Assembly (NCBI GenBank): GCA_045656345.1
Contig: JAZOQZ010000062.1
Location: forward strand, 50 to 64,049
Length of the DNA stretch: 64,000 bases
Direction of reading: 5' to 3'
DNA from: Clostridia bacterium
GTDB taxonomy: Bacteria; Bacillota; Clostridia; UMGS1840
The position numbers were made by a program, and so were the translations under genes. The notes beneath the pieces are model-generated. The model searched no databases, was not told the DNA's origin, and saw only the letters and a list, made by a program, of their open reading frames with translations. Of this stretch, positions 1 to 64,000 are shown piece after piece (within the stretch, counting starts at the first letter, position 1; the number at the start of each line of letters is the position of its first letter).

Positions 1-1592
1 ATAACATTAAAAATTATGATGAAGTAGTTGCTTACCAAGAGCAGTCAGCCAAAAAGTCCGACTTTGAAAGAACCGAACTTGCAAAAGATAAAACCGGCGT
101 GGAATTAAAAGGCATCCGTGCCATCAATCCTGTAAACGGAAAAGAAATTCCCATTTTCGTGTCCGACTATGTACTGATGTCTTACGGCACCGGTGCCATT
201 ATGGCGGTACCTGCTCACGATGAGAGAGACTGGGATTTTGCAAAAGCCTTCAATCTGCCTATCATTCAGGTAGTTGCAGGCGGCGATGTAGAAAATGCAG
301 CTTACACCGACGTGGAAGAAGGCACTATGGTAAACTCCGGTTTCTTAGACGGTTTAAGTGTTGCAGAAGCAAAAAAAGCAATTATTGAGTACTTAGATAA
401 AGAAGGTCTGGGTGAATCCAAAGTCAACTATAAACTCCGTGACTGGGTATTCTCCCGTCAGCGTTACTGGGGCGAACCCATTCCGATTGTACACTGTGAA
501 AAATGCGGTGCGGTAGCGTTACCCGAAAGTGAACTGCCCTTACTGTTACCTGAAGTGGATAGCTACGAACCCACCGACAACGGCGAAAGCCCGTTAGCCA
601 ATATGACTGATTGGGTGAACACCACTTGTCCTTGCTGTGGTGGCCCCGCAAAAAGAGAAACCGACACCATGCCTCAGTGGGCAGGTTCTTCCTGGTATTT
701 CCTGCGTTATATGGATCCCCATAACAACGATGCATTAGCATCCAAAGAAGCATTGGAATACTGGGGCCCCGTAGATTCGTATAACGGCGGTATGGAGCAT
801 ACCACCTTGCACTTACTCTACTCTCGTTTCTGGCATAAATTCTTATATGACATCGGCGTGGTACCCACCAAGGAACCCTATGCAAAACGTACCTCTCACG
901 GTATGATTTTAGGGGAAAACGGTGAAAAAATGTCCAAATCCAGAGGCAACGTGGTAAACCCCGACGATATCGTAAGAGATTACGGTGCCGACACTATGCG
1001 TTTATACGAAATGTTTATCGGTGACTTTGAAAAAGCTGCTCCCTGGAGTCAGCAGGGTATCAAAGGTTGCGTAAGATTCTTAGAAAGAGTACACGCACTT
1101 TTGGATATGATTCAGGAAACTTCCACCGGTAAGCTGGAAAAAGAAATCCATAAGACCATCAAAAAAGTGTCTTCTGATATTGAATCCTTAAAATTCAATA
1201 CCGGTATTGCAAGTTTGATGAGCTTATTAAATGCAATCTATGATAACCGCGGTTTAACCAAGGAAGAATTAAAAATCTTCATCACCTTGTTAAATCCCTT
1301 CGCTCCTCACTTAACTGAAGAAATGTGGGTGCTCTTAGGTTTTGAAGGTATGTTAAACCAGACCGCTTGGCCCAAATACGATGAAGCAAAAACTGTGGAC
1401 AACGAATGCGAAATCGTAATCCAGTTAAACGGTAAAATCAAAGATAAATTAGTGATTGCTGCAAATCTTTCCAAAGACGAAATTGAAAAAACCGTAATGG
1501 AATCTGATGCGGTAAAAGCGATGATTGACGGTAAAACTGTGGTGAAAACCATTGTTGTTCCCGGAAAACTGGTTAACATTGTTGTGAAATAA
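1..1592 (+). CDS. leuS: Leucyl-tRNA synthetase, C-terminal ~530 aa (5' end outside window)
   Basis: Frame-3 ORF is open from the window edge to the stop at 1590-1592. It has the class I aaRS KMSKS loop ([10 protein letters not shown]), Cys clusters CEKCG / CPCCG, and a LeuRS-like C-terminal domain. Confidence 0.95.
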
Positions 1593-1599
1593 TTACTAA

Positions 1600-1720
1600 G
1601 GCTTGAAAAATTGTGCATAATCCGTAAACCTCATCGCTCGGCGTACACTCGGTACGCCTTCAGATAACCCCTGCGGGTTCGGTTTCCGAATTCTGCATCA
1701 ATTTTTCTGCACCTAAATGA
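1600..1720 (+). repeat. Intergenic structured repeat, copy A (three-helix junction element)
   Basis: Shares blocks GGCTTGAAAAAT, ATCCGYRAAYYTCA, CTCGGCGTAC-loop-GTACGCC, TTTSCGAATTCT and TTTTCTGCACCT with 5406-5537; the core is also shared with 15030-15128. Self-complementary pairs: 1619-1630/1681-1692, 1640-1646/1652-1658, 1666-1670/1675-1679. Confidence 0.8.
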
Positions 1721-1730
1721 TAGGTTAATT

Positions 1731-1778
1731 AAAAAGACGAAATTCAGATTTTTTAGTCCTTTGAATTTCGTCTTTTTG
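1731..1778. terminator. Rho-independent terminator-like hairpin (bidirectional: A-run / stem / T-run)
   Basis: AGACGAAATTCA (1735-1746) pairs with TGAATTTCGTCT (1762-1773). It is flanked by AAAAA upstream and TTTTT downstream. Confidence 0.6.
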
Positions 1779-1962
1779 TTTGTTTGATAAATATTCATTT
1801 TTTTCTTTGGCAGCAAAGAAAAAACGAACCCAAAAAAGAAACTGCCGCCTGATATTTTTCGCAATCCCATACTGCCGTCTTCCTGCAACCTTGTTCAATT
1901 GCGAAAATAAGGGCGGATTTTTTAATGTCGTCGTTCGGTAAGCGATTGATCGTTTTGTTCTT

Positions 1963-2682
1963 TTATGAGCAGGTCAGTTTTTTTCGTAAACCCTCAATGA
2001 TTTTTTTCTCAATTCTGGAGACCTGCACCTGTGAAATATTCAATTGCTTTGCTACTTCGTTTTGGGTTTTGTCTTCAAAATACCGCAGGTGAATCACAGT
2101 TTGTTCCCGTTCGGGAAGTTTTTGTAGAAGTTCGTGGAGTGCCATGTATTCCACAATTTTTTCTTCCTGATGTTCTTCGCCCGGGATTTTATCCATCAGC
2201 ATTACAGAACCGTCATCTCCCATAGGGGCATACAAAGATTCACACGTTGGCGTGTAAGAGAGAGCAGTTACCACATCATCCTCGGGGATTCCGGTTGCCT
2301 GGGAGATTTCGGTGATTTTGGGTTCGCGGAAAAATTGATTTTTGTAGTTTTCTAAGTAACGGTTGATTTTATAAGCATTTTCTTTGATATAGCGGGACAC
2401 TTTCAGTGCACCGTCATCTCTTAAAAACCGTTTGATTTCTCCCATAATCATCGGCACGGCATAGGTGGAAAATTGCACGTCATAAGAAAAATCAAATTTT
2501 TCAATGGCTTTTTTCAGTCCGATGCATCCAATCTGGATGGCATCGTCCGGCTCAATTCCACGGTTTAAAAATCGGAGCGCAATTTTTTTAACCAATCCCA
2601 TATTGAGAGAAAACAGTTGTTCCATTGCATTGGCGTCGCCTGTTTTTGCCAGTTTAATCAGTTCGTTGTTTTTGTCAAACAA
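1963..2682 (-). CDS. sigF: Sporulation sigma factor F (sigma-70 family, SigF/SpoIIAC)
   Basis: 239-aa sigma-70 region 2-4 protein (DDAIQIGCIGLKKAIEKFD, region 4 HTH QNEVAKQLNISQVQVSRIEKK). It lies directly downstream of spoIIAA-spoIIAB. TTG start is preceded by GAGGTG. Confidence 0.85.
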   Translation of the reverse strand: MFDKNNELIKLAKTGDANAMEQLFSLNMGLVKKIALRFLNRGIEPDDAIQIGCIGLKKAIEKFDFSYDVQFSTYAVPMIMGEIKRFLRDDGALKVSRYIKENAYKINRYLENYKNQFFREPKITEISQATGIPEDDVVTALSYTPTCESLYAPMGDDGSVMLMDKIPGEEHQEEKIVEYMALHELLQKLPEREQTVIHLRYFEDKTQNEVAKQLNISQVQVSRIEKKIIEGLRKKLTCS

Positions 2683-2711
2683 CTTATCACACCTCGTTTT
2701 CTTAAGCAGGG

Positions 2712-3149
2712 TTATGTATGGTTAGGGTGAAGCCTTTTTTTCATAAATACACGGGTTCCTTTTCCGGGTTCGGATTCCACTTGTAGGGAGTCCATAAATG
2801 ATTCCATCACGGTGAACCCCATTCCGGAGCGTTCTTCTTCGGTTTTTGTGGTGAAAAGAGGTTCTCTTGCTTTATCAATATCGGGAATTCCTTTTCCGGC
2901 ATCTGTTATTGTGATTTCCACGCTGTAATCAGAAAAAAGTCTCATTTCCAGCGTAATAATGCCGATTGTTTTATCATATCCGTGGATCACCGCATTGGAT
3001 ACCGCTTCCGATACTGCGGTTTTTACCTCCACAATTTCAGAAACTGTGGGGTCAGAGGGGGAGATAAAGGCTGCCGCCGTCACACGGGCAAAACTTTCGT
3101 TTTCCGATCGGGATAAAAACATGAGCCGCATTTCGTTTAGAATTTCCAT
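2712..3149 (-). CDS. spoIIAB: Anti-sigma F factor, serine protein kinase SpoIIAB
   Basis: HATPase_c-type protein with N-terminus ...SENESFARVTAAAFIS... and motifs SEAVSNAVIHGY and GMGFTVMESFMD. It sits between spoIIAA and sigF. ATG at 3149 is preferred over the TTG at 3158. Confidence 0.85.
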   Translation of the reverse strand: MEILNEMRLMFLSRSENESFARVTAAAFISPSDPTVSEIVEVKTAVSEAVSNAVIHGYDKTIGIITLEMRLFSDYSVEITITDAGKGIPDIDKAREPLFTTKTEEERSGMGFTVMESFMDSLQVESEPGKGTRVFMKKRLHPNHT

Positions 3150-3478
3150 AATTTGCAAAGCTCCTTTCCGTGGGAGAGAATAGTGACAATTTCACGCATA
3201 TTGGCAAGATTCAGCATCCTCAGATACCGTTCGTGGGTGGTGTATACATAAGTGGTGGTTCCGAATACCGATGCCAGTTTGTAGCCGTGAGCAATAAAAC
3301 TAATGCCGGAACTGTCCATAAAGGTGAGCCCCTCCAGATGAAAAATGATGCGTCGGTAATTTTTTTGGGAAAGCTTAAGGGTGAGACGTTCTCTTCCTGC
3401 GATGCAATTATGGTGATCCAATTCACCTCGCATGAGAATCATCAGGGTGTCGTTTTGTTCTTCAAAGAGTATTTCCAT
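3137..3478 (-). CDS. spoIIAA: Anti-sigma F factor antagonist SpoIIAA (STAS domain)
   Basis: 113-aa STAS protein with the phosphorylatable-serine motif FMDSSGI. It is the first gene of the spoIIA-type operon; RBS GAGGAA. Confidence 0.85.
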   Translation of the reverse strand: MEILFEEQNDTLMILMRGELDHHNCIAGRERLTLKLSQKNYRRIIFHLEGLTFMDSSGISFIAHGYKLASVFGTTTYVYTTHERYLRMLNLANMREIVTILSHGKELCKLWKF

Positions 3479-3571
3479 GGTTGTTCCTCGTTTGTGATAT
3501 ATTGTTTTTTTTATTGTAGCATAAAGAAGATAAATTGTCTGTTGTAATTTGTCGGGGAAGACAAAGAATCG

Positions 3572-3580
3572 TTCGACAAA
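3572..3580 (-). promoter_or_regulatory. Possible Spo0A box (TTTGTCGAA) upstream of spoIIAA
   Basis: The minus-strand sequence TTTGTCGAA matches the 0A-box core TGNCGAA about 95 nt upstream of the spoIIAA start. No other support. Confidence 0.3.
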
Positions 3581-3678
3581 TCGGAGATTTTTTTTAAAAA
3601 TCTGTTGATTTTTTTGGGAAAATGTGGTATGATATTCAAAGTATGCAAAAACATCTGTGTAAGAAAGGAATTTTCCCT

Positions 3679-4167
3679 ATGAAACAAAGAGGTTTTGAAG
3701 TAGCCAAAGATTTTTTGAATCAGGATATTAAGCTTCCCGAGCGTTCCACCAAAAACAGTGCCGGATACGATTTTTTTGCAATCGAAGACACTGTGATTCC
3801 GTCTTATTACGGTCAACTTTTAGAAAAAGTAATCTCCAAAGAACCGATTAAACCCACTTTGGTAAAAACAGGTATTAAGGCTTATATGGGTGAGGATGAA
3901 GTGCTGTCCATTTATAATCGTTCCTCCAATCCCGGTAAAAAAGGTCTGATTTTAGCAAACTCTGTTGGAATTATCGATAGCGACTACTACTCCAATCCCG
4001 ATAATGACGGTCATATTATGTTTGCGTTTTACAATTTTATGCCTTTTTCTATCACCATTAAAAAAGGTGATAAAATCGGTCAGGGAATTTTCACAAAATT
4101 CTTAAAAGCGGATGATGATAACGCTCAGGGTGACCGTACTGGCGGTTTTGGAAGCACCGGTAAATAA
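3679..4167 (+). CDS. dut: dUTP diphosphatase (trimeric dUTPase family)
   Basis: Motifs NSAGYDF, GIIDSDY, IGQGIF and C-terminal GDRTGGFGSTGK. ATG at 3679 follows AAAGGAA; the longer ORF from 3622 lacks an RBS. Confidence 0.85.
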   Translation: MKQRGFEVAKDFLNQDIKLPERSTKNSAGYDFFAIEDTVIPSYYGQLLEKVISKEPIKPTLVKTGIKAYMGEDEVLSIYNRSSNPGKKGLILANSVGIIDSDYYSNPDNDGHIMFAFYNFMPFSITIKKGDKIGQGIFTKFLKADDDNAQGDRTGGFGSTGK

Positions 4168-4202
4168 GTCAAAACGAAAAAAATGAAAAAGGAGTAAAAC
4201 AC

Positions 4203-4808
4203 TTGAAAAAAATTTGTTTATTATTATTAGCGCTGATGCTCGTATTAACAGGGTGCAGCCAGACACAGGAAACACAAACTGACAAGGAGCAATCCACTCA
4301 GCAAACTACACAAACAAAAGGAGAAAATGATATGAGAGCAATTGTTACTATGAAAACTGTTACCGTGGATAAAACCGATGCAAATAGACCCATCGTGACC
4401 ATTGAAATGGAATCCGGCGGTATCATCAAAGCAGAATTATATCCTGAAATCGCACCCATCACCGTGGAAAACTTTGTTTCTTTAATTGAAAAAGGTTTTT
4501 ACAACGGTTTAATCTTTCACAGAAACATCCCCGGCTTTGTAATCCAGGGCGGATGTCCTCTGGGTAATGGTACCGGTGGCCCCGGTTACAACATCAAGGG
4601 TGAATTTGCATCCAACGGTGTGGAAAATAATTTAAAACACGAAAGAGGCGTGCTGTCTATGGCAAGAGCTATGGACCCCAACTCTGCAGGCAGCCAGTTC
4701 TTCATTATGCATGCAGATGCACCTCACCTGGATGGTGACTACGCTGCATTCGGTAAAGTGATCGAAGGTATGGATTATGTGGATGCTATCGCAACCTCCG
4801 GCATGTAA
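4203..4808 (+). CDS. Peptidyl-prolyl cis-trans isomerase, cyclophilin type, lipoprotein
   Basis: Signal peptide with lipobox LVLTGC, then a Thr/Gln-rich linker. The cyclophilin core has FHRNIPGFVIQGG, GGPGY and SAGSQFFI. TTG start. Confidence 0.85.
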   Translation: MKKICLLLLALMLVLTGCSQTQETQTDKEQSTQQTTQTKGENDMRAIVTMKTVTVDKTDANRPIVTIEMESGGIIKAELYPEIAPITVENFVSLIEKGFYNGLIFHRNIPGFVIQGGCPLGNGTGGPGYNIKGEFASNGVENNLKHERGVLSMARAMDPNSAGSQFFIMHADAPHLDGDYAAFGKVIEGMDYVDAIATSGM

Positions 4809-4844
4809 TACAGCTGGATAAAATTGTTTCGTATAAAAGCTGCT

Positions 4845-4877
4845 AAAAAGGGCAACGGTTTTTCGTTGCTCTTTTTG
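4845..4877 (+). terminator. Rho-independent terminator after the PPIase gene
   Basis: Stem 4849-4857 / 4864-4872 (AGGGCAACG...CGTTGCTCT) followed by a T-run. Confidence 0.6.
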
Positions 4878-4946
4878 TATGATAAACATGTCAGTAAATC
4901 CTGTCAAATTTTGAAAGAAAAAATACAAAAAAATTCCCGAAATCTC

Positions 4947-4975
4947 TTGACAAATGCCATTGTTTGTGATATATT
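4947..4975 (+). promoter_or_regulatory. Sigma-A type promoter for tRNA-Leu/rpmB
   Basis: TTGACA (4947-4952), 17-nt spacer, TATATT (4970-4975). It lies about 28 nt upstream of the tRNA 5' end. Confidence 0.65.
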
Positions 4976-5002
4976 ATTACAAGTCAGCTTATGTGTTTAT
5001 AT

Positions 5003-5084
5003 GCCGGTGTGGCGGAATGGCAGACGCGCGCGACTCAAAATCGTGAGGGAAACCGTGGGGGTTCAAGTCCCTTCACCGGCACCA
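5003..5084 (+). tRNA. tRNA-Leu (anticodon CAA), long variable arm, encoded CCA
   Basis: Acceptor stem GCCGGTG/CACCGGC, anticodon loop CT-CAA-AA, long extra arm, T-arm GGGGGTTCAAGTCCCTTC, 3' ACCA. Confidence 0.9.
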
Positions 5085-5155
5085 TCATTATAAAACTGTT
5101 TAAAAAATCGCTGATATATAAACTATATCTAATTTGTTTGGAGGTGCAATCGACT

Positions 5156-5344
5156 ATGGCAAAATGCGAAATTTGCAGCAAAGCTACCACTTTCGGTATT
5201 CAGGTTTCTCACTCTCACAGAAGATCCAACAGAACCTGGAAACCCAATGTTAAAAAAGTAAGAGCAATTGTTGACGGTGCTCCGAAAAGAATTACCGTTT
5301 GCTCCAAATGCTTAAAATCCGGTAGAGTTATCAGAGCTATCTAA
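5156..5344 (+). CDS. rpmB: 50S ribosomal protein L28
   Basis: 62-aa MAKCEICSKATTFGIQVSHSHRRSNRTWKPNVKKV..., the typical L28 sequence. RBS GGAGGTG lies 9 nt upstream. Confidence 0.95.
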   Translation: MAKCEICSKATTFGIQVSHSHRRSNRTWKPNVKKVRAIVDGAPKRITVCSKCLKSGRVIRAI

Positions 5345-5360
5345 TTGAAAGCGCAAAAGA

Positions 5361-5391
5361 AAAAGACCGTTATGTAATAACGGTCTTTTTT
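5361..5391 (+). terminator. Rho-independent terminator after rpmB
   Basis: GACCGTTA (5365-5372) pairs with TAACGGTC (5378-5385), followed by TTTTTT. Confidence 0.75.
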
Positions 5392-5405
5392 GTATGCTTT
5401 TTTGC

Positions 5406-5537
5406 GGCTTGAAAAATGAGTTGGAATCCGTGAATTTCACCCTCGGCGTACACTCGGTACAGCCTCGGGCTCCGTCAAGGCGTTGCCTTGATTCAATTTC
5501 CGAATTCTATTCTCATTTTTCTGCACCTTATATGTGA
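5406..5537 (+). repeat. Intergenic structured repeat, copy B
   Basis: Aligns with 1600-1720 over its whole length. Helices: 5425-5436/5495-5506; GGCGTAC/GTACAGCC around loop ACTCG; TCAAGGC-GTT-GCCTTGA at 5475-5491. Confidence 0.8.
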
Positions 5538-5553
5538 TGCGTTGAAAAGTGTA

Positions 5554-5587
5554 AAAACGATGAATTGGCAAAAATTCATCGTTTTTT
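5554..5587. terminator. Bidirectional terminator (serves rlmH on the minus strand)
   Basis: AAAAACGATGAATT ... AATTCATCGTTTTTT. The stem is flanked by an A-run and a T-run and abuts the rlmH stop. Confidence 0.7.
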
Positions 5588-6062
5588 ATTTATGATAGCT
5601 TTCGTTATTTAAAATTTTAAAGCCACGGTAAATCTGCTCGGTTAAAAACAGGCGGGCAAGATTATGGGGAAATGTCATTTTAGACATCGAAATCTTCATC
5701 CGACAGGCGGAAAGCACATCGGGATGAAGTCCGTGTGAACTGCCGATAATAAAGCACATTCCACCCTCAACTGCTTTTTGATCGATGAGAGCTGCAAATT
5801 CTTCGGAAGAGTACTGTTTCCCATTAATTGCCATAGCAACAGGCACCATATTCTTCGGGATGCTTTTTAGAATCTGTGCACCTTCTTTTTTTAAAACCCC
5901 TTCTATTTCCTTGTCTCCCGGACGGTCACTTAAGGGGAGGTCAGGGATTTCGATATGGGTAAAATCGGTATATTTTTTCAGCCGTTTTTCATATTCTGAA
6001 ATAAGATTACGGGTTGCCTCTTCCTTGATTTTCCCAACAGTGATCAGAGTGGTTTTAATCAT
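5586..6062 (-). CDS. rlmH: 23S rRNA (pseudouridine1915-N3)-methyltransferase RlmH (SPOUT)
   Basis: 158 aa, MIKTTLITVGKIKE..., C-terminal IIGSSHGL...MTFPHNLARLFLTEQIYRGFKI, typical of RlmH. Confidence 0.9.
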   Translation of the reverse strand: MIKTTLITVGKIKEEATRNLISEYEKRLKKYTDFTHIEIPDLPLSDRPGDKEIEGVLKKEGAQILKSIPKNMVPVAMAINGKQYSSEEFAALIDQKAVEGGMCFIIGSSHGLHPDVLSACRMKISMSKMTFPHNLARLFLTEQIYRGFKILNNESYHK

Positions 6063-6853
6063 AAGAGCACCACCTCTCCCAGCATTCCCCGATGAGAAAC
6101 GGAGAGTTCTACATCTTTGTTTGCCTCAATTTTACCTTCTTTTAACACATCTTTTACGGTATGAAAGGCGAGTTCCGAAGTGTTTGCCTCGCCGCTTAAA
6201 TGGCCTAAAATGATTTTTTTCGTGCCGCCGTTTACTAAGTGAGTGGCAAATTTTCCTGCATTTTCATTGGATAAATGCCCCTCATCACCACGGATTCTTT
6301 GTTTTAAATGGAAGGGATAGGAGCAGTTTTCCAATGTGTTTAAATCGTGATTGGATTCTAAGAAAACCAGTTCTTTTCCTTTCACATCGGTAAATAAATT
6401 GTCTGCCAGATGACCAACATCCGTCAGGACGCTGATAGCTTTTTCATCGGCAAATAAATTATATCCCACCGTGTGACAGGCATCGTGAGGTACAGGGAAA
6501 GATTCAATCCGTAAGTCCAGCACCCCCACACTCTGATTACGGTCAATCTGAAAAATACGGTCAGAATAGTCACAGATTTTCGGGTACAATTCAATCAGCG
6601 TACCCTTGGTGCCACACACTTTCACGTTAAGATGCTTCATCATCATAGGGAGCGCTGAGGTGTGGTCAGTGTGAGCGTGGGTCAAAAAAACGGCATCCAG
6701 TTTGCCAATGTCCTCCCCGATGGAATCCAAAGACTCACGGATGCGCTTAAAACTGCACCCGCAGTCCACCAGGATGCGGGTGCCTTTATAGGATATAAAA
6801 ATAGAGTTACCGTTACTTCCTGAAAATAACGGACAAAATTTCAATTGATTCAT
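6059..6853 (-). CDS. MBL-fold metallo-hydrolase (YycJ/WalJ-like)
   Basis: Has the HAHTDH motif and the N-terminus FCPLFSGSNGNSIFISYKGTRILVDCG. Overlaps the rlmH start by 4 nt. Confidence 0.8.
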   Translation of the reverse strand: MNQLKFCPLFSGSNGNSIFISYKGTRILVDCGCSFKRIRESLDSIGEDIGKLDAVFLTHAHTDHTSALPMMMKHLNVKVCGTKGTLIELYPKICDYSDRIFQIDRNQSVGVLDLRIESFPVPHDACHTVGYNLFADEKAISVLTDVGHLADNLFTDVKGKELVFLESNHDLNTLENCSYPFHLKQRIRGDEGHLSNENAGKFATHLVNGGTKKIILGHLSGEANTSELAFHTVKDVLKEGKIEANKDVELSVSHRGMLGEVVLL

Positions 6854-6868
6854 AGTTGCTGTTTGGGC

Positions 6869-8131
6869 TTAATCCGAAATTTCAGCCTTTTCGATTTTTC
6901 CGCCCATTCCTTTGATTTTTTCAACAATATTTTCGTAACCGCGTTCAACGTGGAAAATATCATAAATTTCAGTGGTTCCTCTTGCCATCAGCCCCGCAAT
7001 TACCATTGCTGCACCGGCACGCAGGTCGGTGGCTTTTAAGGGAGCAGGGGAGAGCTCGTCCACACCGGTAATCATTGCCATGTTGCCGCTGACTTTAATA
7101 TCTGCACCCATTTTCTTTAGTTCTTCGGTGTATTTAAAGCGGGAATCCCAGATGGTTTCAGTCACGGTGCTGGTGCCTTCAGACACACACAGTAATGTGG
7201 CAATCAGAGGCTGCATATCCGTGGGGAATCCGGGGTAGGGCAGAGTTTTTACTACGGTCTTTTTGGGACGTTTTTTGTAGTACACACGGATAGAATCGTC
7301 TCCTTCTTCCACACCGATTCCCATTTCGTTTAATTTTGCTGTGAGGCAGTCTAAGTGACGGGGAATCACGTTTTTGATGAGCACGTCTCCTTTGGTAGCT
7401 GCCGCCATCATCATATATGTACCGGCTTCAATCTGGTCGGGAATGATGGAATAGATGGAGCCTTTTAATTCTTTCACACCCACAATTTTAATAGTGTCGG
7501 TACCGGCACCTTTGATTTTGGCACCCATAGAGTTCAAGAAATTGGCAACGTCAACAATATGGGGTTCTTTTGCAACGTTTTCAATGATGGTGGTTCCTTT
7601 TGCTTTGCAGGCACAAAGCATCACATTGATGGTGGCGCCCACGGAAACCTGGTCAAAGAACACGGGAGCACCGGTTAAGGCAACAGATTTTGCCACGATG
7701 GCTCCTGCCTTCACCTCTGTCTGAACGCCTAACGCCTCAAAGCCTTTTAAGTGCTGGTCAATGGGGCGGTTTCCCAGATGGCATCCACCGGGAAGGGCAA
7801 CTTCTGCCTGGTTATATTTTCCTAAAAGCGCACCCAGGAAATAGTAGGAGGCACGCATTTTTGTTGCCAGTTCATAGGGCACTCTGGTGGTATCCATCTT
7901 GGTGGAATCAATATACAGAACGCCGGGTTCCTTGTAATAAACCTCCACGTTCATCTTTTTTAAAATATTAATCATAATGCGAACGTCGGAAATATCGGGC
8001 ACATTTTCCAACACACAGGGAGTGTCCGATAAAAGCGCTGCAGGAATCATCGCAACTGCAACATTTTTTGCTCCGCTGATGACTACTTCACCCGTTAAAG
8101 GGTTCCCACCGTTGATGATATATTTTTCCAA
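6869..8131 (-). CDS. murA: UDP-N-acetylglucosamine 1-carboxyvinyltransferase (MurA, copy 1)
   Basis: 420 aa, EPSP-synthase fold, ISGAKNVAVAMIPAALL, active-site loop LPGGCHLGNRPID with catalytic Cys, HVERGYENIVEKI. Confidence 0.95.
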   Translation of the reverse strand: MEKYIINGGNPLTGEVVISGAKNVAVAMIPAALLSDTPCVLENVPDISDVRIMINILKKMNVEVYYKEPGVLYIDSTKMDTTRVPYELATKMRASYYFLGALLGKYNQAEVALPGGCHLGNRPIDQHLKGFEALGVQTEVKAGAIVAKSVALTGAPVFFDQVSVGATINVMLCACKAKGTTIIENVAKEPHIVDVANFLNSMGAKIKGAGTDTIKIVGVKELKGSIYSIIPDQIEAGTYMMMAAATKGDVLIKNVIPRHLDCLTAKLNEMGIGVEEGDDSIRVYYKKRPKKTVVKTLPYPGFPTDMQPLIATLLCVSEGTSTVTETIWDSRFKYTEELKKMGADIKVSGNMAMITGVDELSPAPLKATDLRAGAAMVIAGLMARGTTEIYDIFHVERGYENIVEKIKGMGGKIEKAEISD

Positions 8132-8390
8132 GGTTTTGTCACGCCTTTCGTCTATGGTAATTCCCGAAAATCTCGGGCTAAAATACTCTTAGCTTATTAT
8201 AACATATCCTTCCTAAAAAATAAAGACTTTTTTGCACATTTTTTTATTTTTATGTGCTTTTCGTCAAAAAACATTTTTTTGATGAAAAACTTCTGAAAAA
8301 ATTTGTCAATTTTGTTGCAAATCATAGCGGATTGTGCTATACTGTATAATAACGTATTATGTGAAAAAAATAATTTGATGGAGAACGAAT

Positions 8391-9653
8391 GTGAAACGAT
8401 TAATCAGTTTGATATTATGCTTTGTATTAACCTGCTCTGTGGCACTGGCAGCAAATCCCATGCCGGAATTTGAAATTATGTCTCAGAGTGCTGTGGTGAT
8501 AGAAGCAGAAACAGGTCAGGTGCTTTATAACCGCGGAATGAATGACAAACAGTATCCTGCCAGCATTACCAAGGTAATGACGGCGCTGGTTGCATTGGAG
8601 CACGGAGATTTAAACGATGTGATCACCGTGAGTGATCACGCTGTTACTTCCGTGCAGGGAACCAGCCACATTGCTTTGTCTTCCGGGGAGGTGCTGACTT
8701 TGGAAGAAGCACTGTATGGGATGATGCTGGCATCAGCCAATGACTGTTCGGTTGCCATTGCGGAAAACGTGGGCGGCAGCGAAGAAGCTTTCGTGAAAAT
8801 GATGAACGAAAAGGCGCAGGAGTTAGGCGCAAAAAATACTAATTTTGTGAATCCGCACGGCCTTCACGATGTGAATCATTACACCACTGCTTATGATATG
8901 GCGTTAATTACCAGAGAAGCAATGAAACATCCCGATTTTGTGAGAATTGCAGGCGCAAGAACATACACCATGTCTGCCACAAACAAGCAGGGCGAAGAGC
9001 GCACACATTCCAATCAGAATCTGATGCTTCATCCGGGAAAATATTACTATGAGTATGCCCGATTCGGCAAAAACGGATTTACCACCCCTGCCCAGAATAC
9101 CATGGTTGTGGAAGCAAAACGGGGCAGCATGGAACTTATTTGTGTGGTAATGCGTTGTGCAGATGGTTATCAGAAATATGTGGAAGCGGCACAACTTTTG
9201 GATTTTTGTTACGATAATTTCTATAAAACCAAAATCGATAACGGACTTTTAAAGCCGCCTTCTGCCAAACTTTCCGGCACCTTTGGAACAGTTGGTCAGG
9301 TGGACTTTCAGTTAGACGGTGATGTTGCGGTCATGCTCCCCAACGGCGTTGGAACAGACAGTTTGGAATTTACTTATGATGTTAATCCCAGTTATCAAAG
9401 GGCTTCGGAATATAAAGCTCATGTGACAGTTTCTGCTGACGGCGAAGAGCTTTTCCGGATTCCGATGAAGGGGACCGGCAGAGAAACAATCACCTTCTAT
9501 AATGTTTTAAAAACAATTTTCTGGATTGTTCTGGCAGTGGTGCTGTTTTTCGTGTCTGTTGTGGTTTACTTTATTGTGGATGCAGAACGCAAGAAAAAAC
9601 AGCGCCGGAAAGCAAAATTCCGTCGGGCACTCCGTATCAAAAAAGATATTTAA
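8391..9653 (+). CDS. D-alanyl-D-alanine carboxypeptidase (S11 family, DacB/DacF-like) with C-terminal TM anchor and basic tail
   Basis: Signal peptide; SxxK motif SITKVMT, SxN motif SAND, and a KNG box. C-terminal TM segment followed by ERKKKQRRKAKFRRALRIKK. GTG start after GGAGAA. Confidence 0.85.
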   Translation: MKRLISLILCFVLTCSVALAANPMPEFEIMSQSAVVIEAETGQVLYNRGMNDKQYPASITKVMTALVALEHGDLNDVITVSDHAVTSVQGTSHIALSSGEVLTLEEALYGMMLASANDCSVAIAENVGGSEEAFVKMMNEKAQELGAKNTNFVNPHGLHDVNHYTTAYDMALITREAMKHPDFVRIAGARTYTMSATNKQGEERTHSNQNLMLHPGKYYYEYARFGKNGFTTPAQNTMVVEAKRGSMELICVVMRCADGYQKYVEAAQLLDFCYDNFYKTKIDNGLLKPPSAKLSGTFGTVGQVDFQLDGDVAVMLPNGVGTDSLEFTYDVNPSYQRASEYKAHVTVSADGEELFRIPMKGTGRETITFYNVLKTIFWIVLAVVLFFVSVVVYFIVDAERKKKQRRKAKFRRALRIKKDI

Positions 9654-9741
9654 GAGCAGTCTGCTTTACAAAAATACAAAAAAATAAAATAATATACATT
9701 GCATCCGCGAAGGCGGAGCAGTAGTGAAAGGAAAAAACGCG

Positions 9742-10512
9742 ATGATTTTAGCGATTGACGTGGGTAACTCCAACATTGTGATTGGCGCTATCCATCAGGA
9801 TGAGGTGCGTTTTGTATCCAGGATGGCAACTGAACGGTGCCGTACCGAGGATCAGTATGCAATCTACTTCCGTGAAATTTTGCGTCTTTATCAGATGGAA
9901 GAAACTTCCTTTGAAGGCGGCATTATTTCCAGTGTGGTACCTCCTGTGACCAATGTGATTGCCAAAGCAGTTTCCAAACTGATTGGTAAAGAACCCCTGA
10001 TTGTTGGACCCGGAATTAAAACGGGGCTCAACATTCTGATTGACAACCCCTCTCAGTTGGGGTCAGACATTGTGGTGGACAATGTGGCAGCCAGACACCT
10101 TTATAAAACTGCCTTGATTGTGATTGATATGGGAACAGCCACCACCATTTCTGCAACTGATGAAAAAGGGAACATCCGCGGCGGAGCCATTGCTCCCGGT
10201 GTGGGTATTTCCTTAAATGCCTTGACTCAGAACACAGCTCAGCTTCAGGGCATCAATTTAGAAAATCCCAAAAAAGTGATTGGAACCAATACCGTGGATT
10301 CTATGAAAGCGGGGTTGGTGTTCGGATGGGCTTCCATGATTGACGGTATGATTGACCGTATTTTAGAAGAACTTGGCACGCCTGCCACTGTGGTTGCCAC
10401 AGGTGGACATGCCAAAACGATTATTCCTTATTGCAGAAGAAAAATCGTCTATCAGGAAAACCTGTTGATGACAGGACTCAATTTGGTGTATCAGATGAAT
10501 AAGAAGTCTTAA
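9742..10512 (+). CDS. coaX: Type III pantothenate kinase
   Basis: MILAIDVGNSNIVIGA..., DMGTATT and a GTNT-type motif, typical of CoaX. ATG at 9742 follows AAAGGAAAA. Confidence 0.9.
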   Translation: MILAIDVGNSNIVIGAIHQDEVRFVSRMATERCRTEDQYAIYFREILRLYQMEETSFEGGIISSVVPPVTNVIAKAVSKLIGKEPLIVGPGIKTGLNILIDNPSQLGSDIVVDNVAARHLYKTALIVIDMGTATTISATDEKGNIRGGAIAPGVGISLNALTQNTAQLQGINLENPKKVIGTNTVDSMKAGLVFGWASMIDGMIDRILEELGTPATVVATGGHAKTIIPYCRRKIVYQENLLMTGLNLVYQMNKKS

Positions 10513-10528
10513 TTTTGGGAGGAAAAAA

Positions 10529-11125
10529 ATGAAAAGTGAAAGATTGAATACAGTTGTTATTTTAGCATTATTTATTGCGATTGAAGCAATTTTTGCATTT
10601 ACTGCATTGGGCTCCATTCCTATGGGCCCCGGAATTGTTGCTACCCTGGCACATATTCCCCCGTTGATTGCAGCACTTGTTTTGGGTTACAAAAAAGGGC
10701 TGTTTATGGGCGGCGTTATGGGAGTGTTCTCCCTGATTGTGTTTTCTACCTCGTTGCTGGCAAGTCCGTCCGCTTTTGCGTTTACACCAATTGCACCAAA
10801 CGGTAATTTCCTCAGCCTTGTGATATGTGTTGTGCCAAGAATTTTATTCCCTGCGATTGGTGTTTTTTGTTACAGTCTTTGCAGAAAGAAGATGAATGCT
10901 TCGCTTTCAGCAGGAATTGCAGGAGCAGTGGCGAGCTTGATGCATTCGTTTATGGTGTTATCCCTTATTTATATTTGTTTTTATGGACATACTGCAGTTG
11001 GAAAAGACTATGTGGCTTTGATGATTACCTGGGGTGGTGTCAATGCAGTGCTTGAAATTGTGATTGCGGCTGTTGTATGTGCAGGGATTGTTCCTGTGAT
11101 GGAGAAAATCGTAAAGAAAAAATAA
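10529..11125 (+). CDS. ECF-transporter S component (possibly pantothenate-specific PanT)
   Basis: 198-aa protein with about 6 TM segments. Its N-terminus (VVILALFIAIEAIFAFTALGSIP) is typical of ECF S components. The substrate guess rests only on adjacency to coaX. Confidence 0.55.
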   Translation: MKSERLNTVVILALFIAIEAIFAFTALGSIPMGPGIVATLAHIPPLIAALVLGYKKGLFMGGVMGVFSLIVFSTSLLASPSAFAFTPIAPNGNFLSLVICVVPRILFPAIGVFCYSLCRKKMNASLSAGIAGAVASLMHSFMVLSLIYICFYGHTAVGKDYVALMITWGGVNAVLEIVIAAVVCAGIVPVMEKIVKKK

Positions 11126-11144
11126 CCAAGAAAGAGGGCTTTCA

Positions 11145-11810
11145 TTGAAAAAAAATAGAAGAAAAAAATTCCGTTGGATAGCCCTTTGTGTGATTGGCGT
11201 TCCGATAATCGTGGTGTTGTTTTATTGGTTGACCAATTTGTTCACTGGGCTGACTCCTGATGATATTTTGAGGTTTGCCGGGGAAAATGTTGTGATTGAA
11301 GTAATCCTGGTGTTGTTGCTTTATGCTGTAAAATCGGTATTGTTTTTTATTCCCGTGATGTTTTTATATATGTTGACAGGGAATTTGTTTCCGCCGGTAT
11401 ACAGTATTTTTATCAATATCATCGGACTTTCCATCACCATGTCTCTCACCTTCTGGTTAGGGAAAAAACTTGGAAAAAACTTTGTAAAGAAAATGATTCG
11501 TAAGTCTCCCAAGGTGCAACGCTTTATGGAGAACAGCGATAAAAGTCAGGTGACCTTGTTTGCTCTTCGGGCGTCCAATATTTTCCCTGTGGAATTGATT
11601 TCACTGGTTTGTGGATGCACCGGTTACCGTTACTGGAGCTTTCTGGGGTTGTCTCTTCTGGCAATGGTGCCCAGTTTGATTCCCTTTACTTTGATGGGAG
11701 ATTCCTTAAAAGACCCCTTATCTCCGGGATTTTTAATTCCTTTCGGAGTTGTTCTGGCGATGATGTTGGGCTCTCTGATTGTTTATAAAATGAAGCATAA
11801 AGATGAATAA
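11145..11810 (+). CDS. TVP38/TMEM64 (DedA superfamily, SNARE-associated/VTT domain) membrane protein
   Basis: Multi-TM protein with a VTT-like core FIPVMFLYMLTGNLF...GLSITMSLTFWLGKKLGKNFV. Confidence 0.65.
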   Translation: MKKNRRKKFRWIALCVIGVPIIVVLFYWLTNLFTGLTPDDILRFAGENVVIEVILVLLLYAVKSVLFFIPVMFLYMLTGNLFPPVYSIFINIIGLSITMSLTFWLGKKLGKNFVKKMIRKSPKVQRFMENSDKSQVTLFALRASNIFPVELISLVCGCTGYRYWSFLGLSLLAMVPSLIPFTLMGDSLKDPLSPGFLIPFGVVLAMMLGSLIVYKMKHKDE

Positions 11811-11847
11811 AAAAAGGCTATGACATCTTGTCATAGCCTTTTTTTTT
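11811..11847. terminator. Bidirectional Rho-independent terminator
   Basis: AAAAAAGGCTATGACA-TCTT-GTCATAGCCTTTTTTTTT between convergent genes. Confidence 0.8.
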
Positions 11848-11850
11848 GCG

Positions 11851-12342
11851 CTAAAACGGAGAGGGAAGTTCGATATTGCAGTAATGCAGTTTTCCGTCTT
11901 CGATTTCAATCACACCGTAAGAAGGGTTTCCTGTTTTGGGGCGTGAGATACTACCCGGATTTGCCAGAATTTTCCCTGAAAAATGTTCCACCTCGGCAAC
12001 GTGGGTATGTCCGAACAGAATTAAATCAGCAGATTCTGCTTTAGGAATACTTTTTAAGGGAGTGCTGTCCCAGTTAGTAAGATAGTAATGCCCATGGGTG
12101 ATAAAAATTTTTTTGCCACCGACGTTCAGTAGCTTTTCATTGGGATACAAGCCGGAATAATCGTTGTTTCCCTGTACGCCGTAAATGGGAAAATCAAAGA
12201 AGTTGTCTTCTAAAAACTGAATGTCATGATTGACATCTCCTAAGTGAATCACACCGGTAACGCCGTACGTGTTTTCAATAATTTGTTTCATCGTTTTCAC
12301 GTCCCTGTGGGAATCGGAAAACACTAAAATACGTTCCATCAT
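11851..12342 (-). CDS. Metallophosphoesterase, YfcE/MJ0936 family
   Basis: Motifs VFSDSH, HLGD, GNND, THGH, GHTH in canonical order; 163 aa. Confidence 0.85.
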   Translation of the reverse strand: MMERILVFSDSHRDVKTMKQIIENTYGVTGVIHLGDVNHDIQFLEDNFFDFPIYGVQGNNDYSGLYPNEKLLNVGGKKIFITHGHYYLTNWDSTPLKSIPKAESADLILFGHTHVAEVEHFSGKILANPGSISRPKTGNPSYGVIEIEDGKLHYCNIELPSPF

Positions 12343-12351
12343 AGTTACACC

Positions 12352-13104
12352 TTAAATCGTTTGATAAAATCCACGATACACTTCGTAGTTCACCACTTCC
12401 AAAGAAAGTTCTTCCAAAAGGGCACGAATCTTTTTTAAAGCAGGATTTTCAGTTTCAAAGTGGCCTGCTGTAATCATACAAAGGCCAAGACTTTCTGCCA
12501 GCTGGTATTCGTGGTATTTCGCTTCCCCTGTGAGAAACACATCGCAGTCTTTGACCAGCGATATCAAACTGCCGCCACTGCCGCCAATCACTGCAACGGT
12601 TGTTACCGTGCGATTCGGATCGCCTGTGTAGTTTACATACGGCACCTTCAGAACATCTTTCACTAAGGTAATAAAATCCCGAAGACACATTGGTTCTTTC
12701 AGTCTTCCTTTGCGACAAATAACAGGTTCGTCCACGTGATAGTCCAAAAGCCCCAGCAGTTCACACAGCATATCATTCACACCGCCTTGGCAACTGTCAA
12801 AATTGGTATGCATGGAATACACAGCAATCTTGTGGGAAATCAGTCTGGCAATCTGGCTACCTTTTTCTGTTTCTAAATTGATAGAAGATAATCCGCCCAT
12901 AATAAACGGATGGTGGGAGACAATCAGATTGCAACCATTTTGTACAGCGCAGTCAATTACCCGGTCGGTAATATCCAACGCCACATAACATTTGGTGATA
13001 TCCCAATCAGGATGACCCACCATCAGCCCCACATTGTCCCAATCCTCTTTGAGGCAGGGAGGAGCAAATTCTTCCAGTTTATGAATAATTGTTTGTAATT
13101 TCAT
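12352..13104 (-). CDS. Nif3-like dinuclear metal center protein (GTP cyclohydrolase 1 type 2 homolog)
   Basis: MKLQTIIHKLEEFAPP...EDWDNVGLMVG...LIVSHHPFI...ITAGHFETE. ATG at 13104 follows AGGAAG; the upstream ORF extension has no RBS. Confidence 0.85.
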   Translation of the reverse strand: MKLQTIIHKLEEFAPPCLKEDWDNVGLMVGHPDWDITKCYVALDITDRVIDCAVQNGCNLIVSHHPFIMGGLSSINLETEKGSQIARLISHKIAVYSMHTNFDSCQGGVNDMLCELLGLLDYHVDEPVICRKGRLKEPMCLRDFITLVKDVLKVPYVNYTGDPNRTVTTVAVIGGSGGSLISLVKDCDVFLTGEAKYHEYQLAESLGLCMITAGHFETENPALKKIRALLEELSLEVVNYEVYRGFYQTI

Positions 13105-13171
13105 CTGTTCACTTCCTTTTTTGAAGCTTTTCTTCATTATATCCCAAAAGGAAGGGCTTGTCAATTGTTTT

Positions 13172-13783
13172 TCACAGGAATAAATAATTGGCAAGAGGCG
13201 GAAGCAGAATAAATTTTACAAATACTCCCACAGAAACACTCAGCAGAGTTCCTAAGGTAACAAGCACTATGCCAGTAAGTTCTTCCCAAAGATTTTGTCT
13301 TGCCGGTGGTCTGTGAAGAGCACATCCCCACAAAAAACGGTTTACCGCCAGGCTTTTCGTGCTCAGCACAACGAGAGTCGGCAAAAACAACAACAGAGTG
13401 GGAAGCAAAAAGAAACCACCCAAAAAGAACCCTTTTACAGAAAAACATTTTACCAAAAACGTGAGGAAAAATCCGGAGGTGAATCCCCATTTGAATACCA
13501 GAAATCCTGTGGGCAAAAATCCAAACAGAAATAAGGAACAAAGAGCGATGCAAAGGTAGGGAAAGAGTTCTTCAAAAAGCATCAGCTGAAAACTTAATTC
13601 GCTTGCTTTTGCTTCTTTGATAAACTGCTCTGCTTGTTCTTCTGCTATAGAAAAATCAGCGGAAGAAATCAGGTTTGCATAAAAGCATCCTGTTAAAAAA
13701 CCGGCAAAGATCACAGCAAGGAGTAACAGATAAAGGAATCGTTGCTCTTTTAGATGACAATAGATTTTTCGAAATAGAAACAA
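13172..13783 (-). CDS. Polytopic membrane protein, SpoIIM-like (stage II sporulation protein M family, tentative)
   Basis: About 5 TM segments, with layout and local motifs resembling SpoIIM (LVFKWGFTSGFFLTFLV, LLPTLLLFLPTLVVL). The likely start is TTG at 13783, 9 nt after AGGAGG. Confidence 0.45.
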   Translation of the reverse strand: MFLFRKIYCHLKEQRFLYLLLLAVIFAGFLTGCFYANLISSADFSIAEEQAEQFIKEAKASELSFQLMLFEELFPYLCIALCSLFLFGFLPTGFLVFKWGFTSGFFLTFLVKCFSVKGFFLGGFFLLPTLLLFLPTLVVLSTKSLAVNRFLWGCALHRPPARQNLWEELTGIVLVTLGTLLSVSVGVFVKFILLPPLANYLFL

Positions 13784-13874
13784 GGTTTTATTCCTCCTGC
13801 AAAAGAAGTTTGCTTTAATATATGAAAGCCTTTTCGCAAAAAGAATAAACTTTATCAAAAAAATGAAAAAACAA

Positions 13875-13903
13875 TTGACAAAAGATAAAATTTTTGGTAC
13901 AAT
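13875..13903 (+). promoter_or_regulatory. Sigma-A type promoter for ldh
   Basis: TTGACA (13875-13880), 17-nt spacer, TGgTACAAT extended -10 (13895-13903). Confidence 0.65.
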
Positions 13904-13975
13904 GATGTTACTAGAATAAAATGGGTAAAAATCGAAGTTTTACTCAGACATAATAGCGGAAAAGAGGTTAAAATT

Positions 13976-14923
13976 ATGGGTACTTCCAAGAAAAAAGTTA
14001 CAATTGTCGGAGCAGGTTTTGTAGGTGCTTCCATTGCTTATACCATCGCTGCAAGAAACCTTGCGCACGAAATGGTTTTAATTGATGTAAATAAAGAAAA
14101 AGCATACGGTGAAGCACTGGATATTTCTCACGCTTGTCCCGTATTCGGTTCTATGAAAATCACCGCTGGTGATTACGCTGACGTAAAAGACAGTGACGTT
14201 ATCATCATCACTGCAGGTGTAAACAGAAAACCCGGCGAAACCAGAATGGACTTAGCTTGCAAAAACGTTGCAATTATGAAAAGCATCGTTGGCGATATCA
14301 TGAAACATTACAACGGCGGTATTTTTGTAATCGTTTCCAACCCTGTTGACGTGCTGACCACTTTAGTTCAGAAATGGACCGGTCTGCCCGCAGGCAAAGT
14401 TATCGGTTCCGGTACTTATTTAGATACCATCCGTCTGCAGCAGAAACTGTATGATTTATTTGATATGAACGTTAAAAACATTCATGCAATGATGATTGGT
14501 GAACACGGCGAAACTCAGTTCCCCTACTGGAGCCATGCTACCATCGCAGGTGAATCTATCTTAAACTTAAACACCATTCACGGCCATCCTTTAACTGACG
14601 AAGAAAAAGCTCAGATTAAAGAAGAAGTGAAATTAGGCGGTGCTGCTATCATCAAAAACAAAGGTGCTACCTATTTTGGCGTTGCAAGTTCTGTAAGTGA
14701 TATTACCGATGCTATCTTAAACGGTAAAGACAGAGTGCTTCCCGTAAGCATTAATAAAGAAGAACTCTATGGCTTCACTAATGTTGCTGTAAGTATGCCC
14801 AGAATCGTAAGCAGTGAAGGTGTTGAACTGGATATTCCCGTAGTTCTTTCTCCCGAAGAAGAAGAACTGATGAAGAAATCCGTGGAAAATGTATATAACA
14901 TCACCAAAGAATTCATTGACTAA
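13976..14923 (+). CDS. ldh: L-lactate dehydrogenase
   Basis: KVTIVGAGFVGAS Rossmann motif, ITAGVNRKPGETRMDL, catalytic MIGEHGETQ; 315 aa. Confidence 0.93.
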   Translation: MGTSKKKVTIVGAGFVGASIAYTIAARNLAHEMVLIDVNKEKAYGEALDISHACPVFGSMKITAGDYADVKDSDVIIITAGVNRKPGETRMDLACKNVAIMKSIVGDIMKHYNGGIFVIVSNPVDVLTTLVQKWTGLPAGKVIGSGTYLDTIRLQQKLYDLFDMNVKNIHAMMIGEHGETQFPYWSHATIAGESILNLNTIHGHPLTDEEKAQIKEEVKLGGAAIIKNKGATYFGVASSVSDITDAILNGKDRVLPVSINKEELYGFTNVAVSMPRIVSSEGVELDIPVVLSPEEEELMKKSVENVYNITKEFID

Positions 14924-14940
14924 GACTCGATAAAAGAACT

Positions 14941-15001
14941 TAGACCGCAAAAGGCATAGGATTAATTCTATGCCTTTTTGTTTTATAAGGTGAAAATTGT
15001 T
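14941..15001 (+). repeat. 61-bp direct repeat, left copy (contains the ldh terminator hairpin)
   Basis: Identical to 15139-15199 except one position (A at 14964 vs G at 15162). Contains AAAAGGCATAGGATTAATTCTATGCCTTTTT. Confidence 0.9.
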
Positions 15002-15029
15002 TGCAACAATTTTGATCAGAATGCCTTTT

Positions 15030-15128
15030 GCTATCCGCAAACCTCACCTCTCGGCGTACCGATGTACGCCTTCGGGTAACCCTTCGGTTTGGTTTGCGAA
15101 TTCTAAGTCCTTTTCTCATCGTCTGAAA
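15030..15128 (+). repeat. Intergenic structured repeat, copy C (core)
   Basis: ATCCGCAAACCTCACCTCTCGGCGTAC-CGAT-GTACGCCTTCGGGTAACC-CTTC-GGTTTGGTTTGCGAATTCT aligns with the cores of copies A and B. Closing helix: 15032-15043 with 15091-15102. Confidence 0.75.
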
Positions 15129-15138
15129 ATTAAAAACA

Positions 15139-15199
15139 TAGACCGCAAAAGGCATAGGATTGATTCTATGCCTTTTTGTTTTATAAGGTGAAAATTGTT
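15139..15199 (+). repeat. 61-bp direct repeat, right copy (second terminator hairpin)
   Basis: See 14941-15001. The repeat period is 198 bp. Confidence 0.9.
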
Positions 15200-15210
15200 G
15201 ACGTGCGAAT

Positions 15211-15246
15211 CAAAAAAAGCTGAATCAATTTGATTCAGCTTTTTTT
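15211..15246. terminator. Bidirectional terminator overlapping the stop of the 77-aa ORF
   Basis: AAAAAAAGCTGAATCA-ATT-TGATTCAGCTTTTTTT. Confidence 0.7.
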
Positions 15247-15468
15247 ATTGGTTGTTTTTTTAGATTTTTGTTTATAGGGATTGATTTTTTCAGGTTTCTT
15301 TTTCGCTTTCTTGTTTTCTTTTTTGGTCACGGTAATCATAGAGCCGACCGCAAGTAAAATCCCGAATGTGAACATAGCGGCACCGTTTGCGGTGTTCAGT
15401 TGTTTGGCAAAAGCTCCGATTAAGACTCCTCCAACGGCAAGTAGCAGAATTCGTAACGTTTTATTCAT
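15235..15468 (-). CDS. Small membrane protein with Lys-rich C-terminal tail (hypothetical)
   Basis: 77 aa with two predicted TM helices, then KKENKKAKKKPEKINPYKQKSKKTTNKKS. RBS AAGGAGAA. It starts 11 nt after the mntR-like stop. Confidence 0.5.
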   Translation of the reverse strand: MNKTLRILLLAVGGVLIGAFAKQLNTANGAAMFTFGILLAVGSMITVTKKENKKAKKKPEKINPYKQKSKKTTNKKS

Positions 15469-15478
15469 GGCGTTCTCC

Positions 15479-15856
15479 TTAATCCAATTGGTTGTGCTTT
15501 TCCAAAAAATCCTTGATTTTTTCGAAACTTTCCTGACTTAAATCGTGTTCAATTTTGCAACTGTCTTCAAAGGCGTTTTCCTTGGAAACACCCAACGCCA
15601 TCAGTGCCTTTGCAATCACGTGATGCCGTTCATACATATTGTCGGCAACCAGCATTCCTTTTTCGGTTAGAGCGATATTGCCAAGCTCATCCACAGTTAA
15701 AAAACCTTCCTCGCGCAAGGTTTTCATTGCAACGGATACGCTGGGTTTGGACACATTTAAATGATGTGCCACGTCAATACTTCTGACATGTCCCAATTCT
15801 TTTTTCAAAATTAACACAGCTTCTAAATAGTTTTCGCCGGATTCTTTTAAGCTCAT
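15479..15856 (-). CDS. DtxR/MntR-family metal-dependent transcriptional regulator
   Basis: GENYLEAVLIL...RSIDVAHHLNVSKPSVSVAMKTLREEGFL winged-HTH plus metal-binding/dimerisation helices. ATG at 15856 follows GGAGG. Confidence 0.85.
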   Translation of the reverse strand: MSLKESGENYLEAVLILKKELGHVRSIDVAHHLNVSKPSVSVAMKTLREEGFLTVDELGNIALTEKGMLVADNMYERHHVIAKALMALGVSKENAFEDSCKIEHDLSQESFEKIKDFLEKHNQLD

Positions 15857-15896
15857 CTGATAATACCTCCGATTCTTTGGGGGATGTTTGGTAATA

Positions 15897-16229
15897 TTAA
15901 AAAACAAGTTGAACGAGTATCATATAAAATACCGTTCCGCCGCCTACGCTTAACAAAATATTTCGCTTCCAAAGATGCATAGCGGTGATTGCCAACAGGG
16001 CAATTGCTTCGGGGAGTCCGTGAGAGTATTGCAGGATGGAAACATCCTTCAGGCAATACACCAAAAGCATTCCGATGGTAGCGAAGGGGAGCATTTTTCC
16101 TAAATATCGAATAAACTCAGGAGTTTTTCTGTGAGGGGGGAACAGTAAAAATGGCAACGCCCTGGTTAAAAACGTGGCAACTGCAGAAACCAAAATGATA
16201 AGCAGTGCCTGATGGATTGGAAGAGTCAT
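15897..16229 (-). CDS. azlD: Branched-chain amino acid exporter small subunit AzlD
   Basis: 110-aa 4-TM protein (FLTRALPFLLF motif). Its start overlaps the azlC stop (TAATG). Confidence 0.8.
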   Translation of the reverse strand: MTLPIHQALLIILVSAVATFLTRALPFLLFPPHRKTPEFIRYLGKMLPFATIGMLLVYCLKDVSILQYSHGLPEAIALLAITAMHLWKRNILLSVGGGTVFYMILVQLVF

Positions 16230-16915
16230 TAAAATTTCGCCTCCAATCTTCTTTTTAAGATGCCTGAACAAATTAAAATCAGGCTCATTGCAGGAAGCAG
16301 GAAATTGTCAGCACCTGCAATCAGCAAGCAAAGAACAGATATTCCAATTCCTGCAAATTGGGGTATATGGGTTTTGGAATCTTTCCATTGGTCTAAGAAA
16401 ATCACCATAAATAAAGCGGTCATCACGAAGTCAATTCCCTTGGAATTAAAGGGAATTAAACTGCCAATCACATTTCCCAAAACACAACTTGCAATCCAGT
16501 AAATATGGTCTAAAAAACCAATGGAGCAATAGAACTGATGCTCATCCACATCTTTTGGTGATTTGATGCCGCAAAGCAGGGAATAGGTTTCATCGGTTAA
16601 GGAAAACATCATATAAAACCGTTTTTTGCCTGCTTTTTTAAAGCGTTCCAACAAGGATAATCCGTAGAATAAATGACGGAGATTCACCATCAGCGTAACG
16701 AAAAAGGCATTTACCAAATCAAAAGGAGATGTTAAAAATCCGATTGCCACAAACTGACCGCTTCCTGCATACATGGTCACACTCATAATGAGTGCCCAAA
16801 TGGGCCCATAACCTTTGCTGCTTAATAAGATGCCGAAGGCTGAGCCTAAAAACAGATAGCCGAAGAGTACGGGAATCGTATAGGGAAATGCTTTTTTTAA
16901 GGACTTAAGATTCAT
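16229..16915 (-). CDS. azlC: Branched-chain amino acid exporter AzlC
   Basis: 228-aa polytopic protein; IPVLFGYLFLGSAFGIL, YAGSGQF and NLRHLFYGLSL are typical of AzlC. Confidence 0.85.
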   Translation of the reverse strand: MNLKSLKKAFPYTIPVLFGYLFLGSAFGILLSSKGYGPIWALIMSVTMYAGSGQFVAIGFLTSPFDLVNAFFVTLMVNLRHLFYGLSLLERFKKAGKKRFYMMFSLTDETYSLLCGIKSPKDVDEHQFYCSIGFLDHIYWIASCVLGNVIGSLIPFNSKGIDFVMTALFMVIFLDQWKDSKTHIPQFAGIGISVLCLLIAGADNFLLPAMSLILICSGILKRRLEAKF

Positions 16916-16936
16916 AAATGCTCCGTTTTTTGTTTG

Positions 16937-18211
16937 CTAAATTTCTTTCTGGGATAATTTTTGCACAGCTTGTAATTTTTCCATATCCAAAGTAGGATAG
17001 GTGCCGTCTTTGTATAACACTTTTCCGTCTATCATAGTGAGGCAAACGTCGGTTCCTGAAGCGGAATATACTAAGTTATTGGTCAGATTATGAACGGGCA
17101 TCCAGTAGGGAGCATCCATATCTACCACGATTAAATCGGCACGATTGCCCACTTTTAAAGTACCCGAATCCATTCTTCCCTGGGCGATAGCACCTGCTTT
17201 GGTTGCGGCATAGATTGCCTCTTTGGGGGTGATAATGGCGGGGTCGTTTGCACGCACTTTCTGAAGCAGTGCAAACAGTTTGATTTCTTCAATCATATTA
17301 AGAGAGTTATTACTTGCCACACTGTCGGTACCGATACCCACATTGATGCCGTAATCAAATAAGGTCTTCACATCACAAATGCCGCTTGCCAGTTTTAAAT
17401 TGGAAGCAGGGCAACTTGCCACAGACACGCCCTTTTCTTTCATAATGGCGAAATCGTCGCCTGAAAGATGAACACAGTGCGCCGCTAAAACAGGGGAATC
17501 CAACACACCGAGATGATTGAAATATTCAATGGGAGTCATACCGTTATGACGTGCCATACAGCCTTTGTGTTCTCCCTCGGTTTCGGAAATGTGAATATGA
17601 ATGGGGAGACTGTGCATTTTTGCGTGTTCGGAAATTTCACGGATAGTGCGTTCGGTATTTGTGTACTCTGCGTGGATGGAAAAATCAATTTTAATCTGTT
17701 CGTTATTTTTGTTATGATAATCTCTTACCAGGATTTTGTTTTCTTCGTAAGCGGGCAAATCGTGATAACTTGCATCGGAAAAGCAGGTGATACCACGGCT
17801 TAAATTGCATTTTACTCCCACTTCCAAAAAGGCTTTCAACATATCTTCGCAGAAGTAGTACATATCGCTGGTGGACACAATTCCAAAACGAAGCATTTCT
17901 GCAATCCCAAGCATAGTACCCACATAAATATCTTCTGAGGTCAGTTTATCTTCATAAGGGAAGATTTTTTTATTCAGCCAGTCATCTAAGGAGAGGTTTT
18001 CGCCGTACCCTCTCATAAAGGTCATGGGAGTGTGAGAGTGCAGATTGAAAAAACCTGTCATCAGAAGCTTGTTTTTGCCGTCGTAACGTTCTTCGTTTGT
18101 TTCGGGACAAGTATCTCCGATGTAGGTGATTTTATCACCTTCGGTTAACACATACTGATGCTCTTTTACCTCTAAATTTTCGTCTAAAATAGTGATATCA
18201 TAAAATAACAT
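16937..18211 (-). CDS. mtaD: Amidohydrolase, 5-methylthioadenosine/S-adenosylhomocysteine deaminase-like (MtaD family)
   Basis: GFFNLHSHTPMTFMRG (HxH metal site), HIHISET, AAHCVHL and GTDS motifs of the ATZ/TRZ-MtaD group. Confidence 0.8.
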   Translation of the reverse strand: MLFYDITILDENLEVKEHQYVLTEGDKITYIGDTCPETNEERYDGKNKLLMTGFFNLHSHTPMTFMRGYGENLSLDDWLNKKIFPYEDKLTSEDIYVGTMLGIAEMLRFGIVSTSDMYYFCEDMLKAFLEVGVKCNLSRGITCFSDASYHDLPAYEENKILVRDYHNKNNEQIKIDFSIHAEYTNTERTIREISEHAKMHSLPIHIHISETEGEHKGCMARHNGMTPIEYFNHLGVLDSPVLAAHCVHLSGDDFAIMKEKGVSVASCPASNLKLASGICDVKTLFDYGINVGIGTDSVASNNSLNMIEEIKLFALLQKVRANDPAIITPKEAIYAATKAGAIAQGRMDSGTLKVGNRADLIVVDMDAPYWMPVHNLTNNLVYSASGTDVCLTMIDGKVLYKDGTYPTLDMEKLQAVQKLSQKEI

Positions 18212-18226
18212 AGCAAAACATTCCTT

Positions 18227-18856
18227 TTACAGTTGATAGAAATTGCGGTTGATTTCTGTTGCGCTAACGGTGGCGTTTGTTGTTTCGGTTAAATCTGCCA
18301 GCAACCTTTGATAAGCATTTTCTTCAATATAATAGCGCATAGTAATCTGATCGGCATACGCCACATCAATTTTACGGCAATCGTGTTTTCGTAAGGTGTG
18401 CTCCACGGTGCCGAATAAGTGATAGGGACAGTCAATCTCGAATTCCACGCATTCTGCCATGGTGATCACTTCGGAGGCTTCCACGCCTTCGTGGGCAGAC
18501 TTGGAATAAGCACGAATCAGTCCTCCTGCTCCCAGCAAGGTTCCGCCGAAATATCGCACCACAATGGATAAGGTATCGGTGATTTCGCCTTTGGATAACA
18601 CCTCCAACACAGGCACGCCTGCGGTGCCCTGCGGTTCTCCGTCATCGGAAAAGCGCTGAATCTGATTGTTGCGGATGCGGTATGCAAACACCACGTGGGT
18701 GGCATCGTAATATTTTTTGCGAGCCGTCTCTAAATGGGAGAGTGCTTCTTCTTCGCATGTCACGGGATAGGTCAACGAAATGAAACGGGATTTTTTCTCG
18801 ATGATTTCACATTCGCTGGCCTTTAAAACGGTTTTATAACTGCTCATATTGGGCAA
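18227..18856 (-). CDS. YigZ/IMPACT-family protein (UPF0029)
   Basis: IEKKSRFISL..., DATHVVFAYRI, FSDDGEPQGTAGVPVLEVL. The start is uncertain (TTG 18856 or ATG 18847); it overlaps the hflX 3' end. Confidence 0.8.
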   Translation of the reverse strand: MPNMSSYKTVLKASECEIIEKKSRFISLTYPVTCEEEALSHLETARKKYYDATHVVFAYRIRNNQIQRFSDDGEPQGTAGVPVLEVLSKGEITDTLSIVVRYFGGTLLGAGGLIRAYSKSAHEGVEASEVITMAECVEFEIDCPYHLFGTVEHTLRKHDCRKIDVAYADQITMRYYIEENAYQRLLADLTETTNATVSATEINRNFYQL

Positions 18857-20075
18857 TCAGCTCCTCTTTTCCGTAAACGGTAAGTTCCTGATATTCGTTT
18901 TCGTATCTGGTGTCCAATACTTTTAACTGGTCGTGGATTCTTGCCACCAGATAGGATTTATCATAGGGAATTTGAATCACCCTTTCCACTTCGGTGGTAC
19001 GGGTTAATTCGGTAATCTTTTGCAGGAGCTCCTGAATATGGAATCCTGTTTTTGCAGACACCATAATGCTGTCTTTTTCAGATATAAATTCTTCGGTTAA
19101 ACCGTCTGTTTTGTTATATACCGAAAGGATAGGTTTGGCTTCTGCCCCTAAATCTTTTAAGAGGTTTTCCACGGTCTTTTTGTGGTTGGGCAGGTTGGGG
19201 TCGGTGGCATCCATAACGTGGAGCAGTAAATCTGCTTCGCAACAAACTTCCAGCGTGGATTTGAAGGCTTCTACCAGGTGATGGGGAAGTTTTCGGATAA
19301 AACCAACGGTGTCTGTCAGCACTGCCTGGCGGTCATCTGCCAAGGTGAGCTTTTTGGATAAGGGATCGAGCGTTGCAAACACCATATCCTCCACATACTG
19401 CTCGCTTCCTGTTAAAGCGTTTAACAGAGAGGATTTTCCTGCATTGGTGTAACCCACCAACGCAACATTTACCACTTCGTTTTTAGCACGTTGTTTTCGT
19501 TGGGTTTCACGGTTTTTCTCAATTTCTTTTAATTCACGGCGCAGGTTTGCAATTCTCTCACGGATGTGACGTTTGTCGGTTTCCAGCTGAGTTTCTCCGG
19601 GACCACGGGTACCGATACCGCCCCCTAAACGGGAGAGGGAAGTGCCAATCCCGGAAAGTCTGGGCAGATGATATAAAAGTTGTGCCAATTCTACCTGACA
19701 TTTCCCTTCACGGGTGGTGGCTCTGAGAGCAAAAATATCTAAAATCAAACGGGAACGGTCAATGACACGAACCTTTAATTCTTCTTCAATATTTCGGGTA
19801 TGAGAGCCGGAAAGTTCGCAGTCAAACACCACTAAATTGGCGTCCAGCTCTTCCACGGCATTTCTTAATTCTTCAATTTTTCCTTTTCCTAACACGGTGC
19901 GACTGTCGGGCGCTTCACGGTTCTGAGTGATTTCTCCCACCACTTCGGCACCGGATGCTTCGCAAAGTGCTTTTAATTCTTCTAAGGATTGGGGGTCGGA
20001 ATCATCCAGTTTTCCCGTTCCTAAAAACACACCGCACACAATACATTTTTCAATTTTATCAGTCAATGGATTCAT
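18834..20075 (-). CDS. hflX: GTPase HflX
   Basis: HflX N-terminal domain (ELKALCEASGAEVVG, LVVFDCELSGSHTRNIEE); G-domain with VALVGYTNAGKSSLLNAL, DTVGFI, NKTD. Confidence 0.92.
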   Translation of the reverse strand: MNPLTDKIEKCIVCGVFLGTGKLDDSDPQSLEELKALCEASGAEVVGEITQNREAPDSRTVLGKGKIEELRNAVEELDANLVVFDCELSGSHTRNIEEELKVRVIDRSRLILDIFALRATTREGKCQVELAQLLYHLPRLSGIGTSLSRLGGGIGTRGPGETQLETDKRHIRERIANLRRELKEIEKNRETQRKQRAKNEVVNVALVGYTNAGKSSLLNALTGSEQYVEDMVFATLDPLSKKLTLADDRQAVLTDTVGFIRKLPHHLVEAFKSTLEVCCEADLLLHVMDATDPNLPNHKKTVENLLKDLGAEAKPILSVYNKTDGLTEEFISEKDSIMVSAKTGFHIQELLQKITELTRTTEVERVIQIPYDKSYLVARIHDQLKVLDTRYENEYQELTVYGKEELIAQYEQL

Positions 20076-20894
20076 TTAAATCGTTCCTTTATCAAGCATT
20101 TCTACCACGGATTTAATCACATGTTCCTCGCAGGTGACATCCAACACCACATCTGCCAGTTCTTTTAATCCTTGGTTTGCATTGGCAACGGCAATGCCGC
20201 ATCCTGCAACTTTAAGCATTTCTTTATCGTTCATATTATCTCCCACCGCATAACATTTGTTCGGAGATATGTTTAGGATGTTTAGCAGCTCGGTTAAAGC
20301 CGAACCTTTGTGAACTCCCTTGGGCAACAACTCAAAATAATGTTCTTCACTTCGCACAAAACTGTACTGAGGGTAGAGGGGAGGAATCATCTGCTCCAGC
20401 ATATCCACCTCGTGGGTTTCTGCCGCCATTAGGATTTTGCACCATTCAGGAGTGTCCTCCTCTAAGGAGTGCCACTGGATTTTGTTGTCGGGAAAAATTT
20501 TTTCATCATTGATATGTTTTCTCACATAAGGATTATCAATGAAAAACAGAATTTCTTCGGGGATAAATGCTTCAATTCCAAGCCAAGGGAATTTTTTATG
20601 AATTTCTTTTATCACATCTTTATAATTTCCCGAAAGGCGTTTGGCATACAACAGCTCATTGGTCAGAGGATTTTTAATAATTCCGCCGTTATGGGAAATC
20701 ACGGGGATTTCAGGCTCGATTTCATCGAAATAGCTTTCTAAAGACTGATACACTCTTCCCGATGCCACGGTGAATTTGCCGCCGTGTTCTCTGAAATAAC
20801 GGATAGCGTCTAAGTTTTCTTTGGAAATGGTTTTTTCTTCAGTTAACAGGGTTCCGTCCATATCGGAAACAATGAGGAGTCCGTCAAATTTCAT
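20076..20894 (-). CDS. Cof-type HAD-IIB family hydrolase (sugar phosphatase-like)
   Basis: LIVSDMDGTLL motif I, ASGR, GDNMNDKEML motif IV. Confidence 0.85.
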   Translation of the reverse strand: MKFDGLLIVSDMDGTLLTEEKTISKENLDAIRYFREHGGKFTVASGRVYQSLESYFDEIEPEIPVISHNGGIIKNPLTNELLYAKRLSGNYKDVIKEIHKKFPWLGIEAFIPEEILFFIDNPYVRKHINDEKIFPDNKIQWHSLEEDTPEWCKILMAAETHEVDMLEQMIPPLYPQYSFVRSEEHYFELLPKGVHKGSALTELLNILNISPNKCYAVGDNMNDKEMLKVAGCGIAVANANQGLKELADVVLDVTCEEHVIKSVVEMLDKGTI

Positions 20895-21176
20895 AGATGT
20901 TTTCCTTTCGGTTGCTAAAAATGTGCATACATAATTTATTATACACTATTTTTTCGCTAAATTCAAGTTTTTTCTGAAATTCCAAAGGAAACACCCGCTT
21001 TTTCTGTCAAAACAGGGGAGAGAATGTGGATTTTTCTTTTTTATTCTGGTTTTTTGCAGGAAAATGAAGAATTTTATGAGTTGAATCTTGGGTGGAAACT
21101 GTGATATAATCAAACGGAGCCTTTTCCCATAAAAAAACACAGTGAACCGCTTACAATAAGCAGGAAGGAACTTGTT

Positions 21177-21428
21177 ATGACGACGAAAACCAAGGTGATT
21201 AAAAAGATAGTTTGCGATGGAAAGAACGATTATCAGCTGACATACAGCCTTCTTTCAGAGGATGATTGTGATTACGGCATTGAAGTAGTTTGCCGCTGCC
21301 GTAATGTTTTGGAAACAGAATGTATCCGTGTCGGAAACAATCGGCAGAAAGCACTTTCTTTGCTTTGGTTGTTTGCAAAAGAAACGGTGTTTCCTGTGGC
21401 GCTTAAGGAAACCTATGACAATTTATAA
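21177..21428 (+). CDS. Small hypothetical protein (resembles DUF6514-type clostridial proteins)
   Basis: 83 aa with own promoter (TTGAAT...TGTGATATAAT about 21092-21120) and terminator. The YGIEV...V.P..L.E..D.L pattern is recalled from a clostridial small-protein family; this was not verified. Confidence 0.4.
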   Translation: MTTKTKVIKKIVCDGKNDYQLTYSLLSEDDCDYGIEVVCRCRNVLETECIRVGNNRQKALSLLWLFAKETVFPVALKETYDNL

Positions 21429-21440
21429 AAGAAAGGCACA

Positions 21441-21474
21441 AAAAAACACCCCTCAACTCTGAGGGGTGTTTTTA
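21441..21474. terminator. Bidirectional Rho-independent terminator (ftsZ / small ORF)
   Basis: AAAAAAACACCCCTCA-ACTC-TGAGGGGTGTTTTT. Confidence 0.85.
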
Positions 21475-21486
21475 TTGTTTTGAAAC

Positions 21487-22608
21487 TTAGTTTAAGCCGG
21501 TAATCCAATCGGGAACATCCAGAACTTCTTCTTTCTTTTTGGGAGCTTCAGTCTGCATAAAGGAAGGAGTGTCCAAAGTATCAGAAACAACCGGTTTCGG
21601 TTCTTCTTTCTTGGGAGCGCTGAAGTGGGGGATGTTAAAACCGTCACGGAATACTTCGTTAGAAGCAAAACCGGTAGCGATTACAGTAACCTTGATTTCG
21701 TCTTTCATGCTTTCGTCGATTACTGCACCGAAGATTAAGTTTGCATCCGGATCCACGTGTTCCTGAACCAGAGAAGCTGCCTGGCTTGCTTCGATTAAGG
21801 ACATATTCGGTCCACCGGTGATATTAACCAGAACACCTTTTGCACCGTCGATAGAGGTTTCAAGTAACGGGCTGGAGATTGCAGCTCTTGCTGCTTCTTC
21901 TGCTTTGTTTTCGCCGCTTGCCAAACCGGAACCCATGTGAGCATAGCCGGTGTTTTTCATAATGGTTTTTACGTCTGCAAAGTCACAGTTGATTAAGCCG
22001 GGAACCACAATAACATCGGAGATACCCTGCACGCCCTGACGGAGCACGTCATCTGCAATGCGGAAAGAATCTTTTAAGGTGGTGTTTTTGTCTACCAAGC
22101 TTAACAGTTTATCATTGGGGATTACGATTAACGCATCCACAAATTCTTTTAAGTTTTCAACGCCTTTTTTTGCAGCGTTGCTTCTTTTCATACCTTCAAA
22201 GGTGAAGGGTTTGGTTACCACGCCAACGGTTAAAATGCCAAGTTCTTTTGCAACGGAAGCAACCACGGGAGCTGCACCGGTACCGGTTCCGCCGCCCATA
22301 CCTGCCGCGATGAATACCATGTCGGCACCTTTGATTACCTGAGCGATTTCTTCTCTGTTTTCTTCCGCAGCTTTTTCACCGATTTCGGGATTTGCACCGG
22401 CACCTAAGCCTTTGGTGATTTTTTCGCCGATTCTTACTTTGGTCTGAGCTTTGGAATTATGTAATGCCTGGTTATCGGTGTTAATTGCCACAAATTCAAC
22501 CTTGTCCATATTGTGGTCAACCATGGTGTTTACAGCGTTGTTACCTGCGCCACCAACCCCGATTACCTTGATTTTTGCAAAGGAATCCAATTCGTTATGA
22601 TATGCCAT
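21487..22608 (-). CDS. ftsZ: Cell division protein FtsZ
   Basis: [24 protein letters not shown] tubulin signature, NTD, and C-terminal peptide LDVPDWI. Confidence 0.97.
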
Positions 22609-22753
22609 ATTTAAAAACCTCCCTGAAAGTTCTGTCTGAGATTACATTTTTCGTGGAAATACGCGCAATTATACATACTATTCTCATATTATAGCATTGT
22701 TTTTTTGAAATTGCAAGACCATTCTCGAAAAAAATGTAAAAAAACTGTAATTT

Positions 22754-23140
22754 TTATGAAGGATTGGTTTGTTCGAGTTCTTCAATGGTGAGCTGTTTTC
22801 CCGCATTGGAGTATTTCTCCACGTAGAAACGGCGGATAATTCCAAAATTCTGAAACATTCTGGTCCCGAACACCACCACGATGGCAACATACAGGTCCAG
22901 ACCCAGTTTTTCACCCAGGTAGATAATGAAAGCCGCCAATGCTGCATTTCCAAATAAACCGGAAATAAAAATGATCATGGAAAACCGTTTGTTTAAGTTG
23001 GCAGAAATTCCGCCCAGAACCGAATCCAATGCTGCTAAAATGGCAATGGCTACATAAACGGAATATGACGGGTTAATGCTCCAGGGAACATAAATGCCGA
23101 TGACACATCCGAGAATCAGCGCAATAAAAGGAAGTAACAT
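22754..23140 (-). CDS. sbp: Small basic protein Sbp (DUF1290)
   Basis: 128-aa 4-TM protein in the conserved ftsQ-DUF881-sbp-ftsZ position. ILAALDSVLGGI and FGNAALAA motifs. Confidence 0.75.
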   Translation of the reverse strand: MLLPFIALILGCVIGIYVPWSINPSYSVYVAIAILAALDSVLGGISANLNKRFSMIIFISGLFGNAALAAFIIYLGEKLGLDLYVAIVVVFGTRMFQNFGIIRRFYVEKYSNAGKQLTIEELEQTNPS

Positions 23141-23158
23141 ATCAAATTCCGCCTTTCT

Positions 23159-23887
23159 TTATTTTTTGGGTGCAGTGGGAGTTGCGTATTTGAAGTTGAT
23201 AGCACCTTTGTATGCAGGAACCACAATTTTTTCGGAGGTTTTTACATCCACCTCACAGTATGCTGCAATATCTGCAATCACGCCGCCTTTAAAGAGCATT
23301 GCGGATTCTAAGGTTTTCGGATCGCCGATGGCATTGATGATAAAGGGAGCACCTGTGCGCACATTGTTGATGCTTAACACAGATCCCACACATCTTACTT
23401 CAGAAATTGAAGTCAGGCGTTCTCCATTAATGGAAATCGCTTCTGCGCCGGCATCTTTTAATTCGTTGATGACCAGAAGAATGTCTGAGTCGTGAAGCCA
23501 ATATAAACTTTCGGGTTCACCGGGAAGGGGAGTTTTGGTACCGTCGTTCATTTTTACCACCACACCGGGACCTTCAACTTCTTTCATCCCTGCTAAGATT
23601 TCAGCGTTGTCCAACTGTTCTTTTAACAGACTGGTAGTGGCATTGGTGTCTGCAATTGCTTCTTTGTATTGATCCAGGTCGTTTTTAATACGTTCGTAGT
23701 CCAGATAAAGAGCTTCATTTTTCTCTTTTTCCTTCTGATACATATTCTGGATTTCAGCGGCACGCAGTCCGCTGATGGTGCCTGCACCGTTATTTTTTTG
23801 CACGCTTCTTAACTGAATGGTAATGGCAAAGCCTAACACCACGCATACAAGCCCCATTGCAATTTGTGCTTTCCATTTACTGTTCAT
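23159..23887 (-). CDS. DUF881 division-associated protein (YlxW-like)
   Basis: N-terminal TM helix (LGFAITIQLRS), a coiled-coil, then the DUF881 C-terminal domain. Conserved dcw position. Confidence 0.75.
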   Translation of the reverse strand: MNSKWKAQIAMGLVCVVLGFAITIQLRSVQKNNGAGTISGLRAAEIQNMYQKEKEKNEALYLDYERIKNDLDQYKEAIADTNATTSLLKEQLDNAEILAGMKEVEGPGVVVKMNDGTKTPLPGEPESLYWLHDSDILLVINELKDAGAEAISINGERLTSISEVRCVGSVLSINNVRTGAPFIINAIGDPKTLESAMLFKGGVIADIAAYCEVDVKTSEKIVVPAYKGAINFKYATPTAPKK

Positions 23888-24665
23888 ATTCTTTAAACAC
23901 CGCCTTATATTCGTCTATAAATTCTAACGTTCCTGTTTTACCTGCCGGAATTTCTGCCAGCACTTCTTTTAAAAATTTGATTTTGTAGGCATAATTGGAA
24001 CCGTTGCCGATATCTGCTGTGATGTTGTTGTGAAAATGCAGGAAGATATCGCCACGGTCGATGGAGAGCTTGTCCGTCATATCTGCCATCATATTGGCGG
24101 AGAGTTCTGTGGAAATGGTGAGAAGCATCGCCACATCTTCCGGCTGTGCGGTTTCCACCACATCTCCCACGTGAAACTGTTCCACACGGATACCTTCAAT
24201 GGCTGGCACACCATATTTTGCACGTTCACTGGTGGTATCTAAGATTTTGCCGGTTTCATCTACAATAATATAGAGGGATTCTCCGCAGAGAATCTGTGCC
24301 ACGGGCTTACACTCGGTAATTACAATGGAAACCTTATCAGGAAATCCTCTGTCAACAGAGACCTCTTTTACAAAGGAGAGATTTGAGATGTTATCTTTCA
24401 CGGTGTCTGTGCGGAAGGTGAAAATGTTTGTTCCCACCTTTAATCCTGATGCATCCAACACTTTTTCTGGGGTGAGAAGAGAGGTGCCTGTTACGGTGAT
24501 TTCGTGGATATAAAAAGCAGGCGTTAAAAATCCCACGGCAACCGTTAGGCCGATTAATATCAGCGTAACAAGCAACGTGGTTTTAAACACCTTGTTTTTT
24601 TTATGCTTTTTTCTTACGGAACGCGGTTGGGCAGATTGAGTGCCCAACCCCATTGCATCTTTCAT
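23877..24665 (-). CDS. ftsQ: Cell division protein FtsQ/DivIB (POTRA domain)
   Basis: Basic N-terminus, single TM, POTRA segment (IHEITVTGTSLLTPEKVLDASGLKVGTNIF). Position between the mur genes and ftsZ. Confidence 0.8.
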   Translation of the reverse strand: MKDAMGLGTQSAQPRSVRKKHKKNKVFKTTLLVTLILIGLTVAVGFLTPAFYIHEITVTGTSLLTPEKVLDASGLKVGTNIFTFRTDTVKDNISNLSFVKEVSVDRGFPDKVSIVITECKPVAQILCGESLYIIVDETGKILDTTSERAKYGVPAIEGIRVEQFHVGDVVETAQPEDVAMLLTISTELSANMMADMTDKLSIDRGDIFLHFHNNITADIGNGSNYAYKIKFLKEVLAEIPAGKTGTLEFIDEYKAVFKEYEQ

Positions 24666-24688
24666 ACGAATCTCCGTTTTATATTAGT

Positions 24689-26008
24689 TTATTCTGTTTT
24701 TCTGATTGATAGTTTCGCATTCTCTTGGACGATGCCGTATCCCGGAAGTTCCGCTTTGGGTAAGATTTCTGCTTTAACACCCAAAGAACGGAGTTTTACA
24801 ATCATATTTTCATAGCCTCTTTCAATATGATGCACATCGTCGATCATCGTTTTTCCTTCTGCGCAAAGTGCTGCAACCACCAGGGCGGCACCTGCTCTTA
24901 AATCTTTTGCCCGAACATTGGCACCCTGCAATTTTTTTACACCGTAAATTTTTGCGGTGTTTCCCGAAACCAAAATGTGACCTCCCATTTTTCGGAGTTC
25001 TTCCACATGGTTATAGCGGTTTTCAAATATGTTTTCCACAATCATACTGGTTCCGTTTGCCCGAAGAAGAGTTGCCATCAGAATGGCCTGGGCATCGGTG
25101 GGGAATCCCGGATGCGGCATTGTTGCAATCATGTTCACCGGTTTTAACCGATTGGGAGCAATCACGGTGAGTTCGGTTTTGGAATGGGGAATCACGTAGA
25201 CCCCCATTTCTTCCAATATACCAACATTTTTGCCTAAATCCTCCACAGGGGCATTGGTCAGCCCGATGGTGCTTCCTGTAACGGCAGCTGCCGACAGATA
25301 GGTGGCAGCTTCGATACGGTCGGAACGAATTCGGTATTCGCAATCGGAAAACCCGTTTGCGGGCATAATTTGGATGGTATCAGTTCCGGCACCCGAAATA
25401 CAGGCACCTGCTGTGTTCAAAAAATTCTGTAAATCAATAATTTCAGGTTCTTTGGCGGGGTTCTTTATGGTAACAGGTTTATCTGCCTTTAAAGCAGCAA
25501 TCATCACGTTTTCTGTGGCACCCACACTGGGAAATGAGAGTTGGTATTCTCCACCGTGAATCAAAGGAGCTGTGCAGGAAATACCATCGGAACCTTCCTT
25601 GATTTGCACACCCATTTGGGATAATACAGATAAATGGATATCAATGGGACGTTTTCCCAGCTCGCAACCTCCCGGATAGGAAATGTTGGCATAGCCGAAC
25701 CGATTGATAAATGCACCTAAAAAGATGATGGAGGAACGGAGTTTCCTCATTAGTTCTGCCGGCACCTGAGGTTTTGCCTGAAATCCGGAATCCACTGTGA
25801 TGGTGCCATTCTGCATAGTAACAGGATATCCCAGATGTTTCAAAATATCAACGGTGCATCGAACATCCGAGATATCGGGGCAATTATGTAGCACGGCTTT
25901 CTTTCCTGTGATAATGGTTGCCGCTAAAATGGGCAATACTGCATTTTTGGAACCGGAAATGGCGACGGTGCCCGAAAGCTTTCTTCCGCCTTCAATCAGG
26001 TATCTCAT
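24689..26008 (-). CDS. murA: UDP-N-acetylglucosamine 1-carboxyvinyltransferase, second paralog (MurA2/MurZ-like)
   Basis: 439 aa; ISGSKNAVLPILAATII, YPGGCELGKRPID with catalytic Cys, HIERGYENMIVKL. It has a ~25-aa C-terminal tail absent from copy 1. Confidence 0.93.
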   Translation of the reverse strand: MRYLIEGGRKLSGTVAISGSKNAVLPILAATIITGKKAVLHNCPDISDVRCTVDILKHLGYPVTMQNGTITVDSGFQAKPQVPAELMRKLRSSIIFLGAFINRFGYANISYPGGCELGKRPIDIHLSVLSQMGVQIKEGSDGISCTAPLIHGGEYQLSFPSVGATENVMIAALKADKPVTIKNPAKEPEIIDLQNFLNTAGACISGAGTDTIQIMPANGFSDCEYRIRSDRIEAATYLSAAAVTGSTIGLTNAPVEDLGKNVGILEEMGVYVIPHSKTELTVIAPNRLKPVNMIATMPHPGFPTDAQAILMATLLRANGTSMIVENIFENRYNHVEELRKMGGHILVSGNTAKIYGVKKLQGANVRAKDLRAGAALVVAALCAEGKTMIDDVHHIERGYENMIVKLRSLGVKAEILPKAELPGYGIVQENAKLSIRKTE

Positions 26009-26058
26009 AGTTTCACACCTTTCTTACAGTTTCATTATATGAAAGGTGCTATGGATTG

Positions 26059-27156
26059 TTACGTCCGGGATGCGATTTTTCTCACAAGTTCGCCGATTCG
26101 TTTGTCGCCGTCGGTAATGGACAGGGGAACAAGCGCTTCCGACATAGCAGTCAGTTTCTGAGGATTAGTAATCAGCGAATGGATTTGCTGATATAATCCT
26201 TCTCCTGTCAGGTCGGTTTCCGAAATTTTTGTTGCGCCACCCTGAGTAACCAGTGCATGTGCATTTTTTTCCTGGTGATTTGCTGTCACGTTGGGAGAGG
26301 GAATCAGCACAGACGGTTTTTTAATGGCACAAAGTTCAGAAATGGTCATAGCCCCTGCACGGGTAACTGCAACATCGCAGGCCGCTAAAACAGTGGGCAT
26401 ATCGTCGATATATTGGGTAATACGAATCTGATTGGAATCAAAGGTGTAACTTTTCGTTTTGGTTAAGAAATCCTTGTGGTAACGGCTTCCGGTGCCGATG
26501 ATTAAAGTAACACCGTCTTTTACTGCGTTCGGAATCATCTGGGCAAAGGCTTCGTTTAATTTCTGAGCCCCTAAACTTCCGCCGAAACAGAGTACCACGG
26601 GAGCGTGTTCGGGAAGATTCAGTTTTTGCCGTGCTGTTTTCTGGTCTAAGGATAAAAATTCCCGACGAATGGGATTGCCCGTCAGCACGGAACGCTGGGG
26701 ATGTTTTAAATAAGGTTTTGCTTCCAAAAATGCCAAAGCGTAGAACTCTGCCCATTTGGAGAGCAGTTTGGTGGTTAATCCGGGGTAAGCATTCTGCTCG
26801 TGCACCAGAAACGGAATCTTCTGTTTATGTAATGCATACATACTGAGTGCGCTGATGTATCCCCCGGTGGAAACGCCCACATCGGGCTTGAAATCAGCCA
26901 CCACTTTCTGAATGCTTTTGTATGCCTTGTAGTCAGTTGCTAAAATTTTAAAGTTCCTTAGCGGATGTTTGCGGTCAAGCCCCTTAGACGGGAATCTGTG
27001 ATAGACGCATCCGGTTTGGGAATACAATTTTTCTTCCAGTGCTCCGTCGGAGCCAATGTATAACACTTCGGCACCCTGGCTTACAAGATAAGTGCCGATA
27101 GCAATTGCAGGATTGATATGACCGGCAGTCCCGCCGCCGGAAATCAGAACTTTCAC
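26059..27156 (-). CDS. murG: Undecaprenyldiphospho-muramoylpentapeptide beta-N-acetylglucosaminyltransferase MurG
   Basis: GGGTAGHINPAIA motif. GTG start at 27156 lies 8 nt after GGGAGG; the longer ORF from 27183 lacks an RBS. Confidence 0.93.
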   Translation of the reverse strand: MKVLISGGGTAGHINPAIAIGTYLVSQGAEVLYIGSDGALEEKLYSQTGCVYHRFPSKGLDRKHPLRNFKILATDYKAYKSIQKVVADFKPDVGVSTGGYISALSMYALHKQKIPFLVHEQNAYPGLTTKLLSKWAEFYALAFLEAKPYLKHPQRSVLTGNPIRREFLSLDQKTARQKLNLPEHAPVVLCFGGSLGAQKLNEAFAQMIPNAVKDGVTLIIGTGSRYHKDFLTKTKSYTFDSNQIRITQYIDDMPTVLAACDVAVTRAGAMTISELCAIKKPSVLIPSPNVTANHQEKNAHALVTQGGATKISETDLTGEGLYQQIHSLITNPQKLTAMSEALVPLSITDGDKRIGELVRKIASRT

Positions 27157-27194
27157 AAAATACGCCTCCCGATATTGGAACAAAAATCAAGGTA

Positions 27195-28331
27195 TCAGAT
27201 ATGAGGCTCTGCCTCTTTTTTGGATTGGGCGGATATATTCAGTATCATTCCCATGGATATCATCTGGAACACAAATGAGGTTCCCCCTGCAGAAAAGAAG
27301 GGGAGGGGGATTCCTGTGGGCGGAACTGAAGAGGTTGCCACCCCAATGTTTAAGAGCACCTGCACGATAGTTAAGGAAATCAGACCGAAAACCAATAACA
27401 TGGAATAACGGTCGGGTGCTTTTAATGCAATCCGTACGGCACGGTAGAGCAAGAGGGCAAACAGTATCAAAACTGCTAATGCGCCCAAGAATCCAAGTTC
27501 CTCACAAATAATGGAGAAAATAAAGTCGTTCTGGGGTTCTGGGATATATAAGAATTTCTGACGGCTTCTGCCCAGACCTAACCCGGAAAATCCGCCGCTT
27601 CCGATGGCATATAGCGATTGCACTACCTGCCAGCCGTCGCCTGCCTTGTCGTTAAAGGGGTTTGTGAAAGAAATAAGTCGTTGCATACGGTAGGGCTCAA
27701 TGATGGCAAATATAGCACCGATGAGTCCTGCTACTACTGCCAAAGCTGAGAAAATGCGCATCGGAATCCCTGCAGCAATCATCATCACACCCAAAGCCAG
27801 CACAATAATCAGAATGGCAGAGAAGTGAGGTTGAAACAGCAGAAGAAGTCCGGCAACTCCCACCAGCAGAATACAGATAATCAGATGGGGAAGGGATTCT
27901 TTTACGTCGATCATTTTGATTTTGGATAACACCCAGGCACAAGCCATCACAATCGCAATTTTTGCTAATTCTGAAGGCTGAATGGTGGAGAATCCTAAAT
28001 CCAGCCAACGTTTCGCACCGTTGATACGTTGCCCGACAGCCAACACCAAAACGAGAAGAATCATAGCAATCCCGTAAAGGGGGAAAACAAACCGCTTGAT
28101 AAATTTGTAATCAATCATTGACACAAAGAACATCACGGCAAAGCCAACCACAGCCCAAACCAGCTGGTTCTTAAAGAAGAACATACTGTCTCCGTGAATG
28201 TAAAAGGCGCTGGGCGCCGAGGCGGAAAACACCATAACCAGACCGTATGCCGTCAGGGCGATTACAGTCAGAAGAAACACGTGGTCGATGTTTCGCCAAT
28301 TCAGTTGGAGTTTGGGCTTCAGACTTTTCAT
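27195..28331 (-). CDS. ftsW: SEDS-family peptidoglycan glycosyltransferase FtsW/SpoVE
   Basis: 10-TM SEDS protein; INGAKRWL, QPSELAKI, PEPQNDFIF and PFFSAGGTS motifs. Confidence 0.92.
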   Translation of the reverse strand: MKSLKPKLQLNWRNIDHVFLLTVIALTAYGLVMVFSASAPSAFYIHGDSMFFFKNQLVWAVVGFAVMFFVSMIDYKFIKRFVFPLYGIAMILLVLVLAVGQRINGAKRWLDLGFSTIQPSELAKIAIVMACAWVLSKIKMIDVKESLPHLIICILLVGVAGLLLLFQPHFSAILIIVLALGVMMIAAGIPMRIFSALAVVAGLIGAIFAIIEPYRMQRLISFTNPFNDKAGDGWQVVQSLYAIGSGGFSGLGLGRSRQKFLYIPEPQNDFIFSIICEELGFLGALAVLILFALLLYRAVRIALKAPDRYSMLLVFGLISLTIVQVLLNIGVATSSVPPTGIPLPFFSAGGTSFVFQMISMGMILNISAQSKKEAEPHI

Positions 28332-28385
28332 AGTATTGAAGTGGTTCCGACTTTTGGAACCTTCCTTTCTTATAGAATCTGCAGG

Positions 28386-29357
28386 CTATACCCGAGATAA
28401 GTATGCCATCACACAACCGAGCAAGGTGATTGCGGAAAAGAGCAACACAATTTTGTTTTCGGAATAACCGGACATTTCAAAATGATGGTGAATGGGAGTC
28501 ATTTTGAAAATTCGTTTGCCTTTGGTCAGTTTGAAGTAGGTTACCTGAAGCATTACGGATAATGCTTCAATCAGATACACAATACCCACAATCAGAAGGA
28601 TTAAGGGCATATCGTTTAAAATCGCAAGTGCTGCAACTGCACCGCCTAAAAACAGGGAACCGGTGTCGCCCATAAATACTTTGGCGGGATGAAGATTGTA
28701 GATTAAAAATCCGCAAAGTGCACCACAAAGACCTGCAGAAAACATCGTCATGCCTTCGGATAAGAAAATCATGGACGCTAAAGTGAAAAACAGGCTTACC
28801 ACAAAAGTTACGGAGCTGGCAAGACCGTCAACACCGTCGGTTAAATTCACCGCGTTGATAAAGCCAATCATCATGAATACCAGAAGAATACTGATATAGT
28901 AGGATAAATCCAGATAAATGTGAGTAAAGGGAATCCAGAGCGTGGTTTGAATAATATTAAATTCCAGTCCGCATACCACGAAAGCAGTGGACACCACAAG
29001 CATCAGAATCACTTTCCACATTGCGCTTAAGCCTAAGTTTCTTTTTTTCACCACTTTGATGTAGTCATCCAAAAAACCGATCAGACCACAGGAAAGGGCA
29101 AACAGAACCACAAACAGACCTTTTAAATCCCGCACAAAGATGGCGCTTACTACCAGCACTGCCAGAATAAAAATGATACCGCCCATCGTGGGGGTTCCTG
29201 CCTTTGATTTATGCCAGTTAGGTCCTTCTTCTAAAATTTGCTGCCCGAATTTTAATTTTCGAAGCAGAGGGATAAAAATGGGCCCTGCCAGGGCGCTTAC
29301 CAGAAAACCAATCACTGCGCAGATTGCTGCAATCATCGGTGTCGGCATAGAGATCAC
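28386..29357 (-). CDS. mraY: Phospho-N-acetylmuramoyl-pentapeptide-transferase MraY
   Basis: GTPTMGG, GFLDDYIKV, NAVNLTDGVDGL, MGDTGSLFLGG, PIHHHFE. Confidence 0.96.
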   Translation of the reverse strand: MISMPTPMIAAICAVIGFLVSALAGPIFIPLLRKLKFGQQILEEGPNWHKSKAGTPTMGGIIFILAVLVVSAIFVRDLKGLFVVLFALSCGLIGFLDDYIKVVKKRNLGLSAMWKVILMLVVSTAFVVCGLEFNIIQTTLWIPFTHIYLDLSYYISILLVFMMIGFINAVNLTDGVDGLASSVTFVVSLFFTLASMIFLSEGMTMFSAGLCGALCGFLIYNLHPAKVFMGDTGSLFLGGAVAALAILNDMPLILLIVGIVYLIEALSVMLQVTYFKLTKGKRIFKMTPIHHHFEMSGYSENKIVLLFSAITLLGCVMAYLSRV

Positions 29358-30706
29358 TCCTTCGTTTGTAGGTATTGTTTCACTTGTTCAAATAGTTCTT
29401 CAAATTGATATTTTCGGGATGCCTTGAATAACACGGCATCACCCGGTTGGAATAATTCGGGAATTTTTTTGATAAAATGTTCCCGGTTGGCGAAAAACAA
29501 AATATCCTCTGGGTTCATTCCTGCCTTTTTGGCACCGTCTCTGATGTGCTTCGCATCTTCTTCCACACAGATTAGCGTGTGAATGTCGGCGTCAAATACA
29601 GCTTCGCCCACCTGGTTCAGGATGGGTTTAAGATAATCTCCCAATTCGCCGATGGGACCTAACACTGCAACCTTACGGTTTCCTTTCTGATTTGCCAACA
29701 CGCGGAGTGCGGCACGGTCAGAATCCAAAGAAGCGTTGTAGCAGTCTGCAATTAAGGTGTAGGAACCTACGGTTTCGGTTTTTTGGCGCCAGCCAACTGA
29801 CCGGAAGGCGGATAACCCGCTTTGAATTTGCGTAGCGCTCATTCCTAAATGTTTTCCCAAAAGCACAGCGGAACTTGCGTTCTGAATGTTGTGTGCTCCG
29901 GCAATGGGGATTTGATAAGTGTTGCCATCCATTTGGAAAATACCTTCTTCGGAAATAATTTCGTAGGGATATTTTGCGTTGCTTTTTCCGAAATATTGTA
30001 TTTGTTGTTGACATTTCACCTGAGACAGAAGGTCGTCATCGCCGTTTAAGAGCAAAAGACCGTCATCTGCCATACCGTCTAAAATTTCAAGCTTTGCTTT
30101 TAAGATATTCTCACGACTTCCCAAATATTCAATATGGGAGGTTCCGATTAAGGAAATGATGGCAATATGAGGCTTTGCAATTTTAGAAAGATAGGAAATT
30201 TCGTCGAAGTGATTCATTCCCATTTCCAAAACGATAAATTTTTCGTCTCCTTCCATTTTGAGCACAGTTAAGGGGAGACCGATATGATTATTGAAATTGC
30301 CTGAGGTGGCAAGGGTTTTTCCTGCTTCGTTCACCACGGATGCCACAAACTGGCGGGTGGTGGTTTTTCCAACGCTGCCTGTGATGGCAATCACTTTGGC
30401 ATCGGATTTTTTTAAAACATACGAAGCCAGGTCGCCTAACGCTTTGGTGGTGTCTTCAACCAGCACAGCAAACTGACCTGTGTGAGCTACCTCTTTGGTT
30501 TGGGTTAAAAAGCCCACAGCACCGTTTTGGACAGCGCTTTCAATATAAGCGTGGCCGTCGTGAGTTTCTCCCACCAACGGAATAAACAACTGGGTTTCCA
30601 TTTGGGCACGGCTATCGGTGGAAACATAGCGGAAAGGGGTGTCGGGAGAGCCAAACAGCAAAGTTCCGGACACTGCTTCCAATAATTGATGCACAGTTAA
30701 TTGCAT
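29354..30706 (-). CDS. murF: UDP-N-acetylmuramoyl-tripeptide--D-alanyl-D-alanine ligase MurF
   Basis: ITGSVGKTTT P-loop, Mur ligase middle and C-terminal domains. Overlaps mraY by 4 nt. Confidence 0.93.
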   Translation of the reverse strand: MQLTVHQLLEAVSGTLLFGSPDTPFRYVSTDSRAQMETQLFIPLVGETHDGHAYIESAVQNGAVGFLTQTKEVAHTGQFAVLVEDTTKALGDLASYVLKKSDAKVIAITGSVGKTTTRQFVASVVNEAGKTLATSGNFNNHIGLPLTVLKMEGDEKFIVLEMGMNHFDEISYLSKIAKPHIAIISLIGTSHIEYLGSRENILKAKLEILDGMADDGLLLLNGDDDLLSQVKCQQQIQYFGKSNAKYPYEIISEEGIFQMDGNTYQIPIAGAHNIQNASSAVLLGKHLGMSATQIQSGLSAFRSVGWRQKTETVGSYTLIADCYNASLDSDRAALRVLANQKGNRKVAVLGPIGELGDYLKPILNQVGEAVFDADIHTLICVEEDAKHIRDGAKKAGMNPEDILFFANREHFIKKIPELFQPGDAVLFKASRKYQFEELFEQVKQYLQTKE

Positions 30707-32142
30707 AACGACTTCACAACTTCTCTTTCGTCAAATTCAATTTCGTAATCTTTAAATTTCTGTACCATTTCATGGCCTTTGCCTAAGAGTAACACGATGT
30801 CATCTTCTTTGGCAAGTTCCATAGCAAGACGAATGGCTTCTTTTCGGTCGGTGTGAGAATACACGTTGGTTTTGTCGGGAATTCCCACCATAATATCGTC
30901 AATAATAGCCTGCATATCTTCGCTACGGGGATTGTCGCTGGTGACTACCACAACATCGGAGAGTTTTTTTGCAATGGCTCCCATTTTGGGGCGTTTGCCT
31001 TTGTCACGATCGCCACCGCAACCGAACACGGTAATCACTCTTGCAGGTTTGAATTCATTCACAGCTGTTAAAATGTTTTCCATTCCGTCGGGAGTGTGGG
31101 CGAAATCAATCATCACCTGATAGGGTTTATCAATTTCTACCAGTTCACATCTGCCTTTGACGGTTTTGGATTTTTTCATTGCCATTCTCACGAATCCGTC
31201 CGGCACGGAAAGTGCTCCGGACATTGCGCAAACGGCCAGGGAATTATACACGGAGAAGCCGCCGGGAATGGGCAGTTTCACGGTGTAGGGATCTTTTTCG
31301 TGAATCACGGTGTAGGTAACACCGTCGGCACGGTATTCAATATCGTTTGCAGTGAAATCACAGTTTTCACCTAATCCGTATGTTACAATTTTACCTTTTG
31401 CGTGAGCTTTCATTGTTTCGGCATAAGGACTGTCCTGATTGATTACCGCAATTTCACACTGACGGAAAAATGCTGCTTTTGCATCTGCATAATTTTCCAT
31501 TGTGATATGGTAATCCAGATGGTCTTGCGTTAAATTGGTGAACACACCAATTTCAAAGGGGATTGCGGCAACTCTGCCTAAACTTACCGAATGGGAAGAC
31601 ACTTCCATCACTGCAAAATCGCAGTTTTCTTCCGCCATTTTCTGCAGATGGGAAAATAGCTCGGGAGCTTCGGGGGTGGTGGCGTTGGCAGGATAGGAGG
31701 TTTTATCAATCACGATTTCGTTGGTGCCGATTAACCCCACTTTGTAGCCACAAACTTCCAACATATTTTTAATCAGATTGGTCACAGTGGTTTTTCCGTT
31801 GGTACCTGTTACACCGATCATACGCAGTTTTTTCTGGGGATTGTTGCAAAAGGCGGCTGCCAGATAAGACAGTGCGACATTGGTGTTTTCTACCACGATA
31901 TTCACAACGCCTTTCGTATCCACAGGATATTCGGTCACAATGGCTGCGGCTTTGTTTTCCACTGCCTGAGTAATGTATTCGTGGCGGTCGGAACGGATGC
32001 CTTTGATGCACACGAATAAACTTCCTTCAGACACAGTTCTGGTATCAAAAGAAATATCGGTAATCTGAGTGTTCAATTGTTCTTCGGTCAGTTGATTTTT
32101 GCACTCAATGTCAGAGTTTTGCAGTAATTCGTGTAATAACAT
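30697..32142 (-). CDS. murE: UDP-N-acetylmuramoyl-L-alanyl-D-glutamate--2,6-diaminopimelate (or L-Lys) ligase MurE
   Basis: GVTGTNGKTT P-loop, MEVSSH. A DNPRSED motif (DNPR) suggests meso-DAP specificity. Confidence 0.93.
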   Translation of the reverse strand: MLLHELLQNSDIECKNQLTEEQLNTQITDISFDTRTVSEGSLFVCIKGIRSDRHEYITQAVENKAAAIVTEYPVDTKGVVNIVVENTNVALSYLAAAFCNNPQKKLRMIGVTGTNGKTTVTNLIKNMLEVCGYKVGLIGTNEIVIDKTSYPANATTPEAPELFSHLQKMAEENCDFAVMEVSSHSVSLGRVAAIPFEIGVFTNLTQDHLDYHITMENYADAKAAFFRQCEIAVINQDSPYAETMKAHAKGKIVTYGLGENCDFTANDIEYRADGVTYTVIHEKDPYTVKLPIPGGFSVYNSLAVCAMSGALSVPDGFVRMAMKKSKTVKGRCELVEIDKPYQVMIDFAHTPDGMENILTAVNEFKPARVITVFGCGGDRDKGKRPKMGAIAKKLSDVVVVTSDNPRSEDMQAIIDDIMVGIPDKTNVYSHTDRKEAIRLAMELAKEDDIVLLLGKGHEMVQKFKDYEIEFDEREVVKSLCN

Positions 32143-32159
32143 AGCGTTCCTCAGCTTTC

Positions 32160-34358
32160 TTAGGGTTCAGCGTGATCAGAATTGGGATAGGTAAATTCCA
32201 CGGTAATCTGAGAGCCGATAGTGGCGTATTCTCCGTGAGGGATGCTCTGAGTAGCTGCCACCGCATTCTGTGTGGTGGTGGCAATGCCCACTGCGTGGAA
32301 TTGTAATTTGGAATCTTCTAAAATGGATTTCGCTTCTTCAAAGCTTTTTCCGACAACGTTTGGCACTTCAATGCTGTTGGACGGACGGGTGTCTCCCGTG
32401 TAAACAATCACGGTTCCGTTTCGGGCAATGGATACGCCGGGCAGGGGAACCTGACTGTTCACCACGTCGCCGTTTCCTTCCACCACGCAACGTAGTCCGC
32501 TCTGAGAAAGAATCAAACGTGCATCGGCAAGATTCTGCCCGGTTACACGGGGAACTTCCACATCGCCTTCTGCTTCCTGCGCATCGGTTAGTTCAGGTTC
32601 CATATCCATATAACGGAGCACATCATCTAAAATTTTACCTGCTAAGGGGGAGGCGATGGTACCGCCCATATGATTTCCTGCAGGGGGTTCATCTAAAATA
32701 ATCAGAATGGCAATCTGCGGGTCGTTTGCAGGAGCAATCCCCACAAAAGATGCCACATATTTCTGGCTTCCGCGGGGAAGTTTTTCACTGGTTCCGGTTT
32801 TACCGCCAACGTGGAAACCTTCCAAGTGTGCTTTGTTACCGGTACCTTCGGCTACCACGCTTTCCATCAGACCGCACATAATTTCGGAGGTCTGGGAAGA
32901 AATTACCTGACGCACTTCCACGGTATCGTAGTTTTCTAAAATTGTTCCGTTGGAATCTGAAATCTGTTTTACCAGATGAGGTTTTACTAAAACACCGTCG
33001 TTGGCAACTGCGCTGACAGCGGTAATCATCTGCAAGGGAGTAACTGTGGGGCCCTGACCGAAAGAGGCGGTAGCAAGTTCCACTTCGTTGAAACTGCCTT
33101 CAGGATAGAAGATACCGCTGGTTTCACCGTACAGCTCAATGCCTGTTTTCTGGGTGAAACCGAAGCCTTTGTAATAGTTGTAGAAGGTTTTCTGCCCGAT
33201 TCTTGCACCAATTTGCATAAAGGCAGGGTTACAGGAATTTTCCAAAGCACCGGTTAAATCCAATGTGCCGTGACCGCCGTGTTTCCAGCAACCGATGGAT
33301 TCTTTTGCAACCTGCTGACTTCCGGTACAGTTGAAGGTGTCTTGCAGGGATACCACGTTTTCTTCTAAAGCCATTGCAGAAGTGATGATTTTGAAGGTGG
33401 AACCCGGTTCATAACTGTCTACCACCGCTTTGTTTCTCCAAAGCTGATTTAAATATTCGGAGGTAGCCTGAGATTTTTCTTCAGGGTCGTCAATATCATC
33501 AATTTGTGCCTGTGCAGATACATCGGTAATCAGGAAGGGCTCGTTTAAGTTGAAGTCCGGTTTGGTTGCCATTGCCAGGATTTCCCCGGTTTTGATGTCC
33601 ATGATGATGCCTGCTGCACCTTGTTTTAACTGTAAATCGGTTACGGCTTGGTCTAAGTGCTTTTCTAAGAAATGTTGGATGGAAACATCAATGGTCAGAG
33701 TGATATCGGCACCGTCCTGAGGAGTGTAATAACGGTCATATCTGTAAGGCATTTCGGTACCGTCTGCATTTCTTGCAGTAACGATTCGACCGTATTCACC
33801 TTTTAATTTGCTGTCGTAAATCTGTTCAATACCCAGCAATCCCTGGTTGTCGGAGCCGGTGAACCCGATAATGTGGGATGCGATGTTGTTGTAGGGATAG
33901 TAACGTTTGGTATCGGCATCTAAATAAACACCGGAGAGACCTGCATCGCGAATAGCGTCTGCCTGCTCTTTTTCCACTTTTCGTTTGATGAGAACATAGG
34001 AAGTTTTTTGGTCGATTTTTTCTAAAATGGTTTCTTCGTCGATTCCGAGAATCTCAGAAAGCGTTTGTGCACAAAGCTCCCGCTCGTTAGCTTTGATTAC
34101 AGTGATGGGGGAAATGCTTACGGTTTCCACATCTGCACTCACGGCCAGCTGTTTGCCGTTTCTGTCGTAAATGGTGCCTCGTTTGGCGTTGATCATACGG
34201 TCACGGGTTTGCTGCTCGATGGCTTCTCTGGAAAGCCAGTCGCCGTCCACAAACTGAATCACGGAAATTCTGATCACAAAGAAAACAAAGCATACCAGTA
34301 GTACGCCTGCGAGCCATAAAATTCTCTTCTGAGTTTTTAATGTGCTGTTTTTCTTCAT
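32160..34358 (-). CDS. Class B penicillin-binding protein (FtsI/PBP2B/SpoVD-like) with two C-terminal PASTA domains
   Basis: TM anchor, PBP dimerisation domain, transpeptidase motifs STFK, SCN, KTGT, then two PASTA repeats (VPRVTGQNLADARLIL..., VPNVVGKSFEEAKSIL...). ATG at 34358 follows AAGGAG. Confidence 0.92.
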   Translation of the reverse strand: MKKNSTLKTQKRILWLAGVLLVCFVFFVIRISVIQFVDGDWLSREAIEQQTRDRMINAKRGTIYDRNGKQLAVSADVETVSISPITVIKANERELCAQTLSEILGIDEETILEKIDQKTSYVLIKRKVEKEQADAIRDAGLSGVYLDADTKRYYPYNNIASHIIGFTGSDNQGLLGIEQIYDSKLKGEYGRIVTARNADGTEMPYRYDRYYTPQDGADITLTIDVSIQHFLEKHLDQAVTDLQLKQGAAGIIMDIKTGEILAMATKPDFNLNEPFLITDVSAQAQIDDIDDPEEKSQATSEYLNQLWRNKAVVDSYEPGSTFKIITSAMALEENVVSLQDTFNCTGSQQVAKESIGCWKHGGHGTLDLTGALENSCNPAFMQIGARIGQKTFYNYYKGFGFTQKTGIELYGETSGIFYPEGSFNEVELATASFGQGPTVTPLQMITAVSAVANDGVLVKPHLVKQISDSNGTILENYDTVEVRQVISSQTSEIMCGLMESVVAEGTGNKAHLEGFHVGGKTGTSEKLPRGSQKYVASFVGIAPANDPQIAILIILDEPPAGNHMGGTIASPLAGKILDDVLRYMDMEPELTDAQEAEGDVEVPRVTGQNLADARLILSQSGLRCVVEGNGDVVNSQVPLPGVSIARNGTVIVYTGDTRPSNSIEVPNVVGKSFEEAKSILEDSKLQFHAVGIATTTQNAVAATQSIPHGEYATIGSQITVEFTYPNSDHAEP

Positions 34359-34445
34359 GAAAAAACTCCTTTTATGGGAAAAATCCAAAGGGGGAATATA
34401 TGGAAAATTGAGGAATGATATCATCCCTCAATTCATCATATTAGC

Positions 34446-34913
34446 TTATTCACCCAAATATGCTATCATACCATTTTGAATACCGAAGTTATTGGTGGAG
34501 GTGCTTTGGGAGGTCGGAGCCTGTGCCATCACACCGTAATCCTGATCGGGCACGTCGATATACACGATTTGTTCGCTTCTTGCACGGTTCATGCCGTAAC
34601 TTGCGATTGCCAGTTCTTCCACTGTTTTTAAATCCATCTTCTGATTGATTTCCACTTCTTTTTTCTTGTTAGCGGAATACAGCTCTGCGTACTGGCTCTT
34701 CAGCGCTGCGTTAACGTTGCTTTGTTCGGTAAGTTGGGCGTTATGAATAATTAAGGAAATACCGCCTATGATAAAGCAAAAAATGAAAATTGCAATTTTG
34801 AACTGAAGACGTTTCTTTTCTTTGATTCGTCTTTTTTGTGCGATAGGGCGCAGGTCGTGCACGATGGCAGCTTCTCCCTGCTTTTGTTTATACGCCAGAT
34901 TGTCGAACGTCAT
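34446..34913 (-). CDS. ftsL: Cell division protein FtsL-like (septum formation initiator)
   Basis: 155-aa bitopic protein with a basic N-terminus, a single TM and a coiled-coil. Conserved position between rsmH and the PBP gene. Confidence 0.7.
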   Translation of the reverse strand: MTFDNLAYKQKQGEAAIVHDLRPIAQKRRIKEKKRLQFKIAIFIFCFIIGGISLIIHNAQLTEQSNVNAALKSQYAELYSANKKKEVEINQKMDLKTVEELAIASYGMNRARSEQIVYIDVPDQDYGVMAQAPTSQSTSTNNFGIQNGMIAYLGE

Positions 34914-34956
34914 GATGCGGCTCCTTTCTATATAATATAATAGGAAAAGAAATTCC

Positions 34957-35880
34957 TTATAATTTTTCTAAAATTCTGAGTTTTGCCGATTTGCTTCTGG
35001 AGTTTTCTGCCAGCTCCTTGTCGGAGGGGAGAATCGGCTTTCTTGTGATGATTTTTGCCAGCGGTTTTTTGCCGCACACACACACCGGAAATTCAGGAGG
35101 GCAGGTGCACACATTCACAAGACTTTTAAAATATTCTTTTACGATTCTGTCTTCTAAGGAATGAAATGTGATGATGCACATTCTTCCGCCGGGTTTTAGC
35201 AAGTTGAAAAAACTTTCAAGCCCCTGCTTTAATGATTCCAACTCACCGTTTACTTCAATGCGGATGGCCTGGAAGGTTCTTTTGGCAGGGTGTTTTTCCC
35301 GAAGGCTTTTTGCCGGCATAGAGCGACGGATAATTTCAATCAACTCGCCGGTGGTTTCAATTTCTTTTATTTCTCTTTGCTTTGCAATATTTTTAGCAAT
35401 GCTTAATGCATATTTTTCTTCGCCGTAGGTGGAGATGATGTTTGCAAGTTGCGAAACGGAATAAGTGTTGACCACGGTTTTGGCACTAAAGGCAGAAGTC
35501 TGATCCATTCTCATATCCAAAGGAGCATCTTCCCGATAGGAGAATCCGCGGTCTTTGTTGTCCAGCTGATAGGAGGAAACGCCCAAATCTGCCAGAATGC
35601 CGTCCACAGGAGTGGTAATATAATCGGCGATATTGCGAAAATCGGAACGGATAAACTGTTTTTGGCAAGCAGTTTGGGAGAGACGCTCGGTTGCTACGGC
35701 AAAAGCATCTTCGTCACGATCCACGCCGATGAACATTCCGTTTTCGGAAAGTTGTTCGCAAATTTTCAAGGAGTGTCCTGCACCGCCCATGGTAGCATCC
35801 ACGTAGGTGCCGTTTTCGGTAATTACCAAACCGTCGATGCACTCTTGTAGCAATACGCTTACGTGTTTAAATTCCATCAT
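34957..35880 (-). CDS. rsmH: 16S rRNA (cytosine1402-N4)-methyltransferase RsmH (MraW)
   Basis: HVSVLLQECIDGL, DATMGGAGHS, LADLGVSSYQLD, SLEDRIVK. ATG-ATG at 35880 lies 1 nt after the mraZ stop; a TTG at 35892 is the alternative start. Confidence 0.93.
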   Translation of the reverse strand: MMEFKHVSVLLQECIDGLVITENGTYVDATMGGAGHSLKICEQLSENGMFIGVDRDEDAFAVATERLSQTACQKQFIRSDFRNIADYITTPVDGILADLGVSSYQLDNKDRGFSYREDAPLDMRMDQTSAFSAKTVVNTYSVSQLANIISTYGEEKYALSIAKNIAKQREIKEIETTGELIEIIRRSMPAKSLREKHPAKRTFQAIRIEVNGELESLKQGLESFFNLLKPGGRMCIITFHSLEDRIVKEYFKSLVNVCTCPPEFPVCVCGKKPLAKIITRKPILPSDKELAENSRSKSAKLRILEKL

Positions 35881-35881
35881 C

Positions 35882-36310
35882 TTAAATTCCAAATATTTCT
35901 AAAATTTCAGAAAGCTTCTGAGGTTCATCCTCGGTCTGCTTTTCATATTTTTCGTATTCTTCCACATCCCAGATTTCAATTCTGGAGGAGGCACCTGCGA
36001 TAATGATGTCTTTTGTTAGTCCGGCGAATTCGCGAAGTCCCGGAGGGATTACGAATCGTCCCTGTTTATCTGCGGTAACCAGTTCGGTGTAGTTGAAAAT
36101 GTATCTCTGCAATCTGCCGCCGTCGTTGGAGATGGGGAGTGCTTTGATTTTTGCTTCCAGTTCTTTGTAGTCTTCTTTGGTGTAAACAAACAGGCACTTT
36201 TCAAACCCACGAAGCACGAAAAAACTTTCACCCAAATTCTCACGGTATTTGGATGGAAGTATTACTCTGCCTTTTGCGTCTATGGAATGCTTCGCCTGTC
36301 CGTAAAACAT
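35882..36310 (-). CDS. mraZ: Transcriptional regulator MraZ
   Basis: MFYGQAKHSIDAKGRVILPSKYRE... and a second SpoVT-AbrB repeat DKQGRFVIPPGLRE. ATG at 36310; the upstream ORF extension is non-homologous. Confidence 0.93.
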   Translation of the reverse strand: MFYGQAKHSIDAKGRVILPSKYRENLGESFFVLRGFEKCLFVYTKEDYKELEAKIKALPISNDGGRLQRYIFNYTELVTADKQGRFVIPPGLREFAGLTKDIIIAGASSRIEIWDVEEYEKYEKQTEDEPQKLSEILEIFGI

Positions 36311-36394
36311 ATCCTGAACTGTGCCCTTTCTGTAAGCTTTTGGGAGAATCGGTATCAATTCATCCCTGAAGTGGGATTTTCGGCTTGATTTACA

Positions 36395-36431
36395 CCACTT
36401 TGTGGTCTTTTGTGCCACTTTCAACCACTTT
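36395..36431 (-). promoter_or_regulatory. MraZ operator: four direct heptamers with exact 10-bp phasing
   Basis: The minus strand reads AAAGTGG-ttg-AAAGTGG-cac-AAAAGAC-cac-AAAGTGG (plus-strand CCACTTT at 36395, 36415, 36425; GTCTTTT at 36405). It lies about 85 nt upstream of mraZ. Confidence 0.7.
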
Positions 36432-36438
36432 TATATAT

Positions 36439-36466
36439 ATTTTAACATATTTTTGAAAAAAATCAA
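36439..36466 (-). promoter_or_regulatory. Putative dcw-operon promoter
   Basis: Minus strand TTGATT (36461-36466), 16-nt spacer, TGtTAAAAT (36439-36447). It sits immediately upstream of the MraZ boxes. Confidence 0.45.
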
Positions 36467-36570
36467 GTATTTTTGCAAAAAAAATTCAGTTTTTTTCAAT
36501 TTTTTTTCTGGGGTTGGGAAGAGGGGGGCAAATTGTGGAAAAATCAAGGATTTCTTCGGAATTCTGGCAC

Positions 36571-36611
36571 AAAAAAAACAGTCCTGACAGCGGGAAAACT
36601 GTCAGGACTGT
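36571..36611 (-). terminator. Rho-independent terminator of the RND operon
   Basis: Minus strand ACAGTCCTGACAG-loop-CTGTCAGGACTGT followed by TTTTTTTT. It begins 18 nt after the RND stop. Confidence 0.8.
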
Positions 36612-36628
36612 CTGATGATAATAACTTG

Positions 36629-39600
36629 TTACGATTCCGAAACAATAACAGGGTCTTTTTCGGAGGTGTGGCCGTCTTTTTTAAATTTTCTGAAAAGTTT
36701 TTCTTTGAGTTGTTCCAACACCATATATACGCAGGGGACAAATACCAGTGTCAGTATGGTGGAAACGGTTAAGCCGCCGATAAAGGAAACGGCAAGAGGT
36801 TGCATCAGTTCTGCACCTTCCCCTTGGGAGAGTGCCATGGGGAATAACCCTAAAATGGTGGTGATGGTGGTGATTAAAATGGGGCGGATTCTGGCAACGC
36901 AGGAGGTTTTTAATGCATCATACAGAGAAACGCCGTCTCTTCGCAGTTGGTTTGCATAATCGATTAACACAATGGCATTGTTTACCACCACGCCGCTTAA
37001 AGCGATGATACCGATCAGGGCAGGGATAGAAAGCGACATTCCTGCAATCATTAATGCAATCACAATCCCGATCATAGACAGAGGAATTGCAAACATTACG
37101 GCAAAGGGATGCAAAAGAGATTCAAACTGTGCCGCCATAACCATATATACCAACAACACGGATACCAACAGCATCAGAAACAGAAGACTAAAGGATTCTT
37201 CCATTTCTTTTGCGGAATCCCCTGTGGTGATGGTGTAGCCGTTTTCCACAGGAATACCTTTTAGGAAGGATTCAATGTCTGTGTTGATTTCGCCTGGGGT
37301 TCTGCCGTATGCTGTGGCAGAAACGGTCACAATACGTTCTTTTGCGTTACGGGAAATGGACAGGGGAACTGCTTCCTTCTGAATGGTGGCAAGGTCCGAT
37401 AGGGGAATCTGCATTCCCGTAGGAGCAGCAATCATAATGTTGCCCAGATCTTCTTTGGTGTTGCGGTATTGTTCACCGTAGCGAACCATCACGTCGTATT
37501 CATTTCCGTCAATGCGGACAGAACCTGCCTGGCTGCCTAAAAATGCAGTTTGCACCGTCTGTGCAATGCTTCTGGCGGAAATGCCGTACAGAGCGGTTTT
37601 GTCACGATCAATTTCAATATTGTATTCGTAAGACACTTCGTCTAAGGTGGTGGACACATCACGCACACCGTCCAGCCCCATCAGATAGACCTTGCATTCG
37701 TTGGCAAGACGTTGCAATTCGTCAAAATCGTCTCCCTGAATATTGATACCTACATTACTGCCGGTGCCCATTAGCATAGAGGTCATATCGGAGGCGGAAA
37801 CAGAAATTTCCACTCCTGCGAAATCCCGGGTGGCACTGCGGATTTCTTCGGCAATATCTTCGGAGGAATAGCTTCTGTTTTTTCGGTCTTCCAGCAACAG
37901 GGTGATGGTTCCGGTGCTGCTGTCGGAGGCAGAAACAAAGCTCATACCGCCGGAACCGTAACTTTCCATACAGTCGGTTACACGAACCAAAGGAGTTACC
38001 CGTTCCATTACGGCGGTGAGAATTTCGTTCCCAACCTTCTTGGTTTCAGATAATTCGGTGCCTTTTGGGAGTTGCAGAGTAATCTGCACACTTCCGCTAT
38101 CGGTGGCAGGAAACATTTCCATTCCTAACAGGGCAGTTCCGCCAAGACTTAGGAGGAAGATGATAAGACCGCCGATAATTACCAGTTTTTTATGATGGAA
38201 TGCGTATTCTAAAATATCGTTGAATTTGTTTGCCAGACGGCTTTCTTTGGTTTCTTTTTTGGTTGCTTTGGTATCTAACCTCAGGATTTTGGAACAAAGA
38301 ACAGGCACCAGAGTCAGAGAAACCAGCAAGGATGCCCCCAAAGCGAACATAATGGTCATTGACACTTCTTTAAACATAGTGATGGCAATATTATCGCTCA
38401 TAAAGAATAAGGGAATATACACCGCCACAGAGGTTAAAGTGGATGCCACAACAGCCATTGCCACGGTTTTGGTTCCTAAAACGGCTGCTTCGGTTTTGGA
38501 GTATCCTTTTTCTAAGTAACCGTAAATGCTTTCCAGCACAACCACCGAGTTGTCTACCAACATTCCGACACCAAGAACCAATCCCGAGAGAGACATGGTA
38601 TTGAAGGTCATTTTGTTGAAATACATAAACACGAACGTAACAATGATGGAAATGGGGATTGCACATCCGATTACAATGGTGGAGCGGAAGTTTCTTAAGA
38701 ATACAAACAGCACTAAAACTGCAAACAGTGCCCCCCACAGACCGGATTCCAACAGGGAATTGATAGAATCCTTGATGCTTTCTGCCTGATCTAAAATCAC
38801 GATATAGCGCATTCCGTTGTAATCTTCGCAGATTTGATCAAGCTCTGCAGTCAACGCTTCACAGACCTCGGTAGTGCTGTGAGTGGGTTGTTTATACATA
38901 TAAAAACTGATAGCACCTTCACCGTTTACGGAAACAGAAGATTCGCTGTCTTTAGGAGCAATGGAAATATCGGCAAGTTCGGATAATTTCACATTGCCGT
39001 AAACCGTTTGTATAACCAGGTTTTGGATTTCTTCTAAAGAGGTGATGTCTGCTTTGGTTTTGATGGTAAAGGTGTTGTGACCTTCCACCACCTGACCGCC
39101 GGGAAGAGTGGCACTTTCCAACTGGATGATACTTGCCAGCTGGGTGAAGCTGATGCCAAACTGATCCATCTTTTCCTTTCGCACATCCATCTGAATCTGA
39201 TTGTCGTGCACCCCGGTAGCAGTTACGGATGCCACCCCGGAAACCGATTCCAGACGGTCAATCAAGGAGTTTTCTGCCAAGTTGGAAAATTCCGTGAAAC
39301 CGGTGGGGCTGGTCATTGTTACGGCAAGAGCAGGCATCTGATTGGTGTCTAACTCCATAATGATGGGATCGGAAGCTTCACTGGGCAGGAGAGCGTCAAT
39401 CATACTGATTTGTTCGCGCACCTTCAGTGCTGTGAAGTTCATATCCGCGTCGGAAGAAACCTCGATCATCACCATGGAACTTCCGTAAGAAGAAGTTGAG
39501 GTCACATTCACAAAGTTAGGGACAGTGGAAACCGCCTGTTCAATCGGTTCGGTTACCAATTTTTCCACCTCTTCAGGTCCTGCACCGGAATAAGTGGTCA

Positions 39601-39742
39601 TTACGATAATATTGGGCATAGAAACGTCCGGAAGTAAAGACTGATCCATATTGATGGTGGAAATTCCGCCGAATACCAGCATCATAATGGTCACCATCAG
39701 AACGGTAACCGGCCGTTTCATCAATCCTTTAAAAAAACTCAT
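36629..39742 (-). CDS. RND efflux transporter permease subunit (AcrB/HAE family)
   Basis: 1037 aa with a 12-TM/2-large-loop duplicated architecture. Typical N-terminus FFKGLMKRPVTVLMVTIMMLVFGG and conserved VGMLVDNSVVVLESI / SGVVVNNAIVLIDY. Confidence 0.92.
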   Translation of the reverse strand: MSFFKGLMKRPVTVLMVTIMMLVFGGISTINMDQSLLPDVSMPNIIVMTTYSGAGPEEVEKLVTEPIEQAVSTVPNFVNVTSTSSYGSSMVMIEVSSDADMNFTALKVREQISMIDALLPSEASDPIIMELDTNQMPALAVTMTSPTGFTEFSNLAENSLIDRLESVSGVASVTATGVHDNQIQMDVRKEKMDQFGISFTQLASIIQLESATLPGGQVVEGHNTFTIKTKADITSLEEIQNLVIQTVYGNVKLSELADISIAPKDSESSVSVNGEGAISFYMYKQPTHSTTEVCEALTAELDQICEDYNGMRYIVILDQAESIKDSINSLLESGLWGALFAVLVLFVFLRNFRSTIVIGCAIPISIIVTFVFMYFNKMTFNTMSLSGLVLGVGMLVDNSVVVLESIYGYLEKGYSKTEAAVLGTKTVAMAVVASTLTSVAVYIPLFFMSDNIAITMFKEVSMTIMFALGASLLVSLTLVPVLCSKILRLDTKATKKETKESRLANKFNDILEYAFHHKKLVIIGGLIIFLLSLGGTALLGMEMFPATDSGSVQITLQLPKGTELSETKKVGNEILTAVMERVTPLVRVTDCMESYGSGGMSFVSASDSSTGTITLLLEDRKNRSYSSEDIAEEIRSATRDFAGVEISVSASDMTSMLMGTGSNVGINIQGDDFDELQRLANECKVYLMGLDGVRDVSTTLDEVSYEYNIEIDRDKTALYGISARSIAQTVQTAFLGSQAGSVRIDGNEYDVMVRYGEQYRNTKEDLGNIMIAAPTGMQIPLSDLATIQKEAVPLSISRNAKERIVTVSATAYGRTPGEINTDIESFLKGIPVENGYTITTGDSAKEMEESFSLLFLMLLVSVLLVYMVMAAQFESLLHPFAVMFAIPLSMIGIVIALMIAGMSLSIPALIGIIALSGVVVNNAIVLIDYANQLRRDGVSLYDALKTSCVARIRPILITTITTILGLFPMALSQGEGAELMQPLAVSFIGGLTVSTILTLVFVPCVYMVLEQLKEKLFRKFKKDGHTSEKDPVIVSES

Positions 39743-41079
39743 TCGGTCACCACTCCTTCTTCGTGTTCTTTCACAACACGAACCTTAACGCCGTCGGACA
39801 CGGTGTGCTGTCCGCGGGATACCACACGGTCTCCTTTTAAAACGCCTTCTAAAATTTCGGCAGTTTCATTGTTTTTCATTCCTAAGGTTACGGGTGTTTT
39901 GGTAACGATGCCGTCTTTTTCTATGTACACAAAGGTGTTGTCATCTTCGGTGATAATGGTTTCTAAGGGAAGAAGAATGGTTTCTTCTGCTTCGTTCATC
40001 AGAAAATTCACCGTACCAACCATTCCGGGTTTTACGGTGGAATCTGCATTGTCAATCTCGATAATAACGGTATATCCGCCACTCTGAGCGGTCACACCGG
40101 GAGAAACAGAGGTAACCGCCGCTTCCACGGTTTTATTTGCTGAATTTACGGTAACAGAAGCAGTTTGCCCCACGTGAATGAGGTTAATCATACTTTCAGG
40201 AACGGTCAATTTAAACTGAATTCTGGAAATATCAGCAATCTGATACAAAGCTCCTGTTGCCATTTCGCCGATTTTCGCATTTTCCAGCACCACCACACCA
40301 TTGATAGGAGACGTGATATTCATATCCGACAGGGAATTCTGTGCCGCTTCCAGCTGTGCCAACAACACGTTTCGTCCTGCAGTGGCGCTGGTAACACCGG
40401 CGTTTGCCGAAACCACATTTTCGTCTGCGGTCTGTTTTGCCAGCTCCACTCCGCGAGTAGCGTTGTTGTATGCAACTTTGGAGGTTTCATAAGCAGACAG
40501 TGCCGCCTGATACTGTCCTTGCACCGACTCAAAGTTCACACGGGAAATATTGCCCTGTTCGTAGAGCACTTTCATATTTTCGTAGTTGGTGGTTTGCAGA
40601 TCCAGATTGATTTTTGCCTGATCCAAGGCGCTTTTTGCCTGGGCGAGTGCTAAATCTGCCTGCATAACAGTTTGTTCGTAACCAACTCCCTGAGCACGGC
40701 TGGAGCTGATCTGGGCAGATTCGATGCCTGCATTTGCCTGCTCCAGCTGTGCGCTGATTGATTTCACAGTTTGTAACACATCGGTTTTATCCAGTGTGCA
40801 GAGCAAATCTCCCTGAGAGACAGTGTCCCCCAGTTTCGCATTAAGTGATAAAATTTTGCCGGGCGTTTTAGCAACCACAGTTGCTTCAGCGATAGGGGAA
40901 GCAGAGCCGGACAGGGTGTAATGCTCCTGCATTGCACCGGAAATTGCTGTGGTGATTTCCACGGGAATCCCGGGATTTTCCTGAGGAGTTTCGCTGCCGC
41001 CGCATCCGGCGAGAGACAGCAACATTGTAAGTGTAAGAAGTAGTGCAATCTGTTTTTTCATCATCATAAGGGTCCTCAC
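39739..41079 (-). CDS. RND efflux periplasmic adaptor (membrane fusion protein, HlyD family), lipoprotein
   Basis: Lipobox LSLAGC, biotinyl/lipoyl-like hairpin (GDTVSQGDLLCTLD), long alpha-helical hairpin, beta-barrel and MP domains. Overlaps the RND start by 4 nt. Confidence 0.88.
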   Translation of the reverse strand: MRTLMMMKKQIALLLTLTMLLSLAGCGGSETPQENPGIPVEITTAISGAMQEHYTLSGSASPIAEATVVAKTPGKILSLNAKLGDTVSQGDLLCTLDKTDVLQTVKSISAQLEQANAGIESAQISSSRAQGVGYEQTVMQADLALAQAKSALDQAKINLDLQTTNYENMKVLYEQGNISRVNFESVQGQYQAALSAYETSKVAYNNATRGVELAKQTADENVVSANAGVTSATAGRNVLLAQLEAAQNSLSDMNITSPINGVVVLENAKIGEMATGALYQIADISRIQFKLTVPESMINLIHVGQTASVTVNSANKTVEAAVTSVSPGVTAQSGGYTVIIEIDNADSTVKPGMVGTVNFLMNEAEETILLPLETIITEDDNTFVYIEKDGIVTKTPVTLGMKNNETAEILEGVLKGDRVVSRGQHTVSDGVKVRVVKEHEEGVVTE

Positions 41080-41082
41080 TTT

Positions 41083-42189
41083 CTACACACCGTAGGTGAT
41101 TTCGTAACGGTATTGTTCCACTGCCAGCTTGTAGGACAGTTTTGCGCTTTCCAATTCGGTCTGGCACTGAAGCAATTCCGTTTGTATGTTCACAAGTTCT
41201 AAGTTGGTAATCATACCCATTTCAAATTTGAGCTTTGCGGTGTCGTATTCCCGCTGTTTCACCATTAATGCCATCTGGGCAATTTCTAAGTTTCCTTTTT
41301 TGGTGGCGATATTGTTGTATGCTGCCTGAATAGACAGACCAATCAGTTTGGAGTTGGAGTTGTAAGTGTATTGACTTTGCAGGTAAGTGCTTTCTGCAGT
41401 CTGATAGTCTGCGGTGTTTGCGGCGGTAATTTTCTGAGTGATGGTAAAATATAATTCATCCAGTGCCGCCAGTTCCCGCAAGGATATTACATCGTAACGG
41501 GTATTCATGGCAGAGGCGATGTCTTCTGTAACGTCGGAATTGTAATCTTCGTATGTGATTGCATCAGTCAGCGAGAAGGTGCAGGGGCCTTCTATTCCCA
41601 ATGTGATTTTAAAGTCTTCATTGGCAAGAGCAAGATTGCGCATCGCATCTTCCAGAGCGTGGGTGGTTCTTTTTACCTGGATTTCTGCATTGGATACTTC
41701 CAGCTCGGAAACCATCCCCAGTGAAAACTGTGTGGACACAATCTGAAGATTATCGTTTGCCATTTGAACACCGTTTTGGTGAATGAGTACCAGCTGTTCC
41801 GCCAGTTTGATATTGAAATATTTTTCAGTCACCTGATAGGAAATGCGGTTGGTAATCTGCTGAATTTCAGCTTCAGCCATACGGATTTGCATCTCTTGTG
41901 CCGCCACGGCATAACCGTTTTTCACATAAATCAGTTCGTTTATGGCAATCGGAGATTTTTTGGCAGCACGTTGATCGCTTTTTGCCACAGACAGAGATGT
42001 TTCTGCCGCTTTCTTTTTAACCTGACATGCCACCAGCTGACCGTTGTTGGAAAGTGCTGTTTGAATAGCGTCTTCCAATGTGAGGATATACACGGTGGCG
42101 TTTGTGGGTTCTTCCGCATAGCAGGGAGTGATAAGTGTCAGCGCTGCTACCAGAAGGATTGCACAAAGTTTTTCAATCTTTTTTATCAT
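41083..42189 (-). CDS. TolC-like outer membrane efflux protein family (OEP) member, short form
   Basis: Signal peptide, then LTLEDAIQTALSNNGQLVACQ..., typical of the first OEP repeat. A second repeat lies around LSLTDAI.... At 368 aa it is shorter than classical TolC. Confidence 0.7.
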   Translation of the reverse strand: MIKKIEKLCAILLVAALTLITPCYAEEPTNATVYILTLEDAIQTALSNNGQLVACQVKKKAAETSLSVAKSDQRAAKKSPIAINELIYVKNGYAVAAQEMQIRMAEAEIQQITNRISYQVTEKYFNIKLAEQLVLIHQNGVQMANDNLQIVSTQFSLGMVSELEVSNAEIQVKRTTHALEDAMRNLALANEDFKITLGIEGPCTFSLTDAITYEDYNSDVTEDIASAMNTRYDVISLRELAALDELYFTITQKITAANTADYQTAESTYLQSQYTYNSNSKLIGLSIQAAYNNIATKKGNLEIAQMALMVKQREYDTAKLKFEMGMITNLELVNIQTELLQCQTELESAKLSYKLAVEQYRYEITYGV

Positions 42190-42218
42190 ACGATACTTCC
42201 TTTCTTGTATCCTTTATT

Positions 42219-42239
42219 TACAATGGCTTTGCCATTGTA
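42219..42239. promoter_or_regulatory. Perfect 9-bp-arm palindrome overlapping the -10 of the efflux operon promoter (candidate operator)
   Basis: TACAATGGC-TTT-GCCATTGTA. On the minus strand a TTGACG (42258-42263), an 18-nt spacer and TACAAT (42234-42239) form the promoter. Confidence 0.5.
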
Positions 42240-42363
42240 TCACGGATTTTTACGGTTCGTCAATTGTTTTCACAAAAATTACATATAAAATATGGAAAAT
42301 CATCCGTGTTTTTTCTTGTTTTTTATAAAATTTTAAAAAATTAAAAAAAATGCAAAAAAAGTA

Positions 42364-42392
42364 TTGACAAATGCAATTTCTTTTGATATAAT
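42364..42392 (+). promoter_or_regulatory. Sigma-A type promoter for tRNA-Val
   Basis: TTGACA, 17-nt spacer, TATAAT (consensus on both hexamers). Confidence 0.75.
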
Positions 42393-42424
42393 ACCCCTTG
42401 CTTGATGAGAGCAACCGAAAATTT

Positions 42425-42500
42425 GGGAGCATAGCTCAGCTGGGAGAGCATCTGCCTTACAAGCAGAGGGTCATAGGTTCGAGCCCTATTGTTCCCACCA
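42425..42500 (+). tRNA. tRNA-Val (anticodon UAC), encoded CCA
   Basis: GGGAGCATAGCTCAGCTGGGAGAGC D-arm, anticodon loop CT-TAC-AA, T-arm GGTTCGAGCCC, 3' CCCACCA. Confidence 0.9.
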
Positions 42501-42501
42501 C

Positions 42502-42537
42502 AAAAAGTCCGTACACGAATGTGTGCGTACTTTTTTG
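42502..42537 (+). terminator. Terminator after tRNA-Val
   Basis: AGTCCGTACAC-GAAT-GTGTGCGTACT followed by TTTTTT. Confidence 0.65.
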
Positions 42538-42571
42538 TTATCATACGAATGTATAAAAAAATAAAAAACTA

Positions 42572-42600
42572 TTTACAAAAGAAGAAAAATATGGTATAAT
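42572..42600 (+). promoter_or_regulatory. Promoter of the LRR protein gene
   Basis: TTTACA, 17-nt spacer, TGgTATAAT extended -10. Confidence 0.6.
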
Positions 42601-42649
42601 AATTCAAATTTTGATTTTTTATCAGAATCAATCAGAAGGAGAAAAAGTT

Positions 42650-45600
42650 ATGAAAAAGAAGATTTTCGCGTTATTCACAGCGATTGTTCTTTGTGTTACG
42701 AGCCTCGGCGTGATGAGTGCATCTGCGGCAACCGTGGCAAGCGGAAATTGCAGCAGTACTGTAAGCTGGACGCTGGATTCCGAAGGAACCCTGACAGTCA
42801 GCGGTACCGGTGCAATGCCTGATTATGAGGCAACCACCTTTCCCTGGTACAGCCAGAGAAACAGCATTACAAAGGTGGTTATCGGAAATGGAGTGACCAC
42901 AATCGGTGCTTATGCATTTCGTTCCTGCAAAAGTATTACTGAGGTTTCAGTTGCAAACAGCGTGCTTTCCATTGGGGAATATGCCTTTGCCAACGATGAA
43001 GGACTGACCAAGGTCACCTTGGGCAATAAGCTACAATCCATTGGTAATAATGCGTTTTATAACTGTAAAACGCTGGCAAACGTTACCATTCCCGACAGTG
43101 TTATCACGTTGGGGAGCGATGTATTTAGTACCTGTCCTGCTCTGACTACCGTTGTGATTGGAAATGGTGTGGAAGTCATTCCGGAAAATGCGTTCCGCGG
43201 CTGCTCTAAGCTGACCAATCTGACCATTGGCTGCGGCGTGTTTGAGATTGCTGCAAATGCATTCTATAACTGCTCCGCTTTGAAAAACGTTACCTTTATA
43301 GGGACCGAATCCCAGTGGAGTAAAATTACCATTGCTGAAAGCGGAAACGATGCTTTGAAAAATGTATCCGTGCAGGCGACTGCTCCGGATAACGGATGTG
43401 GAGCCAATGCTACCTGGAGCTTTGCTGACGGAACCTTAACCATCAGCGGTTCGGGTGCGATGGCGAATTATAATGCCTACAATTGTCCTTGGTTGAATTT
43501 GAAAAGCGATATTACAAAGATTGTGATTGCAGACGGCATTACCAGTGTGGGCTCTTATGCCTTTGGTGGTTGCAATAACTTGGGTGAAATTACGTTGCCG
43601 GACAGTGTGACCAGAATTGGGGAGCGTTCTTTCAATAATTGCGACAGCCTGACGGAGTTTACTGTTTCGGATTCTGTGACCTATATTGGCGATTATGCTT
43701 TTGCAAACTGTGATAAACTTGCATCTGTGGATTTAGGTTACGGAGTGGTAACCATAGATACATACGCATTTTACAATTGTGATTCTTTAGAAACTGTTAA
43801 GATACCCAACAGCGTGACAACTATGGGGTCATTTGCTTTTAGTGCCAGTGGAGCCTTAAAGGAAGTAATGCTTGGAAGCGGACTCACAACAATCAGCAGT
43901 TCTGCTTTTCGTAGTTGTTCCGGGTTGGAAAAGGTGACCATTAGCGGTACTGTAGCTTCCGTTGGCGAATCCGCTTTTCAGGGATGTTCTGCGTTGAAGG
44001 ATGTGTATTTCAGAGGAGATGCACAAAAATGGGCGGCTGTGTCCATTGGTTCCAATAACACAGCTTTAACAAGTGCAACCATCCATTATGCTACAGCGGA
44101 TATCTGTGGAGAAAATCTGACCTGGAATCTGGACGAAAACGGCACCTTAACCGTTACCGGTACCGGCGAAATGTATGACTTTACTGCTTACAATATGCCT
44201 TGGTACAGTCAGCGAAACAACGTGAAAAAGGTTGTGATTGCAGACGGTGTGACCAATGTAGGAACCTGGGCGTTCTATAATCATTCCAACTTAGAAGAGA
44301 TTTCTTTCGGCGACACTGTCACCAATATCGGTCTGCGAGCGTTTGCTTCCTGCAAAAATCTGGTAAGCATCAATTTAGAAGGCAACATCACCACTGTGGG
44401 TGACTATGCTTTTGCGAGCTGTGAAGCGGCAAAGGAAATTGTGTTCGGAGAAAATGTAACAACCGTTGGAAATGATGCTTTTTATAATTGCAAAGGCTTA
44501 ACGGAATTGACTCTGCCTGCACACATCACCACTTGGGGAGAACGTGCATTTACCTCCTGTAGCAATCTTACCAAGGTTACTCTGGAAGATGGCATTGATA
44601 CGATTGGAACGTCTATGTTCCACGGCTGCAGCAAGCTGGAAACCATCACCATTCCCGCAACCGTAACCGTAATCGGTAATGCAGCATTTCGTGATTGTAA
44701 TGCCCTCAGGGATGTTTATTATCCGGGAACCGAGGAACAATGGAACGCAATTACCGTTGGAACTCAGAACACTGCATTGGAGAATGCCACCGTGCATTTT
44801 GCATCCGAAGAAGGAATCTGCGGAGATAATTTGATTTGGTATCTGGATACTGACGGAGTTTTAACCATCAGCGGTATCGGTGCTATGTATGATTACAACG
44901 AAGAAGCAACCCCCTGGGCAGAATTTTCGGACAGCATCATTTCTGTTGTGATTTCCGAAGGGGTTACCTCCATCGGTGATGGTACATTCTCTGCTTTGGG
45001 AAATTTAGAAGCGATTACCATTCCTGCGAGTGTAACAACAATCGGAGAAGCAGTATTCTTCGGTTGTGATAAATTGGCAGACATTACTGTAGCAGAAGAA
45101 AATTCTGCATACTGCGCTGTTGATAATGTATTATTTAACAAAGACCAAACTATTCTGATTCAGTATGCAAGCGGAAAAGAAGACACCGCCTACACCATTC
45201 CCGACGGAGTTGAAACCGTTGAAAAGGGTGCATTTGCAGCTACTGTTCTTGAAAGCTTGACGGTGCCCAACAGCGTTACCACCATTAAGGAAAATGCCTT
45301 TGCTTCCTGCACTGCATTAACCAATATTTTCTATGACGGCTTCCAATCTGATTGGGAACAGATGATTTCTGAATATGCCGGAAATGAAGCACTTGCCAAT
45401 GCTACTGCACAGTTCTCCTGCTATGAAGGAACCTGCGGCGAAAATGTGACCTGGCAGTTGGATACCCTGGGAACCTTAACCATCAGCGGTACCGGTGATA
45501 TGGCAGATTTCGAATCTCGTAAGGCTCCATGGTATAGCTTAAGAAACAATATTCAAAAGGTAATTGTGGAAGATGGAATCACTTCCATCGGAACCTGGGC

Positions 45601-46882
45601 ATTCTACGAATGTGCCAATGTGACCGAGGTTGTTCTCGGAAATGATTTAACCGAAATCGGCGACCGTGCCTTTGGTGCTTGTAAGGGAATCAGTGAAATC
45701 ACACTTCCCGACAGCGTAATTGTAATTGGCGAATTTGCCTTTGCCAACTGCGAAGGTCTGACCGGTCTGACCTTTAACGAAACCGTGGAAACCATTGGTG
45801 CTTCCGCATTTTATAACTGTGTCGGTTTAACCAAACTGACCATTCCTTCCAGTGTGACCACCCTGGGCGAAAAAGCGTTCCAGAATTGTACTGCGTTAAC
45901 CGATGTGGTGATTGGTAACGGTATTACCGCAATTGCTCCCTATACCTTCCACAACGGCTTCAATCTGGTGAATGTGACAATTCCCGAAACCGTAACCTCC
46001 ATCGGTGCTTCTGCATTTGACCTTTGCACCAAGCTGAAAACCATTTATTACTACGGTACCGAAACCGATTGGTCCAAGATGGAAATTGGTGAGAAAAACG
46101 ACGGTATTTTAAATGCTTCTATGTATTACTTCTCCGGTATTTGCGGAGATAATATGACCTGGAGCGTAACCTCTGACGGAGTTCTTACTTTGGGCGGTAC
46201 CGGTGATATGTATGATTATACTGCATATACGATGCCCTGGTATGACCATATTGAAAATATCCGTGAAGTTATCATAGGCGACGGTATCACCGGCCTTGGC
46301 AATTCTGCATTCCAGGGTGCTTTGAATCTGACAGACATCACCTGGAGCGCAAGCTTAAAAACCATTGGGGAACGTGCTTTCTCCGGCTGCGCAAGCTTAG
46401 ATGCTGTGGTTCTTCCCGAAACTGTTACCGAAATCAGCGACCACGCATTTGCATATTGTTCTTCTATGACTGCAATTACCTTCTCTAAAAATGTTGCAAC
46501 TATCGGTCAGTACGCATTTTATCAGGATTCCAACCTGAAGGATGTGTATTATTACGGAGAACAGGAAAACTGGGATGCGATTGCTGTTGGTAATTACAAC
46601 GATTATTTCAACAGTGCAACCGTTCATTATGTGACCGTCATCAAAACCGATGTTTCCGAAGACGGAAAAGCATTCACCGTTAACCTTCTCAATGTGGAAG
46701 AAGGGCAGACCGTGATTTTAGCTCTGTATCAGGGCAACAAGCTGGTAGAGGTGCAGGATGAACCCTATTCGGGAGCTTCTGTTCCCTTTACCACCACCGA
46801 AGAGTATTCCAATGCCAAGGTGATGGTTTGGGATTCCATATCCGCTTTAACCACAAAATATCAGGTGGAAATTGTAAAATAA
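42650..46882 (+). CDS. Secreted BspA-type leucine-rich-repeat (LRR_5) protein, six tandem modules, 1410 aa
   Basis: Signal peptide (…VMSASA/ATV). There are six 205-238-aa modules. Each opens with C-G/S-x-N-x-T/S/I-W-x-L/F/V-x(2,3)-G-T/V-L-T-x-S/T/G-G-x-G-x-M, is followed by ~23-aa LRR units (I/VxxIGxxAFxxCxxLxxVxIPxSV), and closes with YYxGTxxxWxxIxI. The unique C-terminal domain is ~85 aa. RBS AGGAGAAA. Confidence 0.85.
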   Translation: MKKKIFALFTAIVLCVTSLGVMSASAATVASGNCSSTVSWTLDSEGTLTVSGTGAMPDYEATTFPWYSQRNSITKVVIGNGVTTIGAYAFRSCKSITEVSVANSVLSIGEYAFANDEGLTKVTLGNKLQSIGNNAFYNCKTLANVTIPDSVITLGSDVFSTCPALTTVVIGNGVEVIPENAFRGCSKLTNLTIGCGVFEIAANAFYNCSALKNVTFIGTESQWSKITIAESGNDALKNVSVQATAPDNGCGANATWSFADGTLTISGSGAMANYNAYNCPWLNLKSDITKIVIADGITSVGSYAFGGCNNLGEITLPDSVTRIGERSFNNCDSLTEFTVSDSVTYIGDYAFANCDKLASVDLGYGVVTIDTYAFYNCDSLETVKIPNSVTTMGSFAFSASGALKEVMLGSGLTTISSSAFRSCSGLEKVTISGTVASVGESAFQGCSALKDVYFRGDAQKWAAVSIGSNNTALTSATIHYATADICGENLTWNLDENGTLTVTGTGEMYDFTAYNMPWYSQRNNVKKVVIADGVTNVGTWAFYNHSNLEEISFGDTVTNIGLRAFASCKNLVSINLEGNITTVGDYAFASCEAAKEIVFGENVTTVGNDAFYNCKGLTELTLPAHITTWGERAFTSCSNLTKVTLEDGIDTIGTSMFHGCSKLETITIPATVTVIGNAAFRDCNALRDVYYPGTEEQWNAITVGTQNTALENATVHFASEEGICGDNLIWYLDTDGVLTISGIGAMYDYNEEATPWAEFSDSIISVVISEGVTSIGDGTFSALGNLEAITIPASVTTIGEAVFFGCDKLADITVAEENSAYCAVDNVLFNKDQTILIQYASGKEDTAYTIPDGVETVEKGAFAATVLESLTVPNSVTTIKENAFASCTALTNIFYDGFQSDWEQMISEYAGNEALANATAQFSCYEGTCGENVTWQLDTLGTLTISGTGDMADFESRKAPWYSLRNNIQKVIVEDGITSIGTWAFYECANVTEVVLGNDLTEIGDRAFGACKGISEITLPDSVIVIGEFAFANCEGLTGLTFNETVETIGASAFYNCVGLTKLTIPSSVTTLGEKAFQNCTALTDVVIGNGITAIAPYTFHNGFNLVNVTIPETVTSIGASAFDLCTKLKTIYYYGTETDWSKMEIGEKNDGILNASMYYFSGICGDNMTWSVTSDGVLTLGGTGDMYDYTAYTMPWYDHIENIREVIIGDGITGLGNSAFQGALNLTDITWSASLKTIGERAFSGCASLDAVVLPETVTEISDHAFAYCSSMTAITFSKNVATIGQYAFYQDSNLKDVYYYGEQENWDAIAVGNYNDYFNSATVHYVTVIKTDVSEDGKAFTVNLLNVEEGQTVILALYQGNKLVEVQDEPYSGASVPFTTTEEYSNAKVMVWDSISALTTKYQVEIVK

Positions 46883-46888
46883 TAAAAG

Positions 46889-46926
46889 AAAAATGACTTG
46901 CCTCGCGGCAAGTCATTTTCTTTTTC
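46889..46926 (+). terminator. Rho-independent terminator of the LRR gene
   Basis: AAATGACTTGCC-TCGC-GGCAAGTCATTT followed by a T-rich run. Confidence 0.8.
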
Positions 46927-46955
46927 TTGACATTGGGCGGAAATTTTTGTATAAT
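46927..46955 (+). promoter_or_regulatory. Sigma-A type promoter of the DEAD-box helicase gene
   Basis: TTGACA, 17-nt spacer, TATAAT. Confidence 0.7.
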
Positions 46956-46999
46956 AATTAAAATTGTCAGTAATTTATAGATTTTTGAGGAAATATTTT

Positions 47000-48673
47000 A
47001 TGGAAGCCTTATTATTTGCAGACCTGCCCATTTCCGATGCCTTAAAACGGGGAATCGCCCAAATGGGATTTATAAAAACCACACCGATTCAGCAGGAGAG
47101 CCTGTTCCCGATTCTGGAAGGGCGTGACCTGGTGGCGCAAGCACCCACGGGAACGGGAAAGACCTGTGCCTTCGGGGTGCCTGTTTTAGAAAAAATCATT
47201 CCCGGTGAGGAAGTGGTGCAAGCGTTGGTGCTTTGTCCCACCCGTGAACTGGTGATGCAGACCGCGGAAGAATTGGGAAAACTGTCCCGTTACCAAAAGG
47301 GGATTCGGATTTCTTCTTTGTATGGTGGTCAGCCCATTGAACGTCAGCTGGCAGACTTAAAAAAACGTCCCCAAATTATTGTGGCAACTCCGGGCAGACT
47401 GATGGATCACTTAAGAAGACGCAGTGTTCGTCTGGTCAATCTTTCCTATTTAGTGCTGGATGAAGCAGACGAAATGCTGAATATGGGATTTCGTGACGAT
47501 ATCGAAACCATTTTAGAAACTGCACCCAATGAACGTCAGACTGTTCTGTTTTCTGCAACAATGCCTGCCGAAATCAAAGAAATTGCGCAGAATTATCAGA
47601 AAAAAGACCGTGCCTTTGTTAAAATTACAGGGGAAACCCTGACCGTTTCCAATGTGGCAGAATATTATCTGGAAGTGAAAGGCCCCAAAAAGCTGGATGC
47701 TTTAAGCAGACTTTTGGATTTGCACGGATACGGATTGTCTCTGGTGTTTTGTAACACCAAGAAAAAAACCTCTGAAATCACCGAGGAACTAATCAGCCGA
47801 GGCTATCCTGCGGAAATGCTTCACGGTGATATGAAACAACCCGAGCGTGACCGTGTAATGAACCGCTTTAAATCGGGGAAAACCGAAATTCTGGTGGCAA
47901 CCGATATTGCAGCCCGTGGTATTGACGTGGAAAATGTGGAAGCAGTTTTCAATTTTGATGTGCCTCAATTTGAAGAATATTATGTTCACCGAATCGGCAG
48001 AACAGGCAGAGCTCAGAAAAAAGGCGTTTCCTACACCTTTGTGGCAGGAAAGGAAATGTTTAAACTAAAAGACATTATGAAATATACCAAATCCCATATT
48101 GAGCCATATAAAACACCCTCTGAATCGGATGTTTTGGAGGCAAGGGTGAAGAAAACGGTCGGCAAAGCCATCTCTGTGGTTGGTAGTCCCAATTTTGAAC
48201 GTTATCTTCAGATTACCCAGAATGTTGTGGGAGAAGGAAAGCTGACGGCTTGTGAATTGTCTGCGGCACTCATTTGTATGTTGACCGAAGAAAAGAAGGC
48301 GGAGAAAAAGCCGAAAGAAACCAGAGAAATGAGCAAAAAAACAGGTGCTCAGCAGGGGATGGCAAGGCTGTTTATCGGTCTTGGTTCCCTGGATAAAATC
48401 CGTCCTCGTCATATTGTGGAGTTGATTTCTTCCAATACTCCCGTACAGGGGAATGAAGTGGGAGCCGTGGATATTTTTGATAAATATTCCTTCTTTGAAA
48501 TTCCTGCCGAAAAGACAGACGATGTGCTGGAATCCTTAAAAGATTTAACCTATCGGGGCAGAGAAGTGTTTGTGGAAAAGGCACAGGCCACTCAGAAAAA
48601 TCCCAAAGGTTCCAAAAAAGCGGATAAGTCAGGCAAAAAAGAAGCAAAAAACCAGCGTGGTTTTCGAAAATAA
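47000..48673 (+). CDS. DEAD-box ATP-dependent RNA helicase with DbpA-type C-terminal RNA-binding domain and basic tail
   Basis: Q motif, AQAPTGTGKT, PTRELV, DEAD, SAT, HRIGRTGRA. The C-terminal region ARLFIGLGSLDKIRPRHIVELI... resembles the DbpA RBD. ATG at 47000 follows GAGGAA. Confidence 0.9.
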   Translation: MEALLFADLPISDALKRGIAQMGFIKTTPIQQESLFPILEGRDLVAQAPTGTGKTCAFGVPVLEKIIPGEEVVQALVLCPTRELVMQTAEELGKLSRYQKGIRISSLYGGQPIERQLADLKKRPQIIVATPGRLMDHLRRRSVRLVNLSYLVLDEADEMLNMGFRDDIETILETAPNERQTVLFSATMPAEIKEIAQNYQKKDRAFVKITGETLTVSNVAEYYLEVKGPKKLDALSRLLDLHGYGLSLVFCNTKKKTSEITEELISRGYPAEMLHGDMKQPERDRVMNRFKSGKTEILVATDIAARGIDVENVEAVFNFDVPQFEEYYVHRIGRTGRAQKKGVSYTFVAGKEMFKLKDIMKYTKSHIEPYKTPSESDVLEARVKKTVGKAISVVGSPNFERYLQITQNVVGEGKLTACELSAALICMLTEEKKAEKKPKETREMSKKTGAQQGMARLFIGLGSLDKIRPRHIVELISSNTPVQGNEVGAVDIFDKYSFFEIPAEKTDDVLESLKDLTYRGREVFVEKAQATQKNPKGSKKADKSGKKEAKNQRGFRK

Positions 48674-48679
48674 TAAAAG

Positions 48680-48709
48680 AAAAAAGCGGTGTTTTCACCG
48701 CTTTTTTTG
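48680..48709. terminator. Bidirectional terminator (helicase / adh)
   Basis: AAAAAAGCGGTG-TTTT-CACCGCTTTTTTT. Confidence 0.85.
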
Positions 48710-48715
48710 TTTGTA

Positions 48716-49771
48716 TCAGATTTTCACCACAGGTTTAATTAAGTCGGCAGGCTTGTTTTTCATTAAAAGAAGAGCTTCTTCGATTTTGTCAAACCCCTCA
48801 AATACGTGGGTGATCAGTCGGGAAGTATTCAGTTTTCCCGTTGCCAAAAGAGATGCCATTTTTTCCATTCTCAATCTTCCGCCGGGAGTTAAACCGCCAT
48901 TGATTTTTTTGTGTCCCATTCCAACTCCCCATTCCACACGTGGGATGGAAATGGTGTCTCCGTCTCCCAAATAATTCACATTGCCGATGGCACCGCCGGC
49001 ACGCAGGATTCGAATCGCCTGGTCAAAGGTATTGTTGTCACCACCGGCAATAATCACACGGTCAACCCCTCTGCCACCGGTTTTTTGGAGGATTTGTTCC
49101 ACAATATCGCCTTCACGGTAGTTGATGATATCAGTAGCGCCGTAGTATTTTGCCGCTTCCACACAGTTGGGACGAGAACCAACGGCAAAAATGCGGGCAG
49201 CTCCTCGTTTGTTGGCGCCTGCCACACTCATCAGTCCCACCGGACCGATACCGATGACGCAGACACTGTCACCAAATTCAATATCACAAAGCTCGGCACC
49301 GTGGAACCCGGTTACCACCATATCGGGAAGCATACACGCTTCAACCGGATCCACTCCTTCGGGGAGCAATGCTAAGTTGGCATCCGCTTCATTCACGTGA
49401 AAATATTCGGCAAATACGCCGTCTTTGAAGTTGGAAAATTTCCAACCTGACAGCATTCCTGTGGAATGCATGGGAACCCCCGCCTGAGAGTAGAGGGTGC
49501 CCCAGTCTGGAGTGATGGCAGGAACGATTACTTTGTCTCCGGGTTTGAAATCGTGCACCAGTTCTCCCACGGTGTCTACCACACCAACTGCTTCGTGCCC
49601 TAAAATCATATTGTGTCGGTCACCGATAGCACCCGACCAGACGGTATGGATGTCTGAGGTGCAGGGGGCGATGCAAATGGGGCGTACAATAGCATCCAGA
49701 GGTCCGCAAGCTGGTTTTTCCTTATCAATCCAGCCGGTTTCTCCGATTTTTATCATAGCATAACCTTTCAT
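48716..49771 (-). CDS. adh: NADP-dependent secondary-alcohol (isopropanol) dehydrogenase, zinc MDR family (TbADH/CbADH type)
   Basis: MKGYAMIKIGETGWIDKEKPACGPLDAIVRPICIAPCTSDIHTV...GHEAVG...LPDMVVTGFHGAE...GIGPVGLM...LIKPVV is collinear with my recollection of the Thermoanaerobacter brockii / C. beijerinckii enzymes. The Cys37/His59/Asp150-equivalent Zn ligands are present. ATG at 49771 follows AAGGAG. Confidence 0.88.
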   Translation of the reverse strand: MKGYAMIKIGETGWIDKEKPACGPLDAIVRPICIAPCTSDIHTVWSGAIGDRHNMILGHEAVGVVDTVGELVHDFKPGDKVIVPAITPDWGTLYSQAGVPMHSTGMLSGWKFSNFKDGVFAEYFHVNEADANLALLPEGVDPVEACMLPDMVVTGFHGAELCDIEFGDSVCVIGIGPVGLMSVAGANKRGAARIFAVGSRPNCVEAAKYYGATDIINYREGDIVEQILQKTGGRGVDRVIIAGGDNNTFDQAIRILRAGGAIGNVNYLGDGDTISIPRVEWGVGMGHKKINGGLTPGGRLRMEKMASLLATGKLNTSRLITHVFEGFDKIEEALLLMKNKPADLIKPVVKI

Positions 49772-49883
49772 TAAAAAAACTCCTTCTGCATTCAGTATTC
49801 TTATTCTATTTTCCCCCATATGGAGGGAGTTATACCTTGTTTGGAAAATTTCGGCGTTTCATCCCCGATTTTTTCAAAAACTA

Positions 49884-49912
49884 TTGACAACCGAGTGCTT
49901 TTTTGATATACT
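49884..49912 (+). promoter_or_regulatory. Sigma-A type promoter for tRNA(CAU)
   Basis: TTGACA, 17-nt spacer, TATACT. Confidence 0.65.
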
Positions 49913-49948
49913 TTTTTGGTATCCTTATGGGAAAACATCCAAACATAA

Positions 49949-50025
49949 GGGCCTTTAGCTCAGTTGGTTAGAGCTCCCGGCTCATAACCGGTCGGTCCTG
50001 GGTTCGAGTCCCCGAAGGCCCACCA
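49949..50025 (+). tRNA. tRNA with CAU anticodon (elongator Met or lysidine-modified Ile2; Ile2-like by sequence feel), encoded CCA
   Basis: GGGCCTTTAGCTCAGTTGGTTAGAGC..., anticodon loop CT-CAT-AA, T-arm GGGTTCGAGTCCC, acceptor GGGCCTT/AAGGCCC, ACCA. Confidence 0.85.
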
Positions 50026-50061
50026 AAAATCGACAAGATTCGTTAGAGTCTTGTCGATTTT
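50026..50061 (+). terminator. Terminator hairpin immediately after tRNA(CAU)
   Basis: AAAATCGACAAG (50026-50037) pairs with CTTGTCGATTTT (50050-50061). Confidence 0.6.
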
Positions 50062-50260
50062 ACTTATTACCTCCTCACTCTTCACTATTCCCTAAGCAGA
50101 CTTGTCGATTTTTGGAAAGTAATAAGTAATAGTGAATAAGGGAGAAGTTAAGGTAGCTTTGCTTTAGGCAAAGCTTATTTTTATATGCCATCTAAACCAT
50201 TTGGCTCTTCAACCATAAAAAGACACCGCAAGGTGTCTTTTTTGTTTTTTTAATTTCTCC

Positions 50261-50289
50261 TTGCATCTTGTGGCAAGATATGTTATAAT
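50261..50289 (+). promoter_or_regulatory. Promoter of malQ
   Basis: TTGCAT, 17-nt spacer, TGtTATAAT. Confidence 0.55.
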
Positions 50290-50321
50290 ACCTTATATTT
50301 ATTTTTTGAAGGATTATCACT

Positions 50322-51749
50322 ATGGACAGAAAAAGCGGTGTTTTAATGCATATTTCTTCTCTCCCCGGAGAGTATTCCATCGGTTCGTTCGGGGAAGAAG
50401 CAAAACAGTTTGTTGATTTTTTAAAAGATGCTGGTTTTACTTACTGGCAGGTGCTTCCGTTTTGTATGGCGGATGCGTACAATTCGCCGTATCAGTCTTA
50501 TTCTGCATTTGGCGGAAACCCCTATTTTGTGGATTTACCCACTCTGGCAAAAAAAGGTCTGTTAACCAAAGCAGAGTTGGAAGATGCCAAACAAAAAACG
50601 CCTTATGTGGCAGAATATGAACGGTTGTGGGAAGAACGGTTTTTGCTCTTAAAAAAAGCGTCTTCCCGAGTAGCAGACAGAACGGAAATAGAAAGTTTTG
50701 TTTCCCAAAATAAACATCTGGAAGCCTTTTGCCGTTTTATGGCATTAAAAGAAGCTAACAACCATTTGCCCTGGAATGAATGGAAAAATGAAGCATATGA
50801 CGAAGACATTTTGTTTGCCTGGCAGATGATTCAATATGAATTTTTCACCCAGTGGCAGGATGTGAAAACCTATGCCAATGAGAGAGGAATCAAAATCATC
50901 GGAGACATCCCCATTTATGTGTCTTACGACAGTTGTGATGTGTGGGATAATCGCACGCAATTTCAGTTATCCGAAGACGGAACGCCCTCCAAGGTGGCTG
51001 GGGTACCGCCTGATTATTTCAGTGCAGACGGTCAGCTTTGGGGGAATCCCTTGTATGATTGGGATGTGATGAAACAAGATAACTACCGTTGGTGGAAAGA
51101 CAGAATTTCTCATATGGCAACCTTGTTTGATGCCATTCGTATTGACCATTTTCGTGCCTTTGAATCCTATTGGGCGGTGCCGTATGGTGCAAAAACTGCC
51201 AAAGAAGGCAGTTGGCAACCCGGTCCCCGTATGGACTTTATCCGTGCTATTGGGGAGGTTTCGGAAGAGTGTCAGATTATTGCGGAAGATTTGGGGGATA
51301 TTACTCCCGAAGTGCATCAACTGGTGAAGGATAGCACTTTTCCGGGAATGCGAGTGTTCCAGTTTGGCTTTTTGTCCGATGGAGACAGCTTACATAAACC
51401 CCATCATTACCCCAAAAATTCAGTTGCCTATACAGGTACCCACGATAATAACACTTTGCTTGGCTATTTGTGGGAATTACCCATGCATCTGAAAGAAGAA
51501 ATGCTTTCTTATTGCGGTCACGAGGGAGACTGGGGTGCAGGGTGCAAAAGCATTATCCGCACTGTGTTTGCAAGTCACGCAGACTGGGCAATCCTGCCCA
51601 TTCAGGATTTGTTGGGATACGGTTCGGATACCCGTTTGAATACTCCCGGAAAAGCCGATGGAAACTGGCAATTCCGCATTACCGAAGAACAGCTTCAGAC
51701 CATTGATAAAGAGTATTGGAAAACGTTAAATAAACGGTATGCAAGATAA
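50322..51749 (+). CDS. malQ: 4-alpha-glucanotransferase (amylomaltase, GH77)
   Basis: SGVLMHISSLPGEYSIGSFG, GDIPIYV, IRIDHFRAF, IAEDLG, GTHDNNT, catalytic signature of GH77. Confidence 0.93.
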   Translation: MDRKSGVLMHISSLPGEYSIGSFGEEAKQFVDFLKDAGFTYWQVLPFCMADAYNSPYQSYSAFGGNPYFVDLPTLAKKGLLTKAELEDAKQKTPYVAEYERLWEERFLLLKKASSRVADRTEIESFVSQNKHLEAFCRFMALKEANNHLPWNEWKNEAYDEDILFAWQMIQYEFFTQWQDVKTYANERGIKIIGDIPIYVSYDSCDVWDNRTQFQLSEDGTPSKVAGVPPDYFSADGQLWGNPLYDWDVMKQDNYRWWKDRISHMATLFDAIRIDHFRAFESYWAVPYGAKTAKEGSWQPGPRMDFIRAIGEVSEECQIIAEDLGDITPEVHQLVKDSTFPGMRVFQFGFLSDGDSLHKPHHYPKNSVAYTGTHDNNTLLGYLWELPMHLKEEMLSYCGHEGDWGAGCKSIIRTVFASHADWAILPIQDLLGYGSDTRLNTPGKADGNWQFRITEEQLQTIDKEYWKTLNKRYAR

Positions 51750-51750
51750 C

Positions 51751-51783
51751 AAAAAAAGCTGACATTTTGTCAGCTTTTTTTAT
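51751..51783. terminator. Bidirectional terminator (malQ / LysR gene)
   Basis: AAAAAAAGCTGACA-TTTT-TGTCAGCTTTTTTT. It overlaps the last codons of the LysR gene. Confidence 0.8.
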
Positions 51784-52654
51784 TTCGTATCAGTTCCAAA
51801 AAGGCTTGTGCGGCGTGGGAGAGGGGATTGTGCCGAAGATAAGCACACCCGATGGCACGTTCTTTTAAGGGCGGTTCTACGTTCATTAGTTTTACGGTGC
51901 CGTTTTGGATACTGTCTTCGGAAAATTCTTTTACCACACTGGATACTCCTAAGTGAATGGAGGCAAACCGAAGAAGTAAATCGTGAACTGCAATCTCAAT
52001 TTTGGGGGATAGGGGGACTTTCGCTTTTTTGAATTCCTTTTCCACGAATTTTCGGGAGGTGGAGTTGGGTTCCAGGAGAATCAACGGTTGTTCCGATAAC
52101 TCTTTCCAGGAGTATGATTCCTTTTGGGGAAAATCGGGACCGCAGACAAAGACGTCGTGAATGGTAAGACAGTGTTCCACGGTTAATTCTTCGTCAGAAA
52201 TCGGTAAGTTTACAAATGCAAGTTCTGCTTTTCCTTCTTTGACGTATTGCACCAGTTTGGCAGAATAGGAGTTGGTCATTTCGATACGGATATCGGGATA
52301 AAGAGTATGAAATTTTTCCAAATAGGGCAATAAATAATGTGTGGTGACGGTATCTCCGGCGGCAATCATCAAAGAACCTGCGTGCAGATGATGAAGCTGA
52401 GCCAACAGAGTTTCCCCTTGTGTGATGGAAGACAGGGCATTATCTACCTTGGGTAACAACAATTTTCCCTCACGGGTTAAGGTGACGCCTCGGCGGGAAC
52501 GGACAAACAACTGGGTGTTTAAATCGTTTTCCAGTTGTTGAATACATTGGGAAATGGCAGACTGAGACACAAACAGTTTTTCTGCAGCTGTGGAAAAAGA
52601 GCCGTGGTGAGCCACTTCCGAGAAGACACGATAATAATCAAGTTTTGTATTCAT
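51770..52654 (-). CDS. LysR-family transcriptional regulator
   Basis: N-terminal HTH YYRVFSEVAHHGSFSTAAEKLFVSQSAISQCIQQLE plus a LysR substrate-binding domain. ATG at 52654 follows AAGAGG. It is divergent from the CofE-like gene. Confidence 0.9.
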   Translation of the reverse strand: MNTKLDYYRVFSEVAHHGSFSTAAEKLFVSQSAISQCIQQLENDLNTQLFVRSRRGVTLTREGKLLLPKVDNALSSITQGETLLAQLHHLHAGSLMIAAGDTVTTHYLLPYLEKFHTLYPDIRIEMTNSYSAKLVQYVKEGKAELAFVNLPISDEELTVEHCLTIHDVFVCGPDFPQKESYSWKELSEQPLILLEPNSTSRKFVEKEFKKAKVPLSPKIEIAVHDLLLRFASIHLGVSSVVKEFSEDSIQNGTVKLMNVEPPLKERAIGCAYLRHNPLSHAAQAFLELIRNKKS

Positions 52655-52788
52655 ATATAAGAACCTCTTATCACTGATGTAAGAATTATCTGCTTTACTA
52701 ATGGAATCATTTGTATTATAATAAAGATAGTGAAAAATGTCAAGTATGTTTTTAAAATACAAAACAGACAACAGTTAGGAGAATTGTT

Positions 52789-53979
52789 ATGGAAAGAAAA
52801 ATCGGTACTGTTTCCCGTGGGATTCGTTGTCCCATTATCCGCGAAGGAGACGATATTGCATCCATCGTGGTAAATAGCGTAATTGAAGCGGCTGAAGCTG
52901 AAGGCTTTGCTCTGCGTGACCGTGATGTTGTTGCGGTAACCGAATCTGTGGTAGCTCGTTCTCAGGGGAACTACGCTTCCGTTGATGCCATTGCAAAGGA
53001 CGTGAAAAATAAATTAGGCGGCGAAACCATCGGGGTAATTTTCCCCATTTTAAGCCGTAACCGTTTTGCAATCTGCTTAAAAGGGATTGCAATGGGCGCA
53101 AAAAAAGTTGTGCTGATGTTAAACTATCCCAGCGATGAAGTGGGTAACGCTTTGGTTTCTTTAGACCAGCTGGATGAAGCAGGCATCAACCCCTACACTG
53201 ATGTATTAAGTGAAGCAAAATACAGAGAACTCTTCGGCGAAAATCTGCATCCCTTTACCGGTGTGGACTACGTGAAATACTATGGTGACTTAATCCGTTC
53301 TGTTGGAGCTGAAGCTGAAATTATTTTAGCAAATGATTGCCGCTCCATCTTAAAATATGCAGACTGTGTGTTAAACTGCGATATTCACAGCCGTGCACGT
53401 ACCAAACGTCTGTTAAAAGCAGCAGGTGCAAAATGTGTGGTTGGTCTGGATGAAATTTTAACCGAAAGTGTAGACGGCAGCGGTTACAACGAAAACTACG
53501 GTCTGCTTGGCTCCAACAAATCCACCGAAGATACCATCAAATTATTCCCTCACGCTTGCTTTGATATGGTGGAAGGTATGCAGAAGCAGTTTAAAGAACG
53601 TACCGGAAAAAACATTGAAGTAATGGTGTATGGTGACGGTGCTTTCAAAGATCCCGTTGGACACATCTGGGAACTGGCTGATCCGGTGGTTTCTCCTGCT
53701 TATACCAAAGGTCTGGAAGGAACTCCCAACGAGCTGAAATTAAAATATTTAGCAGATAACGATTTTGCAGATTTAAAAGGCGACGAACTGAAGAAAGCCA
53801 TTGAAAATGCAATTCGTCAGAAAGACAGTGATTTGGTTGGCAATATGGCTTCTCAGGGTACTACCCCGAGACGTCTGACCGACTTAATCGGTTCTTTATG
53901 TGATTTAACCAGCGGTTCCGGAGACAAAGGTACTCCTGTTATTTTAGTGCAGGGTTACTTTGATAACTTAACCGACTAA
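52789..53979 (+). CDS. CofE-like protein (F420-0:gamma-glutamyl ligase family domain), long 396-aa form
   Basis: The N-terminus IGTVSRGIRCPIIREGDDIASIVV...VVAVTESVVARSQG and the C-terminus GDKGTPVILVQGY match the F420_ligase-type fold as I recall it. A large insertion makes it longer than archaeal CofE. Assignment is from memory only. Confidence 0.55.
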   Translation: MERKIGTVSRGIRCPIIREGDDIASIVVNSVIEAAEAEGFALRDRDVVAVTESVVARSQGNYASVDAIAKDVKNKLGGETIGVIFPILSRNRFAICLKGIAMGAKKVVLMLNYPSDEVGNALVSLDQLDEAGINPYTDVLSEAKYRELFGENLHPFTGVDYVKYYGDLIRSVGAEAEIILANDCRSILKYADCVLNCDIHSRARTKRLLKAAGAKCVVGLDEILTESVDGSGYNENYGLLGSNKSTEDTIKLFPHACFDMVEGMQKQFKERTGKNIEVMVYGDGAFKDPVGHIWELADPVVSPAYTKGLEGTPNELKLKYLADNDFADLKGDELKKAIENAIRQKDSDLVGNMASQGTTPRRLTDLIGSLCDLTSGSGDKGTPVILVQGYFDNLTD

Positions 53980-53990
53980 TTTATGCATTA

Positions 53991-54031
53991 ATATGACAAT
54001 ACTGTAACAGGTATTGTCATATTTTGTTTTT
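53991..54031 (+). terminator. AT-rich hairpin + T-run (terminator-like), twin of 55248-55290
   Basis: ATATGACAATAC-TGTAACAG-GTATTGTCATAT followed by TTTGTTTTT. Confidence 0.55.
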
Positions 54032-54078
54032 GGTGATATACTGAATATATCATAATATTCTGCGAGGTGATTTTGACA

Positions 54079-55224
54079 GTGAAAAAAATAGGTGTTATCG
54101 GCTTTGGCGGACGAATTCAGTCCCTTGTTATCAATGAATTCGGCTATTATCCCGAACTTCAGATTGTGGCAATTGCAGATGCTGATTTAGAAGGTGCCAA
54201 AGAACGTGCCAACAATACGAAAAATCTGGATATATCTAAAGTTACCTTTTATGAAAAAGGGGAAGAAATGCTGGATCATGAAGAGCTGGACGGCGTCTTT
54301 GTGGGCACTCGTTGCAACTTACATACCAAATATGCAGTGGAAGTGTTACAAAGAAAAATTCCGCTCTTTTTGGAAAAACCTGTAGCCATTACGATGGAAG
54401 AATACGATCAGTTAAAAGAGGCGATGGATTCCTTTGGTGGCATTGGTATGACTTCTTTCCCCCTTCGTTTAACCGAAATTCTCGGGAAGGTAAAAGAAAT
54501 TTATGATAGCGGTGCTTTGGGCACTTTATCTCAGATTCAGGCATACAACAACGTGCCTTACGGACGTGTGTACTATAAATATTGGTACCGTGACGAAAGC
54601 ATCACGGGCGGTCTGTTTTTGCAGAAGGCTACTCACGATTTGGACTACATCAATTATGTGTTAGGCAAACAGCCTGTTGAAATTTGTGCAATGGAATCCA
54701 AAATGGTTTACAAAGGAGACAAAACTGCCAACTTAAAATGCGAGGATTGCCCCGAATATGAAACCTGTTATGAAAGCACAAAAGTAATTTCCGAACAGGC
54801 AGGGGATTCTCCCAACGGAGAATACTGTTCCTACGGTGAAGATGTTGGCAACCACGACAGTGCCACCATTATGATGCAGTACGAAGATGGTATGCATGCA
54901 GTTTATACTCAGAATTTTGTGGCAAGAAAAGAAGCAGGCAGACGTGGTATGCGAATGATTGGCCAGAAAGCGACCATGGAATTTGACTGGACCACCAACG
55001 AAATCAAGCTGTTCCCCCATGATAAAAACACGGTGGAACATATTATGGTTCGTCCCGGTGCAAATGGCGGACACGGTGGAGGAGACAACATTTTAATCCG
55101 TGATTTTCATGCACTCTTAAACGGAGATGTTTCCCGTTCCAGCTTGTATGACGGTCTGCAGAGTGCATACCTTTGCTTAAAGGCGAAAGAATCTGCAAAG
55201 ACTCATCAGTTTATCAAGTTATAA
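54079..55224 (+). CDS. Gfo/Idh/MocA-family NAD(P)-dependent oxidoreductase
   Basis: KIGVIGFGGRI Rossmann start, EKPVA motif, C-terminal alpha/beta domain. GTG at 54079 lies 9 nt after GAGGTG. Confidence 0.85.
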   Translation: MKKIGVIGFGGRIQSLVINEFGYYPELQIVAIADADLEGAKERANNTKNLDISKVTFYEKGEEMLDHEELDGVFVGTRCNLHTKYAVEVLQRKIPLFLEKPVAITMEEYDQLKEAMDSFGGIGMTSFPLRLTEILGKVKEIYDSGALGTLSQIQAYNNVPYGRVYYKYWYRDESITGGLFLQKATHDLDYINYVLGKQPVEICAMESKMVYKGDKTANLKCEDCPEYETCYESTKVISEQAGDSPNGEYCSYGEDVGNHDSATIMMQYEDGMHAVYTQNFVARKEAGRRGMRMIGQKATMEFDWTTNEIKLFPHDKNTVEHIMVRPGANGGHGGGDNILIRDFHALLNGDVSRSSLYDGLQSAYLCLKAKESAKTHQFIKL

Positions 55225-55247
55225 CAAATATAGCAAATATAACAAAT

Positions 55248-55290
55248 AAATGACAATACCGTAACAAGTATTGTCATTTATTATTTTGTG
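55248..55290 (+). terminator. AT-rich hairpin + T-rich tail (terminator-like), twin of 53991-54031
   Basis: AAATGACAATAC-CGTAACAA-GTATTGTCATTT followed by ATTATTTTGTG. Confidence 0.55.
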
Positions 55291-55374
55291 TGTTACAATG
55301 GCGCTGTAAAGAATTTTAGCATCTAAAATTCCAAAACAAGCCGAAACAATTCCAAAAAGAAAGGTTGATGAGAG

Positions 55375-56403
55375 ATGAAACGTATTTTTTCCTTTGTTGC
55401 GATGTTGTTGGCAGTTGTTCTGTTAGCAGGATGTTCTGCATCTTCCGGTTCCGACGGTACCCTTGCACCTACTGCAACGCCTGCTCCCACTCCGGAGCCC
55501 ACTCCTTCACCTGAGGAAATCTTTTTGGATACCTATATCAATACCGACGAACGTCCTATTGCTGTTATGATTGATAATGACGATAAAAATGCTCGTCCTC
55601 ACGCGGGGTTGGATGAAGCTTATCTGGTATACGAAATGAACGTGGAAGGCGGTTCCACCCGTTTTATGGCGTTGTATCGCAATGTGGATACCAAAAAAAT
55701 CGGACCTGTTCGTTCTTCCAGACATTACTTTTTGGATTACGTGATGGAGAATGATGCCATCTATACCCATTTCGGATGGAGCCCCAAAGCCATTGAAGAT
55801 ATTTCTGCTTATGGCATCAATAAAATCAACGGCGTGTTAGGAGAAGATGGCGATATTTTCTGGAGAGAAGAAAAATTCAAAGGCGACTGGCATAGCGCTT
55901 ATACCTCCATTGAAAAAATCAAAGCCAAAGCAGACAGAAAATCTTTCTCCGATACCACCGACCGTAAAAACGGGATTTCTTATGCAACAGCTTATTTTAC
56001 TCCCGATTCCGATCTGGAAGCCAATAGCGTTTATCTGAATTATTCCGGCAGATATAAAACCTCCTATGTTTACAACGCTGAAACCAAATTGTATGAAAAA
56101 CAGATTTTCTCCGCTCCTCACAAGTTGCAAAACGGTGAAACTGTCACCTTCAAAAACGTGATTGTGCAATTGGTTCCGGTTACCGCACTGGGTGACGGCA
56201 CCGACCGCAGAAATTTACTCAATACCGGTAGCGGAAAAGGGTATTACATTACTGACGGTGTGTATGAAGAAATCACCTGGCATAAGCCTTCCCGTCGGGA
56301 AAATACCACTTATAAAAACGCAGACGGCACTCCTCTTCAGATTAATCCCGGGAAAACCATTATCAATCTGATTGACCCCACAACAGGCGTACAGTTTGAA
56401 TAA
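55375..56403 (+). CDS. DUF3048-domain lipoprotein
   Basis: Lipobox LLAGC and a Pro/Thr-rich linker, then PIAVMIDNDDKNARPHAGLDEAYLVYEMNVEGGSTRFMALY, characteristic of DUF3048. Confidence 0.75.
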   Translation: MKRIFSFVAMLLAVVLLAGCSASSGSDGTLAPTATPAPTPEPTPSPEEIFLDTYINTDERPIAVMIDNDDKNARPHAGLDEAYLVYEMNVEGGSTRFMALYRNVDTKKIGPVRSSRHYFLDYVMENDAIYTHFGWSPKAIEDISAYGINKINGVLGEDGDIFWREEKFKGDWHSAYTSIEKIKAKADRKSFSDTTDRKNGISYATAYFTPDSDLEANSVYLNYSGRYKTSYVYNAETKLYEKQIFSAPHKLQNGETVTFKNVIVQLVPVTALGDGTDRRNLLNTGSGKGYYITDGVYEEITWHKPSRRENTTYKNADGTPLQINPGKTIINLIDPTTGVQFE

Positions 56404-56424
56404 TCTTTGGGGAGGAACGGTTTT

Positions 56425-56691
56425 ATGTTATATTCTGTGGTAATGATATGGAATGTTCTGACCTTTTTTCTCTATGGGTGGGACAAGCTTTGTGCCAAAC
56501 AGCATTGGAGACGAATTCCGGAAAGCGTGTTGATAGGCTTTTCATTTCTGATGGGGGCATTGGGTGCGTTGTTCGGAATGGTTATCTGGAATCATAAAAC
56601 CTCAAAAATGAAGTTCCGTTTGTTGGTTCCGTTTTCTGTGATATTAAACGGAGTTCTTCTTTGGTTTTTGTTTAGCTTCATCAGCGGATAA
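56425..56691 (+). CDS. DUF1294 membrane protein
   Basis: FFLYGWDKLCAKQHWRRIPE...GALGALFGM...HKT.K.KF, the typical DUF1294 pattern. ATG at 56425 follows GGGGAGG. Confidence 0.75.
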   Translation: MLYSVVMIWNVLTFFLYGWDKLCAKQHWRRIPESVLIGFSFLMGALGALFGMVIWNHKTSKMKFRLLVPFSVILNGVLLWFLFSFISG

Positions 56692-56692
56692 T

Positions 56693-56732
56693 AAAAAAAC
56701 AGCATTTGCAAAATGCAAATGCTGTTTTTTTA
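56693..56732. terminator. Bidirectional terminator
   Basis: AAAAAAACAGCATTTGCA-AAA-TGCAAATGCTGTTTTTTT. Confidence 0.85.
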
Positions 56733-56733
56733 T

Positions 56734-57981
56734 TTACATAATAGATTCGCCCCGAAGCCATAGACCGGTATAAAAGAAACACAGTACCAAGCTTACGGCA
56801 ATCATACCATAGCGCACATATTTGTTTTTCACAGATGCAAACACGATGTAGAGCGGTATGCAGGCACACATGTAGCGGGAACCGCTGATGAGCCAACCGT
56901 GGGTGTAGCAGGTGAAGATGTAAGCACCAAGATACACTAAATATTCGGTGCGTACCTTTTTGAAAATACCCAAGAAGATGGTAAGGGTGCCAATGAAAAA
57001 CAGGGCCAGTTGCGGCCAGTATATGAAATTTGAAAGACCCGGATAACTTTGTGCCATATTGTAGCTGTAGGATAAGGTTTTGCCGAACCATTGTGCTTTG
57101 TTGTACCAGGGTTCTGATGCCTGAAACGCTAAGTATTGGAACCAGTTTCCAAAAAGAACTTTGTTCATCAGGAGATACACAAAAAATCCTGCGGGAATCA
57201 GTATTGACCAAGAGAAGGTTTTTGTATTGAACTTTCTTTGTCTAAATAAGTCTCTTGCCACACTCACTAAAGCACACGCAAACAACAACACGCCCTGTGT
57301 TCTGGAAAGACAAGCCAAAAATCCGAAAATTGCCATCCACACAGGCTTTTTGGTTCGTAAAAAGTACAGGCATAAAAGGGTGGTTAAAAGAAACACACTC
57401 TCGGTAAATACTGCACTGTAAAACATGCTGAAGGGCGCCACAATCATCAGTGCAAGCCCGCTGAAGGACTGCTTTTCGCTGTAATCCAACCGCAGCAATT
57501 CATAAAGCACACAGCAACTTGCCATAAAGGCCAGATTGGACACCACAATGCCGCTAAGCAGATAATTGTTGAACAACACATTGAATATCCGGATGCAAAG
57601 CGGATACAGCGGATAAAATACGATAAGTTTTGCCTGTTCTCCCACAGCGGTGTAGCCGTGTTCTGCCAGATACAAATAGTGAGGAGAGTCTCCTGAAACG
57701 CTAAATACCCTGGTAATCTGTTCCCAAAAAGAAATGTCGGTTTCGTTAATCCAATATCCAACCAGATAAATAAGCCAACGGGCAAGTAACGAAATCAACG
57801 CAATCCAAATCCACTTCTGAAAGTTTGGCTTTTTGCTGTTTGAAATTTTAGCCACAACTTTATTTTTTTTAAGTTTTTTCTGTTTATTTGACTCCGTCTT
57901 TTCCTGAAAAAAGGCAATTAGCACACCGATTCCTGCCGCAATGAGCAGGGCGGAGCCGAAGATGTTTAGGAAATCTGCCAT
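56734..57981 (-). CDS. Polytopic GT-C-like glycosyltransferase (PIG-V/PMT_2/DUF2029-like mannosyltransferase family, tentative)
   Basis: 415 aa with >10 TM segments. Early loop SGDSPHYLYLAEHGY...VFYPLYP resembles bacterial PIG-V-type mannosyltransferases. Confidence 0.45.
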   Translation of the reverse strand: MADFLNIFGSALLIAAGIGVLIAFFQEKTESNKQKKLKKNKVVAKISNSKKPNFQKWIWIALISLLARWLIYLVGYWINETDISFWEQITRVFSVSGDSPHYLYLAEHGYTAVGEQAKLIVFYPLYPLCIRIFNVLFNNYLLSGIVVSNLAFMASCCVLYELLRLDYSEKQSFSGLALMIVAPFSMFYSAVFTESVFLLTTLLCLYFLRTKKPVWMAIFGFLACLSRTQGVLLFACALVSVARDLFRQRKFNTKTFSWSILIPAGFFVYLLMNKVLFGNWFQYLAFQASEPWYNKAQWFGKTLSYSYNMAQSYPGLSNFIYWPQLALFFIGTLTIFLGIFKKVRTEYLVYLGAYIFTCYTHGWLISGSRYMCACIPLYIVFASVKNKYVRYGMIAVSLVLCFFYTGLWLRGESIM

Positions 57982-58108
57982 AAGAGTTCTCCTTTTTTAA
58001 AATGGTCTGGTCAATTTCATTATAAACCATTTTTCAGAAAATGCAAGAGCGTTTTTTCGATGTTTCCAAAAAAGACGGTGGGTTCTTGTGAAAATAATAC
58101 GAAAAAAC

Positions 58109-58137
58109 TTGAAAATATCAAGAATGTATGCTATAAT
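58109..58137 (+). promoter_or_regulatory. Promoter of the apgM-family gene
   Basis: TTGAAA, 17-nt spacer, TGcTATAAT. Confidence 0.6.
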
Positions 58138-58201
58138 AAAAAATAAAAAATTTTTACATTGCTCGACATTGAATACGATGCATCTGTAAGGAGACAGCAA
58201 T

Positions 58202-59410
58202 ATGAAATATGTAGTTTTTTTATGTGATGGGATGGCTGATTTAAAACTGGAGAAATTCGGTAATAAAACTCTTTTGGAAGCAGCCAATACTCCCAATATG
58301 GATCAATACGCAAAGAAAGCAATTTTAGGCACCTTAAAAACCGTTCCCGACCATTTGTCACCGGGAAGTGATGTTTGTAACCTATCGGTAATGGGATACG
58401 ATTCCAATTTGTATTATACAGGTCGTTCTCCTTTAGAGGCGGCAAGTATCGGCGTTACCTTGGCAGATAATGAGACCTCATTCCGTGCCAATTTAGTCAC
58501 TCTTTCGGGAGAAGGCGAATACGAAGACCTAATCATGGAGGATTACAGTGCAGGGGAAATCAAAACTGCGGACGCAAAGAAGCTCATCGAAGATTTGATG
58601 CCTGTGTTAAATGATGAAACAACCAAGATTTATCCCGGGGTATCTTACCGTCATCTACTGGTGTTATCCGATAAAACCGTGGATGGGAAATTAATCCCTC
58701 CGCACGATATTTCCAAGCGTCCGGTGAAAGAATATCTGCCTAAGGATGCAGAGATTCTTTCGCTTATGAAAAAAAGCTATGAATTTTTGAAAAACCATCC
58801 CTACAATCTGGAAAGAATCGGAGCCGGCAAGAAGCCTGCATCTTCCATTTGGGTATGGGGAGAAGGAAAGCGTCCGAAAATGGATAGCTTTTATGATAAA
58901 TTTGGTGTGAAAGGCTCTGTTATCAGCGCCGTGGACTTGATAAAAGGAATTGGTATTTTAACGGGGATGCGCTCCATTGAAGTGGAAAATGTGACCGGAA
59001 ATATTGATACCAATTTTGATGGAAAAGCTCAGGCTTGTATTGATGCTTTAAAAGAGGGCGACGATTTCGTTTATGTGCATATGGAAGCACCTGATGAATG
59101 TGGGCACCGTTTTGAAGCAGACAACAAAAAATTGGCAATTGAGCTGATTGACGAAAAGGTAATTGGTCCTGTTTGCCGTTATTTAGAGGGATGCGGAGAG
59201 GATTTTGCTATTTTGGTAACTCCTGACCATCCCACACCGATTGCCACCGGTACTCACGATAGGGCACCCGTTCCGTTTTTTGCTTATTATAACAAAAAAG
59301 AAGCGGAAGGCAATTTATACAATGAAGACACTGCCAAAGAAGCCGGGTTACACATTGAAAACGGCTACGAACTGATGGGTCAATTTTTAAATTTGGATTT
59401 GTGGAAATAA
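58202..59410 (+). CDS. apgM: Cofactor-independent phosphoglycerate mutase, archaeal-type ApgM family (the family also contains proposed homoserine kinases)
   Basis: MKYVVFLCDGMAD...NTPNMD...PGSDVCNLSVMGYD...VHMEAPDECGH...TPDHPTP, metalloenzyme superfamily motifs. There is no threonine-pathway context here. Confidence 0.75.
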   Translation: MKYVVFLCDGMADLKLEKFGNKTLLEAANTPNMDQYAKKAILGTLKTVPDHLSPGSDVCNLSVMGYDSNLYYTGRSPLEAASIGVTLADNETSFRANLVTLSGEGEYEDLIMEDYSAGEIKTADAKKLIEDLMPVLNDETTKIYPGVSYRHLLVLSDKTVDGKLIPPHDISKRPVKEYLPKDAEILSLMKKSYEFLKNHPYNLERIGAGKKPASSIWVWGEGKRPKMDSFYDKFGVKGSVISAVDLIKGIGILTGMRSIEVENVTGNIDTNFDGKAQACIDALKEGDDFVYVHMEAPDECGHRFEADNKKLAIELIDEKVIGPVCRYLEGCGEDFAILVTPDHPTPIATGTHDRAPVPFFAYYNKKEAEGNLYNEDTAKEAGLHIENGYELMGQFLNLDLWK

Positions 59411-59479
59411 TTGAACCAGCAACAGAGGAACACTTACGAGAAAAAACAGCAGGATAAAATGTTGGAGGTAAGTTAGCAA

Positions 59480-59551
59480 ATGGAGCTGTTTATTTCCCTG
59501 CTGATGGAAATTGACGCTGCAGACATTCATAAGGAATCCAAAGAAAAATAA
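59480..59551 (+). CDS. Possible 23-aa upstream ORF (MELFISLLMEIDAADIHKESKEK)
   Basis: ATG lies 10 nt after GGAGGT. Its stop overlaps the AAGGAGAG RBS of yitT. No homology evidence. Confidence 0.2.
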   Translation: MELFISLLMEIDAADIHKESKEK

Positions 59552-59562
59552 GGAGAGATTAT

Positions 59563-60435
59563 TTGAAACAGTTATTGGAAGAACTCAGATTTAAAAATAT
59601 ATTGCTTTTAACGGTGGCAGGATTGATCAACGCTTTTGGCATCACGGTGTTTTTATCGCCGGTCAAATTGTATGACAGCGGGATTTCCGGCACCTCTATG
59701 CTGCTTTCTCAGATTACTCCCGATTATCTTTCATTATCATTGTTTTTGTTAATTTTAAATATTCCATTGTTTGCTTTCGGATACAAAAAACAGGGGATTA
59801 CCTTCACGGTGTATTCCATTTACACGGTTGTCGTTTATTCATTGGGGGCCTGGCTGATTACCGATGTGTTGCCGTTGGATGTTGCTTTGTCCTCTCCTTT
59901 TGCAGGAAACGACTTGCTCTTATGCGCCATATTTGGCGGTTTGATTTCCGGTGTCGGAAGCGGTCTTACCATCCGTTTTGGCGGTGCTATTGACGGAGTT
60001 GAGGTTATGGCAGTGATTTTTGCTAAAAAGATTGGTGTTACCGTGGGCACTTTCGTAATGGCGTATAATGTGATTTTATATGTTATCAGCGGTGTTTTGT
60101 TAAACAGCTGGATTTTACCGCTGTATTCTATCTTAACTTATTATGTGGGACTAAAAACCATCGACTTTATTGTGGAAGGGATTGACCGTTCCAAAGCGGC
60201 GATGATTATTACCGAAAAGGCAGACGAGGTTTGCGAAGCTTTGGTGCAGACCTTTGAAAGCGGTGCCACCAGAATTGCGGCAAAAGGCGGTTATTCCAAT
60301 CAGGAAAAAACCGTGATTTATTTCATTGTGGACCGTTTTCAGATTTCTAAAATGAGAGAACTGGTTCATAAAATTGATAAAACTGCATTTATCACCATCA
60401 CCGAGGTGGCAGATGTTTATAAAGCAAATATGTAG
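59563..60435 (+). CDS. YitT-family membrane protein (DUF2179 C-terminal domain)
   Basis: LLLTVAGLINAFGITVFLSPVKLYDSGISG N-terminus, 5-6 TM segments, C-terminal soluble DUF2179-like domain (ITEKADEV...YFIVDRFQISKMRELV). TTG start after AAGGAGAG. Confidence 0.85.
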   Translation: MKQLLEELRFKNILLLTVAGLINAFGITVFLSPVKLYDSGISGTSMLLSQITPDYLSLSLFLLILNIPLFAFGYKKQGITFTVYSIYTVVVYSLGAWLITDVLPLDVALSSPFAGNDLLLCAIFGGLISGVGSGLTIRFGGAIDGVEVMAVIFAKKIGVTVGTFVMAYNVILYVISGVLLNSWILPLYSILTYYVGLKTIDFIVEGIDRSKAAMIITEKADEVCEALVQTFESGATRIAAKGGYSNQEKTVIYFIVDRFQISKMRELVHKIDKTAFITITEVADVYKANM

Positions 60436-60479
60436 ACTTTAGATTGTTGCAGAGTATATCAACATCAAAGGGGAAAAAT

Positions 60480-63149
60480 ATGAAACCAAAAACTGAAACA
60501 TATTCAGGCAAAGCGGTACGCACTTTTACCGATCGTGAAAGCCCAAGAGCGGCATTTTGGGATAGCTACCGTAGCATAAAAGAGCAGATGCAAACCGGAA
60601 ATGCAGACATTTGTGTGTTGCATTATTACGGTGTGGGCGGTATCGGGAAAAGCACGCTGTTAACAAAACTGACCGATGAATTATGTGAAAATATCAAGAA
60701 GCCCAGGTATGTGCAGTTCGATTTTTCTATTACAAAAGACAGCCGGCAAGTGTTATCCCGTATGGCGGAATTTATGACTCGTCAGTACGGCTTTTCGTTT
60801 CCTCAGTTTGATATTGCCAATCTTACTTATGCCAAGCATACTTATATAGATTTTACTGAAAAAGAGGTGCAACAGTTTTGCCAGAAAAGTCCGTTTTTAA
60901 GACTGACTCTAAAAATGCTGGACATCATTTCCGGCTCTGTTGCTACCAAAATTGTTGAGCTTGCCGACGATATTCAGTCTGAAGTGCGAACCTACTTAAA
61001 AAACCATGAAAAAAGTATCCGACAAATGGATCATATGGGAGTTGCCGAATTATATGGGATGTTACCCTATTATTTTGCAATGGATATGAAAAACAATCTT
61101 AAGAATTACACAGAACCTTTTGTGTTTTTTTTAGATACTTACGAAGCTCTGGTCAATGAACTTTCGTCTGTTGGGAATCCGTTTATTAATGATCTTTGGC
61201 TTCGGGGTGAAAACGGTCTGATTCAGTGGCTGCCGAATGTGCTTTGGGTAATCTGTGGCAGAGATAAGCTCAAATGGGAAAGCTTTGATGCAGATTGGAG
61301 CGAAGCATTACAACAGCATCTGTTGGGGAGTCTTTCCGATAGAGACAGCGATAGTTTCTTAAAGAATGCCGGTGTAGAAGATGAAACGTTACGCAAACAA
61401 TTGTATCAGTTGACCGGTGGAACACCCGTGTATCTGGATCTTTGTATGGACCGACACGATGCTATCATCAAAAGAGGGGAAACGCCCCATATCGAGATGT
61501 TTGGTAACACACCGGAAGAACTGGTTGATCGTTTGGTGTGTTATATGGATGACAGCATGCAGGATTTCGTCTATTTTCTGACTTGTCTGGAATGTTGGGA
61601 CGATAAGACGGCATCAGAGATTGCAGAGAATGTGTTACTTGGGTTTCCGCATACGCTGTACGAACGAATCAAAGGACTTTCATTTATCAGCGAAGTGGAG
61701 AACGGTTTCTTTGTGATTCATCCCACCGTTCGGGAGGTATTGGCAACAAAATGCCCGTTGGCTCTTCGGAAAAAGACGGGAGAAGTGATGCAGAAATACT
61801 TTTTGCAACATCTTTCGTTATCAAAAAATCCGGACGAAACATATGCATTGAGATTGTTGCAGTTGTTACGCTCCGGATGGCTTTTGGGATATACCCGTGA
61901 ACAATTCTGTGAATTTTATAAAAGCAAAGTCGGTGTTCGGTTCCAATGGATGGTAGATGCGGGATTATACAGTCAGATTGATACAATCTGGAATTCTCTG
62001 TATCAGTATGCTGCCAAGAAAACGGACGATTTACTGTTTATTGCGATTTCCAATGAAAAAGGGTATCTTCTTTCGAGCCAACAGTTATGGGAAGAAGCAT
62101 ACCAACAGCAGAAAAAGACCCTGTCGCTTGCTACTGATATTTTAGGAGAGAATCACGACGAAACACTGATTGCACTTGGAAATTTAGCTAACACTTTACT
62201 GGAACTTGGCAAGTTTGACGATGCACTTTCGTTGCAGTTAAAATGCTTGCGCTTACAAACTGACAGCAGCGGGGAAGAACACCCCAGAACATTGCTAGCC
62301 AAGCAAAATCTGGCAACTACCATAGCACAACGAAAAACTCCGGAGAACCAGCAAAAAGCTGCCGAACTGCTCCGTGAAGTTGTGAAAACAGGAACAAGAC
62401 AATACGGGGAACAGTTTCCTGTTGTGATGACAGCAAAGGAAAATCTGGCCTCGGTTTTGGGAGATATCGGCAATCATCAGGAAGAATTTGACCTGCATCA
62501 ACAAGTACTGGAAAAACAGATGGAAGTGCTTGGCGAAAAACATCCTGCAACCCTTCGCACGAAAAGCAATCTTGCCACCTGTTTGTCCGATCTGGAAAAA
62601 CCGGAAGAAGCTTTGCTCTTATCCTGTGAGGTGTTTGAGCAGCGAAAAGAAGTGCTTGGCGAAAGCTGTGAAGCAACATTACGAACAATGGAAAATGTGG
62701 CATATATCCTGGATGATCTTGAGAGAAAAGAAGAAGCTTTTGAATGGTTTCAAAAGGCACTTGTAAAACGTCGGCAAACTTTTGGCAATTATCATCCCAA
62801 TACTCTGAAGGCAATAGAGTCTTTTGCAATATTTTGCGGAAAAAACGGATGGGAAGAACTTGCATTACAGCTGCATCGTGAAACAATGTCCGGTTGGCAG
62901 AGTGTTTATGGAGCAGAGCATCCGGTTGTGTTCAGAGCTACCAACAATCTGGCTTATTTGTTGGTTCAGCAAAAAGAATATGCCGAGGCGGAGCATCTGC
63001 TATGTGCGTTGTTATCCGCATGCGAAGCCTATTACGAGCAAGCACATCCGGCGATTTTATACACGGCAGAGAAGTATTACGATGTGCTGATAAAAAGTGA
63101 GCAGTATGACAAAGCAAAGCAGATTGCAGAACAATATCATATTCAGTAA
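60480..63149 (+). CDS. STAND-class NTPase: NB-ARC-like P-loop ATPase + winged-helix + eight TPR_12-type repeats, no N-terminal effector domain (889 aa)
   Basis: Walker A GVGGIGKSTLL about 55 aa from the start, Walker B FVFFLDTYE, VICGRDK, GxP-like LTGGTPVYL, MHD-like FFVIHP. Eight 42-aa units follow with the pattern E-x-H-P-x-T-L-x(4)-N-L-A (62148-63146). ATG at 60480 follows AAAGGGG. Confidence 0.85.
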   Translation: MKPKTETYSGKAVRTFTDRESPRAAFWDSYRSIKEQMQTGNADICVLHYYGVGGIGKSTLLTKLTDELCENIKKPRYVQFDFSITKDSRQVLSRMAEFMTRQYGFSFPQFDIANLTYAKHTYIDFTEKEVQQFCQKSPFLRLTLKMLDIISGSVATKIVELADDIQSEVRTYLKNHEKSIRQMDHMGVAELYGMLPYYFAMDMKNNLKNYTEPFVFFLDTYEALVNELSSVGNPFINDLWLRGENGLIQWLPNVLWVICGRDKLKWESFDADWSEALQQHLLGSLSDRDSDSFLKNAGVEDETLRKQLYQLTGGTPVYLDLCMDRHDAIIKRGETPHIEMFGNTPEELVDRLVCYMDDSMQDFVYFLTCLECWDDKTASEIAENVLLGFPHTLYERIKGLSFISEVENGFFVIHPTVREVLATKCPLALRKKTGEVMQKYFLQHLSLSKNPDETYALRLLQLLRSGWLLGYTREQFCEFYKSKVGVRFQWMVDAGLYSQIDTIWNSLYQYAAKKTDDLLFIAISNEKGYLLSSQQLWEEAYQQQKKTLSLATDILGENHDETLIALGNLANTLLELGKFDDALSLQLKCLRLQTDSSGEEHPRTLLAKQNLATTIAQRKTPENQQKAAELLREVVKTGTRQYGEQFPVVMTAKENLASVLGDIGNHQEEFDLHQQVLEKQMEVLGEKHPATLRTKSNLATCLSDLEKPEEALLLSCEVFEQRKEVLGESCEATLRTMENVAYILDDLERKEEAFEWFQKALVKRRQTFGNYHPNTLKAIESFAIFCGKNGWEELALQLHRETMSGWQSVYGAEHPVVFRATNNLAYLLVQQKEYAEAEHLLCALLSACEAYYEQAHPAILYTAEKYYDVLIKSEQYDKAKQIAEQYHIQ

Positions 63150-63173
63150 TATATCAAAAAAAGGAGAATTGCT

Positions 63174-63974
63174 ATGGGATTTTTAACTGGTAAAACTGCG
63201 ATTATCACAGGAGCAGGTTATGCAGTGCTGTCTGACGGCAGATGCGGCTCCATTGGCTACGGAATTGCAACCGCCTATGCAAAAGAGGGCGCAAATCTTG
63301 TGATTACCGGCCGTAATGTGGCAAAATTAGAAAAAGCAAAAGAAGAACTTGAAGCAAAATACGGCATCAAAGTGTTGGCACTTTCTGCAGATATTTCTGC
63401 AGGCAGTGACAATGAAGCAACTGCTAAAATGGTTGCAGAAGAAGCTATGAAGGCATTCGGCAGAATTGATGTGTTAATCAACAACGCCCAAGCCTCTGCA
63501 TCCGGTGTTACCATTCAGGATCACACCACCGAGCAGTTTGATCTGGCGATGTATTCCGGTTTGTATGCCACCTTCTATTATATGAAGGCTTGTTACCCTT
63601 ATCTGAAGGAAACTAAGGGGTCTATTGTGAACTTTGCATCCGGAGCAGGATTGTTTGGTAATTATGGGCAGTGTTCCTATGCAGCAGCAAAAGAAGGAAT
63701 CCGTGGACTGAGCCGTGTGGCTGCAACCGAATGGGCAAAAGACGGCATCAACACCAACGTGGTTTGTCCTCTTGCCTGGACCGCTCAGCTGGAAAACTTT
63801 GAAAAAGCGTATCCCGATGCGTTCAAAGCAAATGTAAAAATGCCTCCGGCAGGACATTTTGGTGATCCTGAAACTGAAATCGGCAGAGTTTGTGTGCAAC
63901 TGGCAAATCCCGATTTTAAATATTTAAATGGCGAAACCCTGACCTTAGAAGGCGGTATGGGATTGCGTCCGTAA
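63174..63974 (+). CDS. Short-chain dehydrogenase/reductase (SDR) with an insertion in the Gly-rich cofactor motif
   Basis: TGAG-YAVLSDGRCG-SIGYGIA in place of the classical TGxxxGIG. NNAQ, catalytic S...YAAAK. RBS AAAGGAGAA lies 24 nt after the STAND stop. Confidence 0.85.
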   Translation: MGFLTGKTAIITGAGYAVLSDGRCGSIGYGIATAYAKEGANLVITGRNVAKLEKAKEELEAKYGIKVLALSADISAGSDNEATAKMVAEEAMKAFGRIDVLINNAQASASGVTIQDHTTEQFDLAMYSGLYATFYYMKACYPYLKETKGSIVNFASGAGLFGNYGQCSYAAAKEGIRGLSRVAATEWAKDGINTNVVCPLAWTAQLENFEKAYPDAFKANVKMPPAGHFGDPETEIGRVCVQLANPDFKYLNGETLTLEGGMGLRP

Positions 63975-64000
63975 GAAAGGAAAGAAGAAATGATTTTTGA

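Follow-up and report, generated by a model that had tools for sequence, protein, structure and literature searches.

The closest described counterparts of the element reported here are the pneumococcal BOX, RUP and SPRITE repeats, which have comparable properties and among which there is a terminator-like repeat found preferentially where convergent genes end (PMC3049150). SPRITE is a terminator-like, multi-copy repeat of less than 200 bp enriched near gene 3' ends and between convergent genes. Neither a clear target duplication nor a mobilising enzyme is known for it, and it has been suggested to act as a co-opted functional terminator (PMC3049150). BOX elements of S. pneumoniae have a boxA-boxB(n)-boxC organisation in which the outer modules pair and the middle one can be absent or multiplied with the fold left intact; they are transcribed with their neighbours, are over-represented between convergent genes and keep their structure by compatible changes (PMC3049150). 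In the Bacillus cereus group, bcr1 (Okstad 2004; Klevan 2007; Kristoffersen 2011) is a transcribed repeat of ~155 bp that is not conserved between close strains and in which compensatory changes keep a branched cruciform-like RNA structure (work summarised in PMC3184786). It is considered MITE-like because it is flanked by 5-bp direct repeats.

More distant parallels exist. REP sequences are defined as GC-rich palindromes of 20-40 nt tagged with GTAG or CGTC (PMC3733652), and REP/BIME and REPIN are extragenic palindromes, often clustered, that lie in 3' UTRs or between convergent genes and have been implicated in mRNA stabilisation and termination (PMC3184786, PMC3733652). Correia elements in Neisseria and ERIC elements in enterobacteria are co-transcribed imperfect palindromes of 100-150 nt, whose long RNA hairpins are cleaved by RNases or alter the stability of the upstream mRNA according to orientation (PMC3049150). 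For Clostridia, nothing specific describing an equivalent was found in the literature.

Three stretches of the window (the whole 64 kb of DNA that was analysed) are true copies of a small repeat, uncatalogued until now, from uncultured gut Clostridia; it is dispersed over different loci and does not represent an RNA gene confined to one. The initial annotation had reported a sequence recurring three times in one orientation behind three plus-strand genes, and this is confirmed: all copies lie on the + strand at the places given, copy A (1600-1713) behind leuS (stop codon 1590-1592), copy B (5406-5527) behind rpmB (stop codon 5342-5344) and copy C, of which the core spans 15033-15122, behind ldh (stop codon 14921-14923). 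Exact-motif and repeat searches of the window found CTCGGCGTAC and (T)TnCGAATTCT together at only these three places, and no fourth copy was found within the 64 kb. A covariance model recognises the three with 101-134 bits and E-values of 1e-23 to 1e-32 (A 134.5, B 107 and C 101 bits). The hairpin and T-run noted earlier downstream of each copy are also present (1731-1777, 5553-5587 and 15147-15176), but they are not independent neighbours: the rpmB insert and the recurrence of the module T_A, both described below, indicate that they belong to the repeated unit. The layout of these 3' modules, a GC-containing stem-loop followed by a T-run, is that of predicted intrinsic terminators, as found by a terminator scan for 5553-5586 and 15147-15176 and by folding for 1731-1777.

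Copy A and its terminator are made up of the following parts.

1600..1713, + strand: copy A (A-type), a Y-shaped imperfect hairpin (from sequence, folds, covariance model, covariation and the L031 ortholog)
1605-1617 with 1696-1709, + strand: outer stem of copy A (fold)
1619-1630 with 1681-1692, + strand: P1 (fold)
1633-1635 with 1663-1665, + strand: P2a, followed by a 4x4 internal loop (fold)
1640-1646 with 1652-1658, + strand: P2b (fold)
1666-1670 with 1675-1679, + strand: P3 (fold)
1714..1730, + strand: spacer of copy A, fast-evolving (alignment with L031)
1731..1777, + strand: terminator module T_A, AAAAAGACGAAATTC - 17-nt loop - GAATTTCGTCTTTTT (fold; same stem at unrelated loci)

The helices named in the initial annotation (1619-1630/1681-1692, GGCGTAC at 1640-1646 with GTACGCC at 1652-1658, and a variable third hairpin at 1666-1679) all appear in the minimum free energy folds, which have z-scores of -4.4 to -4.9 for the window copies. 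The fold shared by the copies is a long imperfect stem with a three-way junction at its tip. The earlier description of a three-helix junction stands as to the fold, which compensatory changes preserve, but not as to its extent: copies A and B have an outer stem (GAAAAAT.../...ATTTTTC) that lengthens the closing helix, making the A/B element an imperfect hairpin of 114-122 nt that is longer than the three-helix core. The ends, GGCTTGAAAAAT and ATTTTTCNNCACC, are imperfectly complementary and part of a stem whose inner portion covaries.

Covariation across ~30 further copies from metagenome-assembled genomes (MAGs) of uncultured gut Oscillospirales supports the fold. Under the proposed structure, 82.6% of the pairing cells can pair against 74.3% in shuffles, double changes occur in 23 of 40 pairs, and the covariation score is 0.258 compared with 0.145 in shuffles (0/500 reach 0.258) and ~0.06 in slid registers. 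The internal loop of P2 is conserved in the family, unpaired blocks and mismatch positions are kept across divergent variants, and a C.A mismatch in P1 is retained in 20/27 copies. P3 is variable, being absent, long or doubled among copies, and the loops are not conserved.

That the element matches no catalogued RNA was borne out: at the gathering threshold of Rfam 15, the window yields 3 tRNAs only, and scans of the three copies at permissive E-values returned weak, terminator- or hairpin-driven matches, none of them over the core. The reported lack of a promoter was likewise confirmed, since no sigma-70-type promoter precedes copies A or B and copy C has loose matches on the minus strand only. 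The TTGACA-like and TAGAAT-like hexamers conserved in C-type copies are spaced by only 11-12 nt and were therefore rejected as a standard promoter.

Copy A starts 7 nt past the leuS stop codon. T_A, which the consensus terminator scan missed because its loop is 17 nt long, is preceded by an A-run and followed by a T-run and could therefore work bidirectionally. The interval from leuS to the convergent sigF-like gene yielded no other terminator-like hairpin; in this genome, leuS would thus appear to receive its one predicted terminator from the copy A unit. A different, ordinary terminator occupies the same leuS position in a relative. Behind A-type cores, the T_A stem recurs at a constant distance, at 5 loci that have no relation to the window leuS and also at the leuS site and its ortholog in L031 (96-109 nt past the core motif in L001, L005, L007, L011 and L031). 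When the window is compared with L031, 10/114 positions differ in the element and 2/47 in T_A, as against ~8/17 in the spacer and 131/321 four-fold sites (p 2e-11), which amounts to a divergence of 8.8% for the leuS copy and 41% for synonymous sites. The ten element changes comprise 1 compensatory pair, 3 new G.U pairs on the + strand, 5 changes in loops or at mismatches, and 1 by which a C.A mismatch arises at the outer-stem edge. Gene conversion among copies, instead of selection for a host function, could account for the low divergence between orthologous copies.

The rpmB site offers the clearest view of an insertion.

5404..5587, + strand: whole insert at the rpmB-rlmH site, consisting of copy B, spacer and terminator (from comparison with the empty L031 site)
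5406..5527, + strand: copy B (B-type), a Y-shaped hairpin (sequence, fold, 107 bits)
5553..5587, + strand: terminator of the copy B unit, stem 5553-5586 plus T-run, within the inserted segment (terminator scan, fold)

In the syntenic relative L031, this site is empty and reads gtatgctttttt|acttatgatagc with a clean junction. The insert, which lies downstream of rpmB's own terminator (5359-5391), directly follows the target T-run and ends exactly at its own terminator T-run. No target duplication was found at this clean empty/filled pair, the T-run alone being common across the junction, as any terminator would supply. Copy B, in which P3 is longer (TCAAGGC GTT GCCTTGA) and P2 is bulged, is 94% identical to the copy of L014, which sits at another locus, behind rplL, and in the same genome that has the empty rpmB site. 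The two have the hairpin in common but not the spacer or terminator. By comparison, identity to the L022 copy at its own rpmB site is only 53%, with flanks at 72-80%. In other strains, the rpmB site carries 1 or 2 copies, different variants or a partial deletion.

Copy C has a different architecture, and its flanks revealed a direct repeat that had been missed.

14934..15001, + strand: first copy of the T_C module, left arm of the direct repeat, with a terminator hairpin at 14949-14978 and T-run, then TAAGGTGAAAATTGTT, the 5' half of an AT hairpin, P0 (repeat search, terminator scan)
15002..15032, + strand: C-type linker, comprising the P0 loop and 3' half (AACAATTTT), then GATCAGAATGCCTTTTGCT
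15033..15122, + strand: copy C (C-type core) (sequence, fold, 101 bits)
15033-15043 with 15091-15101, + strand: P1 of copy C; P2 is 15053-15059 with 15064-15070 and P3 is short (fold)
15132..15199, + strand: second copy of the T_C module, right arm, with hairpin 15147-15176, T-run and the first half of P0

In this C-type copy, the outer stem has no 5' arm, a terminator-like module and the small AT hairpin precede the core instead, and the 3' tail is TTTTCTCATCG. The 68-nt arms that bracket it (14934-15001 / 15132-15199) are 96% identical. C-type copies share a conserved linker, with covariation in P0 from one copy to another. T_C is also found ahead of C-type cores elsewhere, at a constant spacing of 64-73 nt, and the direct repeats around such cores (68-85 nt) run past the T-run; these long repeats are unexplained by any standard transposition mechanism. 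Downstream of ldh in L040 (88% Ldh identity), there is a divergent family member that keeps the Y fold although none of P1, P2 and P3 has kept its sequence. Breaks in three independent assemblies fall within the repeat behind ldh.

The family comprises ~30 full copies and additional partial ones in at least 9 MAG species, with a density of ~1 per 20 kb in sequence that had not been chosen for carrying it (the window and L030-L032). In 45 kb of relatives whose LeuS is 79% identical, no copy was found, and there were no matches in phage, plasmid and IMG/VR collections. Four JGI metagenome matches and 3/15 genome matches (L003, L009 and L015) were rejected as chance, none being recognised by the covariance model. 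Tandem arrays and truncated remnants, both 5'-only and 3'-only, are common among the loci. Copies have been gained, lost, tandem-duplicated, truncated and swapped between loci. In the loci examined (~8-22 kb each), there was no transposase flanked by element termini, no IS sharing terminal repeats or other mobilising gene, and no RAYT gene, and the flanks of ~20 copies showed no consistent direct repeat or insertion target. In related genomes, GTAG-headed REP-like hairpins, which constitute a separate family, lie directly beside the units.

Orientation relative to the upstream gene is nearly invariant. The upstream ORF is co-oriented with the copy in 15/16 cases and the downstream ORF in only 8/16 (Fisher p 0.015), and copies are sense to the upstream gene in 16/17 independent intergenic regions (binomial p 3e-4). 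The downstream gene is convergent in 8/16, including 3/3 window copies, and some copies have co-directional flanking genes (L010, L004 and L014). Several begin 0-7 nt past a stop codon and many abut stops without a T-run; several others begin within 5 nt of a T-run. All window copies are on the probable leading strand, as judged by positive GC skew. There is no functional theme among the upstream genes (leuS, rpmB, ldh, rplL, rubrerythrin, ABC transporters, surface proteins, fucosidase and trmD), of which leuS, rpmB, ldh and rplL are housekeeping genes in conserved synteny.

These properties speak to the options first considered for the element. A selfish repeat or a 3'-UTR element is favoured by the evidence; a discrete sRNA gene at a single locus is contradicted by the dozens of copies, presence/absence polymorphism, tandem arrays and truncated remnants. 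Presence/absence at orthologous sites is seen at the rpmB site, and near-identical copies at different loci are exemplified by copy B and L014. An ordinary MITE, as the initial annotation had framed it, would occur in either orientation with terminal inverted repeats and target-site duplications; here, the orientation is near-constantly sense (15/16 co-oriented with the upstream gene) and no consistent target duplication was seen, so that the family behaves in a MITE-like way yet cannot be filed as a classical MITE. Nor does it resemble REP/REPIN, since it is not a GC-rich palindrome of 20-40 nt and no conserved GTAG/CGTC is found at the core ends. By inspection, the ends of copies A-C, and those of most other copies, do not contain the integron attC core sites RYYYAAC / GTTRRRY. 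A riboswitch or attenuator would lie in a 5' leader and have mutually exclusive pairings; here, the gene downstream is convergent in 8/16 cases, and A- and B-type units showed no conserved alternative pairing. What it does share, with BOX, RUP, SPRITE and bcr1, is a size of less than 200 bp, multiple intergenic copies, restriction to a lineage, strain variability, a location downstream of genes and a stable predicted fold. These four make up a functional class, not a homologous family, and homology to its named members is unlikely, the hosts being different. The best reading is that the element resembles known bacterial interspersed repeats and is not a new kind of RNA gene.

Like SPRITE, the present family is multi-copy and intergenic, has a terminator-like fold, is enriched at 3' ends and shows no clear target duplication. 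SPRITE, however, is one long stem with a U-rich tract, found ~30 times per pneumococcal genome, whereas here a 115-nt branched hairpin makes up most of the unit, with the terminator as just its 3' module, and the hosts are gut Oscillospirales; the two are compared by description and no sequence relationship is expected. The variable or absent P3 parallels the modularity of boxB, but BOX, also compared by description, has recognised terminal inverted repeats and target duplications, occurs in both orientations, lacks a terminator module and belongs to another lineage. With bcr1, it has in common that it is a strain-variable Firmicutes repeat with a branched structure kept by compensatory changes; bcr1 differs by its 5-bp direct repeats, the present family having no consistent duplication, a strict sense orientation and a terminator of its own. 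Location in 3' UTRs or between convergent genes, clustering and conservation at the level of structure recall REP/BIME, but REPs are often inverted dimers, GC-rich and tagged, and the present core has none of these features. It may also be likened to Correia and ERIC as an imperfect palindrome of similar size; these differ by their clear terminal inverted repeats, TA duplications (Correia), both orientations and proteobacterial hosts.

We consider it probable, if by no means certain, that these copies represent a lineage-specific family of small non-autonomous interspersed repeats, BOX/SPRITE-like and transcribed as a putative 3' UTR plus terminator cassette. The unit would measure ~185-200 nt and consist of a Y-shaped hairpin of 115-120 nt, usually followed by a short spacer and its own predicted Rho-independent terminator. 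The hairpin would be built from the outer stem, P1, P2 with its conserved internal loop and a P3 that may vary or be missing, and the subfamilies would differ in their terminator modules, with T_A after A-type cores and T_C before and after C-type cores. Copies appear to survive almost solely in sense, directly behind a gene, a position in which they would form the last part of the upstream mRNA. That transcript would then be ended by the terminator module (for leuS, it would be the sole one to do so), and the large hairpin in the 3' UTR would most plausibly be a barrier to 3' exonucleases or a processing site for a double-strand RNase. Through such roles, some copies may have been co-opted as the 3' end of a host gene and then kept by selection. 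New copies might originate through a transposase or through recombination or gene conversion between copies and repeated terminator modules.

An unlikely alternative is that the unit is a functional multi-copy non-coding RNA (a protein-binding RNA, a 3'-UTR-derived trans-acting sRNA or a ribozyme) that would yield a stable RNA with the junction, internal loop and P1 mismatches as its functional site, dispersal being secondary. The strong covariation in P1, P2 and P3, together with unpaired blocks and mismatches kept across divergent variants, is what such an RNA would show, and a structured domain followed by a spacer and an intrinsic terminator is sRNA architecture. Orthologous copies are conserved far beyond synonymous sites when the spacer is not, a member has been kept with compensatory changes behind ldh across 88% protein identity, and the terminators on both sides of C-type copies would fit an independent transcription unit. 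This seems difficult to reconcile with the lack of a conserved, properly spaced promoter on either strand, with a P3 that can be absent, long or doubled and with the unconserved loops. The many copies, strain-variable presence, swaps of variants at one site and remnants are repeat-like, the upstream genes have no functional theme, and the relatives with 79% LeuS identity do without the family in the 45 kb searched. Inspection of the internal loops showed no hammerhead-type core, K-turn or loop-E motif.

Covariation cannot separate RNA from single-stranded DNA, and the fold might instead have been maintained for mobilisation, as the substrate of an HUH/Y1 enzyme (as in REP/REPIN or IS200/IS605) or of a tyrosine recombinase (as in attC), which we regard as quite unlikely. 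As to the folding strand, the wobble count is 54 G.U versus 37 A.C (p 0.09) and the minus strand folds slightly better in 3/3 window copies. All of these are on the probable leading strand, the P2 arm has a variant in L014 that is a perfect palindrome, and the adjacent GTAG-headed hairpins in related genomes hint at a RAYT-type enzyme. However, there is no conserved tetra- or pentanucleotide target 5' of the copies, the core has no GTAG/CGTC and attC core sites are absent. Orientation follows the upstream gene and not merely the strand, with downstream genes convergent in half of the cases, and the unit bears a transcription terminator, which has no role in a single-stranded DNA mechanism. Finally, the core is ~115 nt long and 45-50% GC with a branched tip, unlike REPs of 20-40 nt (PMC3733652).

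A more radical possibility is that the unit is defined by its transcript, a self-propagating '3'-end cassette' running from the hairpin base to the terminator U-run and copied via RNA into T-runs. We consider it very unlikely; if true, it would be a bacterial SINE-like retroposon that also gives genes new terminators. In a milder version, the Y-shaped domain may represent a 3'-UTR RNA of a new class, protein-binding or catalytic, that hitch-hikes on mobile terminators. A SINE-like retroposon, in which a processed transcript with these same ends is reverse-transcribed into T-runs behind genes, would automatically produce sense orientation behind genes and would account for an rpmB insert that follows the target T-run and ends exactly at a terminator T-run, for the several other copies starting at most 5 nt from a T-run and for the 3'-only remnants. 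It is nevertheless extremely unlikely: many copies abut stops without a T-run, 5'-only remnants also exist and there is thus no clear bias towards 5' truncation, the direct repeats of 68-85 nt at C-type cores run beyond the T-run, copy B resembles its 94% twin in the hairpin but not in the spacer and terminator, and no reverse transcriptase is linked to the family.

Extremely unlikely, lastly, is a cis-acting conditional terminator (riboswitch or attenuator) whose junction would sense a signal and control read-through into the downstream gene, because, despite a riboswitch-like layout (a junction domain and then an intrinsic terminator 15-35 nt on) and the copies between co-directional genes (L010, L004 and L014), the downstream gene is convergent in 8/16 including all window copies, A- and B-type units have no conserved anti-terminator pairing with the 5' arm of the terminator, P3 is not required, the genes on either side are unrelated in function and the rpmB site is empty in a close relative.

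The interspersed repeat favoured here adds an uncatalogued family to a large branch of uncultured gut Clostridia in which hardly any intergenic repeats have been described. With a covariance model of the family, a recurrent source of contig breaks in MAGs would be recognised, as would false calls of 'novel sRNA'. For the host genes, the predicted terminators suggest that repeats of this kind supply, duplicate and replace gene terminators, the putative terminator of leuS being the repeat's own. With its covarying branched hairpin, strict sense orientation and conservation between orthologs, the family is a test case for whether such mRNA 3'-end modules are tolerated or domesticated.

The three stretches that the initial annotation had placed on the + strand are where it put them, align with each other over their full length and have, as described there, a + strand gene ahead of them and a hairpin plus T-run downstream. 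The motifs CTCGGCGTAC and TnCGAATTCT occur jointly at only these three places (copies A, B and C) in the 64 kb, and a covariance model of the Y-shaped repeat, built from 14 family members, scores them at 134, 107 and 101 bits, respectively, and finds no fourth copy in the window. The corresponding features are as follows.

1600-1713, + strand: copy A, behind leuS (stop codon 1590-1592)
1731-1777, + strand: T_A, the terminator module after copy A
5406-5527, + strand: copy B, behind rpmB (stop codon 5342-5344)
5553-5587, + strand: terminator after copy B
15033-15122, + strand: core of copy C, behind ldh (stop codon 14921-14923)
14934-15001 and 15132-15199, + strand: 68-nt direct repeat flanking copy C on both sides and containing a terminator hairpin

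The helices originally named are present in minimum-free-energy folds. An outer extension of the closing helix in copies A and B (GAAAAAT.../...ATTTTTC) had been missed, which makes the element an imperfect hairpin of 114-122 nt whose tip is a three-way junction; equally unnoticed were the missing 5' arm of the outer stem in copy C and the direct repeat on either side of that copy. The feature is real and accurately observed, and of the options put forward for it, a selfish repeat or 3'-UTR element is the best supported.

The Y-shaped fold is under constraint. In an alignment of 27 distinct copies, the proposed structure has 82.6% of cells paired (74.3% in column shuffles) and both sides have changed in 23 of 40 pairs, counts that are biased towards this structure by the fitting of the alignment to the covariance model. 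The covariation score of 0.258 compares with 0.145 in shuffles, none of 500 of which reached the observed value, and ~0.06 in slid registers, and independent folds of divergent copies have the same shape as the model structure. Copy by copy, helix P1 goes from CCGTAAACC/GGTTTCCG to CAATGAATC/GATTTCTTA, CAGGTCAAGC/GCTTTCCCGG and CCAAAAACAG/CTGTTTTTG, and P2 from GGCGTAC/GTACGCC to GCCGTAC/GTACGGC and GACGTAT/ATACGCC, while P3 is variable (absent, a hairpin of up to 30 nt, or two hairpins). Mismatched positions in P1 mostly remain mismatched, with C.A in 20 of the 27 copies. Directly after a full copy in one relative (L014:1916-1973; L numbers denote loci of related MAGs or assemblies) lies a variant in which the P2 arm is perfectly palindromic, GTTCACCACTCGCCGTAC AGCGC GTACGGCGAGTGGTGAAC, whose 5' strand is the family consensus and whose 3' strand is the exact complement of the 5' strand; it may be an ancestral or a derived simple-hairpin form.

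The hairpin travels with terminator modules that are part of the unit. Behind A-type copies at unrelated loci of different genomes (window/L031, L001, L005, L007 and L011), the T_A stem GACGAAATTC...GAATTTCGTC is found 96-109 nt past the core motif, with variable loops and with A- and T-runs on its flanks. At the leuS site of a 94%-identity relative, an ordinary unrelated terminator occupies the place of element and T_A, the sequence beyond being common to both, and the window leuS therefore has the repeat's terminator as its only one. Every C-type core is preceded at 64-73 nt by the module T_C, which consists of a terminator (GCAAAAGGCATRG...CYATGCCTTTT) and then a covarying small AT hairpin, P0, its sequence ATAGACCGCAAAAGGCATAGG..CTATGCCTTTTTGTTTTATAAGGTGAAAATTGTT covering the terminator hairpin and the start of the AT hairpin. 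A second T_C is often found downstream as well, which explains the direct repeat around copy C. In L016, T_C and P0 stand alone behind ppi, where the syntenic relative L031 has T_C-P0-core-T_C-P0. T_C is itself a dispersed repeat, occurring with or without the Y-shaped core (in the window at both arms of the direct repeat; L016:2150-2230; L031:9335-9410 and 9534-9615; also L001, L004, L017 and L018), and would be able to act as a gene's lone terminator (L016). Three independent Logan assemblies from close relatives with 98% identical Ldh (L037, L038 and L039) have contig ends 53-56 nt past the ldh stop, inside the T_C hairpin, consistent with repeats breaking short-read assemblies. The second T_C is closely followed by a further strong, symmetric terminator, AAAAAAAGCTGAATCAATTTGATTCAGCTTTTTTT (15212-15246), probably that of the convergent mntR/dtxR-like gene (15479-15907, minus strand), and there are thus three consecutive terminator hairpins in the ldh 3' region.

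Turnover is seen at the rpmB site. The MAG from which L031 comes has a 95% identical LeuS and has kept the gene order leuS, sigF, spoIIAB, spoIIAA, dut, ppi, rpmB, rlmH, and its rpmB-rlmH gap is 57 nt long (gtatgctttttt|acttatgatagc); at the exact gap junction, the window has 184 additional bases (5404-5587), namely hairpin, 25-nt spacer and terminator. The same junction in other strains whose L28 protein is identical is occupied by a B-type copy, by a very different variant in L022 and L024, by two tandem copies in L017 and L018, or by a partial deletion leaving only the 3' tail and spacer in L025. Copy B shares just 53% identity with the L022 copy at this site, against 72-80% in the flanks, and its hairpin is 94% identical to the copy behind rplL in the very MAG with the empty rpmB site. 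Searches of relatives' loci with the covariance model and half-element HMMs revealed many additional copies beside the seed copies, among them tandem arrays (three copies in L013; two each in L006, L017 and L018) as well as truncated remnants of one half or the other. Where sequence had been taken without regard to the element (window plus L030-L032), six copies in 119 kb correspond to ~1 per 20 kb, which extrapolates to the order of 100 per genome if a genome of a few Mb is assumed; 45 kb from two relatives with 79% LeuS identity contain none. The Y-shaped element represents a family of small interspersed repeats that is new, restricted to one lineage and polymorphic for insertion/deletion.

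When one genome per prokaryotic species was scanned with an exact pattern, 15 loci were returned. The model accepts 12 of them as true family members, and these come from 8 MAGs of uncultured Clostridia of the gut (Acutalibacteraceae- or Oscillospiraceae-like; ruminant, deer and human-type samples); the other three are chance matches. A JGI metagenome scan gave chance matches only, phage, plasmid and IMG/VR collections gave no match, and no Rfam family was found for copies A, B and C at gathering or permissive thresholds. The closest LeuS proteins belong to Clostridia MAGs (94-95% identity), Ruthenibacterium being the nearest named organism (72%). The operon convergent with leuS (1963-3478, minus strand), encoding a sigF-like sigma factor, a spoIIAB anti-sigma kinase and a spoIIAA STAS anti-anti-sigma factor, indicates that the host is an endospore-forming member of the Oscillospirales.

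Other repeats were seen along the way. Related genomes, and not the window, contain GTAG-headed REP-like hairpins (TTTGTAGGGGAGGGGCTTGCTCCTCCC and variants), typically 15-25 nt past a terminator, one of which splits a copy of the Y-shaped element (L002). A 2013 survey gives GTAG-tagged REPs for other phyla and does not mention Firmicutes (PMC3733652), so whether these hairpins come with a RAYT gene may merit separate attention. Yet another intergenic hairpin, the third to recur in several related MAGs, reads CCTTCCCCTTGAGGGGAAGG(G/T)GG..., often followed by GTTTTGCA.AGCAAAACTCGGA(T/G)G. Within the window, two 59-nt blocks, 76% identical, hold a near-consensus promoter (TTGACA ... TATATT/TATAAT) just upstream of tRNA genes, and a long coding region is made of degenerate ~615-715-nt repeats (families D1-D6, D8, D11 and D18). 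One end of L032 encodes a protein matching LRR_5, a leucine-rich-repeat Pfam family, and the coding region probably specifies a protein of this sort, large, repetitive and located at the cell surface.

GTAG hairpins: L005:4103; L011:4829, 5448; L017:440, 1430; L018:134, 1124; L019:120; L024:61; L002:4880; L001:3252; L004:4792/4874
Third hairpin: L001, downstream of the 6679-6803 copy; L004:~6150-6200; L016:~2790-2860
4918-4976 and 42335-42393: 59-nt promoter blocks
5003-5081, 42425-42497 and 49949-50022: tRNA genes, the first two behind the promoter blocks
~42700-46500: repetitive coding region

Orthologous copies have diverged little. Between the window and L031, 131 of 321 four-fold degenerate sites in leuS, sigF and rlmH differ (41%), against 10 of 114 positions in the A-type hairpin (8.8%; p 2e-11) and 2 of 47 in T_A, while about half of the positions differ in the 17-nt spacer between them. 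The ten hairpin changes comprise a compensatory pair in which U-A became G-C, three that give new G.U pairs when the + strand is read, five in the internal loop or at an existing mismatch, and one that leaves a C.A at the outer-stem edge. At the ldh site of a species with 88% Ldh identity (four-fold sites 41% diverged), a family member at the same place has kept the Y fold with P1, P2 and P3 all rewritten. These comparisons are evidence either that purifying selection acts on the + strand in its folded form or that the copies evolve in concert with others. Recent replacement of the whole unit fits poorly with the diverged spacer, with which conversion limited to homologous blocks would be compatible.

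The element lies in strict sense orientation in a 3'-UTR position. The nearest upstream ORF is co-oriented with it in 15 of 16 cases and the downstream ORF in 8 of 16 (p 0.015); with L030 and L031 added, the upstream gene is co-oriented in 16 of 17 independent intergenic regions (p 3e-4). Judging by GC skew, the + strand is probably leading throughout the window, which on its own therefore leaves replication and transcription indistinguishable as sources of the orientation bias; that upstream and downstream neighbours differ argues for transcription. Several copies start 0-7 nt past a stop codon, others a few bases past the T-run of a resident terminator, and no shared property of the upstream genes was found. 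That the folding strand is the + strand, as RNA, is favoured by this sense orientation, by the terminator T-run on the + strand and by the G.U substitutions seen between orthologs. G.U-only cells outnumber A.C-only cells (54 versus 37, p 0.09), although the conserved C.A in P1 speaks against the direction of this count, and folding energy is lower on the minus strand in all three window copies.

The Y-shaped repeat would be transcribed as the last part of the mRNA of the upstream gene, the unit's terminator ending the transcript and the hairpin stabilising or processing its 3' end, and some copies may have been domesticated. As for its spread, the examined loci yielded no transposase and neither a target duplication nor a target motif, and hairpin swapping at a fixed site and the long T_C direct repeats suggest a major role for recombination between copies. 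An RNA-defined, SINE-like spread, or a new functional class of 3'-UTR RNA, would be a long shot. By the defining tests, the element does not qualify as a classical MITE (target duplication, both orientations), as REP/REPIN (size, tag), as an attC site or as a riboswitch. The nearest precedents are pneumococcal BOX and SPRITE and bcr1 of the Bacillus cereus group, with REP/BIME, Correia and ERIC as looser ones; the Y-shaped repeat is within this broader class of structured interspersed repeats and in none of the named families. Nothing so far puts it outside known biology. It is a clean uncatalogued case in an understudied clade, with an unusual link between branched hairpin and portable terminator and with signs of domestication.

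What the first reader, a model, noticed from the sequence alone, without database searches (positions are those of the whole stretch)
60480..63149. Effector-less NB-ARC/TPR STAND NTPase embedded between yitT and an SDR with no terminators
The 889-aa protein has the full STAND/NB-ARC motif set: Walker A GVGGIGKST, Walker B FVFFLDTYE, VICGRDK, GGTPVYL, and an MHD-like VIHP in a winged-helix region. Eight regular 42-aa TPR_12 (kinesin-light-chain-like) repeats follow. This architecture matches bacterial NLR-like and Avs-type sensors and AfsR/MalT-type regulators. However, only ~55 aa precede the P-loop, and these look like the start of the ATPase domain (FTDRESP...). There is therefore no nuclease, TIR, protease, HTH or other output domain, and none follows the TPRs. 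I see no hairpin plus T-run between apgM, the 23-aa uORF, yitT, the STAND gene, the SDR and the next ORF starting at 63990. The gaps are 44 and 24 nt, so the sensor may be co-transcribed with a membrane protein and an oxidoreductase. Either its output partner is a neighbour or unlinked, or it is a sensor-only or regulatory STAND. No mobile-element or defence genes flank it, which weakens a defence-island reading.
Basis: partly seen in the sequence, partly recalled or inferred. Interest (0 to 1): 0.55.

Follow-up and report, generated by a model that had tools for sequence, protein, structure and literature searches.

The report
Effector-less, hypervariable STAND–TPR sensor gene
This gene encodes an ATP-driven molecular switch joined to a repeat-built ligand-binding arm, with no attached "weapon" or DNA-binding part. 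It belongs to a large unstudied family, and its sensor half is swapped between closely related bacteria, as happens with immune receptors, so it is probably a receptor whose output is still unknown.

Summary

Structure prediction and Foldseek confirm a STAND-type core (nucleotide-binding, helical and winged-helix domains), followed by an arm and a TPR solenoid. The closest solved architecture is PH0952 with its N-terminal domain removed.

No Pfam, NCBIfam or PADLOC model of an NTPase reaches its cut-off. The core also carries an unusual helical insertion of about 125 aa between Walker A and Walker B.

The family is large: 1,605 clusters at 50% identity with E<=1e-30. In all 150 best representatives the core starts at the N-terminus. 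No effector domain was found in the 15 members scanned in full.

yitT and the SDR are not partners. No neighbouring gene is conserved across about 80 loci, and 80 SDR orthologue loci from other contexts lack the STAND gene.

New result: among four syntenic genomes the flanking genes are 62-98% identical (most 77-98%), but the STAND protein drops to 45-47%. Divergence starts right after the yitT stop codon and ends about 25 nt before the SDR start codon. A recombination breakpoint lies inside the TPR array. The pattern recurs clearly in one other lineage and more weakly in two.

Best reading (about 0.45): a single-gene, NLR-like receptor for a fast-evolving ligand, with an unknown, non-canonical output. 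Interest is moderate.

The parts
60480..63149 (+). Coding sequence of the 889-aa STAND-TPR protein, stop codon included. This is the variable cassette.
   Evidence: ORF list. 100% and 86% identical database proteins of 889 aa. Full-length AlphaFold2 model with mean pLDDT 85.6.
60436..60479 (+). 44-nt spacer after the yitT stop codon, with the GGGG ribosome-binding site at about 60470-60473. It is the upstream edge of the hypervariable segment.
   Evidence: Sequence. The alignment with L001, L002 and L027 diverges immediately after the yitT stop codon.
60480..60539 (+). Residues 1-20: a short, basic, disordered N-terminal tail. It is not a domain.
   Evidence: pLDDT below 50 for residues 1-18 and 6-20 in the two models. 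No match elsewhere in the window.
60540..61334 (+). Nucleotide-binding domain, residues about 21-285. Includes the FTDRE helix, Walker A (60630-60656), Walker B (61119-61145) and the sensor-1 GR motif in VICGRDK (61248-61268).
   Evidence: Motif coordinates. Invariant K57, D219, E222, G260 and R261. Strand order in the models. Foldseek hits to NLRP2, MalT, Apaf-1, CED-4 and ORC/Cdc6.
60732..61109 (+). All-helical insertion of about 125 aa, residues about 85-210, between strand beta-2 and Walker B. Conserved FxFPxFD (60792-60812) and LPxxFAxD (61062-61085) motifs flank a variable, most hydrophobic, low-confidence stretch (residues about 137-165).
   Evidence: Seven helices, H88 to H207, in the models. 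pLDDT below 50 at residues 148-164 in the core model and about 60-66 in the full-length model. Invariant F107 and D202. Highest 19-residue hydropathy is 1.12 at residue 144, below the level expected for a membrane helix. Weak KAP_NTPase hits spanning the insertion in 11 of 23 relatives.
61335..61550 (+). Helical domain (ARC1-like), residues about 286-357, with the GxP motif GGTPVYL (61416-61436).
   Evidence: Invariant G314 and P316. Helices H287-354.
61551..61757 (+). Winged-helix domain, residues about 358-426, with the MHD-like His414 in VIHP (61713-61724).
   Evidence: Helices plus a beta-hairpin at residues 403-413. H414 at least 90% conserved in the 23-sequence alignment.
61758..62030 (+). 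Helical arm, residues about 427-517, linking the winged-helix domain to the regular repeats.
   Evidence: Helices H427-512 in the model. Best global PDB match is 6MFV, PH0952 without its N-terminal domain, which has the layout core-arm-TPR (PMC6468293).
62031..63146 (+). About nine 42-residue TPR_12/TPR_10 repeats, residues 518-889. Putative ligand sensor and the most variable part of the gene.
   Evidence: Pfam TPR_12 and TPR_10. Lag-42 autocorrelation. Matches to kinesin light chain, LGN and APPBP2 TPR domains. DNA identity to L002 and L027 is 8-59% here, against 60-77% in the core part of the gene (60507-61806) and 69-92% in the flanking genes. Recombination breakpoint at residues about 540-560 between L002 and L027.
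58109..58137 (+). Best promoter-like site in the region (TTGAAA-17-TATAAT with an upstream TG), ahead of apgM. Candidate promoter of an apgM-yitT-STAND-SDR transcript.
   Evidence: Consensus scan, 11 of 12 matches. The same hexamers and spacing occur upstream of apgM in L001. This is a consensus match only, not evidence of function.

Best explanation
The gene encodes a soluble, catalytically competent STAND switch with the layout core - arm - 42-residue TPR solenoid. It belongs to a large, uncharacterised clade found mostly in Bacillota. The whole clade lacks any fused effector or DNA-binding domain.

The most likely function is an NLR-like intracellular receptor in a biological conflict, sensing a protein or peptide from a phage, another mobile element or a competitor. 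The proposed steps are:
1. The TPR solenoid holds the ADP-bound core shut, as in PH0952 (inferred from the fold).
2. A fast-evolving ligand binds the TPR and releases this autoinhibition (inferred from hypervariability and sensor swapping).
3. ADP is exchanged for ATP and the core oligomerises (inferred from the invariant Walker A, Walker B, sensor-1, GxP and His motifs).
4. The oligomer acts without a fused enzyme. It could sequester the ligand, act through the family-specific helical insertion in the nucleotide-binding domain, or recruit an unlinked host protein. This step is unknown and is the weakest link.

In this genome the gene is probably read through from the apgM/yitT promoter. That link is positional, not functional.
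For: **Shown**
- STAND fold and motifs.
- The core is under strong purifying selection: omega 0.01-0.16 up to residue 420, rising to 0.19 in the window spanning residues 401-460. The TPR half is relaxed: omega 0.12-0.37 between the window and L001.
- Family-wide absence of an N-terminal domain. Walker A sits at residues 40-77 in all 120 homologues. The core starts at residues 1-44 in all 150 best representatives, apart from one two-stretch fragment. There are 1,605 clusters at E<=1e-30.
- C-termini are only TPRs of varying number, poorly scoring helical regions, or in one case a cytoplasmic SBP_bac_5 domain. So sensor modules are exchangeable.
- Hypervariable cassette. In four syntenic genomes the flanks are 62-98% identical at protein level (most 77-98%), but the STAND protein is 86%, 45% and 47%. 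DNA identity collapses exactly at the yitT stop codon and recovers about 25 nt before the SDR start codon.
- Between the window and L001, the STAND dS (0.55) is lower than that of every flanking gene (0.68-2.3). The allele's history is therefore decoupled from its flanks.
- L002 and L027 share a core that is about 90% identical. From residue about 550 onward dS is saturated and dN is 0.3-0.6, which marks a recombination breakpoint inside the TPR array.
- The pattern recurs elsewhere: strongly in L041/L044/L037 (flanks 85-99%, STAND 50-64%), partly in L070/L078 (flanks 81-99%, STAND 70%) and weakly in L068/L071 (flanks 94-99%, STAND 88%).
- Patchy distribution across Clostridia, uncultured Bacilli, Synergistes, Fibrobacter and Saccharibacteria. 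Several genomes carry tandem or multiple copies.
- Some homologues lie beside defence genes: Cas12a with a WYL regulator, a GIY-YIG nuclease and an integrase; Abi_2 directly upstream in three loci; pAgo/SIR2, type I restriction-modification, AbiD and SoFic among 150 neighbours.
- Published background: most prokaryotic defence STANDs use TPR-like sensors to bind phage proteins (PMC13581612).
Against: - Every characterised Avs or bNACHT defence protein needs an effector domain. In PMC13581612, deleting or mutating the effector abolished cell death. This family has none.
- No PADLOC model matches.
- Most contexts examined in detail are housekeeping: the window lineage, L003, L087, L088 and L089.
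- I could not compute a proper defence-neighbourhood enrichment.
- The family is absent from 50,697 phage records and from IMG/VR, and is nearly absent from plasmids. Its GC content equals that of its surroundings.
- No window of the gene reaches dN/dS above 1. The variability is explained by recombination and relaxed constraint, not by demonstrated positive selection.
- No ligand, partner or phenotype is known.
Confidence: 0.45

Rival explanations
1. A housekeeping or regulatory STAND switch. It would be an ATP-dependent scaffold of the MalT, AfsR or PH0952 type that has no DNA-binding domain. It would control a host process by protein-protein contact and be expressed as part of the apgM-yitT-STAND-SDR-DUF386 operon.
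For: - No terminator-like site lies between the genes, the gaps are 44 and 24 nt, and a strong promoter-like site occurs only upstream of apgM. The same layout is seen in L001.
- The position is stable in four genomes.
- Most contexts are housekeeping.
- The family is not carried on phages or plasmids.
- The closest solved architecture, PH0952, is a predicted transcription factor (PMC6468293).
- PMC13581612 classes 391 of 589 STAND clades as not defence-associated.
Against: - No neighbour is conserved across the family.
- SDR orthologues elsewhere lack the STAND gene.
- A housekeeping regulator would not be expected to be 45% identical between genomes whose flanking genes are mostly 80-98% identical, nor to swap its sensor half.
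- The distribution is patchy and copy number varies.
- There is no helix-turn-helix or other output domain.
Confidence: 0.2
2. A receptor for a self- or kin-derived peptide signal, comparable to a quorum-sensing 'pherotype' or an allorecognition locus. Allelic diversification of the sensor would track a diversifying signal rather than a pathogen.
For: - TPR domains, and the SBP_bac_5 domain found in relative P0092, are typical binders of peptides or extended chains. This is from my own knowledge of RRNPP receptors and OppA-type proteins; the domain itself is shown.
- Two deeply diverged allele classes sit at one syntenic site with sharp boundaries. From my own knowledge this resembles the comQXP and agr polymorphisms.
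- The surroundings are housekeeping genes.
Against: - No candidate peptide gene travels with the cassette. The spacers are 44 and 24 nt, and the 23-codon ORF upstream of yitT lies in an insertion present only in the window genome.
- No conserved small ORF, exporter or processing gene is found among the neighbours.
- No DNA-binding or kinase output is present.
Confidence: 0.15
3. An orphaned or decaying NLR. It would be the remnant of an effector-bearing receptor that lost its output domain and now drifts.
For: - No effector domain is present.
- dN/dS is raised in the TPR half.
Against: - The effector-less layout is shared by at least 1,605 clusters at 50% identity, with intact reading frames.
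- The catalytic residues are invariant.
- Omega in the core is 0.01-0.16 up to residue 420.
- All four syntenic alleles are exactly 889 aa.
Confidence: 0.03

Closest known systems
Antiviral STAND NTPases (Avs1-21; Gao 2022, from my own knowledge; Lee et al. 2026, PMC13581612) and bacterial NACHT proteins (bNACHT; bioRxiv 10.1101/2022.07.19.500537)
   Same: - Single-gene STAND NTPase with a large C-terminal sensor, mostly TPR-like.
- Sensor modules are exchanged between relatives.
- Patchy distribution.
- Some relatives lie beside defence genes.
   Different: - No N-terminal or C-terminal effector in any family member scanned.
- No PADLOC hit.
- Contexts are mostly housekeeping genes.
- The nucleotide-binding domain carries a helical insertion of about 125 aa.
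- No experimental phenotype is known.
PH0952 of Pyrococcus horikoshii (PDB 6MFV) and the MalT, AfsR and GutR-type STAND transcription regulators
   Same: - Best global structural match: Foldseek E 2.9e-10, TM-score 0.53 normalised to the target.
- The layout core-arm-TPR matches, so the 'double autoinhibition' resting state probably applies.
   Different: - Those proteins carry an ArsR, LuxR or SARP DNA-binding domain. This protein has none.
- Sequence similarity is undetectable by profile search against PDB sequences.
NPHP3, fungal NLRs and bacterial NB-ARC/NACHT proteins with 42-residue TPR_10/TPR_12 repeats
   Same: - Best, though sub-threshold, Pfam hits for the core are NPHP3_N and NB-ARC.
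- The repeats are the 42-residue kinesin-light-chain-like type.
- In fungi such receptors are highly polymorphic (PMC13449251).
   Different: - Fungal NLRs carry N-terminal HET, HeLo, lipase or similar domains.
- Their repeats are often near-identical at the DNA level. Here the repeat region has no DNA-level tandem repeat.
KAP family P-loop NTPases (Pfam PF07693)
   Same: A large insertion lies between Walker A and Walker B. Weak PF07693 hits span it in 11 of 23 relatives, with a best E-value of 2e-6.
   Different: - From my own knowledge, KAP insertions contain transmembrane helices. Here the highest hydropathy is 1.12.
- From my own knowledge, KAP proteins lack the winged-helix-plus-TPR architecture.
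- The window protein itself gives no KAP hit.

Membership tests
STAND NTPase superclass | P-loop core with Walker A, Walker B (hhhhD..E) and a sensor-1 arginine | tested here: met
   GVGGIGKST at residues 51-59, FVFFLDTYE at 214-222 and GR at 260-261. K57, D219, E222, G260 and R261 are invariant in 23 and 53 homologues.
STAND NTPase superclass | Helical domain with a GxP motif, followed by a winged-helix domain with a conserved histidine (three-part core) | tested here: met
   G314 and P316 are invariant and H414 is at least 90% conserved in the 23-sequence alignment. The models show helices 287-354 and a winged helix at 358-426. Foldseek matches NLRP2, MalT, Apaf-1, CED-4, plant NLRs and ORC/Cdc6 at E 2e-7 to 3e-4.
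STAND NTPase superclass | C-terminal sensor built of repeats | tested here: met
   TPR_12 at E 4.5e-41. About nine 42-residue repeats.
STAND NTPase superclass | At least one effector domain at a protein end (described as general but not universal; PMC6468293) | tested here: not met
   Pfam, NCBIfam and PADLOC find none. The trait is family-wide.
NB-ARC (Pfam PF00931) | Score at or above the gathering cut-off of 23.5 bits | tested here: not met
   15.8-16.6 bits, covering only the P-loop region at residues 32-99. 19 of 23 relatives give weak hits, with a best E-value of 4e-5.
NPHP3_N / NACHT (PF24883, PF05729) | Score at or above the gathering cut-offs of 24.8 and 26.7 bits | tested here: not met
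   NPHP3_N scores 20.3-21.1 bits for the window protein. One relative, P0071, passes with 27.7 bits. NACHT gives only weak hits, in 5 of 23 relatives.
Avs / bNACHT anti-phage STANDs | Match to a curated defence-system model | tested here: not met
   In PADLOC-DB v2 the best hit is AriA at 17 bits (E 8e-4). No Avs or NLR model matches.
Avs / bNACHT anti-phage STANDs | Fused effector (nuclease, SIR2, TIR, protease, transmembrane domain and similar) | tested here: not met
Avs / bNACHT anti-phage STANDs | Enrichment next to known defence systems (P<=1e-4 against a background of 0.0153; PMC13581612) | tested here: inconclusive
   Defence-type hits (AbiD, pAgo/SIR2, type I restriction-modification, SoFic and others) occur among 150 neighbours from about 55 loci, and one locus has Cas12a with a WYL regulator. 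However, the hits could not be assigned to individual loci or to complete systems. Five of six fully annotated contexts are housekeeping.
Avs / bNACHT anti-phage STANDs | Protection against phage | not testable with these tools
   Needs an experiment.
MalT / LAL / AfsR / PH0952-type STAND transcription factors | DNA-binding domain (LuxR, SARP or ArsR helix-turn-helix) | tested here: not met
   No helix-turn-helix family appears in the Pfam or NCBIfam hits. Only 20 disordered residues precede the ATPase fold, and the protein ends within the last TPR.
KAP NTPase | Transmembrane helices inserted in the P-loop domain, and PF07693 at or above 20 bits | tested here: not met
   An insertion is present at the right place, but the highest 19-residue hydropathy is 1.12. 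The window protein gives no PF07693 hit at E<=0.01.
NLRs with amyloid-type (BASS-like) signalling motifs | A short N-terminal motif shared with the C-terminus of an adjacent effector protein | tested here: not met
   The N-terminal 45 aa were searched against the six-frame translation of the whole window. The best hit has E 0.21 and is not adjacent. No neighbour is conserved.

The most novel reading that the evidence does not exclude
This clade would be a new class of bacterial NLR-like immune receptor that needs no fused effector. The ATP-bound oligomer itself would be the effector. It could act through the family-specific helical insertion of about 125 aa in the nucleotide-binding domain, which has a conserved frame and a variable hydrophobic hairpin and might be exposed on activation, rather like the CC helix of plant resistosomes. 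Alternatively it could simply sequester an essential phage protein. In either case the TPR sensor modules would be shuffled by recombination at fixed chromosomal sites.
Probability: 0.1. Interest if true: 0.8.

Novelty: new variant of a known kind. Interest (0 to 1): 0.45.

Why it matters
Bacterial STAND and NLR-like receptors are now a central topic in anti-phage immunity. Every characterised example signals through a fused effector. This case points to a very large clade, mostly from gut-associated Bacillota, that has at least 1,600 clusters at 50% identity. No Pfam, NCBIfam or PADLOC model captures its ATPase core.

The clade keeps a fully conserved ATPase switch and a recombining, hypervariable sensor, yet has no effector and no fixed partner gene. 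If it is immune, it implies an output mode not yet described for bacterial NLRs. If it is not immune, it is a clear example of a non-defence STAND that nonetheless evolves like a receptor.

Either way the syntenic allele series (window, L001, L002, L027) gives ready-made natural variants for experiments. For this particular window the practical conclusion is more modest: an uncharacterised receptor-like ATPase, functionally unrelated to yitT and the SDR.

Tried and rejected
1. **yitT or the SDR as partner: rejected.** They are adjacent only in the window's own lineage, and 80 SDR orthologue loci lack the STAND gene.
2. **Any conserved neighbour as effector: rejected.** 150 neighbours fall into 139 Pfam families and the most frequent occurs three times. 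Recurrent neighbours are lineage-specific housekeeping genes: a P-type ATPase, a D-Ala-D-Ala carboxypeptidase, His_Phos_1 and PHO4/PhoU.
3. **Shared N-terminal/C-terminal amyloid-type motif: no match**.
4. **Known defence family: none** in PADLOC.
5. **Sequence-level relative with a solved structure: none** beyond the P-loop.
6. **Phage, IMG/VR or plasmid carriage: none, none, and three distant hits**.
7. **RNA element or riboswitch in 57900-64000: none**.
8. **DNA-level tandem repeats or concerted evolution of the TPR units: none.** TRF found only one unrelated 15-nt repeat at 60815-60845.
9. **Hidden effector in long or non-TPR relatives: none.** They hold only TPRs, or in one case an SBP_bac_5 domain.
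10. **Positive selection (dN/dS above 1) in sliding windows: not found.** dS is saturated in the deep comparisons.
11. **Membrane insertion of the nucleotide-binding-domain insertion:** hydropathy is too low for a transmembrane helix.
12. **Foreign base composition: none**.
13. **Searches that could not be done.** The exact window protein is not indexed in the contig collection. No supplementary tables of PMC13581612 are held, so the clade could not be looked up.
14. **Literature searches for 'effector-less' STANDs returned nothing relevant**.


Full report

Yes. The only long ORF at this site runs 60444 (TTG) / 60480 (ATG) to 63149 on the + strand. The ATG at 60480 is preceded by a GGGG ribosome-binding site and gives 889 aa. 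This matches one 100%-identical and one 86%-identical database protein, and two 45-46% homologues of exactly the same length.

In alignments of 23 and 53 homologues the residues expected to be catalytic or structural in a STAND NTPase are invariant or nearly so:
- K57 (Walker A)
- D219 and E222 (Walker B)
- G260 and R261 (sensor 1)
- G314 and P316 (GxP motif)
- H414 (MHD-like histidine; at least 90% conserved in the 23-sequence alignment)

The 42-residue periodicity of the C-terminal half is clear. BLOSUM autocorrelation is +0.585 at lag 42 and -0.46 or lower at every other lag from 30 to 49. Pfam gives TPR_12 at E 4.5e-41 and TPR_10 at E 3.2e-39. The repeat region has no DNA-level tandem repeat.

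Only 50 residues precede the P-loop. In both AlphaFold2 models, residues 20-50 form the helix and first strand of the ATPase fold, and residues 1-20 are disordered.

No terminator-like site falls in any intergenic gap from apgM to the SDR. In the sister genome L001 the first strong + strand terminator-like hairpin follows the DUF386 gene downstream of the SDR. The same strong promoter-like site lies upstream of apgM in both genomes.

**2. What is it structurally?**

The residue 1-470 model (pLDDT 78) and the full-length model (pLDDT 85.6) give this layout:
- nucleotide-binding domain
- helical domain
- winged-helix domain
- helical arm
- a solenoid of about 11 helix pairs

Foldseek against the PDB matches the core to NLRP2, MalT, the archaeal ATPase paby2304, ORC/Cdc6, Apaf-1, CED-4 and plant NLRs, at E 2e-7 to 3e-4. 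The full-length model matches best to 6MFV, which is Pyrococcus PH0952 without its N-terminal DNA-binding domain. That protein is a STAND with a TPR sensor (E 2.9e-10, TM-score 0.53 normalised to the target; PMC6468293). The TPR half matches the kinesin light chain, LGN and APPBP2 TPR domains.

At the sequence level the core is an outlier:
- No Pfam NTPase family reaches its cut-off. NPHP3_N scores 20-21 bits against 24.8, and NB-ARC scores 16-17 against 23.5.
- Across 23 relatives the weak hits scatter over NB-ARC (19), NPHP3_N (15), AAA_16 (13), ATPase_2 (13), KAP_NTPase (11), nSTAND6 (8) and NACHT (5).
- A family profile finds nothing in PDB sequences beyond the P-loop.
- NCBIfam matches only the TPR half, to FxSxx_TPR at 180 bits against a cut-off of 300.
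- PADLOC finds nothing meaningful.

A distinctive feature is a seven-helix insertion of about 125 residues between strand beta-2 and Walker B (residues about 85-210). It is framed by the conserved motifs FxFPxFD and LPxxFAxD (F107 and D202 invariant). It encloses a variable stretch that is the most hydrophobic part of the protein and is modelled with low confidence. Its hydropathy of 1.12 is too low for a membrane helix.

**3. Is the lack of an effector a quirk of this gene?**

No. It is a property of the whole family:
- In all 120 listed homologues Walker A lies at residues 40-77.
- An exhaustive HMMER search of 1.84 billion representative proteins with the core profile finds 5,186 proteins at E<=1e-3, 3,040 at E<=1e-10 and 1,605 at E<=1e-30. 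In all 150 best hits (393-1,887 aa) the core begins at residues 1-44, apart from one two-stretch fragment.
- The longest members consist only of more TPRs.
- Members with poor TPR scores have helical C-termini without any enzymatic domain. One, P0092, carries a cytoplasmic SBP_bac_5 solute-binding domain instead (E 2.8e-39).

So the architecture is a core plus an interchangeable ligand-binding module, and nothing else.

**4. Are the neighbours partners?**

No.
- A scan of one genome per species found 376 relatives. They occur mostly in Clostridia (Oscillospiraceae, Acutalibacteraceae), with others in uncultured Bacilli, Synergistes, Fibrobacter and Saccharibacteria.
- I called genes in 80 of these loci and clustered the neighbours within five genes on either side. 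The commonest neighbour family occurs in 7 loci and is a P-type ATPase. The next is a D-Ala-D-Ala carboxypeptidase confined to one lineage.
- The 150 genes in the two positions on either side, from about 55 dereplicated loci, fall into 139 Pfam families. The most frequent, GNAT, occurs three times.
- yitT, the SDR, apgM and DUF386 accompany the gene only in the window's own lineage: the window, L001 (same as L012), L002 (same as L007) and L027.
- Conversely, 80 metagenomic loci holding 82-94% identical SDR orthologues have no STAND, yitT or apgM upstream, and sit in other contexts.
- The N-terminal 45 residues resemble nothing else in the window.

The terminator-free arrangement therefore most likely means passive co-transcription, not a functional module.

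**5. The new and most informative result: the gene is a hypervariable cassette.**

Protein identity between the window and its three syntenic relatives:

| Gene | Identity |
|---|---|
| F420-ligase-like | 92-95% |
| GFO_IDH | 77-81% |
| DUF3048 | 85-86% |
| DUF1294-like small ORF (94 aa) | 62-63% |
| 415-aa membrane protein | 70-72% |
| apgM | 86-88% |
| yitT | 86-87% |
| SDR | 98% |
| STAND | 86% (L001), 45% (L002), 47% (L027) |

- At the DNA level, identity to L002 and L027 falls from about 88% to about 53% right after the yitT stop codon.
- It stays at 60-77% through the core and drops to 8-59% in the TPR half.
- It returns to 92% about 25 nt before the SDR start codon.
- Between the window and L001, the STAND dS (0.55) is lower than that of every flanking gene (0.68-2.3). 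The allele therefore has a history separate from its flanks.
- L002 and L027 share a core that is about 90% identical (dN 0.033, dS 0.46). From residue about 550 onward dS is saturated and dN is 0.3-0.6. This marks a recombination breakpoint inside the repeat array.
- The core is under strong purifying selection: omega 0.01-0.16 up to residue 420. The TPR half is more relaxed, at 0.12-0.37 between the window and L001. No window exceeds 1.
- The pattern recurs in other lineages. It is strong in L041/L044/L037 (flanks 85-99%, STAND 50-64%), partial in L070/L078 (flanks 81-99%, STAND 70%) and weak in L068/L071 (flanks 94-99%, STAND 88%). It is absent from a group of uncultured Bacilli whose members have a non-TPR C-terminus.
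- Several genomes carry tandem or multiple copies.
- GC content is not anomalous: 42.5% in the gene against 43.2% in the window.

**6. Is there an association with defence?**

The evidence is mixed.

For:
- One homologue (P0021, locus L006) lies directly downstream of a WYL-WCX regulator and next to Cas12a. It is followed by overlapping genes of unknown function, a GIY-YIG nuclease and an integrase.
- Three divergent homologues have an Abi_2 gene directly upstream on the same strand.
- The neighbour census also contains AbiD, pAgo/SIR2, type I restriction-modification, SoFic, Schlafen-AlbA_2 and AAA_14 hits.

Against:
- Five of six fully annotated, independent contexts are housekeeping.
- The family is absent from 50,697 phage genomes and from IMG/VR, and is nearly absent from plasmids.

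I could not assign the PADLOC hits to individual loci, so I give no enrichment statistic. The published benchmark is a 1.5% background and P<=1e-4 (PMC13581612).

**7. Most likely mechanism.**

Established:
- It is an intact STAND switch with a TPR sensor.
- The sensor is exchanged by recombination.
- There is no fused output domain and no fixed partner gene.

Inferred from how the superfamily behaves (PMC6468293, PMC13581612):
- The TPR and arm hold the ADP-bound core closed.
- Binding of a protein or peptide ligand releases it.
- ATP binding drives oligomerisation.

The hypervariability, patchy distribution, copy-number variation and occasional defence-island location make a conflict ligand the best guess. 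That ligand could come from a phage, another mobile element or a competitor. I put this at about 0.45.

The output step is unknown. Candidates are sequestration of the ligand, an activity of the family-specific insertion in the nucleotide-binding domain, or recruitment of an unlinked host factor.

Rival explanations:
- A housekeeping scaffold or regulator (about 0.2). The context favours it, but the hypervariability and the lack of conserved neighbours count against it.
- A receptor for a self-derived peptide, with pherotype-like diversification (about 0.15). No linked peptide gene is present.
- A decaying remnant (about 0.03). This is contradicted by the purifying selection on the core and by the size of the family.

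**8. Comparison with known systems and novelty.**

The protein works like an NLR or Avs-type receptor. It fails the membership tests for:
- Avs and bNACHT (no effector, no model hit)
- NB-ARC, NACHT and NPHP3_N at their curated cut-offs
- MalT, AfsR and PH0952-type regulators (no DNA-binding domain)
- KAP NTPases (no transmembrane insertion)

It is best filed as a new variant of a known kind: a large, uncurated STAND clade defined by a core at the extreme N-terminus, an insertion in the nucleotide-binding domain, and an exchangeable sensor. PMC13581612 may already have a clade for it among its 589. I could not check this because the supplementary tables are not held.

Interest is moderate. Effector-less 'TPR plus ATPase' proteins are common annotations and the function here remains inferred. 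The cassette-like sensor swapping in conserved synteny, together with the family-wide absence of an effector, does make a concrete and testable question.

Noticed in passing
window 59412-59545: An insertion of about 120-130 nt lies in the apgM-yitT spacer of the window genome only. It is absent from the syntenic genomes L001, L002 and L027. It has no Rfam match and no terminator-like site.
   Followed up: partly
L006 6911-13199 (locus of homologue P0021): Here a STAND homologue lies 52 nt downstream of a WYL-WCX regulator gene. Overlapping genes of 102 aa and 452 aa follow it, neither with a Pfam hit, and then a 130-aa GIY-YIG nuclease. Cas12a lies upstream and an integrase downstream. This may be a multi-gene variant in which the effector is encoded separately.
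   Followed up: partly
L050 953-1891, and the genes directly upstream of the STAND in L052 and L058: An Abi_2 (AbiD/AbiF-like) gene lies directly upstream, on the same strand, of divergent STAND homologues of about 1,160-1,230 aa in three genomes. The Abi_2 proteins are only 33-57% identical to each other. They could act as a separately encoded effector in this subclade.
   Followed up: partly
protein P0092 (1198 aa), residues 675-1066: This family member carries a bacterial solute-binding protein family 5 domain (SBP_bac_5, E 2.8e-39) after the core, in place of TPRs. It would be a cytoplasmic peptide- or solute-binding sensor fused to a STAND switch.
   Followed up: no
L039 379-5616 and L023 1747-7300: Two family members are encoded next to each other on the same contig, and some genomes (SVCU01, CAMMDS01, JAFPCL01) have copies on separate contigs. 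This points to local expansion of paralogues.
   Followed up: no
window 58109-58137 and L001 4891-4919: The same strong promoter-like site (TTGAAA-17-TATAAT with an upstream TG) lies upstream of apgM in both genomes. In L001 the first strong + strand terminator-like hairpin (16-bp stem plus a T-run, 11542-11577) comes only after DUF386. This is consistent with one long apgM-yitT-STAND-SDR-DUF386 transcript.
   Followed up: partly
window 63174-63974 and loci L090-L169: The SDR is very conserved. It is 98% identical among the syntenic genomes, with dN/dS 0.01-0.02, and 82-94% identical in at least 583 metagenome stretches. In those other taxa it sits in different contexts, for example after a 224-aa and 112-aa gene pair.
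   Followed up: partly
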